This document shows, piece after piece, positions 1-64,000 of a stretch of 64,000 nucleotides of DNA. The notes under the pieces were generated by a model that was given only the letters and a program-made list of their open reading frames with translations, did not search any database and had not been told where the DNA came from. The translations under genes and the position numbers were made by a program. The first letter of the stretch is position 1. Every line of letters starts with the position of its first letter. The DNA is from Syntrophorhabdaceae bacterium (GTDB lineage Bacteria > Desulfobacterota > Syntrophorhabdia > Syntrophorhabdales > Syntrophorhabdaceae): contig OY762209.1 of assembly GCA_963665295.1 (NCBI GenBank), positions 1,600,001 to 1,664,000 of the forward strand. The letters are read 5' to 3'.

Positions 1-32
1 ACAAACAGCAACGCAACTGATCTTCTAATCAT
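1..32 (-). CDS. N-terminus of a probable TRAP substrate-binding protein (runs off window edge)
   Basis: ATG at 32 after a purine-rich AAGGGGG; reads MIRRSVALLF (signal-peptide-like); directly downstream of dctQM, where DctP is expected. Confidence 0.45.
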   Translation of the reverse strand, partial: MIRRSVALLF

Positions 33-99
33 TTTGTTACCCCCTTTTTTTTGTGTGTTCATAGTATGGTGTATCATTTTGCCTCCCCTTGTTCAATTA

Positions 100-1401
100 T
101 CACTTATAAAACACCGAAGGCAGCCAGAGAGCGAGCTGGGGAAACGCGAAGAGCAGGCCCCACATGACGCACAGAGAGATGAGGAAGGGGGCCACCCCTT
201 TATAGATCTTACCCATGGGCTCCTTGGTAATGTTCTTCACCACGAAGACACAGACCGCCACAGGGGGAATGACCACCCCGATCATGACCACCACCCCGAT
301 GACGATGCCGAACCAGAGGGGAGAGAACCCCAGCTTGAGTACGGCAGGGTAGAAGATGGGGGTCGCGAGGATCATGAAGGCGAGGTCGTCGATAAAAGAG
401 CCTCCCAGCTCATAGACGAGACAGATGAGGAACATGATCACGTACCGGTTGAGGGGCAGCGCCACGATCCAGTCCGCCGCGTTCTGGGGAATGTTGGTGA
501 CGGCAATGAAGTGGCCCAGGATGGTGGAGCCTGCAATGAGCATAAGGAGCATGCCCGAGGTACGAAGGGCTTCGGTTACGGACTTGGTATACCCGAAGAA
601 CTTGAGGTCCCCCTTGGAGACGGCAAGGACAAGGACCGCGAAGGTGCCTACGGCCCCTGCCTCGGAGGGGGTGAAGAAGCCCTGCATGATGCCTCCCACC
701 ACGAGGATGAAGACGAGGCCGATCCAGGCCACCTCGGGAAGGGACTGGATTCTCGCCTTCCAGGTTGCCTTAATGGACTTGGGGGCGAGGTTCGGGTTGA
801 TCTTCGCCCATCCGTAGATGATCCCGAGAAAGAAGATGGCGATCATGAACCCGGGGATCATGCCTGCGAGAAAGAGCTGTCCTATGGACTGCTCGGTGAG
901 TATGCCGAAGATGATGAGGACCACGGAGGGAGGGATGATGCAGCCCAGTGTCCCCACGGTGGCCACGATACCCGTGGAGAGCCTCCGGTCATAGCCGAAG
1001 CGGTCCATCTCGGGGATGGCGACGCTTGCAAAGGTGGCCGAGGTGGCGGCGGAAGAGCCGCAGATGGCCTTGAACGCCGTAGCGCCTAAAACGGTGGCCA
1101 TGGCAAGGCCCCCGGGGATGTGGCCCACGAACCTGTTGGCCGCCCCGTAGAGGCGTACCGCGATGCCCGCGTTGAAGCCGATCTGGCCCATGAGGATGAA
1201 GAGGGGGAAGACCGTGTAGCCGTAGTTGGTGATGACATCATAAACGTCCCTTCCGATGAGGTTCATGGCGGAGGGGAGTCCGTTCAAGTATGCAAAGCCC
1301 GCAAAGCCCACGAGGGCCATGGCGAAACCCAGTTCGATGCCCGTGCCGAAAAGGAGCAGGAGCACTGCAAGGGCGATAATACCTACCGTGATCTCATTCA
1401 T
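100..1401 (-). CDS. dctM: TRAP transporter large permease
   Basis: 433 aa, highly hydrophobic, with ICGSSAATSATF and GCIIPPSVVLIIFG motifs typical of DctM. Confidence 0.93.
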   Translation of the reverse strand: MNEITVGIIALAVLLLLFGTGIELGFAMALVGFAGFAYLNGLPSAMNLIGRDVYDVITNYGYTVFPLFILMGQIGFNAGIAVRLYGAANRFVGHIPGGLAMATVLGATAFKAICGSSAATSATFASVAIPEMDRFGYDRRLSTGIVATVGTLGCIIPPSVVLIIFGILTEQSIGQLFLAGMIPGFMIAIFFLGIIYGWAKINPNLAPKSIKATWKARIQSLPEVAWIGLVFILVVGGIMQGFFTPSEAGAVGTFAVLVLAVSKGDLKFFGYTKSVTEALRTSGMLLMLIAGSTILGHFIAVTNIPQNAADWIVALPLNRYVIMFLICLVYELGGSFIDDLAFMILATPIFYPAVLKLGFSPLWFGIVIGVVVMIGVVIPPVAVCVFVVKNITKEPMGKIYKGVAPFLISLCVMWGLLFAFPQLALWLPSVFYK

Positions 1402-1879
1402 ACTGGCCCCTCCATATTTTGATAATGTCCCTCACGAAGACGAGGACCTCGATGAAGCAGCAGACCCCTACCCCATAGGCCACGGGGAAGAAGGGAAGCT
1501 TTAATGTGGGTGAGACCTCGCCGGAGGTGTGGAACTCGTTGCCCACGCTGAAGAGGTTGTATCCTATGATGAGAAAGAGAATGATGCAGAGAATGCGCGT
1601 AAAGGTGTTGAAGATGTTTTTCCAGTCCCGGGGCATCTTCTCTATGAGAAACTCCATGAACACGTGACCCCGGTCCATGGAGACCCTCGGGATGCCGAAG
1701 CCGATGACGAGGGCCAACGCGAGGCCCACGATCTCGTAGGTGCCGAGGATCGGGTGGCCGCCTGCCCGCATGAGCACGTCGGCAACAGTTAAGAACATCA
1801 TGAACGTAAGGGCCGTACCGCCGATGATGTTGAGGATTTTACTTGCCGTGTTTAAGAACTTATCGAGTATACCTTCCAT
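1394..1879 (-). CDS. dctQ: TRAP transporter small permease
   Basis: 161 aa, about 4 TM segments, overlaps the dctM start, GGAGG RBS. Confidence 0.9.
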   Translation of the reverse strand: MEGILDKFLNTASKILNIIGGTALTFMMFLTVADVLMRAGGHPILGTYEIVGLALALVIGFGIPRVSMDRGHVFMEFLIEKMPRDWKNIFNTFTRILCIILFLIIGYNLFSVGNEFHTSGEVSPTLKLPFFPVAYGVGVCCFIEVLVFVRDIIKIWRGQYE

Positions 1880-2208
1880 AATACCTCCTTTCCCTTATAC
1901 CTTTGAACCCCCCTTGATGGAGCGGACCATGGTGCGGTCCTCTCCCGCATGAAACCTGTACTGATGGTGTGTATGGCACAGAATAGCTGATTGTGGTGTG
2001 AGAAAAAGTGTGAAAGACCGGCGGGTTATCGTCGAATAACGTGTATTAACAATTAGTCGGCCCATCCTGCCGTCTCTCCTTTGAGTCGTCTGAACTGCCG
2101 TTTCTTTCTTCATCCTGTTGCCGGCCGGATGTTCCCGCCCGGGTCGCGGTCTCCTTTGACCCTCCCTCCATGCCTGACCAGCCTTTCGGGAGTCAGGACG
2201 GCAGGGAT

Positions 2209-2236
2209 AAAAGCGGGGGCCGTATCGCCGGCCCCC
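2209..2236 (-). terminator. Probable intrinsic terminator after the thiolase
   Basis: Minus strand GGGGGCCG-gcgata-CGGCCCCC followed by GCTTTT. Confidence 0.55.
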
Positions 2237-2250
2237 AATGTATTACCGTC

Positions 2251-3453
2251 CTAGTCTACCTTCAGCACCAGGGAAGCCGCCGTATCACCGGCGGAGCAAC
2301 CCGTCACGAGCCCGTAGCCTCCTCCCAGGAGGACCAGCTCTTCGATAAGCTCACATACCGCCCTGCCTATGGTCGGTCCCTGGGGATGACCATAGATCAG
2401 GGAGCTTCCGTTGTTGTTCATCTTCATCACATCGTAGCCCAACTTCTTCGCAAAGGCAAGGTCATTGACCGCGAAGGGGTTATGGGTCTTTATGGCCTTC
2501 ATGTCCGATACCTTGAGACCCGCGTTGGCAAGGGCCATCTCGGAGGCGGGGATCGGGGCAGCAGGCATGAACATGGGTTTTACGCGGGCGAAGCCGTAGG
2601 AGACGATCTGAATCTCCCTCTTCGGGTCCGCGCTCAACTCCTTCGCCTTGTCCCTCGTGGTAACGATGATCCCGCAGTTACCATCGGCGGGAAAGGTCTG
2701 AGCGCCGAAGCTGAGACAGCCGCCGGGTACGACCGGTTTCAGCTTGGCCAGACCTTCCGCCGTGGTGGGGGTCCAACCTTCATCTACTTCCATCAATTTG
2801 GTCTTTTTCCTGGTCACCGTGACCTCGGGGGAGAACATGTAACGCTTCTGGAATGCGCGGTCGTTGGCGATGGCGTCCTGGTACTGCTGAAAACGGCGTA
2901 AGACTACCGTGTCGCACTCTTCCTTCGTGATCCCCACTTCCTTGGCGACGTTCTCCGCGGTCTGCACCATCGCAGCGCGGTGTCTCGGGGTGCCGCTGAA
3001 GTTATCCATGTTCCAGTCTTCCCTGTCGGGCTGGCCGCCGGGACCTAAGGGGTCTGCCCACGTGGTGTGGGGTCCGTTGGAGCAGCGGTCCGCCATGAGG
3101 GCATACCCTACATCGTAGACGCCGAGCTCCAGGTCCTTTGCAATAAGGTTCAGGATCGTGGTCGATGTGGCGCACGCCTGGTTCACGAACAGGGCGGGCA
3201 CGAACTTCTGGTCATCCGTCAGCATGGCGGCGGCGTAGTTGTGGGCACAGAACCAGTGGTTCTGGGCCACGGTGGAACCGAAATACATGTAATCCATGAC
3301 CGTGGGGTCAAGGTTCTTCTCAAGGAACCATCTCCTTGCCGTTTTTGCTGCCAGTTCCACGGCGTTGTCGTTCTGCATGCTCCCCTGCCAGCGTGAGAAG
3401 GGGGTTGAATAATAGCCCTTGTAAGGGATGTAGGCTTTCGTATACTTGTTCAT
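2251..3453 (-). CDS. Thiolase-family acyl-CoA acyltransferase
   Basis: NQACATS (catalytic Cys), ADG, GHPQG and C-terminal GCSAGD motifs; start moved to ATG 3453 (AAGGAGG RBS). Confidence 0.88.
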   Translation of the reverse strand: MNKYTKAYIPYKGYYSTPFSRWQGSMQNDNAVELAAKTARRWFLEKNLDPTVMDYMYFGSTVAQNHWFCAHNYAAAMLTDDQKFVPALFVNQACATSTTILNLIAKDLELGVYDVGYALMADRCSNGPHTTWADPLGPGGQPDREDWNMDNFSGTPRHRAAMVQTAENVAKEVGITKEECDTVVLRRFQQYQDAIANDRAFQKRYMFSPEVTVTRKKTKLMEVDEGWTPTTAEGLAKLKPVVPGGCLSFGAQTFPADGNCGIIVTTRDKAKELSADPKREIQIVSYGFARVKPMFMPAAPIPASEMALANAGLKVSDMKAIKTHNPFAVNDLAFAKKLGYDVMKMNNNGSSLIYGHPQGPTIGRAVCELIEELVLLGGGYGLVTGCSAGDTAASLVLKVD

Positions 3454-3463
3454 GTGTTCCTCC

Positions 3464-4228
3464 TTAAAATACAAACAGATCGAGTCCGCCCATCATGTTG
3501 ACGACGGCGCCGGTCATGTATGCCGCTTTGTCGGATACGACGAAGGCGATGGCCTCGCCTATCTCTGCAGGCTCGGCAGGTCTGCGAAGGGCGATCCTCT
3601 TCTCGAATTTCTGACGGGTCTCTTCGGGGATGGGCTCATAGTAGGCCTCCGTATTGGCCGTGCCTATCAAGACCACGTTGGCGGTGATGCCGTGCCGTGC
3701 GCCTTCGAGGGCCGCCGACTTTGCCATGCCTATGAGGCCCGCCTTGGCCGCGCCGTAGCTCGACTGGCCGGAACCACCCATGACGCCCGCTACCGAGGAC
3801 ATGTTGACGATGCGTCCCCACTTCTTTGCCGTCATATCGGCCCATGCCTCCTTGATGCAGTAGAAGGCGGAGTTGAGACAGAGCTTCACCTCGTTGTCCC
3901 AGTCTTCCACGTTGGTCTTCGCAATGGTCACCATGCGGCGCATCTGGGCTGCGTTGTTGACAAGGATGTCTACGGGACCCATCTCCGCCTTGATGGCGGC
4001 GAAACCCTTCTGCACGTCCCCATAGTCTCTTCCGTTCATCCTCACTGCCATGGACCTGCGGCCCATGGCGCGGATCTCAGCCGCTACCTTCTCCACGCCG
4101 TCCATGTTGTTGAAGCCTGTTACCACCACATCCGCCCCATCTCTGGCGATGGCCAGGGCTGCGGCCCTCCCGATGCCGTGGGGCATTGACGCGCCTGTTA
4201 CGAGTGCAAGCTTACCTTCTGATCCCAT
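3464..4228 (-). CDS. SDR-family oxidoreductase (FabG-like)
   Basis: VTGAS..GIG, NNAA and YGAAK motifs. Confidence 0.92.
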   Translation of the reverse strand: MGSEGKLALVTGASMPHGIGRAAALAIARDGADVVVTGFNNMDGVEKVAAEIRAMGRRSMAVRMNGRDYGDVQKGFAAIKAEMGPVDILVNNAAQMRRMVTIAKTNVEDWDNEVKLCLNSAFYCIKEAWADMTAKKWGRIVNMSSVAGVMGGSGQSSYGAAKAGLIGMAKSAALEGARHGITANVVLIGTANTEAYYEPIPEETRQKFEKRIALRRPAEPAEIGEAIAFVVSDKAAYMTGAVVNMMGGLDLFVF

Positions 4229-4277
4229 AATGAACCTCCCTTTAATGTAGTTATCTTTTCTTCACACGTCACGGGTA

Positions 4278-4430
4278 TTAATCTTCCGCAGGTGTGATGA
4301 ACTGCAGTATATAAAGAAACGTAAGGATGATCTCCGCGTTCTTCTTTATGGCGTTATTGCCGTCCGCGAGGGCCTTGAGCCTCTCCGCGCTTTTCTGAAG
4401 GTTATCTATTTCTTTTCTTATCTCGTCCAT
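4278..4430 (-). CDS. 50-aa helical microprotein (MDEIRKEIDNLQKSAERLKALADGNNAIKKNAEIILTFLYILQFITPAED)
   Basis: Absent from ORF track; GGAGG RBS, ATG at 4430, TAA at 4278; fills the gap between the CoA ligase and the SDR; similar to 7122..7301. Confidence 0.75.
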   Translation of the reverse strand: MDEIRKEIDNLQKSAERLKALADGNNAIKKNAEIILTFLYILQFITPAED

Positions 4431-4453
4431 TTACGGCCACCTCCGTTAGTTAT

Positions 4454-5761
4454 TTAGTGCGCTCCCCTCATGTCCTTGAATCTCTTCGCCTTGAGCTCAT
4501 ACCTCGGGAGGGCGCCTGCGGGTTCCACCTTCGTGGTGCAGGAGAGGTTCGTCTTTATCTTGTGCCTTTCGGAGAGCCTCTTCGCGACCGCCTCGGCTTC
4601 CTGGGGGGAGAGAGAGGGATCTACCTCGATCCGTGCCAGGATCTTGTCCATGATCCCTTCACGGGTTACGACAAGCTCATATTCCTTGATCTCGGGGAAT
4701 TCCGATCTCACGAGCTGCTCCACCGTCTTGGGGGAGAAGAGGACGCCCCGTATCTTCGTGATGTCGTCTACCCTTCCCACGATCTCCATCATCTTCTGGG
4801 AGGTCCTTCCGCATTCGCAGGTGGAGGGGCCCTTTACCGCCACGTCGTTGGTGTTGAACCGTATGACAGGGAAGGAGTGCCTTCCCAGGGGGGTTACTAC
4901 AAGGACGCCCTGCTCGCCTTCGGCTACTTCCTTGGAGAGGGTCTCTCTGTCGAGGAACTCTACGAGGAAGAGGGGTTCGATGATGTGGAGTCCCTGCTGG
5001 GCCTCGCACATGCCCGCGAAGCCGCAGGTCTCGGTGGAGCCTATATGGTCGAACATTTTGCATCCATAGGTGTCTTCTATCTTTTTACGGGTCGCCTCGG
5101 GAAGGGGCTCGCCTGCGCCCAATATCCTCTCGATCCCGAAGGTCTTGGGGTCGATGCCCATGGACATGGCTTCCTGGGCGATATTGAGGGTATAGGTGGG
5201 GGTGCCCGCCATAGCGGTGGCCTTGAGTTCGAGGATCTTGTTGACCCTGCCCTTGGTATCCAAGGCGCCGCCGGGGATTACCTCACACCCGAGTTTCTCG
5301 GCTGCGTAGTGGGCTTCCCAGAATGCCACGTACACGTTATACCCGAAGGGAAGGAAGAGCCTGTGGCGGGGCCTGAAGCCTGCCATATAGAGTATGTGGC
5401 ACCATGATTCGATCCTCCACTGCCAGCTCTCGTAGGACTCGGGCACATAGACGGGTTTGCCCGTGGTGCCGCTTGTCTGCCTGAAGGTGCATACCTCCTC
5501 GATGGGAACGCCCAGGAGTCCTCCGTAGGGGAAGGGGGTCACATCCTCCTGCCACTTCCGGAGTTCCTCCTTGTAGGTGAAAGGGACCTTCTTGATGTCT
5601 TCGAAGGTCTTGATATCCCCTGCCTCTATCCCCTTCAGTTTTTCTTTGTAAAGATTGGAATGGGCCTTGCCGTAGGAAACGAGGTCCTTAAAATACTTCA
5701 ACTCCACCTTGTTCAGCGTCTCCCGGGGTAATGTCTCCGTGTACGCGTTCCAGTACTCCAT
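4454..5761 (-). CDS. paaK: Phenylacetate-CoA ligase family protein (paralog 1)
   Basis: QTSGTTGKP adenylation loop, GAGEP, GRVDDITKIRGV, terminal KAKRFKDMR. Confidence 0.85.
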   Translation of the reverse strand: MEYWNAYTETLPRETLNKVELKYFKDLVSYGKAHSNLYKEKLKGIEAGDIKTFEDIKKVPFTYKEELRKWQEDVTPFPYGGLLGVPIEEVCTFRQTSGTTGKPVYVPESYESWQWRIESWCHILYMAGFRPRHRLFLPFGYNVYVAFWEAHYAAEKLGCEVIPGGALDTKGRVNKILELKATAMAGTPTYTLNIAQEAMSMGIDPKTFGIERILGAGEPLPEATRKKIEDTYGCKMFDHIGSTETCGFAGMCEAQQGLHIIEPLFLVEFLDRETLSKEVAEGEQGVLVVTPLGRHSFPVIRFNTNDVAVKGPSTCECGRTSQKMMEIVGRVDDITKIRGVLFSPKTVEQLVRSEFPEIKEYELVVTREGIMDKILARIEVDPSLSPQEAEAVAKRLSERHKIKTNLSCTTKVEPAGALPRYELKAKRFKDMRGAH

Positions 5762-5900
5762 GGTTTACCTCCCCTGCTGCTTGGAATTGGTTGCTGCGCC
5801 TCTGGCTTGCATCGCATGGCAGACCATACCGTTCCCGGCTGATCGCTGAAAAGGTCCTTCCTTACAGAGTGCCATGCTTTTGTTTACCCTGTCCGAAAAG

Positions 5901-5961
5901 TTCATTTAACGAAATACATGTTCATTGAGTGACATTTTATCACACCCAAGAAGTTTGTCAA
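5901..5961 (-). promoter_or_regulatory. Sigma70 promoter plus tandem IclR-type operator for the paaK-1 operon
   Basis: Minus strand TTGACA-16-TAAAAT with TG extension; palindromic TTCATTTAACGAA (5901) and TTCATTGAGTGAC (5921), 20-bp period. Confidence 0.6.
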
Positions 5962-6138
5962 GACAAAAAAGCACGGCCTGACAAATTTCTTCAGGCTCTT
6001 GTAAACATATGGCCTGCGGCCTTCTTGTTGTGGTGTGGTGCGGAAAAGTGGTTGAAAACAAAGCGTAAAACGCCGTTGACCCGGAGGGAGCGCGGGGAGA
6101 ATGTGCCTTAAGTGATCGTAATGCTCAGACGTGCAATT

Positions 6139-6939
6139 CTATGCGGGGTAACCTTTTTTGGCGATGTAGCCCAACTCGGCGGAGATATTCCGCGCCGTTG
6201 CCAGGGCCTCTTTCAGCATCCGTTTCACGCTTTTGGCGTCTTCCGAGGACGAGATGAATGCGACGCCGATGGCGGCAATGACCCTTCCCGTGGAGTCGTG
6301 GATAGGGGCGCCTATACCGCTGATACCGTCCATGGCCGTCTCCTCGTCGATGGCAAAGCCTTTTTCCCGTATCTCATGGAACCACGCGAGGTACTCCTGG
6401 GTGGAGAGGCGTGATTTTTTCGCCGTGGGAGCAGGGGGCCGTCTTTCGAGAAGCCTTTCTATCTCGTCGTCCGGCAGGTAGGCTATGATGGCGGGCCCCA
6501 CCATTCCCCAGGTCGGGGGACGCCTCCGCCCCACCTCCGAGGTAAAACGGATGGGGTTCCGTGGGTCTTCCTTTTTGTCGATGTAAAGCAGGTCGTCGTT
6601 GTCGAGCACTCCGAGGAAGACGGTCTTTCCAAGCCTTACCTGGAGCTGGATCAAGTGGTAGGACGCGAGTTTTCTGAGGGAGAACGAGTTGAGGACTATG
6701 CTGCCCAACTCGAAGAGTCTGAGACCGAGGGAATAGCGCTTTGACTCGGGGTCCTGTCTCAGGAAGTTGTACTTCACCAGCGTCGAGCACAGTCTGAGAA
6801 CGGTCGCTCTCGGCAGGTTCAGGGCTGCGGCGAGTTGCGCCAGGGTAAGGGCCGCCTGCTCGTTGTCAAAAGCGTTCAATATTTGCAGGGCCCTCTCAAG
6901 GGACCTGTTATAAAAACCTTCTTCCTTTTCTTGATCCAT
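6139..6939 (-). CDS. IclR-family transcriptional regulator
   Basis: N-terminal SLERALQILNAF HTH and C-terminal GIGAPI effector domain; start probably ATG 6939. Confidence 0.93.
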   Translation of the reverse strand: MDQEKEEGFYNRSLERALQILNAFDNEQAALTLAQLAAALNLPRATVLRLCSTLVKYNFLRQDPESKRYSLGLRLFELGSIVLNSFSLRKLASYHLIQLQVRLGKTVFLGVLDNDDLLYIDKKEDPRNPIRFTSEVGRRRPPTWGMVGPAIIAYLPDDEIERLLERRPPAPTAKKSRLSTQEYLAWFHEIREKGFAIDEETAMDGISGIGAPIHDSTGRVIAAIGVAFISSSEDAKSVKRMLKEALATARNISAELGYIAKKGYPA

Positions 6940-7121
6940 ATGTTTCACCTACTGAAATTAGTTTGATTAATCTGCACCATAAAGTCGCTTCCTGTCAACA
7001 AAAAAGCGGAAATCCCGCGTCCTTGCACGGCTCCCCGCACGCACTTGCCCTGCGGGCGAGCCTCCGGGGACTGTATCCGGGGACTCGCGTTCGCAAGGTC
7101 TACCTGTCTCAAATCCGGGGG

Positions 7122-7301
7122 CTAGAGAAGCTCCCGGACGTCACTTATGTTCAGCTCCAGCATCTTCGTGCTTGAGAGGAGTCTTACCACATTCCTCTTC
7201 ACCGCTTCGATGCCCTCACCCAGTCGATCGATCTCCTCCGCGGTTGCGCGGAGCAGTTTTATCTTGTCATCCATGGCCTTAAGGTCGTATCCGGTACTCA
7301 T
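7122..7301 (-). CDS. 59-aa helical microprotein (MSTGYDLKAMDDKIKLLRATAEEIDRLGEGIEAVKRNVVRLLSSTKMLELNISDVRELL)
   Basis: AGGAGG RBS right after the paaK-2 stop; similar to 4278..4430. Confidence 0.75.
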   Translation of the reverse strand: MSTGYDLKAMDDKIKLLRATAEEIDRLGEGIEAVKRNVVRLLSSTKMLELNISDVRELL

Positions 7302-7309
7302 GGCTCCTC

Positions 7310-8635
7310 CTAATGTTTTCTCAGGTCTTTGAATCTCTTCGCCTTCACCTCGTACCGGGGAAGGCTGCCGAAGGGGTGGACCTCCATCTTGTAGCCCAGG
7401 TTGGTCTTTACCCTGAGCTGGTCTTTGAGGCGAAGGAGGATGCCGTCCTTGTCCCCCTGACACTCCGGCTTGATCTCTATCTTGAGAAGGATGTCGTCGA
7501 TATCTCCCCTTTTGCTTACCACTACTTCGTACTCGTCGGAAAGCTCATTGAAGCTCCGTACCACCTCTTCTATGGCGGTAGGCGCGAGGAGCACACCCTT
7601 CACCTTGGTGATGTCGTCGGCCCTGCCCACGACGCCGCCGTCGATGATGCGGAAGGTCCTGCCGCAATCGCAGGAATAGTCTGCCCAGCGGATCACGTCC
7701 TTCGAGTCGAACCTGATGCACGGCTTCGCGATCCTGTCGAAGGCGGTGATGACCATCTTGCCGTTCCGGTTCGGCTCCTCGATGATCTCGCCCGTGTCCA
7801 CGTCCTCGATCTCCACGAGGAAGAAGCCCTCGTTCACATGAAGGCCCCTCTGGGCGGTGCAACTGTAGCTCCATGCGCCTATCTCCGTGGCGCCTATGTG
7901 GTCGTACACCTTTGCACCCCAGGCCTCTTCGATCCTCTGCTTCGTGGTGGGTATGCTCGCGCCCGGTTCTCCCGCACAGGTAATCCTCTTGATGCCGATG
8001 GACCTGGGGTCGATCCCGATCTTTCTCGCCGTGTCGGCCATGCCGAGGACGTAGGTGGGGGTCGCGCCGAAGGCGGTACACTTAAGCTCCTGCATCTTCA
8101 TGATCCGCGCCTCCGTATCGAGGACGCCTCCCGGCACCACCTCGCAGCCCAGTTTCTCCGCCGCATAGTGGGCGGCCCAGAAGGCCACGAATATATTGTA
8201 CCCGAAGGGGATGAACATCCTGTCCGTATCCCGGTAGCCCTGGGCGTAGAGAATATATGCCCAGCTCTCCGCCCACCAGTCCCAGTCCTGCCATGTATCG
8301 GCCTGGTAGACAGGGGTGCCTGTGGTACCGCTGGTCTGGCGGAATTCGGTTACATCCTTGAGGGGTACGGCGAGGATGTCGCCATAGGGGAAGGGCTCCC
8401 TCGTCTGCACGTCCCGGAGCATGCCCTTATCCGTCTTCGGGACCTTCCTGATGTCCTCATAGGTCCTGATGTCTCCCGGTTCAATACCTGCGTCCTTGTA
8501 GAGCTTCCGGTAGAAGGGTGAATTGGTGTAGGCCCACTCCATTATCCTCCTGAACTTCTTCACCTGAAGCTCGCGGAGCTTTTCCCGGGGCAGTGTTTCA
8601 AGCAGCGGATTCCAATAGATACTGTTGTCTGGCAT
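7310..8635 (-). CDS. paaK: Phenylacetate-CoA ligase family protein (paralog 2)
   Basis: QTSGTTGTP, CAGEPG, GRADDITKVKGV; start ATG 8635 with GGAGG RBS. Confidence 0.85.
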   Translation of the reverse strand: MPDNSIYWNPLLETLPREKLRELQVKKFRRIMEWAYTNSPFYRKLYKDAGIEPGDIRTYEDIRKVPKTDKGMLRDVQTREPFPYGDILAVPLKDVTEFRQTSGTTGTPVYQADTWQDWDWWAESWAYILYAQGYRDTDRMFIPFGYNIFVAFWAAHYAAEKLGCEVVPGGVLDTEARIMKMQELKCTAFGATPTYVLGMADTARKIGIDPRSIGIKRITCAGEPGASIPTTKQRIEEAWGAKVYDHIGATEIGAWSYSCTAQRGLHVNEGFFLVEIEDVDTGEIIEEPNRNGKMVITAFDRIAKPCIRFDSKDVIRWADYSCDCGRTFRIIDGGVVGRADDITKVKGVLLAPTAIEEVVRSFNELSDEYEVVVSKRGDIDDILLKIEIKPECQGDKDGILLRLKDQLRVKTNLGYKMEVHPFGSLPRYEVKAKRFKDLRKH

Positions 8636-8781
8636 GACCTTGCCTCCTCTAATATTAGATACCGACAAATCTTACCGGCATAGCGCCCGTGCCGGGAATG
8701 TCCATCATCGCTCTCGTGCTGCCCCGCTCCTCCGGGTATGACCCGGCGGACGCGTCGGTACTGCCGGGGAAGAGACGATCC

Positions 8782-8843
8782 CTGTTCGTCTAATGAAATG
8801 ACTGTTCGTCTAATGATGTTAACACGTATACAGTTTTTGTCAA
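8782..8843 (-). promoter_or_regulatory. Sigma70 promoter plus tandem IclR-type operator for paaK-2
   Basis: Direct repeat CTGTTCGTCTAATGA at 8782 and 8802 (20-bp period, TTCGT-N3-ATGAA pseudo-palindrome); minus-strand TTGACA at 8843-8838. Confidence 0.6.
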
Positions 8844-8980
8844 GGAAAAAAACGCGAGGCTGCGGCGTTATTTTGTTATGGCAACGTAAGAGAACGGTTT
8901 AAAAGGGTTTGTCCGGTTGACCTTTGTGGCGGACGACCGGACAAACGTATAATCGGAAACGATGAAACGTGGGGCTGTTC

Positions 8981-11029
8981 TCAGGCCCTTCTCACCGAAC
9001 AGAGCAAAGATTTTATCTCGGGGTAACCCATTATGGGCTCCCGGCACTCCGTATCCGTGAGGAGGTTGGCGTTGGCCTTGCCCGGCCACCCGTGGGGGAC
9101 GATCACCACTCCCTCCGCGACGCGCTCATCGACGAGGGCCTTCATCCGGACCTCACCTTTGTTGGTTGCGACGACGATGTCGAGGGAATCCTCTATCCCG
9201 TACTTCAGGGCCGTGGCAGGGCCCATCTCCGCCCTCGGTTCGGGGTTCCTGTCCTTCAGAGACTTCACGTTCCTGAACTGCCCGTGAGTATAGTAGAGGC
9301 TCCGGTTGCCCGTGGAGAGGATCAGGGGGTATTCCTCGAGCAACTCCGGAGAGTTGAGAGGGCTCCTCCGGGGTTCGAGATAAGTGGGGAGGGGGTCGAA
9401 GCCTATGTCGGCCAGGGCCTTGCTGTAGATCTCGATCTTCCTGGTGGGGGTGGAAAAGCGCACGTCACGGAGGCCGTATTGTTTTTCCTGGTAGAAGGCG
9501 CCCTCCGGTTTCTCGTGAAGGAGTTCATCGAAGGTAAGCCCCGTCGGTTCGAGCTCGAAGGCGACAAGCTCTTCCTCCGATTTCCACGGGAATTTGTCCC
9601 CTATGCCCAGCTTTTTCGCGAGGTCAGTGAAGAACTTCCATTCGGACCGGCTTTCACAATAGGGTTCCACGGCCCTTTTCCTGAGCATGAGATAAGGCAT
9701 GCAGTGACAGACGTTGTAGGTGTAAGCCACTCCCCACTTTTCGAGATGGGAGCACGCGGGAAGCACGTAATGGGCGTGTTCCGCCGTTTCCGTCATGAAG
9801 AGGTCATGGACCACGAGGAGTTCGAGCCTGTCGAAGGCCGCCCTGAAGGCATTCGAGTCCGCCATGGAAAGAAGGGGGTTACCGCCGACCACGAGGAAGG
9901 CCTTGATCTTTTCCGGCACGCTCTCCGGCACACACGTGACCACGCCGTAGGGGCTCTTTCTCCCCCATACCTCGTAGAACAAGGGGTAACGGTCCGCGCC
10001 CAGGGGCTCTCCTTCCACTCCCATGGCCACATTGCCCAGGGGAAGCCTCGGGCTTATGACCCATCCTCCAGAATTGTTTATGTTTCCCGTGATGATCTGG
10101 AGGACCGAAAAGGCCCGGCTGTTCTGGGTACCGTTCGCGGTCTGGTCCTGGGTGCAGGTCCCCTGGTAGATGGCCGCGCCTTCCGTTGTCGCAAAGAGCC
10201 TGGCCAGCTTCCGGATGTCGTCGGCCGCCACCCAGGTGATCCTTTCCGCCCATTCAGGGGTATATTTCTGCACATGGGGGATAAGCTCATCGAACCCCGT
10301 GGTAAAGCGCTCGATGAAGTCCCTGTCGTAAAGGTTTTCGTTTATGATCACGTGCATCATGGCAAGGGCCATTGCTCCGTCCGTGCCCGGCCTTATGCGG
10401 AGGTACATCTCCGCCTTGTCGGCGAGGGGGATGCGCTTGGGGTCGACCACCACGAGCCGCGCCCCCTTCTTCATGTTTTCTTCGATGGAAAGCTTCAGGG
10501 GGAAATCGGATTGCTCCGGGTTGTGGCCCCAGAGGACGTAAAGGTTGGAGTCGAGTTCCTCTGTGGGATACTTGCCGAAAGTGATCTGCCGCGTGCGGAT
10601 GCGCATCCTGTAGCAGACACTTTCCACTGAAAAGAAGTTGGGAGAGCCAAAGGCGGCCTTGATCCTCTGGGTGAGACCGGCCATCTCGAGGTTTTCGACG
10701 CCTATGGACCCGCTGAAGACCCCGAGGGCGCCCGGGCCGAATTCCGCTTTCAGGGTCAAAAGCTTATCCGCGATTTCGGTGAGAGCCGTCTCCCATGAGA
10801 TCTGCTTCCAGCCGCCCTTCGTCCGCTTGAGGGGATATTTGAGTCTCGTGGGGTCGTAAATGTTTTCCAGCATGGCTTCCCCTTTTTCGCAAAGCCTGCC
10901 TCTGTTAAGGGGGTGGGAGGGCAAACCCTCGACTTTGACCGCCCGGCCGTCTTCAACCGTCACTATGGTCCCGCAACTGTGGTAGCAAAGGGTACAATCG
11001 GTGAGTATTTTTTCGACTTGTTTCGGCAT
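8981..11029 (-). CDS. Molybdopterin (Mo/W-bisPGD) oxidoreductase catalytic subunit
   Basis: N-terminal CTLCYHSC...LCEKG 4Fe-4S motif, WGHNP, IRPGTDGA, C-terminal molydop-binding domain; no Tat signal. Confidence 0.9.
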   Translation of the reverse strand: MPKQVEKILTDCTLCYHSCGTIVTVEDGRAVKVEGLPSHPLNRGRLCEKGEAMLENIYDPTRLKYPLKRTKGGWKQISWETALTEIADKLLTLKAEFGPGALGVFSGSIGVENLEMAGLTQRIKAAFGSPNFFSVESVCYRMRIRTRQITFGKYPTEELDSNLYVLWGHNPEQSDFPLKLSIEENMKKGARLVVVDPKRIPLADKAEMYLRIRPGTDGAMALAMMHVIINENLYDRDFIERFTTGFDELIPHVQKYTPEWAERITWVAADDIRKLARLFATTEGAAIYQGTCTQDQTANGTQNSRAFSVLQIITGNINNSGGWVISPRLPLGNVAMGVEGEPLGADRYPLFYEVWGRKSPYGVVTCVPESVPEKIKAFLVVGGNPLLSMADSNAFRAAFDRLELLVVHDLFMTETAEHAHYVLPACSHLEKWGVAYTYNVCHCMPYLMLRKRAVEPYCESRSEWKFFTDLAKKLGIGDKFPWKSEEELVAFELEPTGLTFDELLHEKPEGAFYQEKQYGLRDVRFSTPTRKIEIYSKALADIGFDPLPTYLEPRRSPLNSPELLEEYPLILSTGNRSLYYTHGQFRNVKSLKDRNPEPRAEMGPATALKYGIEDSLDIVVATNKGEVRMKALVDERVAEGVVIVPHGWPGKANANLLTDTECREPIMGYPEIKSLLCSVRRA

Positions 11030-11211
11030 CGGACGCTCTCCTTATCTTTGTCGCGAACCACCGCCCCCGTTCGCCTCCGGGCGCAAAGCAAATCGACGGA
11101 CCCTCTTCAGGGCGCTCTGCACGGTCAAATTATATCATGCGAAAAGCGCCGTGTGAAGACCATGCCGAAAGGGACCGGCATGGTCCGGGATCAGGGGCCA
11201 ACCCGGTATAA

Positions 11212-12021
11212 TCACCACGTGTAGGTAGCGGGATCGATGTTCCCCTTCTTCATCAGCGCGAGGGTGGGTTCCAGGAGAGCCGGATCGAATTCCCGGAAGG
11301 TCTTTACCTGGAAGGCCTTGGCGTTCTTCATAGCGGCGGCCTTTATCTTCGCGAGGTCCTGGGGGGATACCGACCTGTTTGCGCTGAGCACGTTGTCGGG
11401 GTTCTTCTTGTCGGACACGCCGGGATACTCGTACATGGCTACCCCTTTGAAGGTTCCCTGGTTGGCCTTCCACCACCAATCCTTGACAAAAGCACACTTT
11501 GCGTTTCCCGCGGTGACGGCAAACACCGCCGTATAGTGGTTACTCGCAGGCATTGCCGCCTGACCGCCCGAGGCCGCCTTTGCCCCCGATTCACCGCTGC
11601 TCGTTCCTTTCGCGTAGGCAATTGCGGGGCCCGCCGCCTTCACGATGGCGACCGGGTCCGTGCCTGCCGTGGACGGGGCGATCAGCACGCTCGCATAAAG
11701 CTCCTTGCCGTCTATGGCCTGGATGATGGGGACCGAAAGGCGTCGCGCATGGAGGATGGCCTGAAGGAAACTTCCCACGTAAACAAGGGTGGGCTGATTC
11801 CTGGAAAAGGCTGTTATGATCTCAGGATAGGACCGGGCGACAACGGGTTTGATGGTTAACCCGCTCGACTCCGAGATGGCTTCGGCGATAGCCTTTACCT
11901 GGGGACCCTTGGTAGCCCACTCAGGGGGATAGTAAAGGGCGATATCGGCTGCCGCGGCCACGAGGGGGACCAGAAAGAATAGGGCGGCGACTGCCATACA
12001 AATAAACCGTGTCTGTTTCAT
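11212..12021 (-). CDS. Periplasmic substrate-binding protein, PhnD/SsuA-like
   Basis: Signal peptide, ARSYPEII and GTSSGESG motifs; AGGAG RBS before ATG 12021. Confidence 0.65.
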   Translation of the reverse strand: MKQTRFICMAVAALFFLVPLVAAAADIALYYPPEWATKGPQVKAIAEAISESSGLTIKPVVARSYPEIITAFSRNQPTLVYVGSFLQAILHARRLSVPIIQAIDGKELYASVLIAPSTAGTDPVAIVKAAGPAIAYAKGTSSGESGAKAASGGQAAMPASNHYTAVFAVTAGNAKCAFVKDWWWKANQGTFKGVAMYEYPGVSDKKNPDNVLSANRSVSPQDLAKIKAAAMKNAKAFQVKTFREFDPALLEPTLALMKKGNIDPATYTW

Positions 12022-12311
12022 CTTCATCTCCTTGTCGTCGTGGTGTGGTGACGGTTTCCGGCGTGAAAGGTTATCGGCGGTTCCCGGCGCCACTTTAGAG
12101 AAAGGCGGCGTGAGCGGCTTCCCCGTGCCTGATTCCATGGTGCCCGATGGCGCGTCCGGACCCTTGTGCCTGGTATGCTATCGGGATGCGCCACCCATGG
12201 CGTGCATGCCGGTGCCCCCTTCCCCGGACCCGGGCCTTCCCGGCCTGTCTCCGTTCCGATATATGGGGGAAGGCATTTCACGGGTATTTTCACGAAACCT
12301 CACGGGTCCTC

Positions 12312-14834
12312 TCATAACCTCGCGTTCCTGTAAAAAACTTTTTTCGCGGCCTCCGCCGAAAGGATATAGAGGGCAACGATACCGAACAACGCCATGAGAT
12401 AGGCCGCCGGTATGGGTGCGAACCCGAATAGCGGCCCAAGAGGGGTATAGGGGAACACGAGGGTAACCCCGACAACGGCCAGGGTAGCGGTCAGCAGGGC
12501 TCTGCCGGGTCTGCTTTGAAAGAAAGGCCGCCTGGTTCGGACGACGAGGACGATCAATGACGCGGAGATGATGGACTCCACGAACCATCCTGCCCTGAAT
12601 TGCTCCGGTGACCCATGGAGGATGAGCATAAGGACCCCGAAGGTCAAGTAGTCAAAGACAGAACTCAACAGGCCGAAGACAAGCATGAAGCTGCGGATGA
12701 ACCTTATATTCCATCTTCGGGGCCGGCTGAGCATCTCCTCATCAACGCTGTCGGTGGCGATGGTCATCTCCGGAAAGTCGGTCAACAGGTTCGTGAGGAG
12801 GATCTGTTTCGGAAGCAGGGGGAGGAAGGAGAGAAAGAGCGACGCCCCGGCCATGCTGAACATGTTGCCGAAATTGGCGCTCGTAGCCATGAAAACATAC
12901 TTGAGGGTGTTGGCGAAGGTCATCCTCCCTTCGCGCACGCCTTCCACCAGCACGGCCAGGTCCTTTTCGAGGAGGACGATATCAGCCGCATCTTTGGCGA
13001 CATCCGCGGCGCTGTCAACGGAAATGCCCACATCCGCAGTATGGAGCGCCGAGGCGTCGTTGATGCCGTCGCCCATGTAGCCCACGACATTCCCCGCTTT
13101 CCGGAACGCGAGGGCGATGCGCTCTTTTTGATTGGGTTCGATTTCGGCGAATATATCCACGTCCGCTACCCGCGCGAGCAGGGCGGCATCGCTCAATCGG
13201 CCGAGATCCGAACCGGTGAGGATCTTTGTATCCGACAACCCTATCTGCCGACCGACATTGACGGCGACAAGACGGTTGTCGCCCGTGATGACCTTCAGCG
13301 CGACGCCGAGTTTCTTGAGACCGGTTATGGTTTCAAGGATATTTGCCTTGGGAGGATCAAAAAGAACAAGGAAACCGGAAAAGGTCATACCCGCTTCGCT
13401 CTCCTTGCTGATATGCGACTCCGTTCCCAGGGTCTTGTACGCAACCCCCAGCGTTCTAAAGCCCTTGTCGCTGAATTCCTCGAAACGGCGCTGGATTTGC
13501 TCCCGCACCGTGGCGATATCCACGACGACCCCGCCTTCGGTTTCCGCCGATGCACAGACAGCGAGCACATTGAGCAGGGCGCCCTTGGTGACCATCAGGC
13601 GCACATCACCATGGGAAACGAGAATGCTCAATCGTTTACGAAGAAAATCATAAGGGATTTCATCCTCCTTCCGATAGTCCGTGAGGTCGAAGGGGCGGTG
13701 GATGCGGATCGCTTCATCGATGGGGTTCGTAAAGCCTGTTTCGTAGGAAGCATTGAGATAAGCATGGAAAAGGACTCTCTCGCTCGAAGCGCCTTCCACG
13801 TCAAGGGCGGATTGGACGTGGACCGTTCCCTCGGTGAGGGTTCCGGTCTTGTCGGAACAGATCACGTTCATGGTGCCGAAGTTTTCGATTGAAGCGAGTC
13901 GCTTGACAATGACCTTCTTCCGGGCCATTCGCTTGGCCCCGTGGGAAAGGTTGATGCTGATAATGGCGGGAAGCAATTGCGGGGTCAGTCCTACGGCGAG
14001 GGCCAGTGAAAAGAGGAATGAGTCCAAAACAGGCCGCGCCAGGTAGACGTTGATGGCAAAGATGGCGATCACAAGAACCAGGGTGACTTCCATGAGGAGA
14101 TAACCGAAGCGCCGGACGCCATGTTCGAACTCTGTTTCCTGGGGCGTTAGTTTCAGCCGCTCCGACACCTTACCGAACTCCGTTTCCTTGCCCGTGCGCA
14201 CCACCACTACCGTTGCGCTGCCGCTCACCACATGGGTCCCCATCCAAACCGCGTTCGTCCGCTGGGCCGGAAGAGTGTCCGCGGGGAGGACGGCCGCCGC
14301 CTTTTCCGCAGGGAAAGTCTCACCCGTCAGCATGGCTTCATCGACGAAGAGGTCTTTGGATTCCAGAATAAGCCCGTCACCGGGGACGATATCACCGGCG
14401 TTCAGAATGACCAGGTCCCCCGGCACAACCTGTTCGACGGAAATTTCTTTGGAGAGGCCGTCACGGAGTACCGCTACCTTGATTTGCACAATGGAAAGGA
14501 GCCTTTCCACGGCCTTCGACGCGCCCCGTTCCTGCCAGAACCCGAGCAGGCCGCTCACAAGTACGATTGAAAGGATGATGGAGGCATCCACCGGATCACG
14601 GAGAAAGAAGGACAACCCCGTGGCGAAGAAGAGGATGAGGATAATGGGACTCTTGAATTGGGAAAGGAGCAGGGTCAGCGAGTCCGACCGTTTTCGGGGC
14701 CGGAGAAGGTTGGCGCCGTATTGCGCGAGCCTTCGCCCGGCTTCGGCATCGGTCAATCCTTCCTTTGCGCTTTCGAGTTGCCGGAGCATCCCGGCCGTTG
14801 ATATGCTCCAAAAAGCCGGAGGAATCTGGTTCAT
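12312..14834 (-). CDS. mgtA: Magnesium-translocating P-type ATPase
   Basis: DKTGTLT phosphorylation site, TGET, GDGINDA, SANFGNMFS typical of MgtA. Confidence 0.9.
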   Translation of the reverse strand: MNQIPPAFWSISTAGMLRQLESAKEGLTDAEAGRRLAQYGANLLRPRKRSDSLTLLLSQFKSPIILILFFATGLSFFLRDPVDASIILSIVLVSGLLGFWQERGASKAVERLLSIVQIKVAVLRDGLSKEISVEQVVPGDLVILNAGDIVPGDGLILESKDLFVDEAMLTGETFPAEKAAAVLPADTLPAQRTNAVWMGTHVVSGSATVVVVRTGKETEFGKVSERLKLTPQETEFEHGVRRFGYLLMEVTLVLVIAIFAINVYLARPVLDSFLFSLALAVGLTPQLLPAIISINLSHGAKRMARKKVIVKRLASIENFGTMNVICSDKTGTLTEGTVHVQSALDVEGASSERVLFHAYLNASYETGFTNPIDEAIRIHRPFDLTDYRKEDEIPYDFLRKRLSILVSHGDVRLMVTKGALLNVLAVCASAETEGGVVVDIATVREQIQRRFEEFSDKGFRTLGVAYKTLGTESHISKESEAGMTFSGFLVLFDPPKANILETITGLKKLGVALKVITGDNRLVAVNVGRQIGLSDTKILTGSDLGRLSDAALLARVADVDIFAEIEPNQKERIALAFRKAGNVVGYMGDGINDASALHTADVGISVDSAADVAKDAADIVLLEKDLAVLVEGVREGRMTFANTLKYVFMATSANFGNMFSMAGASLFLSFLPLLPKQILLTNLLTDFPEMTIATDSVDEEMLSRPRRWNIRFIRSFMLVFGLLSSVFDYLTFGVLMLILHGSPEQFRAGWFVESIISASLIVLVVRTRRPFFQSRPGRALLTATLAVVGVTLVFPYTPLGPLFGFAPIPAAYLMALFGIVALYILSAEAAKKVFYRNARL

Positions 14835-15192
14835 TCTCTATCCCTTTCCTGAAAACGCCGACAGGCAGCCAGCATCAGCAAACACTTCCCGGTGCAGCCC
14901 TTTTGTCTAAGTGTGTTGTCGGAGGGATGGAATGTCAACGAGTTGGAAGGGAACGCTTATGGTCAAAGGGAAACCCCTTCACCTTTTGTGCTTGACAGAT
15001 GTGTATGTTTGCACGAGAATTGAGAGTGCAGTCCGGAGACATCGAGTCGTGACGCACGGGGTGGGGTAGAGACGACTTTTCCTGAACATTTTCCTCCTGC
15101 GGGAATGGATATTCGACGAATGACCGCTATGAATGCCTTTTCCGCCTCCATCGCTGTCTCCAGCGGAAGAGGCCCCCGGCCAAGGAGGAAAT

Positions 15193-17139
15193 ATGGAAAA
15201 GTGGGTAAGCGGACTCATAGGCGCACTGGCGTGTTGTTGTCTGATCCTGCCCTTGCAGGCTGAAGCCGGGTCGGGTGAGGCCTATCAGTATCTCAACAAG
15301 ACGATGGATCAATACCATAAGACTCTTGATGTATTTACGGACCTCGCGGCCGGGGGAAACCACTTTGCCGCCCGGTGCGAAACGGTCAGACGTGCGGCTG
15401 ACCCCATCGATCTGGCGGGAGTCAGCGTTGACGACGGTTGGACCCTGAACTGCCGATCGGGATCTACGTGCGTCAAGAATACGTTCAGCGCGGTGGACCC
15501 CGCTTATTGGGGGGGCTGGTATTTTCAAAACGGCATCCTTTCCGGGTGCGACGCCGCACCGGCCTGCAACTGGGGTGAATATCCGGACGCGGGTTTGAAC
15601 CTCACGGGAGCGAAAAAACTCACGTTTTGGGCCAGGGGGGATAAAGGGGGCGAAAAGATAGAATTCTTTATGGGCGGCATAGGGTGGGATGTGGAGAAAA
15701 AGAAACCTATTCCCGGAGCATATCACGACTCGACCGCACGAATACCCACAAGCGGACACGTGACAACCCTCTCCAAAAACTGGAAGCAATATACCATTTC
15801 CCTCGGGCGCAATGACCTCAGCTATATTGCGGGGGGCTTCGGCTGGGTTGCCAATGCGGCCAAAAATCCCAAGGGCGCCGTCTTTTACCTTGATGATATC
15901 CAGTATGTTATGGACCGTACCGCTAGCCCCAGGCTGTCGGCAAGCTACACGACCCTTCCGGTGGCTCCCGGGGACAACTTTGACACGATCCTGAAGAACA
16001 CGGCTTATGTCTATGATAATGCGATCACCCTTATTGCCTATCTCGCCAGGGGCGCCAAGGACGACCGGAAAAGGGCGAAGCTCCTTGCCGATGCCTACGT
16101 GTATGCGCAGAAGAACGACCGGTTTTACAAGGATGGGCGGCTCAGGAACGCGTATCAGGCGGGCGATTTGCCCTTACCACCCGGCTGGACGCCGAACGGT
16201 CGAAAAGACGCTGCCCGTCTTCCCGGATGGTGGGATGTGACAGGAAAGAAGTGGATCGAGGACTCGGGCCACGTGGGGACTGATACGGGAAACATGTCGT
16301 GGGTGATGATCGCCCTTCTAAGGGCTTATAAGGTTTTTGGCGAAGAAAAGTACCTCACTGCAGCGAAGACGCTGGGAGAGTGGATCGAGACGAACACAAA
16401 GGATACGAGGGGCAACGGAGGCTACACGGGCGGTGTGAAAGGGTGGGAGCCCGCGTGCGGAGGGAGCGACCCCTTGTCCGTCACCTGGAAATCGACGGAA
16501 CACAATATCGATGCCTATGTCGCGTTTATGACGCTTTACGACCTCACCAAGGGCGACGAAGCGGCGATGTGGAGGGCGAGGGCGTTGCATGCGAAACAAT
16601 TCGTGCGGTCCATGTGGGGGGCGTGCGGACCGACACACTTTGCGACGGGCACAGGCGACGACGGGATAACTCCCAACTGCCTTTTCTACCCGGAAGACGC
16701 CAACACGTGGGGGCTCATGGCACTGGGAGAGGTTGCGGACTATGGGCCGGGAATCGACTGGGTAAGCACGGAATGCGGTGTCTCGGAGTCCTGCTTTCCG
16801 AATAAGACTGCCGTGGGCATCGATTTTGACGCCGACGGAGACGGGATCTGGTGGGAAGGAACCGCCCACACGGTCATTGCAAAGAGGATCAAGAAGGATA
16901 ACGAGGGTGCAGACCTTTTGTTGAACAACCTGCGCAACGCGCAGCGGCTGGCTCCCAACGCGGACAAGAAGGGCATTGTGGCTGTCTGCCATGACGGCGT
17001 CAGTACAGGCATGGCGGAGTTTCTTCTGTACAACCGGCTCCACATAGCCGCCACTTCGTGGTACGCGTTGTCTGAACTCAGGCACAACCCCTATTGGGGC
17101 ATACACACTACTATCGCAATACCGCACCAGGAAGAGTGA
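15193..17139 (+). CDS. Secreted protein: carbohydrate-binding-like domain plus (alpha/alpha)6 glycoside-hydrolase-like domain
   Basis: AGGAGG RBS, signal peptide; LTGAKKLTFWARG...WKQYTISL...FYLDDIQY CBM-like segment; YVYDNA, KSTEHNID, WWEGT aromatic/acidic motifs. Confidence 0.55.
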   Translation: MEKWVSGLIGALACCCLILPLQAEAGSGEAYQYLNKTMDQYHKTLDVFTDLAAGGNHFAARCETVRRAADPIDLAGVSVDDGWTLNCRSGSTCVKNTFSAVDPAYWGGWYFQNGILSGCDAAPACNWGEYPDAGLNLTGAKKLTFWARGDKGGEKIEFFMGGIGWDVEKKKPIPGAYHDSTARIPTSGHVTTLSKNWKQYTISLGRNDLSYIAGGFGWVANAAKNPKGAVFYLDDIQYVMDRTASPRLSASYTTLPVAPGDNFDTILKNTAYVYDNAITLIAYLARGAKDDRKRAKLLADAYVYAQKNDRFYKDGRLRNAYQAGDLPLPPGWTPNGRKDAARLPGWWDVTGKKWIEDSGHVGTDTGNMSWVMIALLRAYKVFGEEKYLTAAKTLGEWIETNTKDTRGNGGYTGGVKGWEPACGGSDPLSVTWKSTEHNIDAYVAFMTLYDLTKGDEAAMWRARALHAKQFVRSMWGACGPTHFATGTGDDGITPNCLFYPEDANTWGLMALGEVADYGPGIDWVSTECGVSESCFPNKTAVGIDFDADGDGIWWEGTAHTVIAKRIKKDNEGADLLLNNLRNAQRLAPNADKKGIVAVCHDGVSTGMAEFLLYNRLHIAATSWYALSELRHNPYWGIHTTIAIPHQEE

Positions 17140-17195
17140 TTCGGGGGGGCGGCCGGGCCGTCCGTTATACTCGAAATATCAGGAGGTGACACGCC

Positions 17196-17633
17196 ATGTT
17201 CAAAACGATTCTTTTCCCCACCGATTTTTCCGACGTGGCCCAAAAGGCCATGAAATACATCACCCAACTGAGAGGCGCAGGGGCGCAGGAGGTCATTGTC
17301 CTCCACGTGATCGATGACAAGGAGTTGGCCGTCCTTTCAAGGGCCCCCGACCAGTACGACAACATAATCGAGGCCCTTAACAGGGAAGTGGCGTCGGAGA
17401 TGACCGCCATAGAAACGGCCCTGAATTCGGAGGGTTTCCGGGTGAAGCTCGAAGTGAGGACAGGCAATCCCTTCAAAGTAATCATGGATACGGCCACGAA
17501 GGAGAAGGCTTCGGTTATTGTCCTCGGCTCCCACGGCCGGTCGAACATTGCCGAGATGCTCATGGGTTCCGTTTCCGAAAATGTGGTCAGGCACGCCACG
17601 ACGCCGCTCCTCGTCGTCAGCAGGGACGCGTAA
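17196..17633 (+). CDS. Universal stress protein
   Basis: ILFPTDFS and GSHGRS...GSVSENVVR motifs. Confidence 0.93.
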   Translation: MFKTILFPTDFSDVAQKAMKYITQLRGAGAQEVIVLHVIDDKELAVLSRAPDQYDNIIEALNREVASEMTAIETALNSEGFRVKLEVRTGNPFKVIMDTATKEKASVIVLGSHGRSNIAEMLMGSVSENVVRHATTPLLVVSRDA

Positions 17634-19764
17634 CCGGACGAGCGGACCCTATAGAGGTGTCGGTCTCGCGTGAAACATCCCGCTTCTTCACGATGCGGGC
17701 GAGGAGTGACCTGTCGGCAGGGAATCCCGTAACCGGGTCGGCGTCGGCGTCATCGGTGAGCACGTTCGCGTTTGCCTGATCCCATCCGTGGGGAAGGGAT
17801 ATGACCTTCGGAAGGATCCGCGGCGTACATCTGACCTTGACCTCGATGCGGCCCCGCCTGGTCTCGACAAAGACCGTCTCACCGTCTTTGACGTGCAACT
17901 CCCCGGCAGTGAGGGGGTTGACCTCCACATACGGCTCAGGGGCACGCTTGAGCAGGGACGGCACGTTGCGAAAGCGTGAATGGAGATACCCGAGAGTCCG
18001 GGCCCCCGTAGTGAGCACGAGCGGGTAATGCCCCGCGATTTCGGGGGCGGACAGGGGGCTTTCCGCAGGCTCCAGATAAACGGGCAGCGGAGAATACCCG
18101 TGCCGCTCAAGTTGGGAGGAATAGATCTCCACCTTACCCGAGGGTGTCCTGAAACCTTCCCGCTCGTACTTCTTTGCCTCCCACCGATGGTATACGTAGC
18201 CGTCGGGCATCTCCCTCAGGTCGTCGAGGGTGAGATTCATGGACCTGAGCCTGTAGTTGATGGCCTCTTCCTCGGTCTCCCACGGAAAGAATTCCCCGTA
18301 ACCCATCTCGGCGGCGATCCCCTTCCATACCTCCCAGTTAGTGGGAAGACCTTCGTCATGGGAGAACCTGGGCGCAAGGCCGAGGCGCGGCTCGGAGGAA
18401 AGGTGAGAGCTGTCCCAGAGTTCGTTTTGTCCCAGGAACGTGGCGCAGGGCAGAACAAGGTCTGCGAGGCGCGCGGTCTCGGTCATGAACGGGTCCAGCA
18501 CCGCGAGAAAGTCGATTTTCGCCAGGGCGCGGCGCACCTTGCCCGCATTCGGCCATGTGAGCACCGGGTTGCTGCCTGCGACCACAAGTCCTTTCAGCGC
18601 ATAGGGCCTGCCCGTGAGAATGGCCCGGGCGTAAAAGTTTGCCTGGGCATGACCGGACGAGGCGTGGAACAGGGGGTACTCGTCCGCGCCGATGGCCTGC
18701 CTGCCGTTGCCGCGGCTTGCCAAAGTCAGGTCCGTGAGTCTCGCTTCCTTCAGGAATATGGCGCCCCCGGGTACGTCCATATTCCCGGTGACCGCCTGGA
18801 GGATGGCCACGGCCCGGACGGTCTGAAAACCGTTCGTGCTCAGTTCCAGCGAGACGCCCTGGGAGATTGAGGCAGGTGCAGACAGGGCGTAGAGACGGGC
18901 GGCCTGCCGTATTTTCGGGGCAGGAACCCACGTTATCTGCTGGACCCTTTCGGGTGTAAACTCCGACACGAGTTTGAAGAGGGGGTCAAAGCCAATGGTC
19001 CACGCATCGACAAACTCCCTGTCGTAAAGACCTTCCCCCATAATCACGTGGAGCATTCCGAGGGCCAATGCGCCGTCGGTGCCGGGCCTCAACTGGAGGT
19101 GCAGGTCCGCGTCTTTCGCAAGAGACGTCTCCTTCGGATCGATAACGATGAGGGCGCATCCCCGTGCGCGGGCGTCCGTGATTTCCCTTACCAGGGACGG
19201 GGTCGATGAAAGGGGGTTCTTGCCCCATAAGACGATGCATCTGCTCTTTTCGTAATCGGCCACGGGCATGGCGCCGCAGGTAACCACATTGGCCATGTAT
19301 TTCGACTCGAAGCAGTGACTGCCGCTTGTGGAAAAATTGGGCGTCCCGTACAGGTTGCAGAAGCGCTCGGCATAGCCGGAGAACTCCTTGCCCACACCGG
19401 CCTGCCCCACATGGACCGCGAGGGCCTCGGGGCCATGGACATCCCGGATCTTGCGGAGGCGGGAAGCGAGAAACTCAAAGGCGCCGGGCCAGGACATCTT
19501 CTCCCACCCGCCTGCAGCAGTCTTCCTGAGGGGATGTCTCAGGCGGTCCGGGGCCGAGAGTACCTCCGTGAAGGCCCGTCCCTTCGGGCAGAGATGGCCC
19601 TTGCTTACGGGGTGGTCGTCATCCCCCTCAATGGTGGCGACCTTTCCATCCTTCATTGTGAGGGCCATGCCGCACGTGCCGCTGCAAATCCCGCACACGG
19701 TGCGGAAGACGGGAGTCTCCTGCACCGTGTCACGGGCATCGAAACGTAGATTTGTTTGCTCCAT
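17617..19764 (-). CDS. Molybdopterin (Mo/W-bisPGD) oxidoreductase catalytic subunit (paralog)
   Basis: CGICSGTC...LCPKG, WGKNP, LRPGTDGA; start probably ATG 19764. Confidence 0.9.
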   Translation of the reverse strand: MEQTNLRFDARDTVQETPVFRTVCGICSGTCGMALTMKDGKVATIEGDDDHPVSKGHLCPKGRAFTEVLSAPDRLRHPLRKTAAGGWEKMSWPGAFEFLASRLRKIRDVHGPEALAVHVGQAGVGKEFSGYAERFCNLYGTPNFSTSGSHCFESKYMANVVTCGAMPVADYEKSRCIVLWGKNPLSSTPSLVREITDARARGCALIVIDPKETSLAKDADLHLQLRPGTDGALALGMLHVIMGEGLYDREFVDAWTIGFDPLFKLVSEFTPERVQQITWVPAPKIRQAARLYALSAPASISQGVSLELSTNGFQTVRAVAILQAVTGNMDVPGGAIFLKEARLTDLTLASRGNGRQAIGADEYPLFHASSGHAQANFYARAILTGRPYALKGLVVAGSNPVLTWPNAGKVRRALAKIDFLAVLDPFMTETARLADLVLPCATFLGQNELWDSSHLSSEPRLGLAPRFSHDEGLPTNWEVWKGIAAEMGYGEFFPWETEEEAINYRLRSMNLTLDDLREMPDGYVYHRWEAKKYEREGFRTPSGKVEIYSSQLERHGYSPLPVYLEPAESPLSAPEIAGHYPLVLTTGARTLGYLHSRFRNVPSLLKRAPEPYVEVNPLTAGELHVKDGETVFVETRRGRIEVKVRCTPRILPKVISLPHGWDQANANVLTDDADADPVTGFPADRSLLARIVKKRDVSRETDTSIGSARPVTRPC

Positions 19765-20158
19765 CAAGCTTCCTTCTGATCCGGAGACATGAACCGGCAG
19801 TGCTTCACCCTTCAAGGTCTGTTGACGGTGTAGGTGGATTGCCTGTGATTCCGCCGGGCCCTCAGCGATTCCGGACCGGCGTTGGTGGTGGGCGGGAGGC
19901 GCTACAGGGTGCGCGGGGAGGTTCGGAGTCTCACGGACCCCGGCACGACCGATCAGATAAGCATCCGTTTCCAGATTCGGACCACGATCTCGGACCTCCG
20001 GTAGTTTAATTATCTATTTCTAACATAACAACCATGAATAAGTCAACCATGGCCGACGACGCGGGCCGCAAGGAAGACGCTCTTCACCGCCCGCCCGGAA
20101 GGCGTGCTATAATGTATCAGGCCCTTTAAGATAAGGGGCTAAAAGACAGAGGGATCGG

Positions 20159-20815
20159 ATGGAACGGACGTGGTTTGAAAAAGGGCAATCCTTCTTTGCG
20201 GCCGGCGATTATGACGGGGCAGTGGAGGCGTACACCAGGGCCCTGGAACCGGACCCGGGGAACGCTCTGGTCTATAACAACCGGGGGCTTTGTCACGCGA
20301 GACTTTGCGACTTCGATCAGGCCATAAAGGATTTCGATAAGGCCGTGGAGCTTGACCCCGGAAACGCGACGGTCTACCACAACCGGGGAAATGCCTATTA
20401 TATCGGCCCCGGAGACTACAAACGGGCAATAATTGATTACGGCAAGGCCATAGCCCTTTACCCGAGACAAGCCTCCACGTTCTACAACAGGGGGAACGCC
20501 TTCAGGAAGATCGGCGACTACCAGCAGGCGATAAGGGATTACGGCAAAGCCATATCCCTTGACCCCGGACGTGCGGCGGCCTACTACAACAGGGGGATCG
20601 CCTTCCGAAAACTCGGCTCCTGCCGTCAGGCGCTAAAGGATTTCGACAAGGCCATAGAACTGGAGCCCAAAGACGCGGCGGCCCACCAGGAGCGGGGATA
20701 TACCTACGTCGACCTCGGCAACACCCGGCAGGCGATAAGGGATTTGACCAAAAGCGCGGAACTGGGCCGCAGGGAGATGCTCATCGATCTCCACATGGAC
20801 GATATTGAATGGTAG
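20159..20815 (+). CDS. Tetratricopeptide-repeat protein
   Basis: About 6 repeats of the YxNRG...A..D..KA..L.P pattern. Confidence 0.9.
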   Translation: MERTWFEKGQSFFAAGDYDGAVEAYTRALEPDPGNALVYNNRGLCHARLCDFDQAIKDFDKAVELDPGNATVYHNRGNAYYIGPGDYKRAIIDYGKAIALYPRQASTFYNRGNAFRKIGDYQQAIRDYGKAISLDPGRAAAYYNRGIAFRKLGSCRQALKDFDKAIELEPKDAAAHQERGYTYVDLGNTRQAIRDLTKSAELGRREMLIDLHMDDIEW

Positions 20816-20967
20816 TCCCCACAGGGTGCTTAGCGGGCCGCCGCTTACGGAGGCCCTTGATTGCATCCCCAGCCGGCATGACCTTGCCTTCATCGATCTG
20901 CCCCGTGCCGAGGGCCGGTGTCTTCAGGAGAGCCATTGTCTGCCGGTCGTTCCCGACATGTCCCTAT

Positions 20968-21198
20968 TCAAAGCGTGGATATCTCATCACTGGGGAACCG
21001 GTAAGGCGGCATCTCCTCAATCGTCTGTTCCTCGAAGATGATCGAGCTTATACAGGTGCCGAGCATTGCGGAAACCACAAGAATAAACCAGCATAAAGTC
21101 ACCACGAGCACGTAGCGCAAAATCCGCCGCGTAACCGGACCGATCTTCCGCTCCCGGAAAAGCACGCTCTCAAACATGGTGCATCGGGATTCTCCCAT
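20968..21198 (-). CDS. Small hypothetical membrane protein
   Basis: 76 aa with a basic stretch followed by one hydrophobic segment. Confidence 0.4.
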   Translation of the reverse strand: MGESRCTMFESVLFRERKIGPVTRRILRYVLVVTLCWFILVVSAMLGTCISSIIFEEQTIEEMPPYRFPSDEISTL

Positions 21199-21619
21199 GG
21201 CTCAATATCTTTATAACATATAAACGCACCGTGGTGAACTTTCAAGCATCTTCAACCTCTGCGGATAGACGGAGATCGACAGGGCGGTTTCTCGATGGTC
21301 ACCCGCACTTCCGCCCGGGCTTGCCGGCGCTTCCGCCAATGAAGCACCGGTTTTCCCGCCTTGAAATGGACGCGAAATAATAGTTCTTTATTTCCGGCAC
21401 CATTAATCAGAATAGATCAGATGTGCCGGGTGGAATATTAACAAACACCGACTGCGCAACCTGACCAACCCCCCCACAGTGGGCTTTTTTTATCCTCACT
21501 ATATCCCAAAATGTCTATTGACTCGATTACGGTAGTGATTATATTCTGGACGTGAAGCTGCCAATACAGGGATTTGCTTGTGTTCCTTGGGGACAGGACG
21601 AGACGGCGGGGTCGCTCCC

Positions 21620-21940
21620 ATGAAGAGACTTGCCGTCTTTCTCCCTGCTCTCATCGCCCTCGTTCTTTTGGTGGGCTCCCCCTTCTGCCTTTCTTTGGGC
21701 AACGGAGGCGGCCTGGCCTGCTATTGCTGCTCCGGCGCCAAAGGGGAGTGCCTGATGAGCGCCTGCCCGAATTGCCGCAACGACACCGACCAGAGCGGCC
21801 TTTCCTGGTCGCCGGACCTTATTTTGAGTTCCTTTGCCCTCGCGGTTTTCGCACAGCCTGTGCGCGACCATTCAGGGTATCTTTTGCCACCCTCTGCAGT
21901 TTACCTGGAAGTGCCCGTCAAACCTCCCATCAGCCTTTAG
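21620..21940 (+). CDS. Cys-rich exported small protein, candidate metal-sensing arrest leader (copy A)
   Basis: Signal peptide, GGLACYCCSGAKGECLMSACPNC, C-terminal VYLEVPVKPP; clear paralog at 25974. Confidence 0.8.
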   Translation: MKRLAVFLPALIALVLLVGSPFCLSLGNGGGLACYCCSGAKGECLMSACPNCRNDTDQSGLSWSPDLILSSFALAVFAQPVRDHSGYLLPPSAVYLEVPVKPPISL

Positions 21941-21962
21941 AATCCCCGCATCAAATTAACTA

Positions 21963-23637
21963 GTCTCCATCCGGAAACCCCCATTTTCGAGCAAGCCCCC
22001 GGTCTATTGCCAGGGTGGGCGCTCAGCCGTCCGGTGATTCCGTCATCCCTTTTCGGATTTCACTCCATCGGGCCCGTTTTCCCCAGAGTCAGGGCGTAGC
22101 TCACCCTTGTCCCCTTGAGAAAATAGTCTTCTCTCATCATGAGGCCATCCTGATGCGGGCGATGACGAGAAGATTGTAGGAGACGATACTGGAGAGCACG
22201 TACCGGGCAAACCCTTCCCATCCTGTCCACGTCGCCCGGTCAAGGCCGAAGGACCGTTTCAATGTGGAGATGCCTGCTTCAATGCCCGCCCGGAAGTTCC
22301 TGAGCTTCTTGTAGACCCAGGTGCTCTTTGCCATGTCGAGGATGGAGAGCCCCCTCTTTCTGGCGAAGACGGCATCCTTGATATGGTTCTCCTTCGCATA
22401 GGCGAGGTTCTCTTTTGAGGCAAAGCCCCCGTCGGCCGTCACTTGGCGAGGCATCTTCCCGTACCACTCCTTATGCTGCTCAAGGAGGGATTGATACTGG
22501 TCGGTATCAGCGGGGTTGCCCGGGACGATGAGACACCCGATGATCATGGTGGAGCGTCCTCCTGTAAGGAACACCTTATGGCCGTACTCGGTATCCCTCC
22601 TCCCCTTCACGATGATGTCCGTGTGGTCCTCGAAGAAAGAGACGATCTTCTCGGAGGCGGGGACCTTCTCGTTCTTGAAGACTCTCCGGTCGGTCTGGTC
22701 GATGACCTTCCCGAGTATGCCCACGGCGCGTTCAAGTCTCCGGGCAAGCTCGCGGGCAGCGAAGGTGTCCATGAGATTATCGCCCTCGTAGGGGATGAGT
22801 TCGGTGATCGCCTCTTCGGCATATCCCTTCACGAGATTCGCATAGTGGAGGAGGTCCTTGTAGGCGCTCTTCCGTGTTCTGTCGTTCTTTGCATTGAGGA
22901 TCGTCATGAGCTTCTTCTTGGCTACTCTCCTATGGTCACTGTAGGCATACCGGGGCACGGGAGCAAGCTCCTTCCCTTCGGTGAGTAACCGGGTAATGAC
23001 GCGGATGCCGTCCACGATGAGCGATGAGTCGGTGGGGTGGTGGATGTTGGTCTCCACCGTGGTGGAGTCTACTCTTACCACGCGGCCGGATTCTATCTTC
23101 TCCTTTACCGCGTAGCGGTTTACTTCCTGAATGATCGCCTCCCAGGTTTCTTCCCGTATCGCCTTTATGTTCTCCTGAAGGACCGATTTGGAGGGGTACT
23201 GTCCCATCTCCAATCTCGCGAAACTGCGGAGTGCGTCGGAGTCTTCCATGTGGAAGGCAAGCTCTTCATACGTCAGTTGGCGGTACTGCTTGAGTATGGC
23301 GATCCGGAGCACCTGTTCCGCGGTGAGCCCCTCTCTTCCCGTGTCGGTGCGACAGAAGGAGGTCATATCCCCGAAGACCAGATCCAGAAGGCGGGGATTG
23401 GCGTCTATGACCTTTGACATCTCCTGAAGCTCCTTTACGATAGAATGGCGCATCATGGGGGAGAAGAGGCCTGTCTGGGGGTTGAATTTCTGGCGCATTC
23501 CGGAATCCTTTCTGAAGGCGTTAGGTAATGATATTGCCTTGTTACAACCATATTGTACCTCAGATGAGGGGCGAAACTCCAGGGGAATGTGGGGATTTGG
23601 GCAAATATTTCATGGGGTTAGGTTTCCGGATGGAGAC
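21963..23637 (-). mobile_element. Insertion sequence (ISNCY/IS5-like DDE) with intact ends
   Basis: 17-bp terminal inverted repeats GTCTCCATCCGGAAACC; 6-bp target duplication TAACTA at 21957-21962 and 23638-23643. Confidence 0.9.
22137..23498 (-). CDS. DDE transposase
   Basis: RVDSTTVETNIHHPTD, TADGGF, RAGIEAGIS motifs. Confidence 0.92.
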   Translation of the reverse strand: MRQKFNPQTGLFSPMMRHSIVKELQEMSKVIDANPRLLDLVFGDMTSFCRTDTGREGLTAEQVLRIAILKQYRQLTYEELAFHMEDSDALRSFARLEMGQYPSKSVLQENIKAIREETWEAIIQEVNRYAVKEKIESGRVVRVDSTTVETNIHHPTDSSLIVDGIRVITRLLTEGKELAPVPRYAYSDHRRVAKKKLMTILNAKNDRTRKSAYKDLLHYANLVKGYAEEAITELIPYEGDNLMDTFAARELARRLERAVGILGKVIDQTDRRVFKNEKVPASEKIVSFFEDHTDIIVKGRRDTEYGHKVFLTGGRSTMIIGCLIVPGNPADTDQYQSLLEQHKEWYGKMPRQVTADGGFASKENLAYAKENHIKDAVFARKRGLSILDMAKSTWVYKKLRNFRAGIEAGISTLKRSFGLDRATWTGWEGFARYVLSSIVSYNLLVIARIRMAS

Positions 23638-23729
23638 TAACTAACGCCGGACCGGTTCGGGATAGCCTCGACCCTTCGCGGGTCTTCGGTGCGCCCCCGG
23701 AACCTTGACGGCAAGCATAAGGAGCTATC

Positions 23730-25907
23730 ATGCGAAGAATACCATTCTGCTGCGTGCTTGGGGCGCTCTGTCTCCTGGCCGGGTCCCTCCCGGCGGCGGA
23801 CGGCAAGGGCGAGGGAAAGGCAGTCGCGGCCATAACCCTCGACGGGGTGGTGGTGAGCACCACACGGGACGTTGCGGCGCCGGAGGACGGAGGATATGTG
23901 ACAACGGACAGCTACCGGCACAAGGTAACATCCGACGACCGGGCGCGCACGGGCAGCACCCCCGACCTCCTCTATGATGTGCCGGGCGTGAGCCTTCAGC
24001 AGAACGGCGGGGTAGCCGCCATCCCCTTTGTCCACGGCCAGGGTGACGACCGGGTGAAGATTGTGATCAACGGCATGACTACCACCTCGGCATGCTCCAA
24101 CCACATGAACTCGCCCCTTTCCTATATCGACCCCGCCAATGTGAGCACTATGAACGTGATAGCGGGCCTTACCCCGGTTGCCATGGGCGGAGACAGCACG
24201 GGCGGGACCATTGTGGTGGACTCCGCGCCGCCCGTCTTCGCTGAGCCCGGCGAGAAGGTCCACACGGAGGGGAGCCTTTCCTCCTTTTACCGGAGCAACA
24301 ACAAAAGCTACGGCGGCTCCGTCTCCACCTCGGTGGCTACGGGCAACGTGAGCGCGGGTTACTCGGGCTCCTGGGACAGGGCGGGCGATTACCACGACGG
24401 GAACGGCGCCACCGTGACCTCCACCTATTACAAGACCAACAACCAGACCGTCACGCTGGCGGCCCGGGGCAGCGGGAACCTCCTCGTCGTTCAGGGCGGG
24501 CAACAGTCCATCCCATACCAGGGATTCGTGAACCAGCAGATGGACATGACGAGAAACTTTTCGGAATTCCTCAACGTACGGTACAAGCGCGAATTCGGAT
24601 GGGGCCTTGTCGATGCCCGGGTCTACTGGCGGGAGGTATGGCACGAGATGAACGTGGGAAGCGACAAGATAGATTTCCCCAACCCCATGCTCATGCCCAT
24701 GGAGACCCACGGGAAGGACATGGGCTACTCCGTGAAGGCCGAGATACCCCTGAATGAACGGCACCTCGTGAGGGCGGGCAACGAATTCCACAGGTTTCTC
24801 CTCAACGACTGGTGGCCCCCCGTGGCCAACACGACCCCCTTCATGGGGCCCGGCACGTTTCAGAGCGTCAACAACGGCCGCCGGGACCGGTTCGGCACAT
24901 TCGGCGAATGGGAAGCGAAATGGACCCCCGCCTGGACCACTCTTCTCGGCGTGCGCAACGATACGGTGTGGATGAATACGGGCACAGTCCAGGGCTACTC
25001 CAACACCAACCTGTACGCCCCTGATGCGCGCGCCTTCGACGCCCGGAGCCGGGGCCGCACGGACGTCAATTACGATATCACCGCCCTCGTCCGCTACGAG
25101 CCCGACAAGACGAGCACGTACGAAGGCGGCTATGCCCGCAAGACACGCTCGCCCAACCTTTACGAACGTTATGCCTGGTCCACGAACAGGATGACAAGCG
25201 GCATGATCAACTGGTTCGGGGACGGCAACATGTACGTGGGCAACCCCGACGTCGACCCGGAGATCGCCCATACGGTGAGCGTGACCGGAGACTGGCATGA
25301 CAGTACGCGCAGGGAATGGGGAATAAAGGTCACCCCCTATTTCACCTATGTGGAGGATTACATCGGCGTGGATGAACTGAAAAGCGTGACTTACGGAGCC
25401 AGCACGTTCTCCCAACTGAAATTCGCCAATCATGACGCCCGTATTTACGGCGCGGACCTGGCGGGTTTTATGCCCATATGGAATAACGCCGCCCTGGGCC
25501 GGGGGCGGCTCAAAGGCACGGTGGGGTTCGTCCACGGAGAGACCGTTGCCAATGGAAACAGTCTCTATCACATGATGCCCCTCAACGGACTCATCATTGT
25601 GGAACAGACCCTGAAGACGTGGCGAAACGGCGTGGAACTGCAATGGGTGGACCGCAAGACCGCAGTCGATCCCCTCCGGCATGAACCGAAGACCGCGGGT
25701 TACGCCCTTGTCAACGTGCGTTCAAGTTACCAATGGCAGAGGATCCGTATTGACGCGGGTATTACCAACCTGTTGGACAAGACCTACGAACTCCCCTTGG
25801 GAGGGGTTAATTTCGACGATTTTCTCGCGAGCGGTTGGAGCAGCCGGATCAGTTCGGTGAAAGGGCCGGGCCGGTCGTTCTATGCGGCAGTGACGGTGCA
25901 GTTCTGA
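23730..25907 (+). CDS. TonB-dependent receptor, probably for copper
   Basis: Signal peptide, TonB box LDGVVVS, plug with ACSNHMN (CxxxM as in OprC-type receptors), Met-rich PMLMPME, NLLDKTY, terminal Phe. Confidence 0.85.
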   Translation: MRRIPFCCVLGALCLLAGSLPAADGKGEGKAVAAITLDGVVVSTTRDVAAPEDGGYVTTDSYRHKVTSDDRARTGSTPDLLYDVPGVSLQQNGGVAAIPFVHGQGDDRVKIVINGMTTTSACSNHMNSPLSYIDPANVSTMNVIAGLTPVAMGGDSTGGTIVVDSAPPVFAEPGEKVHTEGSLSSFYRSNNKSYGGSVSTSVATGNVSAGYSGSWDRAGDYHDGNGATVTSTYYKTNNQTVTLAARGSGNLLVVQGGQQSIPYQGFVNQQMDMTRNFSEFLNVRYKREFGWGLVDARVYWREVWHEMNVGSDKIDFPNPMLMPMETHGKDMGYSVKAEIPLNERHLVRAGNEFHRFLLNDWWPPVANTTPFMGPGTFQSVNNGRRDRFGTFGEWEAKWTPAWTTLLGVRNDTVWMNTGTVQGYSNTNLYAPDARAFDARSRGRTDVNYDITALVRYEPDKTSTYEGGYARKTRSPNLYERYAWSTNRMTSGMINWFGDGNMYVGNPDVDPEIAHTVSVTGDWHDSTRREWGIKVTPYFTYVEDYIGVDELKSVTYGASTFSQLKFANHDARIYGADLAGFMPIWNNAALGRGRLKGTVGFVHGETVANGNSLYHMMPLNGLIIVEQTLKTWRNGVELQWVDRKTAVDPLRHEPKTAGYALVNVRSSYQWQRIRIDAGITNLLDKTYELPLGGVNFDDFLASGWSSRISSVKGPGRSFYAAVTVQF

Positions 25908-25973
25908 GAACCGCGCCGGCGCCATGGTTCCGTGCGGGTCCGGTTGCCCGCAACAGATGATGAGGCTGGTTTT

Positions 25974-26315
25974 GTGAAGAATGCGATCGGTGTGACTGTT
26001 GCCATGATAGCCCTCCTTCTCCTGGTGGGCGCCCCGTTCTGCTTTTCCTTCAATGGAAAGGCGGGTCACGGGGGCCTTGCCTGCTACTGCTGCTCTGCTG
26101 CAAAAGGGGACTGCATTATGATCCAATGTCCGAAATGTAACGCCCATGACGGCCGGGATATGACTTCCTGGTCGTCGGACCTGATGCCGAGGTTCTTTCA
26201 TATGTCCCTCTTTGCCGGGCCCGTGTCCGGAAGGGCGGAGTGCTTCCTGACGCCCGAACCGGTATACCTCGAGGTCCCGGTCAGACCTCCCGGAAGCGGC
26301 GTCCCGCCCGGATAG
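25974..26315 (+). CDS. Cys-rich exported small protein, candidate metal-sensing arrest leader (copy B)
   Basis: GTG start after GAGG; signal peptide, GGLACYCCSAAKGDCIMIQCPKC, VYLEVPVRPP. Confidence 0.8.
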   Translation: MKNAIGVTVAMIALLLLVGAPFCFSFNGKAGHGGLACYCCSAAKGDCIMIQCPKCNAHDGRDMTSWSSDLMPRFFHMSLFAGPVSGRAECFLTPEPVYLEVPVRPPGSGVPPG

Positions 26316-26356
26316 CACATGCGAACCCAATCGGACGTTATAGAAAGGAGAGAACT

Positions 26357-29254
26357 ATGAAGACAAGAATATTACGGGCAACGATAATTATTGCGGCCCT
26401 GATCCTGTGCATGGGTAGCGGCATGGCCCATGCCTATTCAACCCCGCCGTCATGGAGCGGCATGAAGATGCTCACCGTTTCCTTTAACAACGGCATACTT
26501 GACGTGACGGACCAGACGAATAACCCCATACTGGCCATGGACACTCTGGCTACCGGCGCTCCCAATTACAGCGCGAGGGCATACGGCAGTTTCGACCCGA
26601 ACCAGCCCTGGAAGGTGCTCAACAACATGGCCTTCACCCGCATACTGGGCTGGTGGGACCCTAATGCGAGCAAGACGGACGGGAGCGCCGTCAAAGACAA
26701 GATCCAAGCGGCTTACGGCCCGGACGCCGCCATCTGGATAGAGGCGCTCAGCCAGTCGGCGGGACTTAAAAGCTATCTGGCTGTGGGGAAATTCGGGGTC
26801 AACGCGGACAACACGCAGAACGTGGACCCTAACGCCCATGGCTATACAGGGATCTTCGGCACCGATGGCAGCCCGGCCAAATGGAAGTGGGACTACAAGA
26901 TGGACCACAACGTCTATGCCGTGTCATGGGACGCCCTCACGCCGAACCAGCTCTACTCCGCCACCTACCATGTCTATGTGGGCGACAGTGCGGGAAACAA
27001 GATCGGCCCGGGCACCAATGAAACGTGGACGTGGCAGGCGCCCGCCGCGGTCCCCGGCCTGATCGACGAGGGTAATGGGCTCATTTACGACAAAGACCAG
27101 AACATTACATGGTACCAGGTATCGTCGGACCGGCTGTGGACCGATGGGGGCCTGAACACCAGGGTAAGCACCTACATTGCCAACCTCAACGTCAACGGGA
27201 TCACCGGCTGGCGTCTGCCCACGGCGAACAAGGATGACATAAAGAACAACATTTACAATACGGGAGAGTTGGGACACCTTTACTATGTCGGCCTGGGAAA
27301 CACCCTCGCGGGAGGATTGCAGTATGCGGGGCCCTTCACAGGCCTGCAGGCCGGTCCCTACTGGACAGGGACGATTGCCGTGGACGGCCCTATGAAACAG
27401 TACTATGTCCTCGATTTCAACAGCGGCACCTGGGGTACGGATTGCGGCATGGTGTCCATGAGCGACGGCGCGTACGTCCTGGCGGTCCATGACGGCAACG
27501 TGGGTGTCGTCGACACCACCGCGCCCACGGTGACCGCCTTCTCCATTCCGTCCGCCGCCACATCACTCACCGTCTCCATATCGGAGTTTGCAGCCACAGA
27601 CGACATGGGAGTGACGGGATACATGGCCACGGAAAGCTCCACCGCGCCCCTCGCGTCGGTGAACGGCTGGAGCGCGGACCCTCCCGCGACCTACACCTTC
27701 TCCTCAGCGGGGAACAAGATACTCTACGCCTTTGCAAAGGACGAAGCAGGGAATGTCTCCGCGCCCCTCAGCGCACCGGTGGCGATTACCCTGCCCGACA
27801 CCACCGCTCCCACGGTGACCTCCTTCTCCATTCCTTCCTCCGCCACATCACTCACCGTCTCCATATCGGAGTTTGCAGCGACAGACGACGTGGGAGTGAC
27901 GGGATACATGGCCACGGAAAGCTCCACCGCGCCCCTCGCGTCGGTGAACGGCTGGAGCGCCCGGCCTCCCGCGACGTATACCTTCTCCTCCGGCGGCGCC
28001 AAGACCCTTTACGGCTACGCAAAGGACGGGGCAGGCAACATCTCCGCGCCCGCGAGCGCACCCGTTACGATTACCACGGGCGATATCATACCTCCGCGGG
28101 TGAAGACTTTTGTCATGCCGGGTCGGTACAATGCCCTCACCGTGCCCGTGACGACCTTTATCGGAACGGATAACGTGGCCGTCGCGTTCTACCAGCTCAC
28201 ATCCACATCAACAGCACCCGATCCCGCTGCAACGGGCTGGGTTTCCACGGCCCCGGAAAACTACACCTTCGAATCCGCGGGCAACAAGGACGTGTACGCC
28301 TGGGTAAAGGACACGTCGGGTAATATCTCGGCTCCGAAAAAGAGGCGCGTAGTCGTTGACCTTCCGGACAGGACCAAACCCACGGTGACAAACTTCCAGA
28401 TGCCGTCCCAATCGATCTCGCTCACCGTGCCCGTCACGACCTTCACCGCGAAGGACAACGTGGGCGTCACGGGGTACCTTCTCACCGAGACATCGACTGC
28501 GCCCGACCCCGCGGCAACAGGCTGGGTTTTGAACCCTCCTGCCGGTTACACCTTCGATTCTCAGGGCGCAAAATACGTCAACGCCTGGGTAAAGGACGGA
28601 GCGGGAAACGTTTCAGCTCCGAAGCGGAGGAGGGTGGTCGTTGACCTCACCGACAAGGCGCGGCCCACGGTGACAAACTTCCAGATGCCGTCCCAATCGA
28701 TCTCGCTCACCGTGCCCGTCACGACCTTCACCGCGGAAGACAACGTGGGCGTCACGGGGTACCTTCTCACCGAGACATCGACTGCGCCCGACCCCGTTGC
28801 AGCCGGCTGGGTTTCCGTTCCACCCGCCGCGTACACCTTCGACTATGCAGGTGTCAGGCGCATCTACGCCTGGGCAAAAGACGGCGCGGGGAACGTCTCG
28901 TTTGCCAGGCAAGAGACAGTGGCAATCGATCTTGCCGATAAGACAAAACCCGTGGTGACGTCCTTCGAGACGCCCGCCGCATCGGCAACCCTCACCGTGC
29001 CCGTCACGGCCTTCACTGCCACGGACGACACGGGCGTCACGGGCTATAAACTCACCGAATCCTCGGGCAAGCCTTCCCCGGCCGCGGGCTGGACCGGCAC
29101 TCCTCCTGCAAGTTACACCTTCACGAAGCAGGGCAAAAGGAACCTCTATGCCTGGGCAAGGGACGGGGCAGGTAATATCTCCAAATCCGTGCGGCAGCAA
29201 GTGGTCGTAACCCTGTCTGCAGGCTCCGCCTTTCAGGATGAGGACGACGAGTAA
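26357..29254 (+). CDS. Large secreted protein: unknown N-terminal domain, DUF1566/Lcl-like domain, six Ig-like repeats
   Basis: AAAGGAG RBS, signal peptide ending AHA; GWRLPT...ELGHLYY...YWTGT; DTTAPTV...KDxAGNxS repeats. Confidence 0.8.
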   Translation: MKTRILRATIIIAALILCMGSGMAHAYSTPPSWSGMKMLTVSFNNGILDVTDQTNNPILAMDTLATGAPNYSARAYGSFDPNQPWKVLNNMAFTRILGWWDPNASKTDGSAVKDKIQAAYGPDAAIWIEALSQSAGLKSYLAVGKFGVNADNTQNVDPNAHGYTGIFGTDGSPAKWKWDYKMDHNVYAVSWDALTPNQLYSATYHVYVGDSAGNKIGPGTNETWTWQAPAAVPGLIDEGNGLIYDKDQNITWYQVSSDRLWTDGGLNTRVSTYIANLNVNGITGWRLPTANKDDIKNNIYNTGELGHLYYVGLGNTLAGGLQYAGPFTGLQAGPYWTGTIAVDGPMKQYYVLDFNSGTWGTDCGMVSMSDGAYVLAVHDGNVGVVDTTAPTVTAFSIPSAATSLTVSISEFAATDDMGVTGYMATESSTAPLASVNGWSADPPATYTFSSAGNKILYAFAKDEAGNVSAPLSAPVAITLPDTTAPTVTSFSIPSSATSLTVSISEFAATDDVGVTGYMATESSTAPLASVNGWSARPPATYTFSSGGAKTLYGYAKDGAGNISAPASAPVTITTGDIIPPRVKTFVMPGRYNALTVPVTTFIGTDNVAVAFYQLTSTSTAPDPAATGWVSTAPENYTFESAGNKDVYAWVKDTSGNISAPKKRRVVVDLPDRTKPTVTNFQMPSQSISLTVPVTTFTAKDNVGVTGYLLTETSTAPDPAATGWVLNPPAGYTFDSQGAKYVNAWVKDGAGNVSAPKRRRVVVDLTDKARPTVTNFQMPSQSISLTVPVTTFTAEDNVGVTGYLLTETSTAPDPVAAGWVSVPPAAYTFDYAGVRRIYAWAKDGAGNVSFARQETVAIDLADKTKPVVTSFETPAASATLTVPVTAFTATDDTGVTGYKLTESSGKPSPAAGWTGTPPASYTFTKQGKRNLYAWARDGAGNISKSVRQQVVVTLSAGSAFQDEDDE
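27512..29221 (+). repeat. Six intragenic 285-bp (95-aa) tandem repeats
   Basis: Units start at 27512, 27797, 28082, 28367, 28652, 28937; units 1/2 and 4/5 are closely similar in DNA. Confidence 0.9.
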
Positions 29255-29363
29255 GGGGCGGACTATGAGCGCCCGGATCAAAGAAGGAACATAAGTCTTT
29301 TTAAAAGGGGAGGCCCGGGCCATACCCGGACCTCCCCGCACACAGGACCACAGGAGGAGCACC

Positions 29364-29786
29364 ATGGAATGGATCAGATGGATCATCGATTACGGCATCA
29401 TAGGTTTGCTGGTTTTCATGAGCGTGGTGGCGGTGGCTGTCGCCATCGAGCGGCGGTCGTGTTACCGGAGGATTGATCTCAAGAGTTTTAAGGACAAAAA
29501 GACCCTTGAACTCGTGTTGACCCGGAGGCTTCACCTCATTGCAACCGTAGGGAGCAACGCCCCCTACATAGGCCTCCTGGGGACGGTCCTCGGCATTATG
29601 CTTACGTTTTATACCATGGGCCGCGGAGGGTTCATGGATACGGGCAAGATCATGATCGGCCTCGCCCTGGCCCTCAAGGTCACCGCCGTGGGGTTGATCG
29701 TGGCCATCCCCGCGGTCACCCTCTACAACTTTCAGATTCGCCGGGCAAAGGAACTGATCCTCGAGTGGGAGGCGCGCAATGGATGA
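29364..29786 (+). CDS. exbB: TonB system energizer ExbB (short form)
   Basis: [20 protein letters not shown] and [11 protein letters not shown] motifs. Confidence 0.92.
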
Positions 29787-30159
29787 AAAGGAGGTGGGCG
29801 TCATCAACATCATACCTTTCGTGGACATCATGCTGGTTTTGTTGACCATCGTGCTGACCACGTCCACCTTTATAGCCCGGGGTGCCATCCCCCTTGAACT
29901 GCCGAGGGCGTCGAGGCAGGCGGGGGAGGCGCTCAAGACCAGCACTATCGAGATTGACAACCGGGGATTGATATTTGTGGACGGGGCGGGGACGACGGTG
30001 GAAGGCCTCCCGCAAAGGATCGGGCAGGTAAGCCGGGATACGCCGGTCCTGATCAGGGCCGACAGGGGCGTGGCGCTCCAGGCTTTTGTGAATGTCATGG
30101 ACACGGTGAAGAATATGGGGTTCAGGCGGGTAAGCCTTCAGACGGAGACACGGAATTGA
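29779..30159 (+). CDS. exbD: Biopolymer transport protein ExbD
   Basis: [14 protein letters not shown] and IRAD motifs. Confidence 0.92.
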
Positions 30160-30896
30160 AAGAAAACCGCAAGGCATGCATCTGGTCTGTCGCCATACAC
30201 CTCGTGGCGTGTGCCCTGGTCCTGGGGCTCGTAAAGGGGTCGGCCACCGAGAAAAGGATGATGGTCATCGATTTCAGCCTTGGGGATTCCACGGGGGCCG
30301 CGCAATCGCCGCCATCGCCGGGCGCAAGACCGGGACGGCGCGTCACGGAAACGCCCCGGCCGATCCCTGCAAAGGCCGCCCCGCAACGGGTCTTGCCTCC
30401 AAAAGAAGCGGTAAAGGAACCGGCCACCCGGATACAGCGGGCAGGGACAAGGGAAGACCAGGTCCCTGTATCGACGCTGAAAGGTGCGCCCTCTTCCGGT
30501 ATGGGAGCGCCCATCCCCTTTCCTGACCCGGGAGCGGAAGGACCGGCCGGGGCAGACGCCCGCGGACCGGGTCCCACATCATCCAAGGGCGGGGGAGGGA
30601 CGGAGCGGCCGGAGGTGAGATATGTGAAGGCGCACTTCGCCGCAATCCGGAACGCCATAGTACGCAACCTCTCCTATCCGAGGCTGGCCCGCAGGATGGG
30701 GTGGACGGGCACGGTCAAGGTTTCCTTTGTGGTCAATGAGAATGGGGGCGTGAACGATGTGAAGGTGCTCGCTACTTCCGGATTCGAAGTGCTCGACAAT
30801 AACGCCATAGAGACGATCAAACGGTGTTCTCCCTACCCGAAGCCGCCGTGTATGGCCGAGATGGTCATGCCCATCACCTACGCCCTCGACGAGTGA
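30156..30896 (+). CDS. tonB: Energy transducer TonB
   Basis: N-terminal TM with SxxxH, Pro-rich linker, YPRLARRMGWTG and SGFEVLD C-domain; TTG start. Confidence 0.88.
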   Translation: MKENRKACIWSVAIHLVACALVLGLVKGSATEKRMMVIDFSLGDSTGAAQSPPSPGARPGRRVTETPRPIPAKAAPQRVLPPKEAVKEPATRIQRAGTREDQVPVSTLKGAPSSGMGAPIPFPDPGAEGPAGADARGPGPTSSKGGGGTERPEVRYVKAHFAAIRNAIVRNLSYPRLARRMGWTGTVKVSFVVNENGGVNDVKVLATSGFEVLDNNAIETIKRCSPYPKPPCMAEMVMPITYALDE

Positions 30897-31024
30897 CCGG
30901 CAGGGCATTACGGAAGAAAGGGGACAAAAGGGCCTTGTGTTTCCGGCTTGACTCCGCCCCTCAAGGCATAATATTCTTGTCTGAGACACTTCACGCCATA
31001 AAAGAAGACGCAAAGGAGCATAAC

Positions 31025-31795
31025 ATGGAAGAAAAGATTCGCCGTATTGCCGAGTGGATCGTGGAATCGAAGAATGTGGTGGTCTTCGTGGGAGCGGGAC
31101 TGAGTACGGAATCGGGTATCCCCGACTTCAGGAGTCCCGGCGGCGTGTGGGACAAATACGACCCCGAGGATTTCTATTTCCACAACTTCCTTTCCAAGGA
31201 ATCGTCGAGGGAGAAATACTGGCAGATGACCACCGAGATGTATGACTCCATGAAAGACGCCTTGCCCAACGCGGGCCATTTCGCCATCGCGGAACTTGAA
31301 AAGCTGGGTAAACTCGATTGCCTTATCACTCAGAACATCGACGGCCTTCACTACAAGGCGGGCAATTCGGAGGCAAAAGTACTGGAACTGCATGGGACGG
31401 CCATGCACGTGACATGCCTCAGTTGCCACAAAAGATACGACAGGGACGAGGTGCAGGCCCGGATCGCACGGGGGGACAAGGCTCCCAGGTGCGACGCCTG
31501 CAAGGGCTTTCTCAAACCCGCCACCATTTCCTTCGGCCAGTCCATGCCGGAGTGGGAAACGGCGGAGGCTTCGAGGCGCTCGGAAGAATGCGACCTCTTC
31601 ATCGTCATCGGGTCATCCCTTGTGGTGCACCCCGCAGCCACCATGCCCGTTATCGCGAAGCGGGGAGGGGCGAGGCTCGTGATCGTCAACCGGGATGAAA
31701 CGGCGTGCGACAAGATGGCGGATATCGTGGTGAACGGCCCGGCGGGTCCCACCATGGCGGCGATCCTCGAGAACGTGAAACGTTTGATGGGATAG
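31025..31795 (+). CDS. cobB: NAD-dependent protein deacylase (sirtuin)
   Basis: GAGLSTESGIPDFRS, TQNIDGLH, LHGT, two CxxC, GSSL. Confidence 0.93.
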   Translation: MEEKIRRIAEWIVESKNVVVFVGAGLSTESGIPDFRSPGGVWDKYDPEDFYFHNFLSKESSREKYWQMTTEMYDSMKDALPNAGHFAIAELEKLGKLDCLITQNIDGLHYKAGNSEAKVLELHGTAMHVTCLSCHKRYDRDEVQARIARGDKAPRCDACKGFLKPATISFGQSMPEWETAEASRRSEECDLFIVIGSSLVVHPAATMPVIAKRGGARLVIVNRDETACDKMADIVVNGPAGPTMAAILENVKRLMG

Positions 31796-31804
31796 GGAGA
31801 GCAA

Positions 31805-32515
31805 ATGACGAAGACTATGAAGCGAATACTCCTCCTCTTCGCAGGGGGGCTCCTTATGCTCCTTCTGCCCGGTCCGCATGGTCCGTGGGCCGCGGATGAA
31901 GGCGGTCCTTCCTCCGGTGAGAGGCCGACCGTGCGCCCGAACATCGTCTATGTGGCCGACTTCTCCCTTGATGTAGATGCCCGGGAAAAGGGGGAAAGGC
32001 GTTCCCGCAGTCCGCTCCGGATACGGGAACGGTTGAAAGACCTTACGGATCAGTCGGACGAGACCCCGGATGAGAAGGCAAAGAAGATCGTCGATGCACT
32101 GGGCCGGGCGATTGTTGCGGCGTTGATCGACAAGGGCGTGAACGCAAAGCGCCTGGAGGGGCAGGGCGGGCCTTCTTCGGGCAGTTGGCTTCTCGAAGGT
32201 GAATTTGTGGAATACGGTGAAGGCGACCGGATGAAACGGGCCGTCATCGGGTTCGGAAGCGGCGCCGCCACCATGGAAGTGAGGGCGAAACTGAGCGAAG
32301 TCGTGGACGGGGGCGTGCGGCCCTTATTCGACTCGACGGTGGGGGGAAAGAAGAACAGGATGCCCGGGGCCGCGATCACGAGAAACCCCTACGCGGCCGC
32401 CGCAAAGTTCGTGGTCACGAAAAACGCCCCTGACAGGGACGTGAAGAAACTGGGCGGACAGATCGCCGATACCCTTTACGAATACATGGAGAAACAGGGG
32501 TTTGCCCGGCCCTGA
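31805..32515 (+). CDS. Exported protein, DUF4410-like
   Basis: Signal peptide; VYVADF and EGDRMKRAVIGFGSG motifs. Confidence 0.65.
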   Translation: MTKTMKRILLLFAGGLLMLLLPGPHGPWAADEGGPSSGERPTVRPNIVYVADFSLDVDAREKGERRSRSPLRIRERLKDLTDQSDETPDEKAKKIVDALGRAIVAALIDKGVNAKRLEGQGGPSSGSWLLEGEFVEYGEGDRMKRAVIGFGSGAATMEVRAKLSEVVDGGVRPLFDSTVGGKKNRMPGAAITRNPYAAAAKFVVTKNAPDRDVKKLGGQIADTLYEYMEKQGFARP

Positions 32516-32536
32516 TATTGCGCCGGTCCCCTCGGT

Positions 32537-32905
32537 CTACTTCATGGAAAACAGCCCTATCCTGTTTCCTTCCGTGTCGAGAAAGAGGGCGTAGTAACCG
32601 ATTTCCTCGCTTATTTTTGTCTTGGGGACGATGATTTTCCCCCCGGCCGGTCCTACGCGGCTGAGCGCTCCCGAGAGATCCTCTCCGCCGTTCAGGTACA
32701 CCGTAAGCCCCTTGGCGGAGGGTATGAAATCATGGTGCTTCACCAGGGCCCCGCCGTTTGCGTAGCCTTCCATGGGAAAAAAGGCGTGGGGCATGCCTTC
32801 GATATCCTGAAGCTCCATTTCGATCCGGAACAGTTCCGAGTAAAACTTCCTTGCCCGCTCCATGTCGGTAACGGGGATCTCGAACCATACTGCAAAATTT
32901 TCCAT
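32537..32905 (-). CDS. VOC/glyoxalase family protein
   Basis: WFEIPVTDMERARKFY and FLDTEGNRIGL; GGAGG RBS before ATG 32905. Confidence 0.9.
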   Translation of the reverse strand: MENFAVWFEIPVTDMERARKFYSELFRIEMELQDIEGMPHAFFPMEGYANGGALVKHHDFIPSAKGLTVYLNGGEDLSGALSRVGPAGGKIIVPKTKISEEIGYYALFLDTEGNRIGLFSMK

Positions 32906-33096
32906 ACACCGCCTCCTTGTCTTCTTCCACCTGCGCCTGATGGGGCGTACGCGATATAAGCAGAACCTAAATCCTCCGCCGGAGAGTTGCAAGGGATATA
33001 CTCCATGAATATCCTGGTTGTATTGAAGGGAAAGAGTGTGTAAACTAAGGCAAGAGCGGCGCAGTCATACGATGAAATTCCATCAAGGAGGTTTCC

Positions 33097-33570
33097 ATGA
33101 ACGATATCAAGAAGATTCTCGTGGTAAGCACATCGACGAAAACCTGTAAGAAAATGGTCCACTATGGGGTAACCCTCGCAAAACAACTGGGGGCGAAGCT
33201 CTATGTCCTCCATTCAGACTATGATCCCTTCGACCTCGAGGGCTGGGGGCTTCCCATACCGTCCCTTAAAGCCTTACGGGATAACTATCTGAGCACCCTG
33301 GAGTCCGACCGGATGGTGCTTAACAGGATCATCGAAAAGGAGAAAGCCCCCGGCATGGAGGTGAGCGTGGTGGTAAACCAGAACCCCATCGCGAAAGAGG
33401 TTCCGAAGATGGTCCAGGAAGAGGGTATAGACCTTCTCATCATGGTGGGTTTCGAAGAGGGACGGCTCGAACACTTCCTTTTCAGTGCGACCACCCATGA
33501 GATCGTGCGGACAATGCCCTGCTCGGTCCTGCTTGTCAAAGAGCATCACGAATGGGAGCCTGAAGAATAG
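33097..33570 (+). CDS. Universal stress protein
   Basis: IKKILV...IDLLIM...IVRTMPCSVLLV. Confidence 0.85.
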   Translation: MNDIKKILVVSTSTKTCKKMVHYGVTLAKQLGAKLYVLHSDYDPFDLEGWGLPIPSLKALRDNYLSTLESDRMVLNRIIEKEKAPGMEVSVVVNQNPIAKEVPKMVQEEGIDLLIMVGFEEGRLEHFLFSATTHEIVRTMPCSVLLVKEHHEWEPEE

Positions 33571-33608
33571 GGACGGACCTGTAGTCCCCCATTTCGCCTG
33601 ACTTTCCT

Positions 33609-34298
33609 TCAAGTGTCGGTGGAGGCGGGCCCGATGACCCGGCTCGGCTCTACCACCACTATTTTATTCTCCACGTGGGAAACACCCGGGGCGGACCAGG
33701 CAGTGCGTTCGGCCTCTTCCCGTTCCAGCCAGGAACGAACCTCACCGACGAGGACCACCGTGCCGTTTTGCGTGTGTACCTCGATGTTGTCTTCGTCGAG
33801 GTCTACCAGACGGCGAAAGGCGTCGTCGATCTTTGTCTTCACGTCGACAGGGAAGGCCTTAGGGGAGAAGACGATGAGGTCGGTTATCCCTTTCACGCCC
33901 GTAAGGCTGCGCACTATTTCCACAGCCTTCTCCTTCTGATACTCTTCGTCCACGGTGCCCTCCAGGGTGACCCAGCCCCTTGACGCGGTGACCCTGATAT
34001 TTTCGGCAGGCACCATCACATTCCATTTGAAATGGTACATTACCGCCTCCGCGAGGTCCGTGTCCGGCTTTTCGTCCCGCGGAAGAAGATCCACATCGAT
34101 TTCGTTTATGATTCCTTTTACTCCGGCGATCTTTTTTGCCGCCAATTCGGCGACCCATTTCTGGTGGAAATCCCTTACGTAACCACGGAACGTCACGATG
34201 CCGCCCTTTACGGTTACCGCTATGCGCGATGCATTGATCATGGGTTCGAAGTCAAGTTCATTCAATATGTCGTGCTGGATTTTCAGGTCGTTCTTCAT
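33609..34298 (-). CDS. BON-domain protein (OsmY-like)
   Basis: Three repeats of the G.V.L.G.V...A....GV..V.N pattern. Confidence 0.9.
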
Positions 34299-34513
34299 AG
34301 CGTTCCTCCTGGCCGCGAATATCCCCCAAATCTTTCTACTTATAACTTAATACGTTAAGACGGGTTTTTAAATAGTTATTCTGACTTTTAGGGAAAATGA
34401 GTTAGTGGATCTGGGGGCTGCACGGAGTGGGGGCGCCCCATGCGCCCCTTTGTAAAGGCATGCGTGGTTTCGCATGTGCCCCCGCGGGCCTTCCGGGGCC
34501 TGCGGTCACGATC

Positions 34514-34918
34514 TCAGAAGGTGAATTCCTTCGGAGGGGTGCCTTTCAGATCGCCCAGGAAGGCGGTTCCGTTTTCGAGATAGAATACCTCGAATTCAGG
34601 GTTTGAGGGGGACCGGTAGATCGATTTCACCAGTTCGCTCGATTCCATGGCCCTGGTCTTCGCACCCGGGTCCTGGGTGAACACGGCCCTGGCCCAGATC
34701 CTCGCATAGCTCGTGTCGGGACCGGATACGCTGAAACAGACATTCGGATTCGCCTTGATCTCCCGGAACACTTCCTTCGTGTTGGAGGTGCAGAAGTAGA
34801 GCTTCCCACCGTCCTCCGTCATAAACTGAAAGGGCCGCCCATTCGGCATTCCGTCTTCTTTCACTGTCGCAAGACAGCCCAGAGGACTCGCGTTCAGGAA
34901 ATCGATCAGTTCTTTCAT
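34514..34918 (-). CDS. Pyridoxamine 5'-phosphate oxidase-like (split barrel) protein
   Basis: LATV...P.GRPF and LYFCTSNTKEVFREIKANPNV. Confidence 0.85.
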   Translation of the reverse strand: MKELIDFLNASPLGCLATVKEDGMPNGRPFQFMTEDGGKLYFCTSNTKEVFREIKANPNVCFSVSGPDTSYARIWARAVFTQDPGAKTRAMESSELVKSIYRSPSNPEFEVFYLENGTAFLGDLKGTPPKEFTF

Positions 34919-34940
34919 GGTAACCTCCATGGTTTTGATA

Positions 34941-34958
34941 TTGTTCTATATAGAACAA
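34941..34958. promoter_or_regulatory. Palindromic operator, probable MarR site
   Basis: Perfect palindrome TTGTTCTATATAGAACAA; near-identical copy at 35409. Confidence 0.7.
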
Positions 34959-34972
34959 GTAATGCAAAAAAA

Positions 34973-35398
34973 TTATCTCAGGTTATTCTGAATTCTCGCG
35001 AGCAATCCTGTAAGTTCAGCCTTCTCGTCTTCCCTGAAGTCCCGGTATGTCTTCTCCAAAAGCGTGTCCGACACGCAGGTGAAGACCTCCTGAAAGGCCC
35101 TGCCTTTTTCCGTGAGGAAGACCCTGGTAGTCCGCTTGTCGACTCTGTCGGGTTCCTTGCGGATATAGCCGAGGGAAAGGAGCTTGTCCGTGAGGACCGT
35201 CACGGTGTTCTTCTTCTTCCCGATGCGCGCGGAGATATCCTTCATCGACATGCCGTCCCCGAAGTAAAGGGCAAACAGGATATCTCCGTGAGAAGGGGCG
35301 ATGTCGGTGACACCGCGCTTCTTAAGCTCCCCCGTGATCAACTCATGGGCGAGGCCCCTTATGGATGATATCACCGCGATAATCTTGCCTGTACTCAT
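34973..35398 (-). CDS. MarR-family transcriptional regulator
   Basis: SHGDIL, KNTVTVLTDKL, DKRTTRVFLTEKG winged helix. Confidence 0.9.
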   Translation of the reverse strand: MSTGKIIAVISSIRGLAHELITGELKKRGVTDIAPSHGDILFALYFGDGMSMKDISARIGKKKNTVTVLTDKLLSLGYIRKEPDRVDKRTTRVFLTEKGRAFQEVFTCVSDTLLEKTYRDFREDEKAELTGLLARIQNNLR

Positions 35399-35404
35399 AG
35401 GCTC

Positions 35405-35433
35405 ATTATAGTTCCATATAGAACTAATGTCAA
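35405..35433 (-). promoter_or_regulatory. Consensus sigma70 promoter with operator in the spacer; leaderless marR mRNA
   Basis: TTGACA-17-TATAAT, then 6 nt, then ATG; palindrome TAGTTCCATATAGAACTA at 35409-35426. Confidence 0.75.
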
Positions 35434-35518
35434 GGAGTATTTGTTCGTCCCGAGGGGGCCCGTGACGTCCCTGTTCCCTGCTCATCTTTTCACGGCTCCT
35501 CAGGGTCTCCCGCGTGTC

Positions 35519-36812
35519 GGCAATGTCAAGACTTATGTGTCAGCGAGAAAATGGGGGACGTCCCCTTCGATCTGTTCTCATACATGAAGATGGCATAGAG
35601 AATCCTGTCCATGCTCGTTTTATCACTGAACACCCCCATAGGTCTCGTCCTCCTCTTCACCTCTTTGAATCTCCTTTCTATGAGGTTGGTAGTGCGTATG
35701 CTCTTCCGGAAGGCAAGGTCCTTAAACATGAAACAGGTAAAGAGATCATCAATATCGGCAAAGAGGCACGTCACCGCATCAGGGTACGTGTCTTTCCATT
35801 TCTCTTTCCATAGCCCCGCATATTTCCTCGCCTCACGGATATGGGCGGCATTATAGATATCTCGTAGTCCTTCCCTTACCGCGTCCTGATCCTTCCTCTT
35901 TACCTTATCGGTGATGTTACGTATCTTATGAGCCCAGCAGCGCTGGATGGGGATGGAGGTATAATAATGACGGAGAACGGAAAGGAGTCCCTTTCCCCCG
36001 TCTACCGAGACTACCTCCACATTCTTCCCGGTGAGCCCTCTTGCAGAGAGATCACGAAGGAAGACATCCCATTCTGCGCTGCTCTCGGAGGAGGCAAGGC
36101 GGAAGTCGATGACCTCTTTCCTGCCGTCCTCGCGTATGCCCAGGACTACGAGGACAGGTCTCTTTGCGGCCCCCATGCCGGTCTTCCTGGAGAGGACCAC
36201 CCCATCCAAGATGAGCGCCTTGTAGATATTGGAGAGATGTCTCCTGTGGAATGCGGCCACATCCGCGTCGAGTGTCTTTACCACCCTGCTCACCGTACCG
36301 GGGCTCACCTTCTCCCCGAGAATGGTAAGGAGCGTTGCTCCTACCTTCCTGGTGGAGAGACCCAACAAGAAGCAGGAGAGGATGAGCCGGTCTACTTCCT
36401 TGCTTCTCCTCGCATAGGCTTCAATCACGTGAATCGGGTTATAGGTCCGCGTCCGGGGTATAGAGAGGGCTATATCTCCTATCTCGGTCAGCACGTGCCT
36501 GGGGTAACTTCCGTTCCTTCTGTCTGCTCCTTCGGGTACACGACCAAGATAATCGCTTATGGACTCCTTCATACGGTCCCGGAGGAAATTCCCTATGGCG
36601 TTGCGTCCGACCTCCCGGTAGTCATCGGTCCACCGCTCTTCTGAAAAACCATCCATTTCCTTTACCATTTTCATTGCCTGTGATAGATTGTTTACCATTA
36701 CATGCTGATTCATTCGGGGTACCTCCTCCTTGTCTATGTGCTTGGCGGTGCAAACGGCAAAGATCGAATGGTACCCCATCTTCTTTCTTGACACAAGAGA
36801 TTGTACATTGCC
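35519..36812 (-). mobile_element. IS256-family insertion sequence
   Basis: Imperfect 24-bp inverted repeats GGCAATGT...TGTGTCA; 8-bp target duplication CGCGTGTC at 35511-35518 and 36813-36820. Confidence 0.92.
35526..36713 (-). CDS. IS256-family transposase
   Basis: RNGSY, GLSTRKV, LILDG, QRCWAHK, RTTNLIER motifs; start ATG 36713 after GGAGG. Confidence 0.93.
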   Translation of the reverse strand: MNQHVMVNNLSQAMKMVKEMDGFSEERWTDDYREVGRNAIGNFLRDRMKESISDYLGRVPEGADRRNGSYPRHVLTEIGDIALSIPRTRTYNPIHVIEAYARRSKEVDRLILSCFLLGLSTRKVGATLLTILGEKVSPGTVSRVVKTLDADVAAFHRRHLSNIYKALILDGVVLSRKTGMGAAKRPVLVVLGIREDGRKEVIDFRLASSESSAEWDVFLRDLSARGLTGKNVEVVSVDGGKGLLSVLRHYYTSIPIQRCWAHKIRNITDKVKRKDQDAVREGLRDIYNAAHIREARKYAGLWKEKWKDTYPDAVTCLFADIDDLFTCFMFKDLAFRKSIRTTNLIERRFKEVKRRTRPMGVFSDKTSMDRILYAIFMYENRSKGTSPIFSLTHKS

Positions 36813-36872
36813 CGCGTGTCGAACCAATTGACATGAGCTATTTTGAAATGATACGTTGTACCAGGAAAATTT

Positions 36873-37649
36873 ATGAAAATAGCGATTTCAGGAAAAGGTG
36901 GAGTGGGAAAGACGACCCTTGCGGGGGTTATGGCGAGATGCCTCGCGGATAAAGGGCACAAGATACTGGCGGTGGACGCCGATCCGGACTCGAACCTCGC
37001 GAGCGCGATAGGCATAGACGAGGACAAACTGGGGGAGATCAAGCCTCTTGCACAGATGACGGAGTTCATCGAAGAGCGGACAGCCTCCAAGAGGGGGGAG
37101 TTGGGCTCCTTCTTCAGGCTCAACCCCAAGGTTGACGATATTCCCGAGAAGTTTTCCGTGGAGAAGGACGGGATCAAGCTCGTGGTCCTCGGCAATATTC
37201 CCGAAGGCGGAGGTGGTTGTTTCTGCGCGGAAAACGTGCTCTTGAAGAGCCTCCTTTCCCACGTGCTCATAGAGCGGGACGAGTACGTCATTGTGGACAT
37301 GGAAGCGGGCCTCGAACACCTGGGAAGGGGGAGCACGGCATACATCGACGCCCTCATCGTGGTGGTGGAACCCGGCCAGAGAAGTTTCCGGACCGCCCGG
37401 CAGGTTGAAAAGCTCGCTTCGGACCTGGGCATCCCCCATGTCTACCTTGCGGGGAACAAGATTGCCGATGAAAAGGATACGGCCCTCATGAAGGACCACC
37501 TGACAGGCATCCCCTTTCTCGGTTTCATGAGTTACAACGACAAGATCATGGAGGCGGACAGGCTCAATTTGTCGCCTTACGACATAGACACAAAGATCAG
37601 GGCCGAGGTGGAAACGATCATCGATGCCCTGGAAAAAGACATAAAATGA
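36873..37649 (+). CDS. cooC: CO dehydrogenase/ACS nickel-insertion ATPase (CooC/AcsF family)
   Basis: GKGGVGKTT, DADPDSNL, GGGGCFCAEN (CxC), DMEAGLEHLGRG. Confidence 0.88.
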   Translation: MKIAISGKGGVGKTTLAGVMARCLADKGHKILAVDADPDSNLASAIGIDEDKLGEIKPLAQMTEFIEERTASKRGELGSFFRLNPKVDDIPEKFSVEKDGIKLVVLGNIPEGGGGCFCAENVLLKSLLSHVLIERDEYVIVDMEAGLEHLGRGSTAYIDALIVVVEPGQRSFRTARQVEKLASDLGIPHVYLAGNKIADEKDTALMKDHLTGIPFLGFMSYNDKIMEADRLNLSPYDIDTKIRAEVETIIDALEKDIK

Positions 37650-38353
37650 GGAAAGCCTTCGTCCTCCTCAGCCTGACCGCGACGGGCATATTCTTGTCCT
37701 GCCTTGCCATCGTCTTCTCCTTTTTCGAGAAAGACAAACGCCTCGTGCACCTCATGTCAAAATGGTGGTCCCTGTGTCACCTGAAGGTAACGGGCATAAA
37801 GGTTTCCCTCCATGGTGCCGAACACCTGCCGGAACCGCCTTTCATACTCATGTGCAACCACCAGAGCGCCCTCGATATCTTCACCCTCATTGCCGGTCTT
37901 CCTCTGGTCTTCAAATGGCTCGCAAAGCGGGAACTCTTCCGCATCCCCTTTCTCGGGTGGGCCATGACAAGGGCCGACTATGTAAGTATCGACAGGGAAA
38001 ACCCCAGGGAAGCCCTGAAAGCCATAGATGAAGCGGGGCGCAAGATCAGGGAGGGGATGATCATCGTCATATTTCCTGAAGGCACGAGGAGCGAAGACGG
38101 GAACCTTCTCCCCTTCAAACAGGGCGTCTTCAATCTGGCCCAGAGGGCAAAGGTCCCCATAGTGCCCATAGGCATATGCGGAACCAGCCGCCTTCAGCCG
38201 AAAGGCAGTTTTATTCCGCAACAAAAAGGGATAGTATATATAAATATCGGTGAGCCTGTGGAGGTCTCAGGGAAAGGCAGCGCAGAGAAAGCCAGAATCA
38301 TGCATGAGGTGAGAGGCCGCATTGAAGGGTTGATGGCATGTCAGGAGACCTGA
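37646..38353 (+). CDS. plsC: 1-acyl-sn-glycerol-3-phosphate acyltransferase
   Basis: NHQSALD and FPEGTRS motifs. Confidence 0.9.
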   Translation: MRKAFVLLSLTATGIFLSCLAIVFSFFEKDKRLVHLMSKWWSLCHLKVTGIKVSLHGAEHLPEPPFILMCNHQSALDIFTLIAGLPLVFKWLAKRELFRIPFLGWAMTRADYVSIDRENPREALKAIDEAGRKIREGMIIVIFPEGTRSEDGNLLPFKQGVFNLAQRAKVPIVPIGICGTSRLQPKGSFIPQQKGIVYINIGEPVEVSGKGSAEKARIMHEVRGRIEGLMACQET

Positions 38354-40371
38354 AAAGAGAGGTTTTGGGCATAAGTCTGGCCGGTGTCTTCCTGTTCCTC
38401 CTGGTGAGCCTTCTTTCCTACCATCCCTTCGACCCGTCCTTCAATACCGTTACCGAGACCGCGGCAAAGAACCTCTGCGGCAAGGTAGGTTCCTACATAG
38501 CCGATATTCTTGTGCAGATATTCGGCATGGTGAGTTATCTCTTCCCTGCTTTCGCCCTCCTTTTCTCCGTCTTCTACCTGAGAAAGAAGGAGCCCCCTCA
38601 TCCGCTCATCCTCTCTGCGGGACTTGTCCTTCTCTTCCTATCCCTCTCCGCGCTCCTCCAGGTCATGATAGGGAAGATACGGCTCTCCGGCATCGACATG
38701 CCTTTTTCCGGGTTCCTCGGTTCCCTCCTCGAACGGACCTTCATGGCCCTCTTCGGCATTTTCGGGGGCGTTCTCATATCTCTCATCCTCCTTCTCATCT
38801 CCTTCTTCCTCATCGTCCAGGCGCCTATCCTCTCGATCATAGAGAAGAACATGGCCCGGCGGAAACCTCTCGAACGGAGAAAGGAGATCAAGGTCACCGA
38901 GGAAAAGAAGGTGGAGCAGCCGAAGGCGGTGGAGAAGAAGCCCGTCCAGGAATCCTTCGAATTTTTTGACCAGGTGGGTCCTTACAAACTGCCCGCCATC
39001 GCCCTTCTCGATCCTGTGGAGAGAAAAGAGGTGAAAGTAGACAAAGAGAGCATCCAGTACAATGCTCAGACATTGGAAAAGAAACTGAAGGACTACGGGA
39101 TCGATGGAAAGGTATGCGAGGTGCGGCCCGGCCCCGTGATCACCATGTATGAGTTCGAGCCCGCCGCGGGTATAAAGGTGAGCAGGATATCGAACCTTGC
39201 CGACGACCTCGCCATGGCGCTCTCCGCCGTATCCATCAGGATCATCGCGCCCATTCCCGGGAAGGCGGTAGTGGGGATAGAAATCCCGAACAAGAGCCGG
39301 CAGACCGTCTATTTCAGGGAGATCATAGAATCGGAGACCTTCGCGGCTTCCCATTCATATCTCACCCTCACCGTAGGCAAGACTATCGCAGGCGACCCTT
39401 ATGTGGCGGACCTCGCGAAGATGCCCCACCTCCTCGTTGCCGGAGCCACCGGCTCGGGAAAGAGTGTCGCCTTGAACAGCATGATATGCAGCATACTCTT
39501 CAAAGCGACCCCCATGAACGTGAAGTTTCTGATGATCGACCTCAAGATGCTCGAGCTTTCCTTTTATGACGACATCCCCCACCTCCTCCTCCCCGTGGTT
39601 ACGAATGCCAAGAATGCGAAGACATCCCTCAAATGGATGACGGAAGAGATGGAACGGCGCTACGCCATGATGGCGGAAAAAGGGGTAAGGAGCATAGAAA
39701 AATACAACCAGAAGATGGCGAAAACCGAGGGAGGGGAGACTATACCCTACATCGTGGTGGTCATAGACGAACTTGCCGACCTCATGATGGTATCCCCGAA
39801 AGAGGTGGAGGAGTATATTGCGCGTCTTGCCCAGATGGCGCGGGCCTCCGGCATACACCTTATCCTCGCTACCCAGCGCCCTTCCGTGGATGTGCTCACG
39901 GGTATCATAAAGGCAAATTTTCCCGCCAGGGTGGCGTGCAAGGTGTTCTCCAAGGTGGATTCCAGGACCATCCTCGACACGAACGGGGCGGAAAGCCTGC
40001 TCGGATACGGGGACATGCTTTTCCTGAGCCCCGGCGTGGGAAGGCTCCAGAGGCTGCACGGCCCCTTCGTATCGGAAGCCGAGATAAAGAGGATCGTGGA
40101 GTTCCTTAAGGCGCAGGGAACCCCCTCGTACCAGAGCGAGATACTGGAGGAGAAAGACGAAGAGGAGACCGAGGAAGAAGTAAACGACGAGAAATACAGA
40201 GAGGCCGTGGAATTTGTCATGGACAAAGGAGAAGCCTCCATCAGCATGGTCCAGCGCCGCTTCAGAATAGGCTACAACCGCGCCGCCAGGATCATAGAAC
40301 GGATGGAACGTGAGGATATAGTAGGACCTTCGGATGGGGTAAAGCCCAGGGAGGTGCTGAAACGAAGGTAG
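38338..40371 (+). CDS. ftsK: DNA translocase FtsK
   Basis: N-terminal TM domain, PHLLVAGATGSGKS, IDELADLM, ATQRPSVD, gamma domain QRRFRIGYNRAAR. Confidence 0.96.
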   Translation: MSGDLKREVLGISLAGVFLFLLVSLLSYHPFDPSFNTVTETAAKNLCGKVGSYIADILVQIFGMVSYLFPAFALLFSVFYLRKKEPPHPLILSAGLVLLFLSLSALLQVMIGKIRLSGIDMPFSGFLGSLLERTFMALFGIFGGVLISLILLLISFFLIVQAPILSIIEKNMARRKPLERRKEIKVTEEKKVEQPKAVEKKPVQESFEFFDQVGPYKLPAIALLDPVERKEVKVDKESIQYNAQTLEKKLKDYGIDGKVCEVRPGPVITMYEFEPAAGIKVSRISNLADDLAMALSAVSIRIIAPIPGKAVVGIEIPNKSRQTVYFREIIESETFAASHSYLTLTVGKTIAGDPYVADLAKMPHLLVAGATGSGKSVALNSMICSILFKATPMNVKFLMIDLKMLELSFYDDIPHLLLPVVTNAKNAKTSLKWMTEEMERRYAMMAEKGVRSIEKYNQKMAKTEGGETIPYIVVVIDELADLMMVSPKEVEEYIARLAQMARASGIHLILATQRPSVDVLTGIIKANFPARVACKVFSKVDSRTILDTNGAESLLGYGDMLFLSPGVGRLQRLHGPFVSEAEIKRIVEFLKAQGTPSYQSEILEEKDEEETEEEVNDEKYREAVEFVMDKGEASISMVQRRFRIGYNRAARIIERMEREDIVGPSDGVKPREVLKRR

Positions 40372-40382
40372 GAGTTCTACCC

Positions 40383-40919
40383 AGCTTGCACGGCAAGCGA
40401 GAAGGGGAGGCTCCACGGGCTTATGCTCGTGGAGGGGGCGACGCAAGCCCCTTTTACTGCAACGGATGGAGAGAGAAGATATAGTGGGGCCTTCCGATGG
40501 GGTAAAGCCGCGGGAAGTGTTAAAACGAAGGTAGACGCTCTACCCCCAAATTGCAACAGAGGTAGGAGCTTTTTTGAACAAACATGGTGACGCGAATCAA
40601 ATTTGAATGCAACGGATGGAAAGAGAGGATATAGTAGGACCTTCCGATGGCGTAAAGCCGCGGAAAGTGTTAAAACAAAGGTACGAGTTTCAAAACAAAC
40701 ATAGTGAGATGGATCCGAATTTAGCTTGCACCGCAAGCGAGAAGGGGAGGCTCCATGGGCTTATGCTCGTGGAGGGGGCGACGCAAGCCCCTTAAACTGC
40801 AACAAAGGTAAGAGTTTCAAAACAAACATGGTGACACGAATCTAAATTTAGCTTGCACCGCAAGCGAGAAGGGGAGGCTCCGACAGCTTTGCTGCCGGAG
40901 GGGGCGACGCAAGCCCCTT
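40383..40919 (+). repeat. Mosaic intergenic region: three ~70-bp structured repeats and two displaced ftsK 3'-end fragments
   Basis: AGCTTGCACnGCAAGCGAGAAGGGGAGGCTCC...GGAGGGGGCGACGCAAGCCCCTT at 40383, 40723, 40850; ftsK-like fragments at 40463-40534 and 40613-40684. Confidence 0.88.
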
Positions 40920-40926
40920 TGAATGG

Positions 40927-41622
40927 ATGAAAGAAAAACCTGTGACAAAGTATTTTTCCGTGGCATTGGCAGTGCTTTTCGCCCTTGTCGCCGGGCTTAT
41001 GCCGGTGGGGCCGACCCATGCCCAGACGGAACGGACGCCCGCGACAACGCGTCCCGACGGCGCGTCTCCCTTCGAAGGGATCAAGAAGACCTATTCCGAA
41101 ATCGTTACCCTGGATGCGAAGTTTCACCAGAAGATTGTCATTGCAAGCCTGAAGAAGGAAAGGGAATCGGACGGGGAATTCTTTTACAAGAGGCACAAGG
41201 GGTTTCTCTGGAAATACAAGACACCCAAGGTCAAATACTTCCTTTACGACGGCAAGTACATCTGGCAGGGTGACGAGGAAAAGCCTTTCGTCATCAAAGA
41301 GAGGATCCGGAAAGAGAAGACCGGGGGCACATTCCTCGACCTCATAGAAGACATAGCCAAGATGGATGAAATCTTCACGCTGAGGCAGCAGAGCCGCTCC
41401 GGCGACTTCGAGGTCCTCGACCTCGTGCCGAAGAAAGAGGGGACGGTTACCTCGGCGAAGATCTGGATAGACAAACAGAACAGGGTGAAAAAGATAGAGA
41501 TCCACGAGTTCACGGGCAATACGAACGCCATAGAATTTTCGTCCATAAAGATAAACCAGTCCATGGACGACGGGAAATTCACCTTTAGGCCGGATAAGGA
41601 GAAGGAGGTCGTTGAGAGATAA
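40927..41622 (+). CDS. lolA: Outer-membrane lipoprotein carrier LolA-like protein
   Basis: Signal peptide, AKFHQ, FLWKYKTP, YDGKYIW, terminal FTF.P; ftsK-lolA synteny. Confidence 0.75.
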   Translation: MKEKPVTKYFSVALAVLFALVAGLMPVGPTHAQTERTPATTRPDGASPFEGIKKTYSEIVTLDAKFHQKIVIASLKKERESDGEFFYKRHKGFLWKYKTPKVKYFLYDGKYIWQGDEEKPFVIKERIRKEKTGGTFLDLIEDIAKMDEIFTLRQQSRSGDFEVLDLVPKKEGTVTSAKIWIDKQNRVKKIEIHEFTGNTNAIEFSSIKINQSMDDGKFTFRPDKEKEVVER

Positions 41623-41660
41623 CACGATGGAGGGAAATTCACTCTTTCACGGGGGTATCC

Positions 41661-42446
41661 ATGGCGCTCCATAAGGACGAAGCCATTGTCCTTTCCAAAC
41701 GGGCCTATGGGGAATCGGACCGGATCATACGGCTTTTTACCCTCACGTCGGGCAAAATATCCGCCATTGCGAAAGGAGCGAGCAAGAGCCGGAAACGGTT
41801 CAGCAACACCCTGGAACCTTTCAACCACATCAGGGTCGAGTATTTCGACAAACACGAAAAGGGTATGGTCAGGGTGGAGAACGCCGATATCGTGGAGACC
41901 AACAGCGGAATTGAAGCAAGTCTCAGGAGGGCGTCCACCGCGAGTTTCTTCACTGAATTTACGGACAGGCTCACAAAGGAGCGGGAGACCAACACCTCCC
42001 TCTTTTACACGCTGAAAGAAGTCCTGCGAGGGACAAAGGAGCGGGAATTCCCTTACGCCGATATCCTCTACTACGAGCTTAAGATGCTTGAAATCCTGGG
42101 GTACATGCCGAACTTCGGGGCCTGTGTCTATTGTGGGAAGGGCCTGCCCGACCACGTGAAACTATATTTTTCGAATGCAAGAGGCGGCATCCTTTGCCCC
42201 GCCTGCGTCAGGTCTCTGCCCCACAGAACCTATTCGGAGGGCACCATACCGAAGCTCGTCTCCGTGGGCAACGATCGCCATGGACCGTCCTGGGAGGTGC
42301 GTGACGGCGAGGGACTTCAGGAATCCGCTGCACCCGACGGCTTGAAGAGGTTCGAGAGAGAGGCGAGGGAGATTATGGAAGGCTTCATCTCATTCCACCT
42401 CGATGTCGAGTTCAAGTCATACAAGATATTGAAAAGCCTTATCTAG
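41661..42446 (+). CDS. recO: DNA repair protein RecO
   Basis: YGESDRII, AKGASKS, LEPF, zinc finger CVYC...CPAC. Confidence 0.93.
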   Translation: MALHKDEAIVLSKRAYGESDRIIRLFTLTSGKISAIAKGASKSRKRFSNTLEPFNHIRVEYFDKHEKGMVRVENADIVETNSGIEASLRRASTASFFTEFTDRLTKERETNTSLFYTLKEVLRGTKEREFPYADILYYELKMLEILGYMPNFGACVYCGKGLPDHVKLYFSNARGGILCPACVRSLPHRTYSEGTIPKLVSVGNDRHGPSWEVRDGEGLQESAAPDGLKRFEREAREIMEGFISFHLDVEFKSYKILKSLI

Positions 42447-42543
42447 CCGCGCGCCGGACTTACACTCCTCCTTGAAAAAACAGACCTTTTCCATCTATTG
42501 CGCCTGTACCGCGACATGATTACTGTTGTTACAGGAGGTGACA

Positions 42544-42975
42544 ATGAAAAAGGTTCTGATAATAATATTTCTCGCGTTTGCGGCGGTTTTCGTTCATATG
42601 GCTGTCCAGGCGGACGACATACCCCGGATGACGAAAGAGCAACTAAGGGCGAGACTCGGCAGCCCGGACCTGGTAATCATCGATGTCCGGGTGCCTAACT
42701 CCTGGAAAAACAGCAACGACAAGATCAAGGGGGCCATTCGGGAGAACCCCATGGACGTACTTTCCTGGATCAAGAAGTATCCCGACAAGAACAAGACCTA
42801 TGTCTTTTACTGCAGCTGAGTGAAGGAAGCGACCAGTGCCAGTGTGGCACAGGATTTCATGATAGAGGGATACAAAAAGGTCTACGCCCTTTTGGGTGGA
42901 TGGGATGAGTGGGTGCAGGCGGGTTATGCAGTGGAAGGGGCTCACGTCGCCCCCTCTACCGGCAAAAGCCGGTAG
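42544..42975 (+). CDS. Exported rhodanese-like selenoprotein (CxU; TGA 42817-42819 read as Sec)
   Basis: Frame continues past TGA through the rhodanese C-terminal motif VYALLGGWDEWVQAGY to TAG 42973; hairpin 16 nt after TGA. Confidence 0.85.
42836..42850 (+). promoter_or_regulatory. Candidate bacterial SECIS hairpin
   Basis: GTGCC-AGTGT-GGCAC stem-loop just 3' of the in-frame UGA. Confidence 0.65.
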
Positions 42976-43225
42976 AGCCTCCCCCTCTCGCACGCCTTGC
43001 GTGCTGGGTGACGCTTGGACCTATGGGCTTGACCGGGTGCTTGGCGGGTAGAGCCTCCCCCTCTCGCACGTCTTGCTGGCGGGTGACACTTGGACCCATG
43101 GGCTTGTTCCCGATGGGACGGGTTGCCTCCCCCTCTCGCACGCCTTGCGTGCTGGGTGACAGTCGGACCCATGGGCTTGACCGGGCGCTTGGTGGGTTGA
43201 GCCTCCTCTTGCACGCCTTGCGTGT
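42935..43225. repeat. Inverted copy of the structured repeat followed by a degenerate 72-76 bp tandem array
   Basis: GCCTCCCCCTCTCGCACG-type units at 42977, 43053, 43125, 43201 (last one partial). Confidence 0.85.
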
Positions 43226-43814
43226 CGGGGGAGTGTAGCCTCTGCGCGGGCCGGGATATATCAGGCGGCGGACCGGAATCGGATTACACTCGCTTGATCA
43301 ACGAGTGGTTTGTGTTATTTACAGATGTCATACGCCGTGGTGCACGTTAAAATTTGGGAAGCCCGTATGGGTTTTCCAGGGAATTGTTGGAAAGATTGTT
43401 ATTGTTTTCAACAATTCCGACATTTCAATGGGCGAATCGGTTGGAATGGTGTGTGCGGTTATACGGTCGTCCCTCCTCCGGCGACGCTTGGGGGTCCGGT
43501 CTTCCCTTGTCGCTCCATGCGTGATCCGGGCACTTGGACAACAAATGCGACAGATATCTTGATAACCGGAAGATTGAACGGTATGCTGTACGTGAGACGT
43601 GCTGATACGGCATGTGAGGCGGCGTTGTTTCGGTGCGGGAAGCGCCTGCGGACGGCGCTTGAGGAAGAGATAGGGAGATATTGAGTTCGTCGTCGGCGGG
43701 TCCGCTGAGTCTGCATGGACGAGGCCCAGGGACGTTGATAGAGAAGGGTGGCTACAGGGTGGGAAACAGTTCGGAAGCAACTAAAGTCTTCGAATGGAAA
43801 GGTGACGTGGAGCA

Positions 43815-44084
43815 ATGGCAGACAACAACGTGATAGAGCTGAACAGAGGGAAGCAAGACCGGTCGGCGCCGTTGGAAGAGGTGCTGACGCGCATGTATAA
43901 TGACAAGAAACTCAACAATATATTGCATGAGCTCACCATGGCGGCAGATAAGATACTCCAGTCCTATGGCTACCAATATAAAGGGGAAGGGGACAGAGAC
44001 TTTGTAAAGGATAATACCCACAAGGTATTCCTGCAGTTGACAAGCCAGAATGTAAAGGTGAAGGAAAGTCCGGGACAAAAATGA
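43815..44084 (+). CDS. Hypothetical protein (89 aa)
   Basis: Protein-like composition (MADNNVIELNR...), purine-rich RBS. Confidence 0.6.
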   Translation: MADNNVIELNRGKQDRSAPLEEVLTRMYNDKKLNNILHELTMAADKILQSYGYQYKGEGDRDFVKDNTHKVFLQLTSQNVKVKESPGQK

Positions 44085-44174
44085 ACACGCAGTTAAAGAG
44101 GCTCGCGTGGCCCACCGGCAGGAGCCGTAGGCGCACTCAGGTGTCCGGCAGGATGGATCTCTCCCTGCGCGGAC

Positions 44175-44849
44175 TTACGGGACTGATGTGGCGAGCTTCA
44201 GGTATTCCCACATATGTTCCCCGTAGTATTTGCCGCTTTCATCCTTGTACCCCTGTTTGAACCCGCGGGAGAAATCCACCCTTCCCCGGTTGTATGCGAT
44301 GGCCACGTAGACCATCTCCTGGTCGGTGAGGGACGTCTTATCCCGGCCGTAGGTGCGCCGCAAGGCGGCTTTCAGTTCCGTGATACAGACGGCGAGGCAA
44401 TCTTCGAAGTTGTACCACCTTCTTTCGAGGAAATAATCCGGGTTTGTCCTGAAGAACTGGATATCGTACTGGAAGATTCCGAAACCATGACAGAACTTGT
44501 CCTTGTTGGCCTTTGCGACTTCGAAGTACCGGGAGGAATATTCCCCGAGGGATTCGAGGGCCCCCCGGGCCACGGCAAACATCTCACCGCCCCTGGGGAC
44601 GCTCAAAAGGTCGGCCTTGTTCTTGGGGAAAACTGAACGCTTTGGCGAATCCAGCGTATCTCCCACACAGAGCTTCAAGACTTCCCCCGCAGGGAGTCTC
44701 CGGTACAGGTCTCCCCATATGTAGTAGGTTTCCTGCATGGCCACGGCAGTGAGGAGGTTTGAGCTGAATGGGGTCCCCCCGAGGGCCGTCGTGATCCTGT
44801 CCCCGAACTCGCCTTTAAACCAGGTAACGGCTTCCGTCATTTTCGGCAT
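44175..44849 (-). CDS. Lysozyme-fold (G-type/GH23-like) protein
   Basis: MQET (putative catalytic Glu), HGFGIFQYD, AYNRG motifs; GGAGG RBS. Confidence 0.6.
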   Translation of the reverse strand: MPKMTEAVTWFKGEFGDRITTALGGTPFSSNLLTAVAMQETYYIWGDLYRRLPAGEVLKLCVGDTLDSPKRSVFPKNKADLLSVPRGGEMFAVARGALESLGEYSSRYFEVAKANKDKFCHGFGIFQYDIQFFRTNPDYFLERRWYNFEDCLAVCITELKAALRRTYGRDKTSLTDQEMVYVAIAYNRGRVDFSRGFKQGYKDESGKYYGEHMWEYLKLATSVP

Positions 44850-44948
44850 GATGTCGCCTCCGCGTTTAATCCATACCCGCGACGGGTATGGTCCGATGCC
44901 ACAGATTATACTGCGTTATCCATGGTTGGGAAAGGAAATAAGGGGCCA

Positions 44949-47900
44949 TCATTCCCGCAAGGGGGGCTGTTTCTTCCTTTTCTCCTCGTACATAAGGATA
45001 TCCGCCCTGGAGATAAGCTCGTCGAGGGACGTGGGGGCATAAGGGTCGAAATGGGCAAACCCCACGCTCAGGGAAAGCCGGTACCTGGCCGTTCCGGTAC
45101 TGTTGCGGGCGTCGAGGCAATGATCCAGGCGCGCCAGAGCCTCTCTGTCTCCGTCGGCGCCGCTTATGGCGAGAATTGCGAATTCATCTCCTCCCACACG
45201 GCCGATAACGTCCGATTTCCTGAAGGTCTCCCGGAGAACGTCCGCAACTCCCACAAGGGCCGTATCGCCTTCCCGGTGGCCCAGGGTATCGTTGATCCAC
45301 TTCATGCCGTCAAGGTCGATAAAGAAGAGGACCATAGTCTCCTTCGCCCTTTCCGAGCGGTTCAGTTGCTGTTGAGAGAGCGTGAGGAACCCCCTCCGGT
45401 TGAACAGGCCCGTAAGCTCGTCCACGACCGACATTGTCCGGAGCTTCTCCTCCATCTGCTTGCGCTGGGTGATGTCGCGGACCATGACCTGTATGAACGG
45501 TTCGCTGCCCAGTTCCACCGCGTTGAGGCTCACTTCGGCATCGAAGAAGGTCCCGTCATACCGCCGATGTTTCCACTCGAAAAACTGCGGGTTGCCTGTA
45601 AGGACTGCCCGGAACCTTCCGTGGACGCTCTTCTTCGAACCGGTGCCATCGGAATGGAAAGGCGGAAAGAACCTGTGCGAGGTCTCTCCGATAAGCTGAT
45701 CCCGGGTGCATCCATGCACCTCGAGGGCCTTTGGGTTGCAGTCGACGATGACGTCTCCTTTCAGAAGGATTATGGCGTCGTTGGAGCTTTCAAAGAGGGT
45801 CCTGTATCTCTTTTCACCCTCCTTGAGTTTCTCTTCGGCCTGTTTCCGCTCGGTGAGGTCTATCACGATCGACCTCAGGCCGGCGAGCCTCTTCTCGCGC
45901 AGAATGGGTTTCATGGTGACGAGTCCGGGCATCCTGGTGCCGTCTTTTCTGAGGAAGGTGTATTCGACGCCGCCCGTTCTTTCTCCATGGAGCCGCTCTT
46001 GTATGTCCTCCTCCGCCCGGCCGCGGTCTTCCGGGGCGATAGTCTGAAAGATGTTAAGCCCCCGGTCAAGGTCGTCTTTCGTGTAGCCGAACCGCTTGAG
46101 GCCCATGACATTGACGAATGTGAAGTTGCCCTCTTCGTCGGTTTCCGCCACCGTCTCCGGCAACTGGTCCACGAGTTCCCTGAACCTTTTCTCACTTTCC
46201 TTCAGCGCGTCCTCCGCTTCCTTGCGCCGTGTAATATCCTCGATGGTGCCTTCGTAGTACGCAGTCTCGCCGTCCGGACCCTTGACTGCCCGGGCGCTCA
46301 TGGAAATCCAGGCGGTGGTGCCGTCTTTTCTGTAACTTCGCACCTCGAACCTCTTTACGACAGCCTCCCTGTCGAGGAGGCCCTTGAGAGCGTTATGGTC
46401 TTCGGGGTTTACATAGAACAGCGAGGTGATATCAGTGACGGCGTGTATCATTTTCCGGGGGGAATCGTACCCGAATATGGCTGCAAGGACGGGGTTTGCG
46501 CTTATCAGGCGCCCATCGGGGGTTATCTGGAAGATGCCCTCCACCGCGTTCTCGAAGATGCCGCGATACTTGTCTTCCGCCCGGCGCAGGGTCTCCTCCG
46601 CATTCCTCCGCTCGGTGATGTCCCGTATCCCTTGTATGATCCCCGCAAATTCACCTTTGTCGTCGAAAAGAGGAGAGGCGGTGACCCACATGTGGGCCCC
46701 ACTTCCATTATAGAGGGCGGGGGTGAACACCTCGGCATAAAGGGTATTGCCTTGTCGCTTCACGTAATCGTACCGCGCCTCGAGTTCAGCCGATTCCTTC
46801 GTGATGAGGTCCATAATGAGGGGGCCCGGTCTTCCATAGAAGGGGGTGGCCGCTTCGTAATGGTCCCTTGTGAGGATATCCCTTTTCGCAAGCCTTGTTA
46901 TCTCTTCCATGGCGCGGTTCCACGCCACGATCCTGTATTTCTTGTCCACCACCACAGTCGCATCGGGGAGAAATTCGATTATATCCTTAAGGCGCCTATT
47001 TGCCCTTTCCAGCTTCTTTTCGACCAGTTTCCGCCCGGTGATGTCCTGAAGGGTTACCAGTACCGATGGACCTTCCCCTATGCTGAACCGGACCGTGGAA
47101 AGGAGGGCTACCGCCTCCCTCGCCTTTCCTCCGACGGTGTGGAGGAGGGTGACTTCCACCTGACGACAGGGGCGGCCGGTTTCCATGGTCTCCATAATGG
47201 AGTTGCGTACCGGACATTTCAGGCAAGAGGGAGCGAAACCGCAGCCCAGCGGATCATCCAGGGTATAAGGGCAGCCCAGCGCCTCTCCCGCCCGCCGGCC
47301 TATCAGGTCTGCGGCGGAGGAGTTGAGAAAGGACTCGGCATATTTGTTGACCTTGTAAACACGTCGCTGTCCGTCCACGAGAAGCATGATCACGGGGGCG
47401 TTGTCGTATATGGCGGCCAGCTCCTCTTCCCTCGTGCGGACCGCTTCCCGGGCACGTTTCCGCTCCGTGATGTCCCGCACGATTGCCTGGAGAAACATCT
47501 CTCCATCCAGTTCCAGGGCATTGAGGCTCACTTCGGCGTCGAAGGGGCTGCCGTCGAAGCGGCAGTGCTTCCATTCGAAGAATTGCGGGTCACCCGCAAG
47601 GGCCGCGTTCATTTTATCGCGAGCCTTTTCCTCTGAGTAGCGGCCGTCGGGCTGGAAGGTCGGGGAGAACCGGTGCGGAGGTTGCCCGATAATATGATCC
47701 CTCGTGCACTGGAACTCCTCGAGCGCCCTGGAGTTGCAATCGACAAACACGCCTCCCTTCGCTACGAATATGGCTGAGTTGGCGTTCTCGAAGAGGGTTT
47801 TGAATTTTGTCTCACTCCTCCTGACCGCCTCCTCCGCCTCTTTCCGGCGCGTAATATCTTCGACAGTGCCTTCGTAGTATGCGACTTCACCATCGTTGCC

Positions 47901-49010
47901 CCTCACCGCCCTGCCGTTCATGGACACCCACCGTATGCTCCTGTCCCTGCGGTAGATCCGGGCCTCGAAAGCCGATATCCAGCCCTGTTCTTCATAGAGT
48001 TTTTTGAGCCGGCCCCTATCCGCGGGGTCTACATACATGTCCTTTTGCACGTCGGAAACCATCGTGATCATGTCTTCAGGGGTGTCGAAACCGCACATTT
48101 TCGCAAGGGCGGGGTTGGCGCCGAGGATTCGTCCCTTCGGTGTGGTCTGGAATATGCCCTCCACGGCATTTTCAAAGATGTCCCGGTACTTGAGCTCGCT
48201 GTCCCGGAGTTTCTGTTCCGCCACCTTACGCGCCGTAATATCCCGGGCCGCGGCGAATACGCCGATGACGGCGCCCGACTCGTCCCTGTACACGGAAGCA
48301 TTGTAGCAGACCGGCGTTACATGCCCGTCCCTGTGCCTGATCTCAAGCTCGTAGTCCCGTACCACCCCTTCGTCAAATACCTGTTGATACCCTGCTTCCG
48401 CCTTCCCGGGCTCCGTGAAGTAATTCGAAAAGTCAGTGCCTACGAGCTCATCGCGCGAGTACCCGGTGACCGATTCCGTTGCGGTGTTCACATCGGTGAT
48501 CCTGCCGTCGGGTCCGATGGTGACCAGAGGATCGAGGCTCACCTCGATGAGACTCCTGTTGTAGGAGCTTCTTTTGCCGGAGGCGCTTTCGGCTGCCTTA
48601 CGCGCCGTAATATCCCTCGCAATGGCCGACGCGCCCGTGATCCTGCCGTGGTCGTCTCTTATGGGGGACAGGGTCAGGGACACGGATATTTTCGCTCCCT
48701 TCTTCGTGAGGCGCTCGGTTTCATGGTGTTCGACCCTGATGCCCTGTTTGAGGTCTCTCATGAACCGGTCATATTCGGATTGTCTGTCAGGGGGTATAAT
48801 CATGGCCACCGATCTGCCGACAGCCTCTTCCGCCGTGAACCCGTACAAGTTCTCGGCCCCGGTGTTCCAGCTCGTAATGGTGCCGTTCAAGTCCTTGCTT
48901 ATGATGGCATCATCCGATGATTCGACGATGGCGGCCAAGCGGATGCGTGTTTTTTGAGACCCTTCGTGACGCGAGCGGTCGCATTTTGAACCCGGTTTTT
49001 CGTGAAGCAT
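44949..49010 (-). CDS. Multi-PAS diguanylate cyclase
   Basis: Many PAS/PAC units ending in DITx[17 protein letters not shown]-site, GGDEF; start ATG 49010 with GGAGG. Confidence 0.92.
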
Positions 49011-49139
49011 GACGCCTCCCATCGAGAACCGTAGGTATCGGCAATGGCCGGATAGGGTTATTCTACCCCTGAATCGAAGTCTTGTCAAACTGCAAGGAGG
49101 TCCTGGGTGAACTCCCCTGAAACGAGGAGTTCCCGGTCT

Positions 49140-50666
49140 TCAGAATGTCCTGTCCCCGCCCTTTTCGATCCAGTCAGGGAACCACCGGTAGTACTCGGGC
49201 GGGTGGGCCCTGTCCAGGCCTTCGTAGGTAGCCTTTGCCAGTTGTATCCCTTTTGTCGCCCTCATGAGTTTTACGAGGCCCTTTTCTTCCAGGGAGACGA
49301 GGAGCCTGTCGAGGGTCCCGTCGTCGACATCGAGCACCTCCTTCAGGTCGTCCCGGCTCATATAGAGCCCCGGATTTATCCGGTAATCCTCGGCGAGGGC
49401 GTTGAGGAGCTTCCCTTCATCCACTTCCGTCTCTTTCACGGCCCTTCCGGCAACAGGGACCGGCACGCCGAGGGTGGGATGGATGATCCGGCGCTGCATC
49501 GTGAAGTCCTTCGCCATTGTGCGCATTCCCGTGCGGAAGATTACGAGCCGGCAAGCCTCCATGGTGCCGCCGCCCATGTTCTCCACCTTGGATTGGCCCA
49601 TGATCTCCGCCAGGGGGTAGAAGGGGGTCACCGCGTCGCCGCCTATGGCCTGTATGGCGTCAAGGCTCGCCTGGACGGCGGCTTCACAGCAGAATACCTT
49701 GGATACGTTCGATTCTACCGTGATATCCCGTCCCAGGTCCCAGAGATGGGCGGTATTGTAGGTGGCGAGACGGGCCATCTCTTTCTTTATAATGAGGTTG
49801 GCTATCTTGAACTGGTTTTCCGGGATATCGACGGTGGGGCGGCCGAACTGGACCCTTCTTTGGACATGGGATGCCACGTTCCTGAGAAGCTCCCCGATCC
49901 ATCCTGAGACCATGGCGCATATGAGGGTCCGCTCGAAGTTGAGTCCCACGGTCATGACCCGCCAGCCTTCCCCCTCTTCGCCGACCCGGTTGGCGGCGCT
50001 GACCGGGACATTGTGGAAATCGAGGACGCCGTTCTGAATGTTCATGAAGCCCATCACTTCGTTGATCTTTTCCACTGTAAAACCCGGCGCGCCCTTTTCC
50101 ACCACGAATGCGGTGAGGTGACGGTAGTTCCCGACATCGTCCGGGTTGCTGCTCGTCCGCGCGTAGACCATGTACCTTCCCGCGACACCCGCGGACACGA
50201 TGAAGCGTTTCTTCCCGTTCAGCACGTAGGTATCGCCCTCGCGTCTCGCGGAGGTTTCGATGCCTGCGGCATCGGTGCCGGCAAAGGGCTCGGTAATCAC
50301 GATGGCCCCTATTTCGCCCTTTGCAATGCGGGGGAGGAAGCGCCGTTTCTGCTCCTCTGTCCCGTATTCCATGAGTTGTCTCAGTCCTCCGAGCATATTC
50401 CCCACGAAGACCCTGCTCACCCCCGGCATCCGGCCCATCGCTTCCGCCGCAATGCAGGCCCCTGTGGCGCCCAGTCCGAGGCCCCCGTATTCTTTCGGGA
50501 TTGCCGCACCCGTAAACCCCCCGGCGCCGATATCACGGAAGATGTCCCAGGGGAATTGCCTCGTCCAGCGGGTCTCGGCGTCCCGGGGCATCAGCTCTTT
50601 CACGAATCCTTCCACTTTTCCCGCAAACCCGATCTGTTCCTCCGTCCACCACGAAAAGTGTTCCAT
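49140..50666 (-). CDS. Acyl-CoA dehydrogenase with C-terminal extension
   Basis: ITEPFAGTDA, LNGKKRFI, RVQFGRP, GGTME; about 110 extra C-terminal residues. Confidence 0.88.
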   Translation of the reverse strand: MEHFSWWTEEQIGFAGKVEGFVKELMPRDAETRWTRQFPWDIFRDIGAGGFTGAAIPKEYGGLGLGATGACIAAEAMGRMPGVSRVFVGNMLGGLRQLMEYGTEEQKRRFLPRIAKGEIGAIVITEPFAGTDAAGIETSARREGDTYVLNGKKRFIVSAGVAGRYMVYARTSSNPDDVGNYRHLTAFVVEKGAPGFTVEKINEVMGFMNIQNGVLDFHNVPVSAANRVGEEGEGWRVMTVGLNFERTLICAMVSGWIGELLRNVASHVQRRVQFGRPTVDIPENQFKIANLIIKKEMARLATYNTAHLWDLGRDITVESNVSKVFCCEAAVQASLDAIQAIGGDAVTPFYPLAEIMGQSKVENMGGGTMEACRLVIFRTGMRTMAKDFTMQRRIIHPTLGVPVPVAGRAVKETEVDEGKLLNALAEDYRINPGLYMSRDDLKEVLDVDDGTLDRLLVSLEEKGLVKLMRATKGIQLAKATYEGLDRAHPPEYYRWFPDWIEKGGDRTF

Positions 50667-50841
50667 AGCCCTGCCTCCTTGAGCGATATGTCGGAACCTG
50701 CGTATCTCAATTATTGCATGCCGGGCGCTGTTTCGGTGAATGAAACGTCGCGCGGGGCCAGGTGTCATGGCCTTCCCAAGACGCGATAATCACTGAGACA
50801 GTATAGCAGAACGGTAGTCATGTGAGAAGTCTATCTCCGGC

Positions 50842-50868
50842 TTAAGAAATATACAGAAGGGACGATAA
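50842..50868 (+). promoter_or_regulatory. Candidate sigma28 promoter for the MCP
   Basis: TTAA-N15-GACGATAA versus consensus TAAA-N15-GCCGATAA. Confidence 0.45.
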
Positions 50869-50931
50869 AGCAAATGTACGGCAGGGACACCCTGGATTCC
50901 CGTGCAATTCCGCCAAAAGGGGGAGCACATA

Positions 50932-52557
50932 ATGAGTCGTTTTGTAGACCTCAAAATCAGCGCACGGCTGGGAATAGGTTTGGGACTGATCATAGCCTTT
51001 ATGGTGGTCCTCACCGCTACCGGCATCTGGAGCCTCGGCACGATAAACGGAAAACTGGAGCAGATTATCAAGGTGAACAACGCAAAGATTGAACTGGCTC
51101 ACACCATTCAGAATGGAGTGGGCGCCCTGGATAAATCGATCCTTACCATGGTGCTTGCCAACGATGAGGCGGTGACCAAGACGGAGAAAAAAAAGATAGA
51201 CGATGCGCGACAGACGTACAAGGCCGCCATGGAACGACTTGAGGCCCTTGAGACAACCGAGAAAGGCAAGGAGCTTATCGAGGCCCTGAAACAGAACGTC
51301 GGCATTGCGCGGGGCGCCAACGACAAGGTGGTAGAACTCGCCCAGGCAGGATCCAGCCAGAGCGCAAATACACTCCTCGTGGCGAGCATGCAGATATCGG
51401 ACATGCTCGCCGGGGCATGCGGCGAGATGGTTAAGTACCAGGTTGAGCGCACCGGAGTGGCGGCAAAGGAGGCTCGGACCACGTTCATCAGGGCGCGTTA
51501 CGTGCTCCTGATCATAGGGGCGGTGGTCTTTGCTTTTGCCATCTTCCTTGCCTCCTTCCTTGCGAGGAGCATCGCCAAACCATTGAGCGAAGGCGTTTCC
51601 GTTGCCCACAGGATCGCGGAGGGAGATCTTACCACCAATATAGAAATCACGTCACGGGATGAGACAGGTCAGCTTCTTGGGGCCATGAAAGAAATGGTGA
51701 CAAAGCTCCAGAACATTATCGGCGAGGTGAAGAGCGTGGCGGGAAATGTGGCGTCGGCAAGCCAGCAGCTCAACACAAGCTCGGAACTGATGTCCAGGGG
51801 GGCGGTCGAGCAGGCGGGCAGGGCCTCCCAGGTGGCAACCGCCTCCGAGGAAATGTCCCAGACCGTGCTCGATATCGCCAAAAACACGTCGAGCATAGAG
51901 ACTTCGGCCACTGATACAGCCGAACTGGCGAAAAACGGTGAGGACGTGGTCGACAGATCAGTGGAGAAAGTGAAAGCCATTGCCAAGACCATAGGAGAGT
52001 CGGCACAGCTCATAAAGTCTCTCGGCGAACGGTCCAACCAGATCGGAGAGATTATCGGCGTCATCAACGACATCGCCGACCAGACGAACCTCCTTGCTCT
52101 CAACGCCGCCATCGAAGCAGCGCGAGCGGGCGACGCGGGTCGGGGCTTCGCGGTAGTCGCCGACGAGGTGAAAAAGCTTGCGGAAAGGACCGGAAACTCT
52201 ACTTCCGAAATAGGGGGCATGATACAGTCCATTCAGGACGAGGTGTACCAGGCGGTAATCTCCATGGATAATATCACCGCTGAGGTGAAGTCAGGCGTTG
52301 ACCTTTCCAGTCAGGCCGGAGAGGTCCTCCGCGGCATCGTAAGCAGCGTCAACGAACTGCACAGCATGGTGCAGCAGATCGCCTCCGCTACGGAGCAGAT
52401 GGCGGCCACGTCCGAAGAGATCAACAGGGATATAGAGACCATCGCCTCCGTGTCAAAGGAGACGTCGGGAAGCTCCGAGCATATTGCCATGGCCTCCCAG
52501 GAACTGGCGCACCTTTCCGAGAGCCTTGAGAGCGTGGTGGGAGGATTCAGGGTTTAG
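50932..52557 (+). CDS. Methyl-accepting chemotaxis protein
   Basis: Two TM segments, HAMP (DETGQL), [20 protein letters not shown]. Confidence 0.95.
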
Positions 52558-52639
52558 TCCTACCGCTTAAGACCAGACCACACCTCCATGGGTCTATGGC
52601 CCATGGAGGGAATACCAACGGGCCCCTCGGGGCCCGTTC

Positions 52640-53290
52640 TTAGTGGAGAATCTCCGTTGAAAGCGATGTCCTTCTGTAGAGTTGGGTGAAGTAGTAGGTG
52701 GAAAGAAGCAGGATGTAGTAGGTGAGGGTGGACAGAAGGGCAAGCATGAAGAACTGGAGAAAATAGGATTTCGGGATCGGGATTATGAGCCAGCAGACGA
52801 AAAGGGCAAGGAGCGTGGCCGAGTACCCGATGAAATAGGGTATGAGGACCTCTTTGATGCCCCTCAGGATCTTCTCGAATTCCAGGGCCTTCCTGAAGTC
52901 CATCTGTTCGGAAAAGGTGATGAACGCGAAAGGCAGAAAAAACGAGGAGATAAGTAAAGCCAGATAGGACAGCTTGGTGATGATGTGTCCGAAAAGCGCG
53001 GTAAGGCTGCTCAAAGCCGTGAGAAAAAAACCGCACGAGAACATAAAAAATGGTATAGCCCCGTAAAGGATGAATACAAGGAGCATTTTGGCCCCTTCTA
53101 TCCATATCTCGGACCTTCGCTCCCACGTGGGCAGGCCGATGCTCCCGATCATGAGAAGCCTCGATGCCTTTGAGAGGTATCCGAGAGAGAAAAAATTCAG
53201 GACAGGAACGTAGAGCATTAATCCCCCGTATATCCATCGTGTTACGTAACGGCTGTTCAGGCTGAACTGGATAAAAGGGATGACATCCAT
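52640..53290 (-). CDS. Membrane protein, DUF4013-like
   Basis: Multi-TM with PVLNFFSLGY and LPTW motifs. Confidence 0.65.
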   Translation of the reverse strand: MDVIPFIQFSLNSRYVTRWIYGGLMLYVPVLNFFSLGYLSKASRLLMIGSIGLPTWERRSEIWIEGAKMLLVFILYGAIPFFMFSCGFFLTALSSLTALFGHIITKLSYLALLISSFFLPFAFITFSEQMDFRKALEFEKILRGIKEVLIPYFIGYSATLLALFVCWLIIPIPKSYFLQFFMLALLSTLTYYILLLSTYYFTQLYRRTSLSTEILH

Positions 53291-53292
53291 AA

Positions 53293-54087
53293 TTATTTAC
53301 CTTTGGCCCCTCCGGCTATGAAATCGAAGAGTGAATCGGGTGTATACCCCGTCATGCCGCCGTCTATGGTGATCGTCTCGCCGTTGATATATGCCGCCCC
53401 CTTCGAGGCCAGGAAGAGGATCAATGAAACGTATTCTTCCACGTTCATCATTCTCCCGATAGGCGTCCGGCTGGAGAGGTAGTCCACGAAGACCTCTTTC
53501 CTGACGAGACCTTCGTTCATGCCGCCCTTGATGAACCCCGGGGCTACGGTGCACGTGGTCACGCCGAAACGGGCCCACTCATACGCGAGGGTCCTCGCCA
53601 TCACCATGAGGCCCGACTTGCTCACCGCGTAGGGAAGGAACCCCTTCTCTCCGTAAAGGGCCACCTGGGAAGCGATGTTGATGATCCTGCCGTACTTTGC
53701 CTCGATCATCTTCTTCCCGAATATCTGGCTCGCATAGAAGGCGCCCTTCAGGTTCACGTCGATGGCCTTGTCAAAGTCCTGCTTCCTTATCTTTTCCGAT
53801 GGCGCAAGGGGGTTTACCACGCCCGCGTTATTGATGAGGACATCTACCTTTCCCCATTTCTCCACGGTCTTTGCCGCAACACTCTCCATCTGTTCGTAAT
53901 CGGTCACATCGGCATGGAAGGCGAGAACCGGTTTTCCCTTGAATTCTTCTTCGAACTTAGCGACCACCTCTCCGGGGATCCCGTTTGCCGCCACGAATGC
54001 GCCTTCCGCCAGGAATTCCTTCGCCATGGCCTTGCCGAGGCCCTGGGTTCCTCCCGTAATAAACACTACCTGTCCTTCGAATCTCAT
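53293..54087 (-). CDS. SDR-family oxidoreductase
   Basis: TGGTQGLG, NNAG, YAVSK. Confidence 0.92.
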   Translation of the reverse strand: MRFEGQVVFITGGTQGLGKAMAKEFLAEGAFVAANGIPGEVVAKFEEEFKGKPVLAFHADVTDYEQMESVAAKTVEKWGKVDVLINNAGVVNPLAPSEKIRKQDFDKAIDVNLKGAFYASQIFGKKMIEAKYGRIINIASQVALYGEKGFLPYAVSKSGLMVMARTLAYEWARFGVTTCTVAPGFIKGGMNEGLVRKEVFVDYLSSRTPIGRMMNVEEYVSLILFLASKGAAYINGETITIDGGMTGYTPDSLFDFIAGGAKGK

Positions 54088-55031
54088 AGAGCACCTCCGT
54101 ATAATGTCTTTATTCGCTCATCAAAAAGGGCCACGAGGGCCTCGTTTTCATTCAGTTCTTTCCCGGTTACCGCTTTCCACACGTCGGACCGCTCCATGCA
54201 AAGATAGACGAAAAGCCCCGGGGCCTTGCTCATGAACAGGTCATAGAGCATCCTGTAGACCCTTATCCTTTCTCCCTTGATGTACCGGTATTTGCCGTCT
54301 TCGCCCCGTATGAACTCACCGTGGAGGAGGTTCTTTCTCCGGTTTTCGATAAAATGGTCCATCAATTTCGGCGGAAACCTGAGGAGGCCGAGGCTTATCC
54401 ATATGATCCTGTCCGGATCGAGAATCCGGGTTATGTCTTCTATAAGGTACTCGTAATCCTTTTCGAACCCGTCGTATATGATGACCGGGTCAAGGTGGAG
54501 TCCCACGAAGCAGCCCAGTTCCTGGGCCTTTCGTGCGGCCTTCAGTCTCTTGTACAAGGGGCTTGTCCTCTTCTCCTCCCGGTCTATGGACCGTTGAGGC
54601 GCAAGGGAAAAGGAGATCACCGTATAAGGGTTCAGATAGGGGGCGAGGTGGTCGATGGAAGCCCACTTCGACTTCAGCTCAAGGAGAGCGCGCTGTTTCT
54701 CGCCGAAGAATTCCACCAGGGGCCTGTTCAGCCCATATTTCCTGTCAAGGGCCAGACTGTCTGAAAGCTCACCCGTGCCGAACCGCAGGACATGGCCTTC
54801 CTCCCCGTCAATGGCCGAGTCGATCTGGGACAGGATATACGGGGTATCTCCATGCACGCTGATCCCCTCGGTGTTGATATAGTATTTCAGGATGCAGTAC
54901 GAGCATGAAAGGACGCATCCTTCTATGAGATCGATCGTTTTATACCCGCAGCATATGTGATTTTTCGTGCCCGGACAGTCCCGGACTATATTGCCCTGGG
55001 TTTCAACAAAGCTAACCTTTTGTAAGCTCAA
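54084..55031 (-). CDS. Radical SAM protein, spore-photoproduct-lyase (SplB)-like
   Basis: CVLSCSYC, GTGELSDSLALD, ELKSK, DGKYRY, YLCME. Confidence 0.82.
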   Translation of the reverse strand: MSLQKVSFVETQGNIVRDCPGTKNHICCGYKTIDLIEGCVLSCSYCILKYYINTEGISVHGDTPYILSQIDSAIDGEEGHVLRFGTGELSDSLALDRKYGLNRPLVEFFGEKQRALLELKSKWASIDHLAPYLNPYTVISFSLAPQRSIDREEKRTSPLYKRLKAARKAQELGCFVGLHLDPVIIYDGFEKDYEYLIEDITRILDPDRIIWISLGLLRFPPKLMDHFIENRRKNLLHGEFIRGEDGKYRYIKGERIRVYRMLYDLFMSKAPGLFVYLCMERSDVWKAVTGKELNENEALVALFDERIKTLYGGAL

Positions 55032-55923
55032 ACATGCTCCCTAACGATCCGTCTTGCAAGGTGGCGCGAAGTTTGTCCAGAGCATTTTCTACATCCTTGA
55101 TATCTCTGGCTCTTATGTCTATATCAATATACTCCTTTTCAAAAAAAGGGTCTACCTTAATATCCACGTTCGGCGGGAGCGCGCTTTGGCGCTTTATGGC
55201 AAGGAGCTTTTCCTCGAGGGACGAGAGCATGGGGTGGGTCCTGAGTTTGAGCATTTTCCTGAGATCCTCCGCATCCGCGGCGCCCGAAAGGGCGTCGAAG
55301 GGGATGGAACCGTGTCTCAGCTCCACAAGGGCCGCCATCCTCAAAACTTCCCTCAGATAGCCTTCCGTGGTATGGACCGCCGAGAGAAGGGCGAGAAGTC
55401 TTTCCCTCTCCTCCGCCTCGAAGCGGAGAAAAGCCTCGACGTTCGTCACGGAAAGGTTGCGGGAAAGGGCGAAGGCCTTGAGGGGTTCGCCGGCCCCGGC
55501 CAGGGCGAGGAAGGTCTTCAGCACCTTCTCGTGGGGCTTGAGGCCGAGGAGCGTCATGACCTCGAATATGTCGGCCTTCCCGAAGTCGAGGGACGCCATC
55601 CGTTGGAGGGCCAGGGCCTTTTCCACTGTGTTGAAGCCCCTCGCGAGGTTGTCATGGATCGCCTGGAGTTGGGCTTCTTTTTCGTCAAGACGGTCGATCA
55701 CCAGGGCGGGCACCGACGGCAGGCCGAGGCTGAGGGCACATGCGACCCTCCGGAAGCCCGTGACGACGGACATGACAGGACCGTCGAGGAGACAGACGGG
55801 CTGCAGAATGCCCACCTTCGCGATGGAGGACAAAAGGAGCGGCGATTCGGCAGGATAAGAGGTCGAAAACCGCCGGTCGTCGAGGTCTATCCGATCGAGG
55901 GGTATGGAGGTGAGAGCAACCAT
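55012..55923 (-). CDS. ParB N-terminal domain protein
   Basis: SIAKVGILQPV and VTGFRRV (GxxR) motifs. Confidence 0.75.
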   Translation of the reverse strand: MVALTSIPLDRIDLDDRRFSTSYPAESPLLLSSIAKVGILQPVCLLDGPVMSVVTGFRRVACALSLGLPSVPALVIDRLDEKEAQLQAIHDNLARGFNTVEKALALQRMASLDFGKADIFEVMTLLGLKPHEKVLKTFLALAGAGEPLKAFALSRNLSVTNVEAFLRFEAEERERLLALLSAVHTTEGYLREVLRMAALVELRHGSIPFDALSGAADAEDLRKMLKLRTHPMLSSLEEKLLAIKRQSALPPNVDIKVDPFFEKEYIDIDIRARDIKDVENALDKLRATLQDGSLGSMFELTKG

Positions 55924-56358
55924 CTACCGGGGGATGATGAAGGTGAGGATGTTCTTTCCCAGTTCACCGTCCCGCCTGTATTCGATGTTCTTTATGGCCT
56001 TCTTCAATTTCTTGAGCGACGGGACCTTTCCTTCACCGTTGAAGTCCTGGGTCTCGGGGAATGCGTCGGCCACGAGCATGTTGAACTGTTTGCCCGAGTC
56101 GATCACGTCGACGATGAGGGCAGGGGCGTCGTGGAACTTGCACTTTATGGTGATCTGCTCGGTCCCCTCGGTACAGGCAAACCGGATGATGTTTTCAAGG
56201 ACTTCAGTGACGCCAAGGCCGACATCATGGATCTTCTGGTCGGTGAATCCACCTTCCCAGGCTTCGTTTGATAAGAATTCGACCAGGGCCGGGATGGACT
56301 CCGTCCGGGCAGGTAAGGTAATCTCGTCCAGTACTTCGCGACCGTCACGTCTTTGCAT
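55924..56358 (-). CDS. Anti-sigma-factor-like ATP-binding protein (HATPase_c_2)
   Basis: EVLENIIRFA and DSGKQFN; glycine-rich G2 box appears degenerate. Confidence 0.7.
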   Translation of the reverse strand: MQRRDGREVLDEITLPARTESIPALVEFLSNEAWEGGFTDQKIHDVGLGVTEVLENIIRFACTEGTEQITIKCKFHDAPALIVDVIDSGKQFNMLVADAFPETQDFNGEGKVPSLKKLKKAIKNIEYRRDGELGKNILTFIIPR

Positions 56359-56597
56359 AGGTAGCTCCTAGATTCTTTGATAAGCGCCGACACGCAGCGC
56401 AGAACACTATTCTACATTTACGCGCGTCCGATATCAAGTCGGCCCTCATCGGGAGCATCCTTTCTCTTCTTTTGCGAGTACATCAAATGTGCGTGAGAGG
56501 CGAAACAATCCGTCACCGTATCTGCGACAAGGCGTGAGGTCAGGGTATAATCAAAATATCATGCGGAGCCGCCGCACAAGTGGGGGAACCTTACGGT

Positions 56598-59213
56598 TCA
56601 GGTGTGCCTCAGGGAAAGGGGGACATGTTTCCGCAGCAGGTCGGCAAATTGTCCGGGCATAATGGGCTTGCTGAAATAATAACCCTGCATTTCATTACAG
56701 GAGATATTGGTCAGGAAACTCATTTGTTCTGCCGTTTCCACGCCTTCGGCGACGACATTGAGACCTAACGTTTTACCCATGCTGATAATCGCCTCGGTGA
56801 TAGCCTTGTCTCCAGCGTCTTGCGGGATGTTACGGATGAAGGACCGGTCGACTTTGAGCGTATCCACGGGAAAATGTTTGATCTGGGCAAGAGAAGAGTA
56901 ACCGGTGCCGAAATCATCAATGGCCAGCCGCACGCCCAGGCTTTTGATTTCCGCCAATACAGAGATCATACGGGCAGGATTGTACATCACCATACTTTCG
57001 GTGATTTCAAGTTCAAGCAGGTTTGGCGCCATGCCGGAATCATTCAGCGCCGTTTTGATATCATCTATCAGACCGTCATCCATAAGCTGTCGCAACGACA
57101 AATTTACCGCCATGCATATGGCGGGAAGGCCCTGCTGCTGCCAGCCAATGTTCTGGGCGCATGCGGTCTTCAGGACCCACCTGCCGATGGGCACTATTAA
57201 TCCTGTTTCTTCGGCCACCGGAATGAATTGTGTGGGCGTTACCGAACCAAGGTACGGGTTCTGCCAGCGAAGGAGCGCCTCCACGCCGGTGATCGCGTTG
57301 GTCTTGAAGTCAACTTGCGCCTGATAATGCAGAGAGAGTTCGTTACGTTCAAGGGCAAAGCGCAGGTGAGTTTCAATCGATAGACGTTCCAACGATTTTG
57401 ATTGAATATCCTCGGAGTAGAATTGGTAATTGTTCTTGCCTTCCTCCTTGGCAAGATACATGGCCATATCGGCATTTTTCATCAGAGATTGCTCGTCTTC
57501 GGCATCCTTGGGGTACATGCAGATGCCGATGCTCGCCGTTATGCGGCATTCTTGTCCCATAAGAGTTATGGGTTTGATGATACTGGTAAGAATCTTGTGA
57601 GCCACTGTGGCGACCTGATTTGAATCACTTACCTCCTCGATCAATATAACGAACTCATCTCCTCCCAGACGGCCGACAACATCAACTGCCCGCAACGGTT
57701 GTTTCAACCGCGTGGCGACTTCTTGCAGAAGCTGGTCTCCTGCCTTGTGACCCAGGGTATCGTTGATAATTTTGAAGCGATCCAAGTCAAGGAATAACAC
57801 GGCAAACTGCCGCTTATAACGCCGTGCCGCCTGAATGGCGTGATTCAGCAGTTGGTTGAACATGGAGCGGTTGGGCAGTCCTGTCAGGACGTCGTGTGTG
57901 GCGAGGTACTGAATCTCTTCTCCGGCGCGCTTGCGTTCGGTGATGTCGCGGACAATCGCCTGAATAATCGGTTTGCCGTCCAGTTCCATGGCAGTGAGCA
58001 CCACATCGGCAGGGAAGGCCTCGCCGGTGTCGTTTCTCTTGTGCATCCACTCGAAACGAGTGCTGCCCTTTTCCATCGCCGTTGCGATCATCTCGTTGGC
58101 CAGCACCATGGAATCCGTGCCGCACGGCTGTTGCGGCGGTGACAAACCGGCGGGGTGTTTCGCGCAGAACTCCTCCAGGGTCGCGCAGCCGAAGAGCACC
58201 AGGGTCGCCTGGTTGCAGTCGAAAAAGCCCTTTTCGTCCAGCAGCATTACCGCGTCGCTGGACGAATCGTAGAGTGTACGGAACTTCGTTTCCGACCGGT
58301 GCAGCGCCTCCTCCGTCCGCTTGCGCTCGGTAATGTCCAAGAGCGTTTCAATGACGGCCGATATCTTGTCATGTTTATCGCGTATAGGCGCGGCATCAAA
58401 CACGATATACCTGGTTTTTCCGCCCAGATCGGGATACCAGCCTTCCGCGTGTATTCCGTCAGGTATGAGCACGGACCTCGTGTAGACGGGGTAAAGGTCG
58501 GCCGTCTCATCAAACTCATTGTCAATGATTATGTCCGCGACACAAGGACGGGGATGACTATAGAAGGCTTTCCAGTGATCACTGGTGCCAAGTAAGTCCT
58601 CTGATCTTACTCCGGTGAGGTATTCGCATGCCTTATTCCAGTAAATAACTTTATGTTCCGGATTAACGACAAAAGTAGCCACCGCGGAACTTTGAACAAT
58701 GGATTCCATGAATCTGTCTTTTTCCCTTAATGCCTCCTCTGTCCGCTTGCCTTCGGTGATGTCCTCGATGGCCAGGAGGATGATCCGCTTTGTTTCCGAC
58801 GCTCCTTGAACCCGGCGGGCGTTCAAAAGCATCATGCGCCTGCCGATGGTCGGAAAATCGTGTTCCACTTCATAGTTATTGATCCTGCCATCATTTGGAA
58901 GAATATCTTCAAGCAGCGTCCGGAGACGCGGAGTATCCCATTGCCGGTTTCCGAGGTCATAGATAAGGCTGCCTATAGTCTCGTCCGGCGTGACCTCGAA
59001 TGAATCATAGAAGCTACGGGTGGCCTTGACAACCTTCAGATCTGAATCCAGCACCAAAAGGGGCTCGCGGATCGTCTCAAGAATGCTCTCAGTGTAGTTG
59101 AAAGCTTCCTGAATTTCCCGTTCTTTCCGCGTGTGGCGGGCCTCCGATCCTTCAAGCCCGGCAACGCCTTGTCCATCCGCGCGATATTCTCCCGGTTTGC
59201 CCCGGTCTCTCAC
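56598..59213 (-). CDS. PAS-GGDEF-EAL c-di-GMP signalling protein
   Basis: Three PAS units, HDVLTGLPNR, GGDEF, EALLRW, DDFGTGYSSL; probable GTG start 59213 after GAGG. Confidence 0.92.
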   Translation of the reverse strand: MRDRGKPGEYRADGQGVAGLEGSEARHTRKEREIQEAFNYTESILETIREPLLVLDSDLKVVKATRSFYDSFEVTPDETIGSLIYDLGNRQWDTPRLRTLLEDILPNDGRINNYEVEHDFPTIGRRMMLLNARRVQGASETKRIILLAIEDITEGKRTEEALREKDRFMESIVQSSAVATFVVNPEHKVIYWNKACEYLTGVRSEDLLGTSDHWKAFYSHPRPCVADIIIDNEFDETADLYPVYTRSVLIPDGIHAEGWYPDLGGKTRYIVFDAAPIRDKHDKISAVIETLLDITERKRTEEALHRSETKFRTLYDSSSDAVMLLDEKGFFDCNQATLVLFGCATLEEFCAKHPAGLSPPQQPCGTDSMVLANEMIATAMEKGSTRFEWMHKRNDTGEAFPADVVLTAMELDGKPIIQAIVRDITERKRAGEEIQYLATHDVLTGLPNRSMFNQLLNHAIQAARRYKRQFAVLFLDLDRFKIINDTLGHKAGDQLLQEVATRLKQPLRAVDVVGRLGGDEFVILIEEVSDSNQVATVAHKILTSIIKPITLMGQECRITASIGICMYPKDAEDEQSLMKNADMAMYLAKEEGKNNYQFYSEDIQSKSLERLSIETHLRFALERNELSLHYQAQVDFKTNAITGVEALLRWQNPYLGSVTPTQFIPVAEETGLIVPIGRWVLKTACAQNIGWQQQGLPAICMAVNLSLRQLMDDGLIDDIKTALNDSGMAPNLLELEITESMVMYNPARMISVLAEIKSLGVRLAIDDFGTGYSSLAQIKHFPVDTLKVDRSFIRNIPQDAGDKAITEAIISMGKTLGLNVVAEGVETAEQMSFLTNISCNEMQGYYFSKPIMPGQFADLLRKHVPLSLRHT

Positions 59214-59529
59214 GTTATGCCTCGCATCATCAGTTTTCCAATAATTTAAGTATAACAACAAAACAGGGAACTGCAAGCGACCTTTACCACCGCCCCTCAA
59301 TGTCCGTGAACCCATCGGTTGAAATGGTAATCTGAGCCATGTTAAGCCGAAAGGAGGAAAGGGGCGATGCCCCTTTCCTCCAAATCCTGAATATCTGCAC
59401 GGCCTGCTCCGGATTCTTCGCAAGTCCGGAAAGCCCTGTCGTTGCTATGCGTATCTCCTCGACAGGGAGCGGAGAATTCTCAGTTACGCCTGCCCCCTGC
59501 GATAAAGCCATCCGCCCACACCTGCAAGG

Positions 59530-60798
59530 CTATTTCACCTCACCGCAAAGCCTCTCGCCTGCGGCCACAAGGGTCTCCATCTTCTTCGCGAAGGCGAAGC
59601 GCACCGTTTTTTTACCCATTCCCGGCGTGCCATAGAAGACCGATCCCGGCACCACAGCGACGCCGAGGTGAGCGGGCAACCAGCGGGCAAAAGAGTGGTC
59701 GTCTCCATCGAAATCCCACTGGCTGAAGTCGGCCATCACATAGTACGAGCCTTCTGGAGGTTGGGCGCCAAGGCGGGTTTTGCTCAGGACGGACATCATG
59801 GTTTCTCTTCTTGCCGCATAGTCGGCCCGCAGTTTTCCATAGTAGGCGTCCGGCAGGGTGAGCGCCGCGGTGCACGCAGCCTGGAGAGGGGCCGGGGCAC
59901 AGATGGTCATGAAATCGTGGACCGTGCGGATCCCGAGGGTGAGCGGATTCAAGGCACAGGCATACCCGAGGCGCCATCCCGTCAAGGCGAAGGTTTTGCC
60001 GAACCCGCTGATCGTTACGGTCCGGTCCGCCATACCCGGGACCGCGGCGAGGGGCAGATGCCGATGACCATCATACAGTATATGTTCGTATATCTCGTCG
60101 GTGACGGCGATGACATTGAACTCCATGCACAATTTGGCGATACCTTCCAGTTCGTCTCTTGTAAAGACGTGCCCTGTGGGGTTGTGAGGCGTATTGATAA
60201 GGATGATCCGGGTGCGTTCGTTGAAAGCGGCGCGGAGTTTGTCAAGGTCAAGCGTATACCCAGGCGGGTCGAGCGGCACGAACCGGGGAACTCCGCTGGC
60301 AAAGATAACCGCGGGAAAGTATCCCTCGTGGAAGGGCTCTATGATAATCACCTCATCGCCGGGATTCACGTTGCTCATCATGGTAGCGAGGATCGCCTCC
60401 GTCACCCCGCAGGTAACGGTGATATGTTCGTCGGGGTCAAAAGCGAGATTGTACCATCGTTTCATTTTGGCGGAGATTGCCTGTCGCAGCGCGGGCGCGC
60501 CCCACGTGACCGTGTACTGGTTCCCGCCCGCATCGAGGGCCTGATGGGCCGCCTCTATTACCTCCCGGGGAGGATCAAAGTCAGGAAAACCCTGGGAAAG
60601 GTTGATGGCGTTGTGGGTGATGGCAAGGCGTGTCATCTCCCGTATAAAGGATTCCCGCAATTGTGAGAGTCGCCGGGCGCCTCCGCCAGTCACGGGATTG
60701 TATCTTTTATCCACTGCCGAGCTGTTTGCTTTGTGGACAATCTCCATTCTCGTTCCCTCGTTCCTTTGTACCGCTTTCTCCGTCACTTCGTTTTTCAT
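59530..60798 (-). CDS. Class I/II PLP-dependent aminotransferase (possibly aromatic/tyrosine)
   Basis: INLSQGFPDF, NTPHNPTG, TDEIY, GKTFALTGWRLG; GGGAGG RBS. Confidence 0.92.
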   Translation of the reverse strand: MKNEVTEKAVQRNEGTRMEIVHKANSSAVDKRYNPVTGGGARRLSQLRESFIREMTRLAITHNAINLSQGFPDFDPPREVIEAAHQALDAGGNQYTVTWGAPALRQAISAKMKRWYNLAFDPDEHITVTCGVTEAILATMMSNVNPGDEVIIIEPFHEGYFPAVIFASGVPRFVPLDPPGYTLDLDKLRAAFNERTRIILINTPHNPTGHVFTRDELEGIAKLCMEFNVIAVTDEIYEHILYDGHRHLPLAAVPGMADRTVTISGFGKTFALTGWRLGYACALNPLTLGIRTVHDFMTICAPAPLQAACTAALTLPDAYYGKLRADYAARRETMMSVLSKTRLGAQPPEGSYYVMADFSQWDFDGDDHSFARWLPAHLGVAVVPGSVFYGTPGMGKKTVRFAFAKKMETLVAAGERLCGEVK

Positions 60799-60861
60799 AA
60801 AACCTCCCTATTTGTTGTTTTCAGGGTTAAACGACCGCTTTGTCTCCCGTCGTTATTACCC

Positions 60862-60896
60862 AAAAAAAGAGGGCCATGGTAAGAGACCATAGCCCT
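60862..60896 (-). terminator. Attenuator terminator 2
   Basis: AGGGCTATGGT-ctctt-ACCATGGCCCT followed by CTTTTTTT. Confidence 0.8.
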
Positions 60897-60897
60897 T

Positions 60898-60934
60898 AAA
60901 AACCAAAAGGCCATGGGTTGTGCGCCCATGGCCT
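60898..60934 (-). terminator. Attenuator terminator 1
   Basis: AGGCCATGGG-cgcacaa-CCCATGGCCT followed by TTTGGTTTTT. Confidence 0.8.
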
Positions 60935-60963
60935 CCGTCTTTCAGTCGATCAGAGAAAGACCA

Positions 60964-61032
60964 TCATGAGCGCACCTTGGTGTAATAATAATAGTAATAA
61001 TAGCTGACCGGCGCGCTGGTGATGATTTTCAT
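60964..61032 (-). CDS. Tyr-rich leader peptide MKIITSAPVSYYYYYYYTKVRS
   Basis: ATG 61032, seven tandem TAT/TAC codons, TGA 60964; located between promoter and terminators. Confidence 0.82.
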   Translation of the reverse strand: MKIITSAPVSYYYYYYYTKVRS

Positions 61033-61038
61033 ATGGTC

Positions 61039-61067
61039 ACGATATCATATGGAATATGACAAGTCAA
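61039..61067 (-). promoter_or_regulatory. Sigma70 promoter predicting a leaderless leader-peptide mRNA
   Basis: TTGACT-17-TATCGT with TG extension; 6 nt between the -10 and the ATG; no SD. Confidence 0.65.
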
Positions 61068-61406
61068 CATAAATGTCGTTCAGAGAACGCAGGCCATGGC
61101 CTGTATACAGAAGCCACACCTTTAACCTCGATGGTTGACGGCCTGAACCTGCCGCGTTATCGACTCAACGCCCCACCTTCTCACGGGGGCACCATGGGCG
61201 CCCCTTATTCCCGATCCCGGGAAGCACGCGCCATTTCCGAAATAAAGGCGGGACAGCGCCCGCATATGGAGGCGGATGCCGGCCCGCGTCCGGCGCGATG
61301 CGGACGGGTATAGACAAGTATGCCCTTGCGGCGGAAGAAGGATCTGCCCTTTATCCCGACTATTGAAACTCCGGAAAATATGATACAATCGAAAAAGGAG
61401 AACACC

Positions 61407-62369
61407 ATGAAAACTCTGAGAACCGATTCGTGGCATGTCTTTCCCGCTTTTCCGATCACTGCCCTCGCGGTGATCCTCGCGATAATCCTCCTCTCTCCCC
61501 TGACATCGGTCGCCGACAGCCCGTCGCCCGCCGGGACGCCTGTTCTCTGGCCTTCCCGCATGGATGGGTGGAAGATTGCGGAAGGACCCGTAGTTTATGA
61601 CCGGAAGTCGGCTTATACCTATATGGACGGGTCGGCGGAGTTGTTCATCGCCTTCAACATGGAGACGGTGACTGTGGTGAGGTACGAGTCGGCGGGGCGG
61701 CCCGCGATTGTTCTGGAGGTCTACCGGATGGGCTCCACGGACGACGCCTATGGCCTTTTTACCTTCGAGAGCGACGATCCCGCAGCGGGGATAGGCCAGG
61801 GGTCGGAATTCGGGGGCGGTCTCCTCCGGTTTTATAAAGGATATTATTTCGTGAGCGTGTACGGGGATGGCACGGGCGCGGACGTGGAGGCCGCGACTTT
61901 GAGTATTGGACGCTACGTGGCGGACGCCATCACGGAGACGGGTAAGAAGCCTGCGATCCTGGACCTTCTCCCGGACGGAGAAAGCCCTTACGTGAGGGCC
62001 GCGACGTGGCTGCTTCGGAGTCACATCCTCCTCAACCAGCGCTTTTCCGTCTCCAGGAAAAATATACTGAACCTCGCCGCTGATACGGAGGCGGTCCTTG
62101 CCCGGTATGAGAGCGGCAAGGAGAAGGTCCACCTCCTTCTCGTAAAGTATCCCGACAGGGCACGGGCGGATTCGGCCTTCTCGGGTTTCAAGGCGGAATA
62201 TGCACCTGACGGGGGAAGCTTCCCGAGGAAGACGGGGAACAATAAGTGGGTCGCCGCAGGGGCCTACGGCCGTTACGTTCTCGCAATATTCGATGCCCCC
62301 GATGAGACGTTTGCCACGAAAATGCTCAGGAATGCGGCCGCGCCGCTCGACAAGGAGGCACGACAATGA
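61407..62369 (+). CDS. Exported protein, DUF6599-like
   Basis: N-terminal hydrophobic segment; YMDGSAELF and EVYRMGSTDDAYGLF motifs. Confidence 0.65.
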   Translation: MKTLRTDSWHVFPAFPITALAVILAIILLSPLTSVADSPSPAGTPVLWPSRMDGWKIAEGPVVYDRKSAYTYMDGSAELFIAFNMETVTVVRYESAGRPAIVLEVYRMGSTDDAYGLFTFESDDPAAGIGQGSEFGGGLLRFYKGYYFVSVYGDGTGADVEAATLSIGRYVADAITETGKKPAILDLLPDGESPYVRAATWLLRSHILLNQRFSVSRKNILNLAADTEAVLARYESGKEKVHLLLVKYPDRARADSAFSGFKAEYAPDGGSFPRKTGNNKWVAAGAYGRYVLAIFDAPDETFATKMLRNAAAPLDKEARQ

Positions 62370-63256
62370 AAGAAAAGAAAACGATCACCCGCCGCGATTT
62401 TCTTAAGGGGACCGCGGGCATCGCGTTGGGGGCCGCCCTTGGCCCCATGCTTCCCGGCTTCACCATGGCCCAGGCATCTCCCAGGGTAGTTCTCGTAAGG
62501 GATGCGGACGTGGTGGGCCCCGGCGGGGAGGTAAACGGGAAGATACTCGCGTCCATGCTCGACGAAGCGGTCCGCCTCGTGACCGGGGCGAAAGAGCCCC
62601 TTGACGGGTGGAAGGGCCTCTTCGGGAAATCCGACGTCGTAGGGGTTAAGACCAACGCCTGGCGCTACCTGTCCACCCCGAAAGAGATGGAAGAGGCCAT
62701 CCGGCGGCGCGTCATGGAGACGGGAGTGGAGGAGAAGAATATTGCGGTAGACGACAGGGGCATTCGCACCAACCCTGTGTTCATGAGGTCCACCGCCCTC
62801 GTCAACGTCCGTCCCGTGAGGACCCACCATTGGGCAGGGGTGGGGACGTGTCTCAAGAACTACATCATGTTCGTGCCTACCCCTTCGGAGTACCATCCCG
62901 ACGGATGCGCCGAGCTGGGCAGGGTATGGACCCTACCGGAAGTGAAAGGAAAGACCCGCCTCAACATACTCGTGGCCCTTACCCCTCAGTTTTACGGGAG
63001 GGGGGCGAACTTTTTCGACAGGCGATATGTCTGGTCTTACAAGGGCATAATCGTGGGCATCGACCCCGTGGCAGTCGACACGGTGGGCGCGGAGCTTCTG
63101 AAGCGAAAGCGGATTGCCCAATTCGGAGAGGACAGGGCCCTCGATGTGACACCCCACCATATAACGGTGGCGGACCGGAAGTACAGGCTCGGCGTGTCGG
63201 ATCTCAAGAAGATCGACCTTGTAAAAGTCGGCTGGAAGGAAGATATTCTCCTTTAG
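62366..63256 (+). CDS. Tat-exported DUF362-domain protein
   Basis: TRRDFLK twin-arginine signal, VGVKTN, RTHHWAGVGTCLKN, DPVAVD. Confidence 0.78.
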   Translation: MKEKKTITRRDFLKGTAGIALGAALGPMLPGFTMAQASPRVVLVRDADVVGPGGEVNGKILASMLDEAVRLVTGAKEPLDGWKGLFGKSDVVGVKTNAWRYLSTPKEMEEAIRRRVMETGVEEKNIAVDDRGIRTNPVFMRSTALVNVRPVRTHHWAGVGTCLKNYIMFVPTPSEYHPDGCAELGRVWTLPEVKGKTRLNILVALTPQFYGRGANFFDRRYVWSYKGIIVGIDPVAVDTVGAELLKRKRIAQFGEDRALDVTPHHITVADRKYRLGVSDLKKIDLVKVGWKEDILL

Positions 63257-63317
63257 GAAGGACAATTTTGTCCGGGGGCCGTCATGGGCTTCATTCCGGA
63301 AAGATGGGAGGTGCCTG

Positions 63318-64000
63318 ATGATTATAAACGATGCAATCGCACGGGCCATGTCCATAAGACTCGACGAGGTGGTGGGTGATCTTCCTCCTCCACCTTCTTT
63401 CAGGGAAGGGATCAGGAGGGCGCCCAAGCGGAACTTCACCCTTTCAAGGGAAGAGACGGTCCTCGCACTGAAGAACGCCCTCCGGTACGTGCCGGAAAAG
63501 TGGCACGGGGTCCTCGCGCCCGAATTCCTCGACGAGCTTCTTACAAGGGGCCGCGTGTACGCGTACCGGTTCAGGCCCGAGGGGGCCATCACGGGAAGGC
63601 CCGTCGAGACCTATTCCGGTAAGTGCATGGAAGGCAGGGCCTTCCAGGTAATGATCGACAACAATCTCGATTTCGACGTGGCCCTCTATCCCTACGAGCT
63701 CGTAACCTACGGGGAGACGGGGCAGGTCTGCCAGAACTGGCTTCAGTACCGCCTTATCAAGGCCTATCTCGAAGTCTTGACTACGGAGCAGACCCTCGTC
63801 GTCGAATCGGGCCATCCCCTTGGACTCTTCAGGTCGAACGAAAACGCCCCCAGGGTGATAATCACGAACGCCCTCATGGTGGGGTGTTTTGACGACCAGG
63901 AGAACTGGAGCCGGGCCGCCCAACTGGGGGTGGCCAATTACGGCCAGATGACCGCGGGCGGGTGGATGTACATCGGGCCCCAGGGCATCGTCCACGGTAC
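63318..64000 (+). CDS. hutU: Urocanate hydratase (5' part, truncated by window end)
   Basis: Own translation: NNLDFDVALYPYELVTYG, SGHPLGLF, YGQMTAGGWMYIGPQGIVHG; absent from ORF track. Confidence 0.93.
   Translation, partial: MIINDAIARAMSIRLDEVVGDLPPPPSFREGIRRAPKRNFTLSREETVLALKNALRYVPEKWHGVLAPEFLDELLTRGRVYAYRFRPEGAITGRPVETYSGKCMEGRAFQVMIDNNLDFDVALYPYELVTYGETGQVCQNWLQYRLIKAYLEVLTTEQTLVVESGHPLGLFRSNENAPRVIITNALMVGCFDDQENWSRAAQLGVANYGQMTAGGWMYIGPQGIVHG

Follow-up and report, generated by a model that had tools for sequence, protein, structure and literature searches.

A candidate tyrosine-sensing leader-peptide attenuator upstream of an aminotransferase gene in Syntrophorhabdia

What is the function of a run of tyrosine codons placed between a promoter-like sequence and a gene for an aminotransferase? 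The question is raised by the minus strand of a 64,000-nucleotide stretch of the genome of a Syntrophorhabdaceae bacterium (assembly GCA_963665295.1, contig OY762209.1, positions 1,600,001 to 1,664,000; hereafter the window, in which all coordinates are given). Very probably, as argued below, the run belongs to a ribosome-mediated (leader-peptide) transcription attenuator sensing charged tRNA-Tyr. Judged from its sequence and that of its relatives, the element is the tyrosine-only member of a predicted leaderless family of aromatic amino acid attenuators in Syntrophorhabdia.

Organization of the leader region

A -35-like hexamer, TTGACT (61062..61067), is separated by a 17-nt spacer from a -10-like hexamer, TATCGT (61039..61044), which is preceded by TG. 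The 6 nt GACCAT alone separate TATCGT from an ATG at 61032, and the mRNA is thus predicted to be leaderless. This ATG opens a leader ORF of 22 codons followed by TGA (MKIITSAPVSYYYYYYYTKVRS; 60964..61032), devoid of a Shine-Dalgarno sequence, in which seven consecutive tyrosine codons, TAT TAT TAC TAT TAT TAT TAC (60982..61002; five TAT and two TAC), are the proposed sensing codons. Across the run, the Ile/Thr frame meets a stop 29 nt upstream and the Leu frame one 37 nt upstream, and neither contains an ATG, GTG or TTG.

The RNA can be divided into six pairing segments. Segment 1 (61007..61024, leader codons 3-9) pairs in the minimum-energy fold with segment 2 (GGTGCGCTCATG, 60965..60976), leaving the Tyr run in the loop. 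Segment 2, the putative 5' strand of an antiterminator, begins 6 nt past the last Tyr codon and overlaps the end of the leader ORF, TGA included. It is separated from segment 3 by a small hairpin, H (GTCTTTC...GAAAGAC, 60937..60961), which is possible in both states of the RNA. Segments 3 and 4 constitute predicted terminator 1 (60898..60936), GGCCATGGG-CGCACAA-CCCATGGCC plus TTTTGGTTTTT, a hairpin of 12 pairs (60936-60906) followed by a T-run, whereas segments 5 and 6 constitute predicted terminator 2 (60862..60896), AGGGCTATGG-TCTCTTA-CCATGGCCCT plus CTTTTTTT, a hairpin of 11 pairs (60896-60870), also followed by a T-run. The antiterminator 3' strand in segment 3, located inside terminator 1, is defined by its complementarity to segment 2: GTGCGCTCATG (60975-60965) and CATGGGCGCAC (60930-60920) can form 10 Watson-Crick pairs and one G.U pair. 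Further downstream, a Shine-Dalgarno sequence read as GGGAGG (60803..60808) precedes an ORF (59530..60798) that codes, by homology, for a class I PLP-dependent aminotransferase of 422 aa of the YbdL / kynurenine aminotransferase / Rv0858c type. An initial annotation made from the letters of the window had described this succession of promoter, ATG, poly-Tyr ORF, terminators and class I aminotransferase, the upstream closure of the alternative frames without any ATG, and the complementarity that links the leader 3' end with terminator 1 (5' arm and loop); all of it was recovered here.

Several of these features exceed chance expectation. Runs of at least four TAY codons occur only eight times on both strands of the 5.5-Mb genome, and the run of this locus is the only one to exceed five. 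The 241-nt leader folds at -88.1 kcal/mol, compared to -61.1 +/- 4.9 in shuffled sequences, none of which (0/200) is as low, and the region contains six terminator-like sites where shuffles contain 1.3 +/- 1.2. The duplex between the segment that follows the run and the 5' half of terminator 1 reaches -25.3 kcal/mol, against -14.0 +/- 3.0 in mononucleotide shuffles, of which 3 in 2000 attain this value. The promoter-like site by itself is at chance level in the region (one found, 1.1 expected), and carries weight because it is conserved in the orthologous loci. The 12-mer of terminator 1 was also considered as a genome-wide repeat and rejected as such: the seven other sites among the eight detected have no hairpin and lie in coding-like sequence.

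Conservation and codon content in the class

Comparison with 96 genomes of the class (Syntrophorhabdus-like Desulfobacterota; Syntrophorhabdia) revealed an ortholog of the aminotransferase in 22 of them (E <= 1e-140, 71-89% identity). The gene is patchily distributed, being absent from the three other genomes of its own genus. Upstream of the ortholog, each of the 22 loci carries a run of 5 to 9 Tyr codons, and the terminator motif led to one further locus of this kind, the 23rd (G068, L070). An ATG in the Tyr frame lies 21-39 nt ahead of the run in 21 loci, at a distance that varies by whole codons, while start codons of any kind are found in one locus for the Ile/Thr frame and in two for the Leu frame. 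The exception is L032, whose ATG is in the Leu frame and whose genome is 78% complete, with a truncated gene match. Orthologs might have preserved a different reading frame; apart from L032 this was not seen, and the proposal that the Tyr frame is the one translated stands on these counts.

Conservation extends to the promoter-like site. TTGACA, with the 17-nt spacer to the -10 hexamer, occupies the -35 position in the 20 other loci where this position is visible, that of L023 being lost at a contig end. The spacing between the -10 hexamer and the ATG is 6 nt in three loci, 7 nt in two and 9 nt in 17, leaving no space for a Shine-Dalgarno sequence in any of the 22. The leader stop codon keeps its position adjoining or inside segment 2, and the aminotransferase is invariably the next gene on the same strand, 83-171 nt past terminator 1. 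Apart from the Tyr run and from the codons held by RNA pairing, the sequence of the peptide changes freely from locus to locus. No such leader was found upstream of six paralog loci (47-50% identity), nor at seven ortholog loci of other phyla (57-74% identity).

The cassette is more widespread than the aminotransferase. The terminator 1 motif occurs in 44 of the 96 class genomes, whereas a reversed control gave no match, and the ORFs upstream of these sister cassettes exhibit the same promoter-to-ATG geometry. Leaders mixing Phe, Tyr and Trp codons precede DAHP synthase, or the aro operon, in 18 genomes (for one of them, L094, the DAHP-synthase match is weak and 734 nt downstream). Phe/Tyr leaders without Trp precede a PRK06836-type aminotransferase in seven genomes, and a Trp leader precedes a TrpB-like gene in one. 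The genome studied here itself carries two sisters, the aro-operon version and the Phe/Tyr version. Across these elements, including the two that coexist with the Tyr run, the codon mix tracks the putatively regulated enzyme; moreover, since UAY is exchanged for UUY or UGG, what is conserved is the amino acid class and not an RNA motif.

In the phylum as a whole, 30 of 401 genomes match the terminator 1 motif, a pattern strict enough that its absence elsewhere is not implied. Nearly all matches outside the class were dismissed as chance, as they differ from the motif at one position, have GC-rich loops and lack both a T-run and an aromatic ORF; the exception, L107, has an aromatic leader ahead of a PRK06836-like aminotransferase. 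A scan of the genome under study for leaders with at least 5 of 7 identical residues and a terminator returned 11 candidates, of which only the Tyr leader and that of ilvB, rich in Ile/Val/Leu and followed by a terminator, look real. Attenuation is therefore predicted to be used elsewhere by this organism, at ilvB.

Competing helices and the proposed switch

The six segments can adopt two sets of helices, 1:2, 3:4 and 5:6 in competition with 2:3 and 4:5, and the sequences of the orthologous loci are compatible with both. Helix 1:2 (-20.8 kcal/mol in the window), whose sequences are lineage-specific, appears in the minimum-energy folds of 21 loci, that is, of all but L002. In the antiterminator 2:3, the nine core pairs hold across the 22 loci wherever the alignment is not gapped, and one of them shows compensatory change (AU in 17, GC in four, GU in one). 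The segment 3 base of this pair also covaries inside terminator 1 (UA in 17, CG in three, UG in one, and an unpaired C-A in the window), as expected for a base with two alternative partners. The stem of terminator 1 is invariant across all 22 loci, and its loop bases GYGC are conserved; a plain terminator does not need such a conserved loop. Terminator 2 with its U-tract is found in 21 loci and is missing in L005. In five loci (L006, L007, L030, L031 and L032), an A-rich sequence replaces the U-tract after terminator 1, so that control there would reach a real terminator only via 4:5.

Helix 4:5 is 99% paired across the alignment and displays no compensatory pair; because CCATGG is common to all four terminator arms, pair counts cannot tell it from 3:4 and 5:6. 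Hairpin H is only 72% paired in the alignment as its register shifts between lineages, and was judged by folding each sequence separately. Covariation is thin overall because the sequences are closely related. The antiterminator between the leader 3' end and terminator 1, proposed in the initial annotation, is upheld by its core pairs and by a single compensatory change. Helix 1:2 around the Tyr run, the likely 4:5 helix joining both terminators, and the wider family go beyond what had been annotated.

These helices suggest a mechanism in which transcription would start at the ATG or at most 3 nt from it, which would let a 70S ribosome initiate on a leaderless mRNA. With sufficient tyrosine, the ribosome would reach the TGA and cover segment 2; if the leader were left untranslated, segment 2 would be sequestered by segment 1. 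In either case, 3:4 (terminator 1) and 5:6 (terminator 2) would form and transcription would stop before the aminotransferase gene. When Tyr-tRNA is scarce, the ribosome would stall in the seven-codon run, covering segment 1 and leaving segment 2 free to capture segment 3 as soon as the latter is made. Segment 4, once released, could then take segment 5, neither terminator would form, and the aminotransferase gene would be transcribed. The position of the hairpins, which have U-tracts and lie at least 60 nt before the Shine-Dalgarno sequence, points to control at the level of transcription termination.

The predicted energies of the competing helices are comparable. The antiterminator 2:3 together with hairpin H amounts to -16 to -26 kcal/mol, against -15 to -18 for terminator 1; where terminator 2 exists (21 loci), 4:5 amounts to -13 to -18 against -15 to -20 for 5:6. 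Helix 4:5 is thus weaker than 5:6, which equilibrium folds retain. When the stretch covered by a ribosome at Tyr codon 3 is masked, transcripts ending ahead of segment 4 form 2:3, but the minimum-energy fold goes over to terminator 1 once segment 4 is present. In the full-length fold of the locus in the window with the same mask, terminator 1 is lost and terminator 2 is kept; both are kept at L028. At equilibrium, folding alone gives read-through no advantage, and the switch would have to be kinetic.

The element could be a real attenuator whose signal is not tyrosine supply, answering instead to the speed of UAU decoding (e.g., the queuosine state of tRNA-Tyr) or to general translation stress, with terminator 2 as an unregulated leak-limiter. 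The excess of TAT, which accounts for 100 of the 145 run codons (69%) compared to 45% in the long ORFs of the genome, would agree with this, as would the retention of terminator 2 in equilibrium folds even when 2:3 is formed. We nevertheless regard this explanation as improbable, given that the codon mixes of the sister elements follow the end products of the enzymes that they would regulate, which fits amino acid sensing, and that in the five loci deprived of a terminator 1 U-tract control must act on terminator 2.

Even less probable is that the ORF is untranslated, its UAY repeats serving as a site for a TRAP-like RNA-binding protein or as part of a riboswitch controlling the terminators. 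Repeated triplets can indeed serve as protein-binding sites; however, the ATG stands at a fixed distance from the promoter, the frame is kept through length changes of whole codons, and relatives replace UAY by UUY and UGG while retaining the amino acid class. The constant position of the stop codon relative to segment 2 likewise argues for translation. Searches against Rfam 15 (amino acid leaders, T-boxes and riboswitches) gave no match above the gathering score at the locus, the best score being 24.3 bits, where 43 are needed, for an unrelated sRNA over the terminators; matches in six loci of the cassette family were also nil.

It is scarcely credible, in turn, that translation of the run proceeds in the Leu frame, as UUA and CUA, rare Leu codons by which leucine or a rare tRNA-Leu would be sensed. 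The exchanges between TAT and TAC are synonymous in this frame as well (TTA/CTA), making variation within the run equally compatible with both frames, and the ATG of L032 lies in it. Against this stand the rarity of start codons in the Leu frame compared to the Tyr frame, its closed and start-less state in the window, the sister codons TTT, TTC and TGG, which together with TAT and TAC are aromatic only in the ATG frame, and the apparent place of the putatively regulated genes in the aromatic pathway. Nor can much credence be given to the Tyr-rich peptide being the product itself, a small functional or modified peptide whose transcript the hairpins merely end, for although the peptide is conserved in 21 of the 22 loci and followed by two terminators, its sequence outside the run is free to vary except for RNA pairing, no modifying enzyme adjoins it, its neighbour is always the same-strand aminotransferase, and nothing would explain why an alternative pairing with the terminator loop is conserved.

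Relation to known attenuators and biological role

Established leader-peptide attenuators sense Trp, Phe, His, Thr, Leu and Ile/Val. Our searches of the literature found no published natural attenuator with a pure Tyr run, in agreement with the initial annotation, which knew of no textbook example; the nearest case found is aroR of Corynebacterium glutamicum.

The his operon of Salmonella and E. coli offers a parallel: the leader of its attenuator has seven His codons in a row, and helices A:B, C:D and E:F compete with B:C and D:E. Both elements have a run of about seven identical codons and a stop codon near the antiterminator strand, and the six predicted pairing segments of the Tyr element would, as in his, require two helices to swap partners before the terminator is removed. 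Unlike the his attenuator, the Tyr element would sense tyrosine, is predicted to be leaderless, has no Shine-Dalgarno sequence and would control a single aminotransferase gene; in addition, its middle helix, 3:4, has its own U-tract in most loci, resulting in two tandem terminators. No sequence or Rfam relation links the two.

Among aromatic systems, pheL-pheA and pheM-pheST of gamma-proteobacteria also have leader peptides in which a single type of codon is repeated and which control an intrinsic terminator (PMC11802643, PMC3082878). They differ from the Tyr element by their Phe codons, their Shine-Dalgarno start, their lineage and their RNA. The aroR-aroF system of C. glutamicum also has aromatic codons, including Tyr, ahead of an aromatic-pathway gene, and comes closest to the mixed DAHP-synthase sisters; AroR contains only Phe-Tyr-Phe and is described as Tyr-insensitive (Neshat et al. 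2014; PMC11802643), whereas the aromatic codons of the Tyr element are almost exclusively Tyr, 5-9 of them. Mycobacterial short ORFs encoding polycysteine, which form a "ribulon" of several loci per genome obeying the same signal (bioRxiv 10.1101/834739), are likewise sensory, leaderless and built on a run of a single amino acid. They differ from the Tyr element in amino acid and phylum, and the latter is further set apart by the U-tracts and position of its hairpins. T-boxes, too, act on a terminator according to how far tRNA-Tyr is charged, but they bind the tRNA directly and do not need translation, and no T-box match was obtained from Rfam at the locus. A comparative study placed Tyr genes under T-boxes and found no RNA element for Tyr genes in Actinobacteria (PMC1262725).

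The enzyme under this putative control is less easily named. Its closest solved structures are YbdL, Rv0858c, kynurenine aminotransferases, the Pyrococcus aromatic aminotransferase and the Thermus glutamine aminotransferase, and it scored below the cut-off of every curated NCBIfam model. The family includes members acting on aromatic substrates, and the sister elements precede clear aromatic-pathway genes. Because leader codons and downstream enzyme agree across the family, a biosynthetic role in the Tyr branch is the most likely one for the aminotransferase, which would convert either 4-hydroxyphenylpyruvate to Tyr, as favoured in the initial annotation, or, with equal plausibility, prephenate to arogenate. 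A TyrA of 265 aa is encoded in the same genome. Enzymes of the Rv0858c type can reportedly act as prephenate aminotransferases, a result attributed to Graindorge et al. in 2014; our literature search on prephenate aminotransferase returned plant papers only.

A broader reading, which we put forward tentatively and would not wager on, is that Syntrophorhabdia possess an aromatic "ribulon": a single cassette on always-leaderless mini-genes, re-addressed by codon mix alone (Trp; Phe/Tyr; Phe/Tyr/Trp; Tyr), so that each enzyme is induced by shortage of its own end products. The Tyr-only aminotransferase would then perform a Tyr-specific step, likely that of a prephenate aminotransferase which the arogenate route would have drawn from the YbdL / kynurenine aminotransferase / Rv0858c family, and its leader would be the first natural tyrosine-specific attenuator.

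If the element works as proposed, attenuation would extend to tyrosine, and leaderless sensory mini-genes would exist outside Actinobacteria. The family would also be a naturally occurring series of attenuators, all built on one RNA cassette with different codon "addresses", useful for studying the evolution of attenuator specificity and for building amino acid-specific sensors. Finally, an otherwise unnamed aminotransferase would gain a probable role in tyrosine synthesis, in a syntrophic, aromatic-degrading lineage rich in uncultured members.

The leader and its conservation

On the minus strand of the window, a -35-like hexamer (TTGACT, 61067-61062) is separated by 17 nt from a -10-like hexamer (TATCGT, 61044-61039), which stands six bases before an ATG at 61032, a gap too short for any Shine-Dalgarno sequence. 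As read from the sequence, this ATG opens a leader ORF, MKIITSAPVSYYYYYYYTKVRS, which contains seven Tyr codons (61002-60982) and ends at a TGA (60966-60964). The ORF is followed by a small hairpin (60961-60937), by terminator-like hairpin 1 (60936-60906) with its trailing TTTTGGTTTTT, and by terminator-like hairpin 2 (60896-60870) with its trailing CTTTTTTT. A 54-nt spacer then leads to GGGAGG, which precedes a 422-aa ORF (60798-59530) for a class I/II aminotransferase (Pfam PF00155). The initial annotation, which proposed a Tyr-sensing attenuator with a leaderless poly-Tyr leader peptide, described all of its features of this locus accurately, including the complementarity of GTGCGCTCATG to CATGGGCGCAC.

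Several of these features exceed chance expectation. Of the eight TAY runs of at least four codons in the 5.5-Mb genome, counted over both strands, the Tyr run alone is longer than five. Folding of the 241-nt leader is 5.5 standard deviations better than that of its shuffles, six terminator-like sites were found in the region vs. 1.3 expected, and the duplex that the segment following the run forms with the 5' half of hairpin 1 was matched by 3 of 2000 shuffles. The promoter match is not significant by itself (1 found vs. 1.1 expected in the region).

Orthologs of the aminotransferase (E <= 1e-140; 71-89% identity) occur in 22 of the 96 species-level genomes of the class Syntrophorhabdia, and none was found at this threshold in the three other genomes of the organism's own genus. 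A run of five to nine Tyr codons lies upstream in all 22 orthologous loci, and a TTGACA-type promoter-like site with 17-nt spacing places its -10 box 6 nt (3 loci), 7 nt (2 loci) or 9 nt (17 loci) from the ATG, the -35 of L023 being lost at a contig end. That the orthologs might favor another frame, an outcome named from the outset as adverse to the proposal, finds little support in these loci: 21 of the 22 have a Tyr-frame ATG 21-39 nt 5' of the run, vs. a start codon in the Ile/Thr frame in one and in the Leu frame in two. The exception is L032, where one extra base before the run shifts the ATG into the Leu frame; this locus belongs to a 78% complete genome (G075) and its aminotransferase match is truncated (residues 26-307), and it could reflect an assembly error or a decaying locus. 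Since TAT/TAC exchanges are silent in the Leu frame too, the frame call rests on start codons, stops and family evidence rather than on variation within the run. The runs are mildly biased toward the wobble-read codon TAT (100 of 145 codons, or 69%, across the 22 loci vs. 45% for Tyr in the long ORFs of the organism's own genome).

No such leader was found at six paralogous loci (47-50% identity, one of them in the same genome), nor at seven orthologs of 57-74% identity in MAGs of Chloroflexi, Acidobacteriota, Anaerolineae and Planctomycetia, which also lack an N-terminal extension of about 40 residues. The surrounding genes are a PAS-GGDEF-EAL protein downstream (56598-59423, minus strand) and, divergently on the plus strand, a DUF6599 protein (61320-62369), a DUF362 protein with a Tat signal (62366-63256) and a urocanase-like protein, of which the N-terminal part is present (63318-63998); none is kept beside the attenuator in those orthologous loci inspected.

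Three further observations concern the flanks of the leader. A direct repeat, CCATATGA...CCATATGA (61030-61055, minus strand), spans the -10 box and start codon, with similar sequence in L018 and L019, and could be a protein operator superimposed on the attenuator. Another terminator-like hairpin, GCGGGCGCTGTCCCGC plus CTTTATTT (61246-61263, minus strand), lies in the interval that separates the attenuator from the divergent gene at 61320, some 180 nt 5' of the promoter. In loci of the genus g7 (e.g., L028, L021, L002), a further very short ORF (13-15 codons, with a GGGAGG of its own), absent from the window, lies between terminator 2 and the aminotransferase gene; its TGA overlaps the ATG of the latter (ATGA), which suggests translational coupling.

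Predicted alternative pairing of the leader RNA

Base pairs of both conformations were tallied on the alignment of the 22 orthologous loci, with segment 1 denoting leader codons ~3-9, segment 2 the leader 3' end, and 3:4 and 5:6 hairpins 1 and 2. The nine-pair stem of hairpin 1 is 100% paired and invariant, and hairpin 2 is 99% paired. Segment 2 can alternatively pair with segment 3, the hairpin 1 loop plus the adjoining 5' arm, and the nine core pairs of this 2:3 helix form in all sequences having letters there. One 2:3 pair is compensatory (AU in 17, GC in 4, GU in 1), and two pairs of hairpin 2 are changed on both sides. According to RNAalifold, the same segment-3 base also covaries with its 3'-side partner in hairpin 1 (UA in 17, CG in 3, UG in 1, with an unpaired C-A in the window's locus alone), as would be expected if this base can pair in either of two ways. 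Also conserved is the loop of hairpin 1, GYGC, for which a plain terminator would have no requirement.

Segment 4 (CCATGGCC), which forms the 3' arm of hairpin 1, is in turn complementary to segment 5 (GGCCATGG), which forms the 5' arm of hairpin 2. This 4:5 helix is 99% paired; since CCATGG is common to all four arms, covariation cannot distinguish it from the terminators. Hairpin 1 is followed by A-rich sequence without a U-tract in five of the 22 loci (L006, L007, L030, L031, L032), while the U-tract of hairpin 2 is present in all 21 loci having that hairpin; L005 has hairpin 1 only, with a long U-tract. In the five loci, leader control could presumably reach a real terminator only via 4:5. 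Finally, codons ~3-9 pair with segment 2, leaving the Tyr run in the loop, in the minimum-energy ORF fold of 21 of the 22 loci (all except L002), through helices whose sequences vary among lineages. From these helices, the design would be 1:2, 3:4 and 5:6 against 2:3 and 4:5, which is the logic of the his attenuator, itself a six-segment design.

The alternative helices are similar in energy: -16 to -26 kcal/mol for 2:3 with its inner hairpin vs. -15 to -18 for hairpin 1 across loci, and -13 to -18 for 4:5 vs. -15 to -20 for hairpin 2 in the 21 loci having it. A ribosome on the third Tyr codon was mimicked by masking the first part of the RNA. Under masking, 2:3 forms while the transcript stops short of segment 4, and the equilibrium fold reverts to hairpin 1 once segment 4 is added. 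At full length, the window's locus regains 2:3 while hairpin 2 persists, and both hairpins persist in L028. Given that equilibrium folds keep one or both terminators, read-through would have to hinge on which helices fold first as the RNA is transcribed, as it does in classical attenuators. Of the steps in the model, 4:5 pairing is the weakest.

A family of aromatic leaders

The 25-nt hairpin 1 motif, allowing one mismatch, was found in 44 of the class's 96 genomes; a reversed control pattern gave no match. Tyr loci total 23, including one in G068. Elsewhere the motif follows other short ORFs, in which the promoter and the ATG are spaced in the same way and the antiterminator strand GCACCC is conserved. 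DAHP synthase is preceded in 18 genomes by leaders in which Phe, Tyr and Trp codons are mixed (e.g., MQILATFSGYYFYFWYRGMHPRC and the Trp-rich AYTGWWWYRSVIAHP), although in one of these, L094, the DAHP-synthase match is weak and 734 nt downstream. Phe/Tyr leaders without Trp (e.g., MVDKSIFLGFFYFYFICPHPG, MAMFGTCTFYGFYFYFRGLHPG) precede a PRK06836-type aminotransferase in seven genomes, and in one genome a TrpB-like enzyme comes after a Trp leader, MTSKQAIIRSWIWWRRVSVV.

Two candidate sister attenuators are found outside the window in the same genome, both on the minus strand. The leaderless ORF MSTRMGAVSGCEYYYFWYWYGKGVHPWGFKA, with two CCATGG-type terminators (G000:C1 ~1962557; L105 9250-9620), precedes the eight-gene operon aroF (DAHP synthase)-aroB-aroD-aroE/K-aroA-aroC-pheA-tyrA. 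The leaderless ORF MERKTAVFGFYYYFRNLHPGIFLL, also with two terminators (G000:C1 ~2718498; L104 3700-4060), precedes two tandem PRK06836-type aminotransferases, both over the curated cut-off. The codon mix thus tracks the end products of the regulated enzyme, a match that provides strong evidence that these ORFs would be translated in the frame giving aromatic residues and would serve to sense amino acids.

The same strict pattern, applied to 401 genomes of the phylum, yielded one further convincing case outside the class, L107 (G184, another family), where an aromatic leader, MMGRRYFWWFYFSGAHPGP, and CCATGG-type hairpins precede a PRK06836-like aminotransferase; the cassette would accordingly extend beyond Syntrophorhabdia. 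No Rfam family matched the window's element or six family loci. Separately, an Ile/Val/Leu-rich leader, MIVEKVVLLVVVVTIISRYAPMGLG, with a strong terminator occurs elsewhere in the genome (G000:C1 ~5158560, plus strand; L057 261-400). It is not leaderless, a promoter-like site lying ~75 nt upstream, and the 557-aa ORF directly 3' is, by eye alone, a putative acetolactate synthase IlvB.

Known systems and the probable role of the aminotransferase

No natural pure-Tyr attenuator was found in the literature searched on Tyr-codon leader peptides, aromatic attenuators and Syntrophorhabdus. The AroR leader of C. glutamicum (Phe-Tyr-Phe) is described as not responding to Tyr (PMC11802643). A comparative study places tyrosine under T-box control and, in Actinobacteria, recovered no RNA element for this amino acid (PMC1262725). 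In mycobacteria, leaderless short ORFs with a sensory role have been described; they sense cysteine and act on translation (bioRxiv 10.1101/834739). The element studied here is real and conserved. Very probably it is a transcription attenuator in which a ribosome translating a leaderless mRNA senses tyrosine; within a modular family of aromatic attenuators, it would be the Tyr-only member.

The aminotransferase is nearest to NCBIfam PRK07777, PRK08912 and the methionine aminotransferase PRK09082, below the curated cut-off of each. The solved structures nearest to it are those of E. coli YbdL, M. tuberculosis Rv0858c, kynurenine aminotransferases, the Pyrococcus aromatic aminotransferase and the Thermus glutamine aminotransferase, a family with members that accept aromatic substrates. 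If, as proposed, the gene is induced when charged tRNA-Tyr is scarce, this would indicate a biosynthetic rather than a catabolic role. Two steps fit: the conversion of 4-hydroxyphenylpyruvate to tyrosine, as the initial annotation had suggested, or that of prephenate to arogenate for an arogenate dehydrogenase, a conversion of which Rv0858c-type enzymes are capable; a pheA-tyrA pair lies within the aro operon of the same genome. Within this family of leaders, a pure Tyr run implies that the gene behind it would serve tyrosine specifically.
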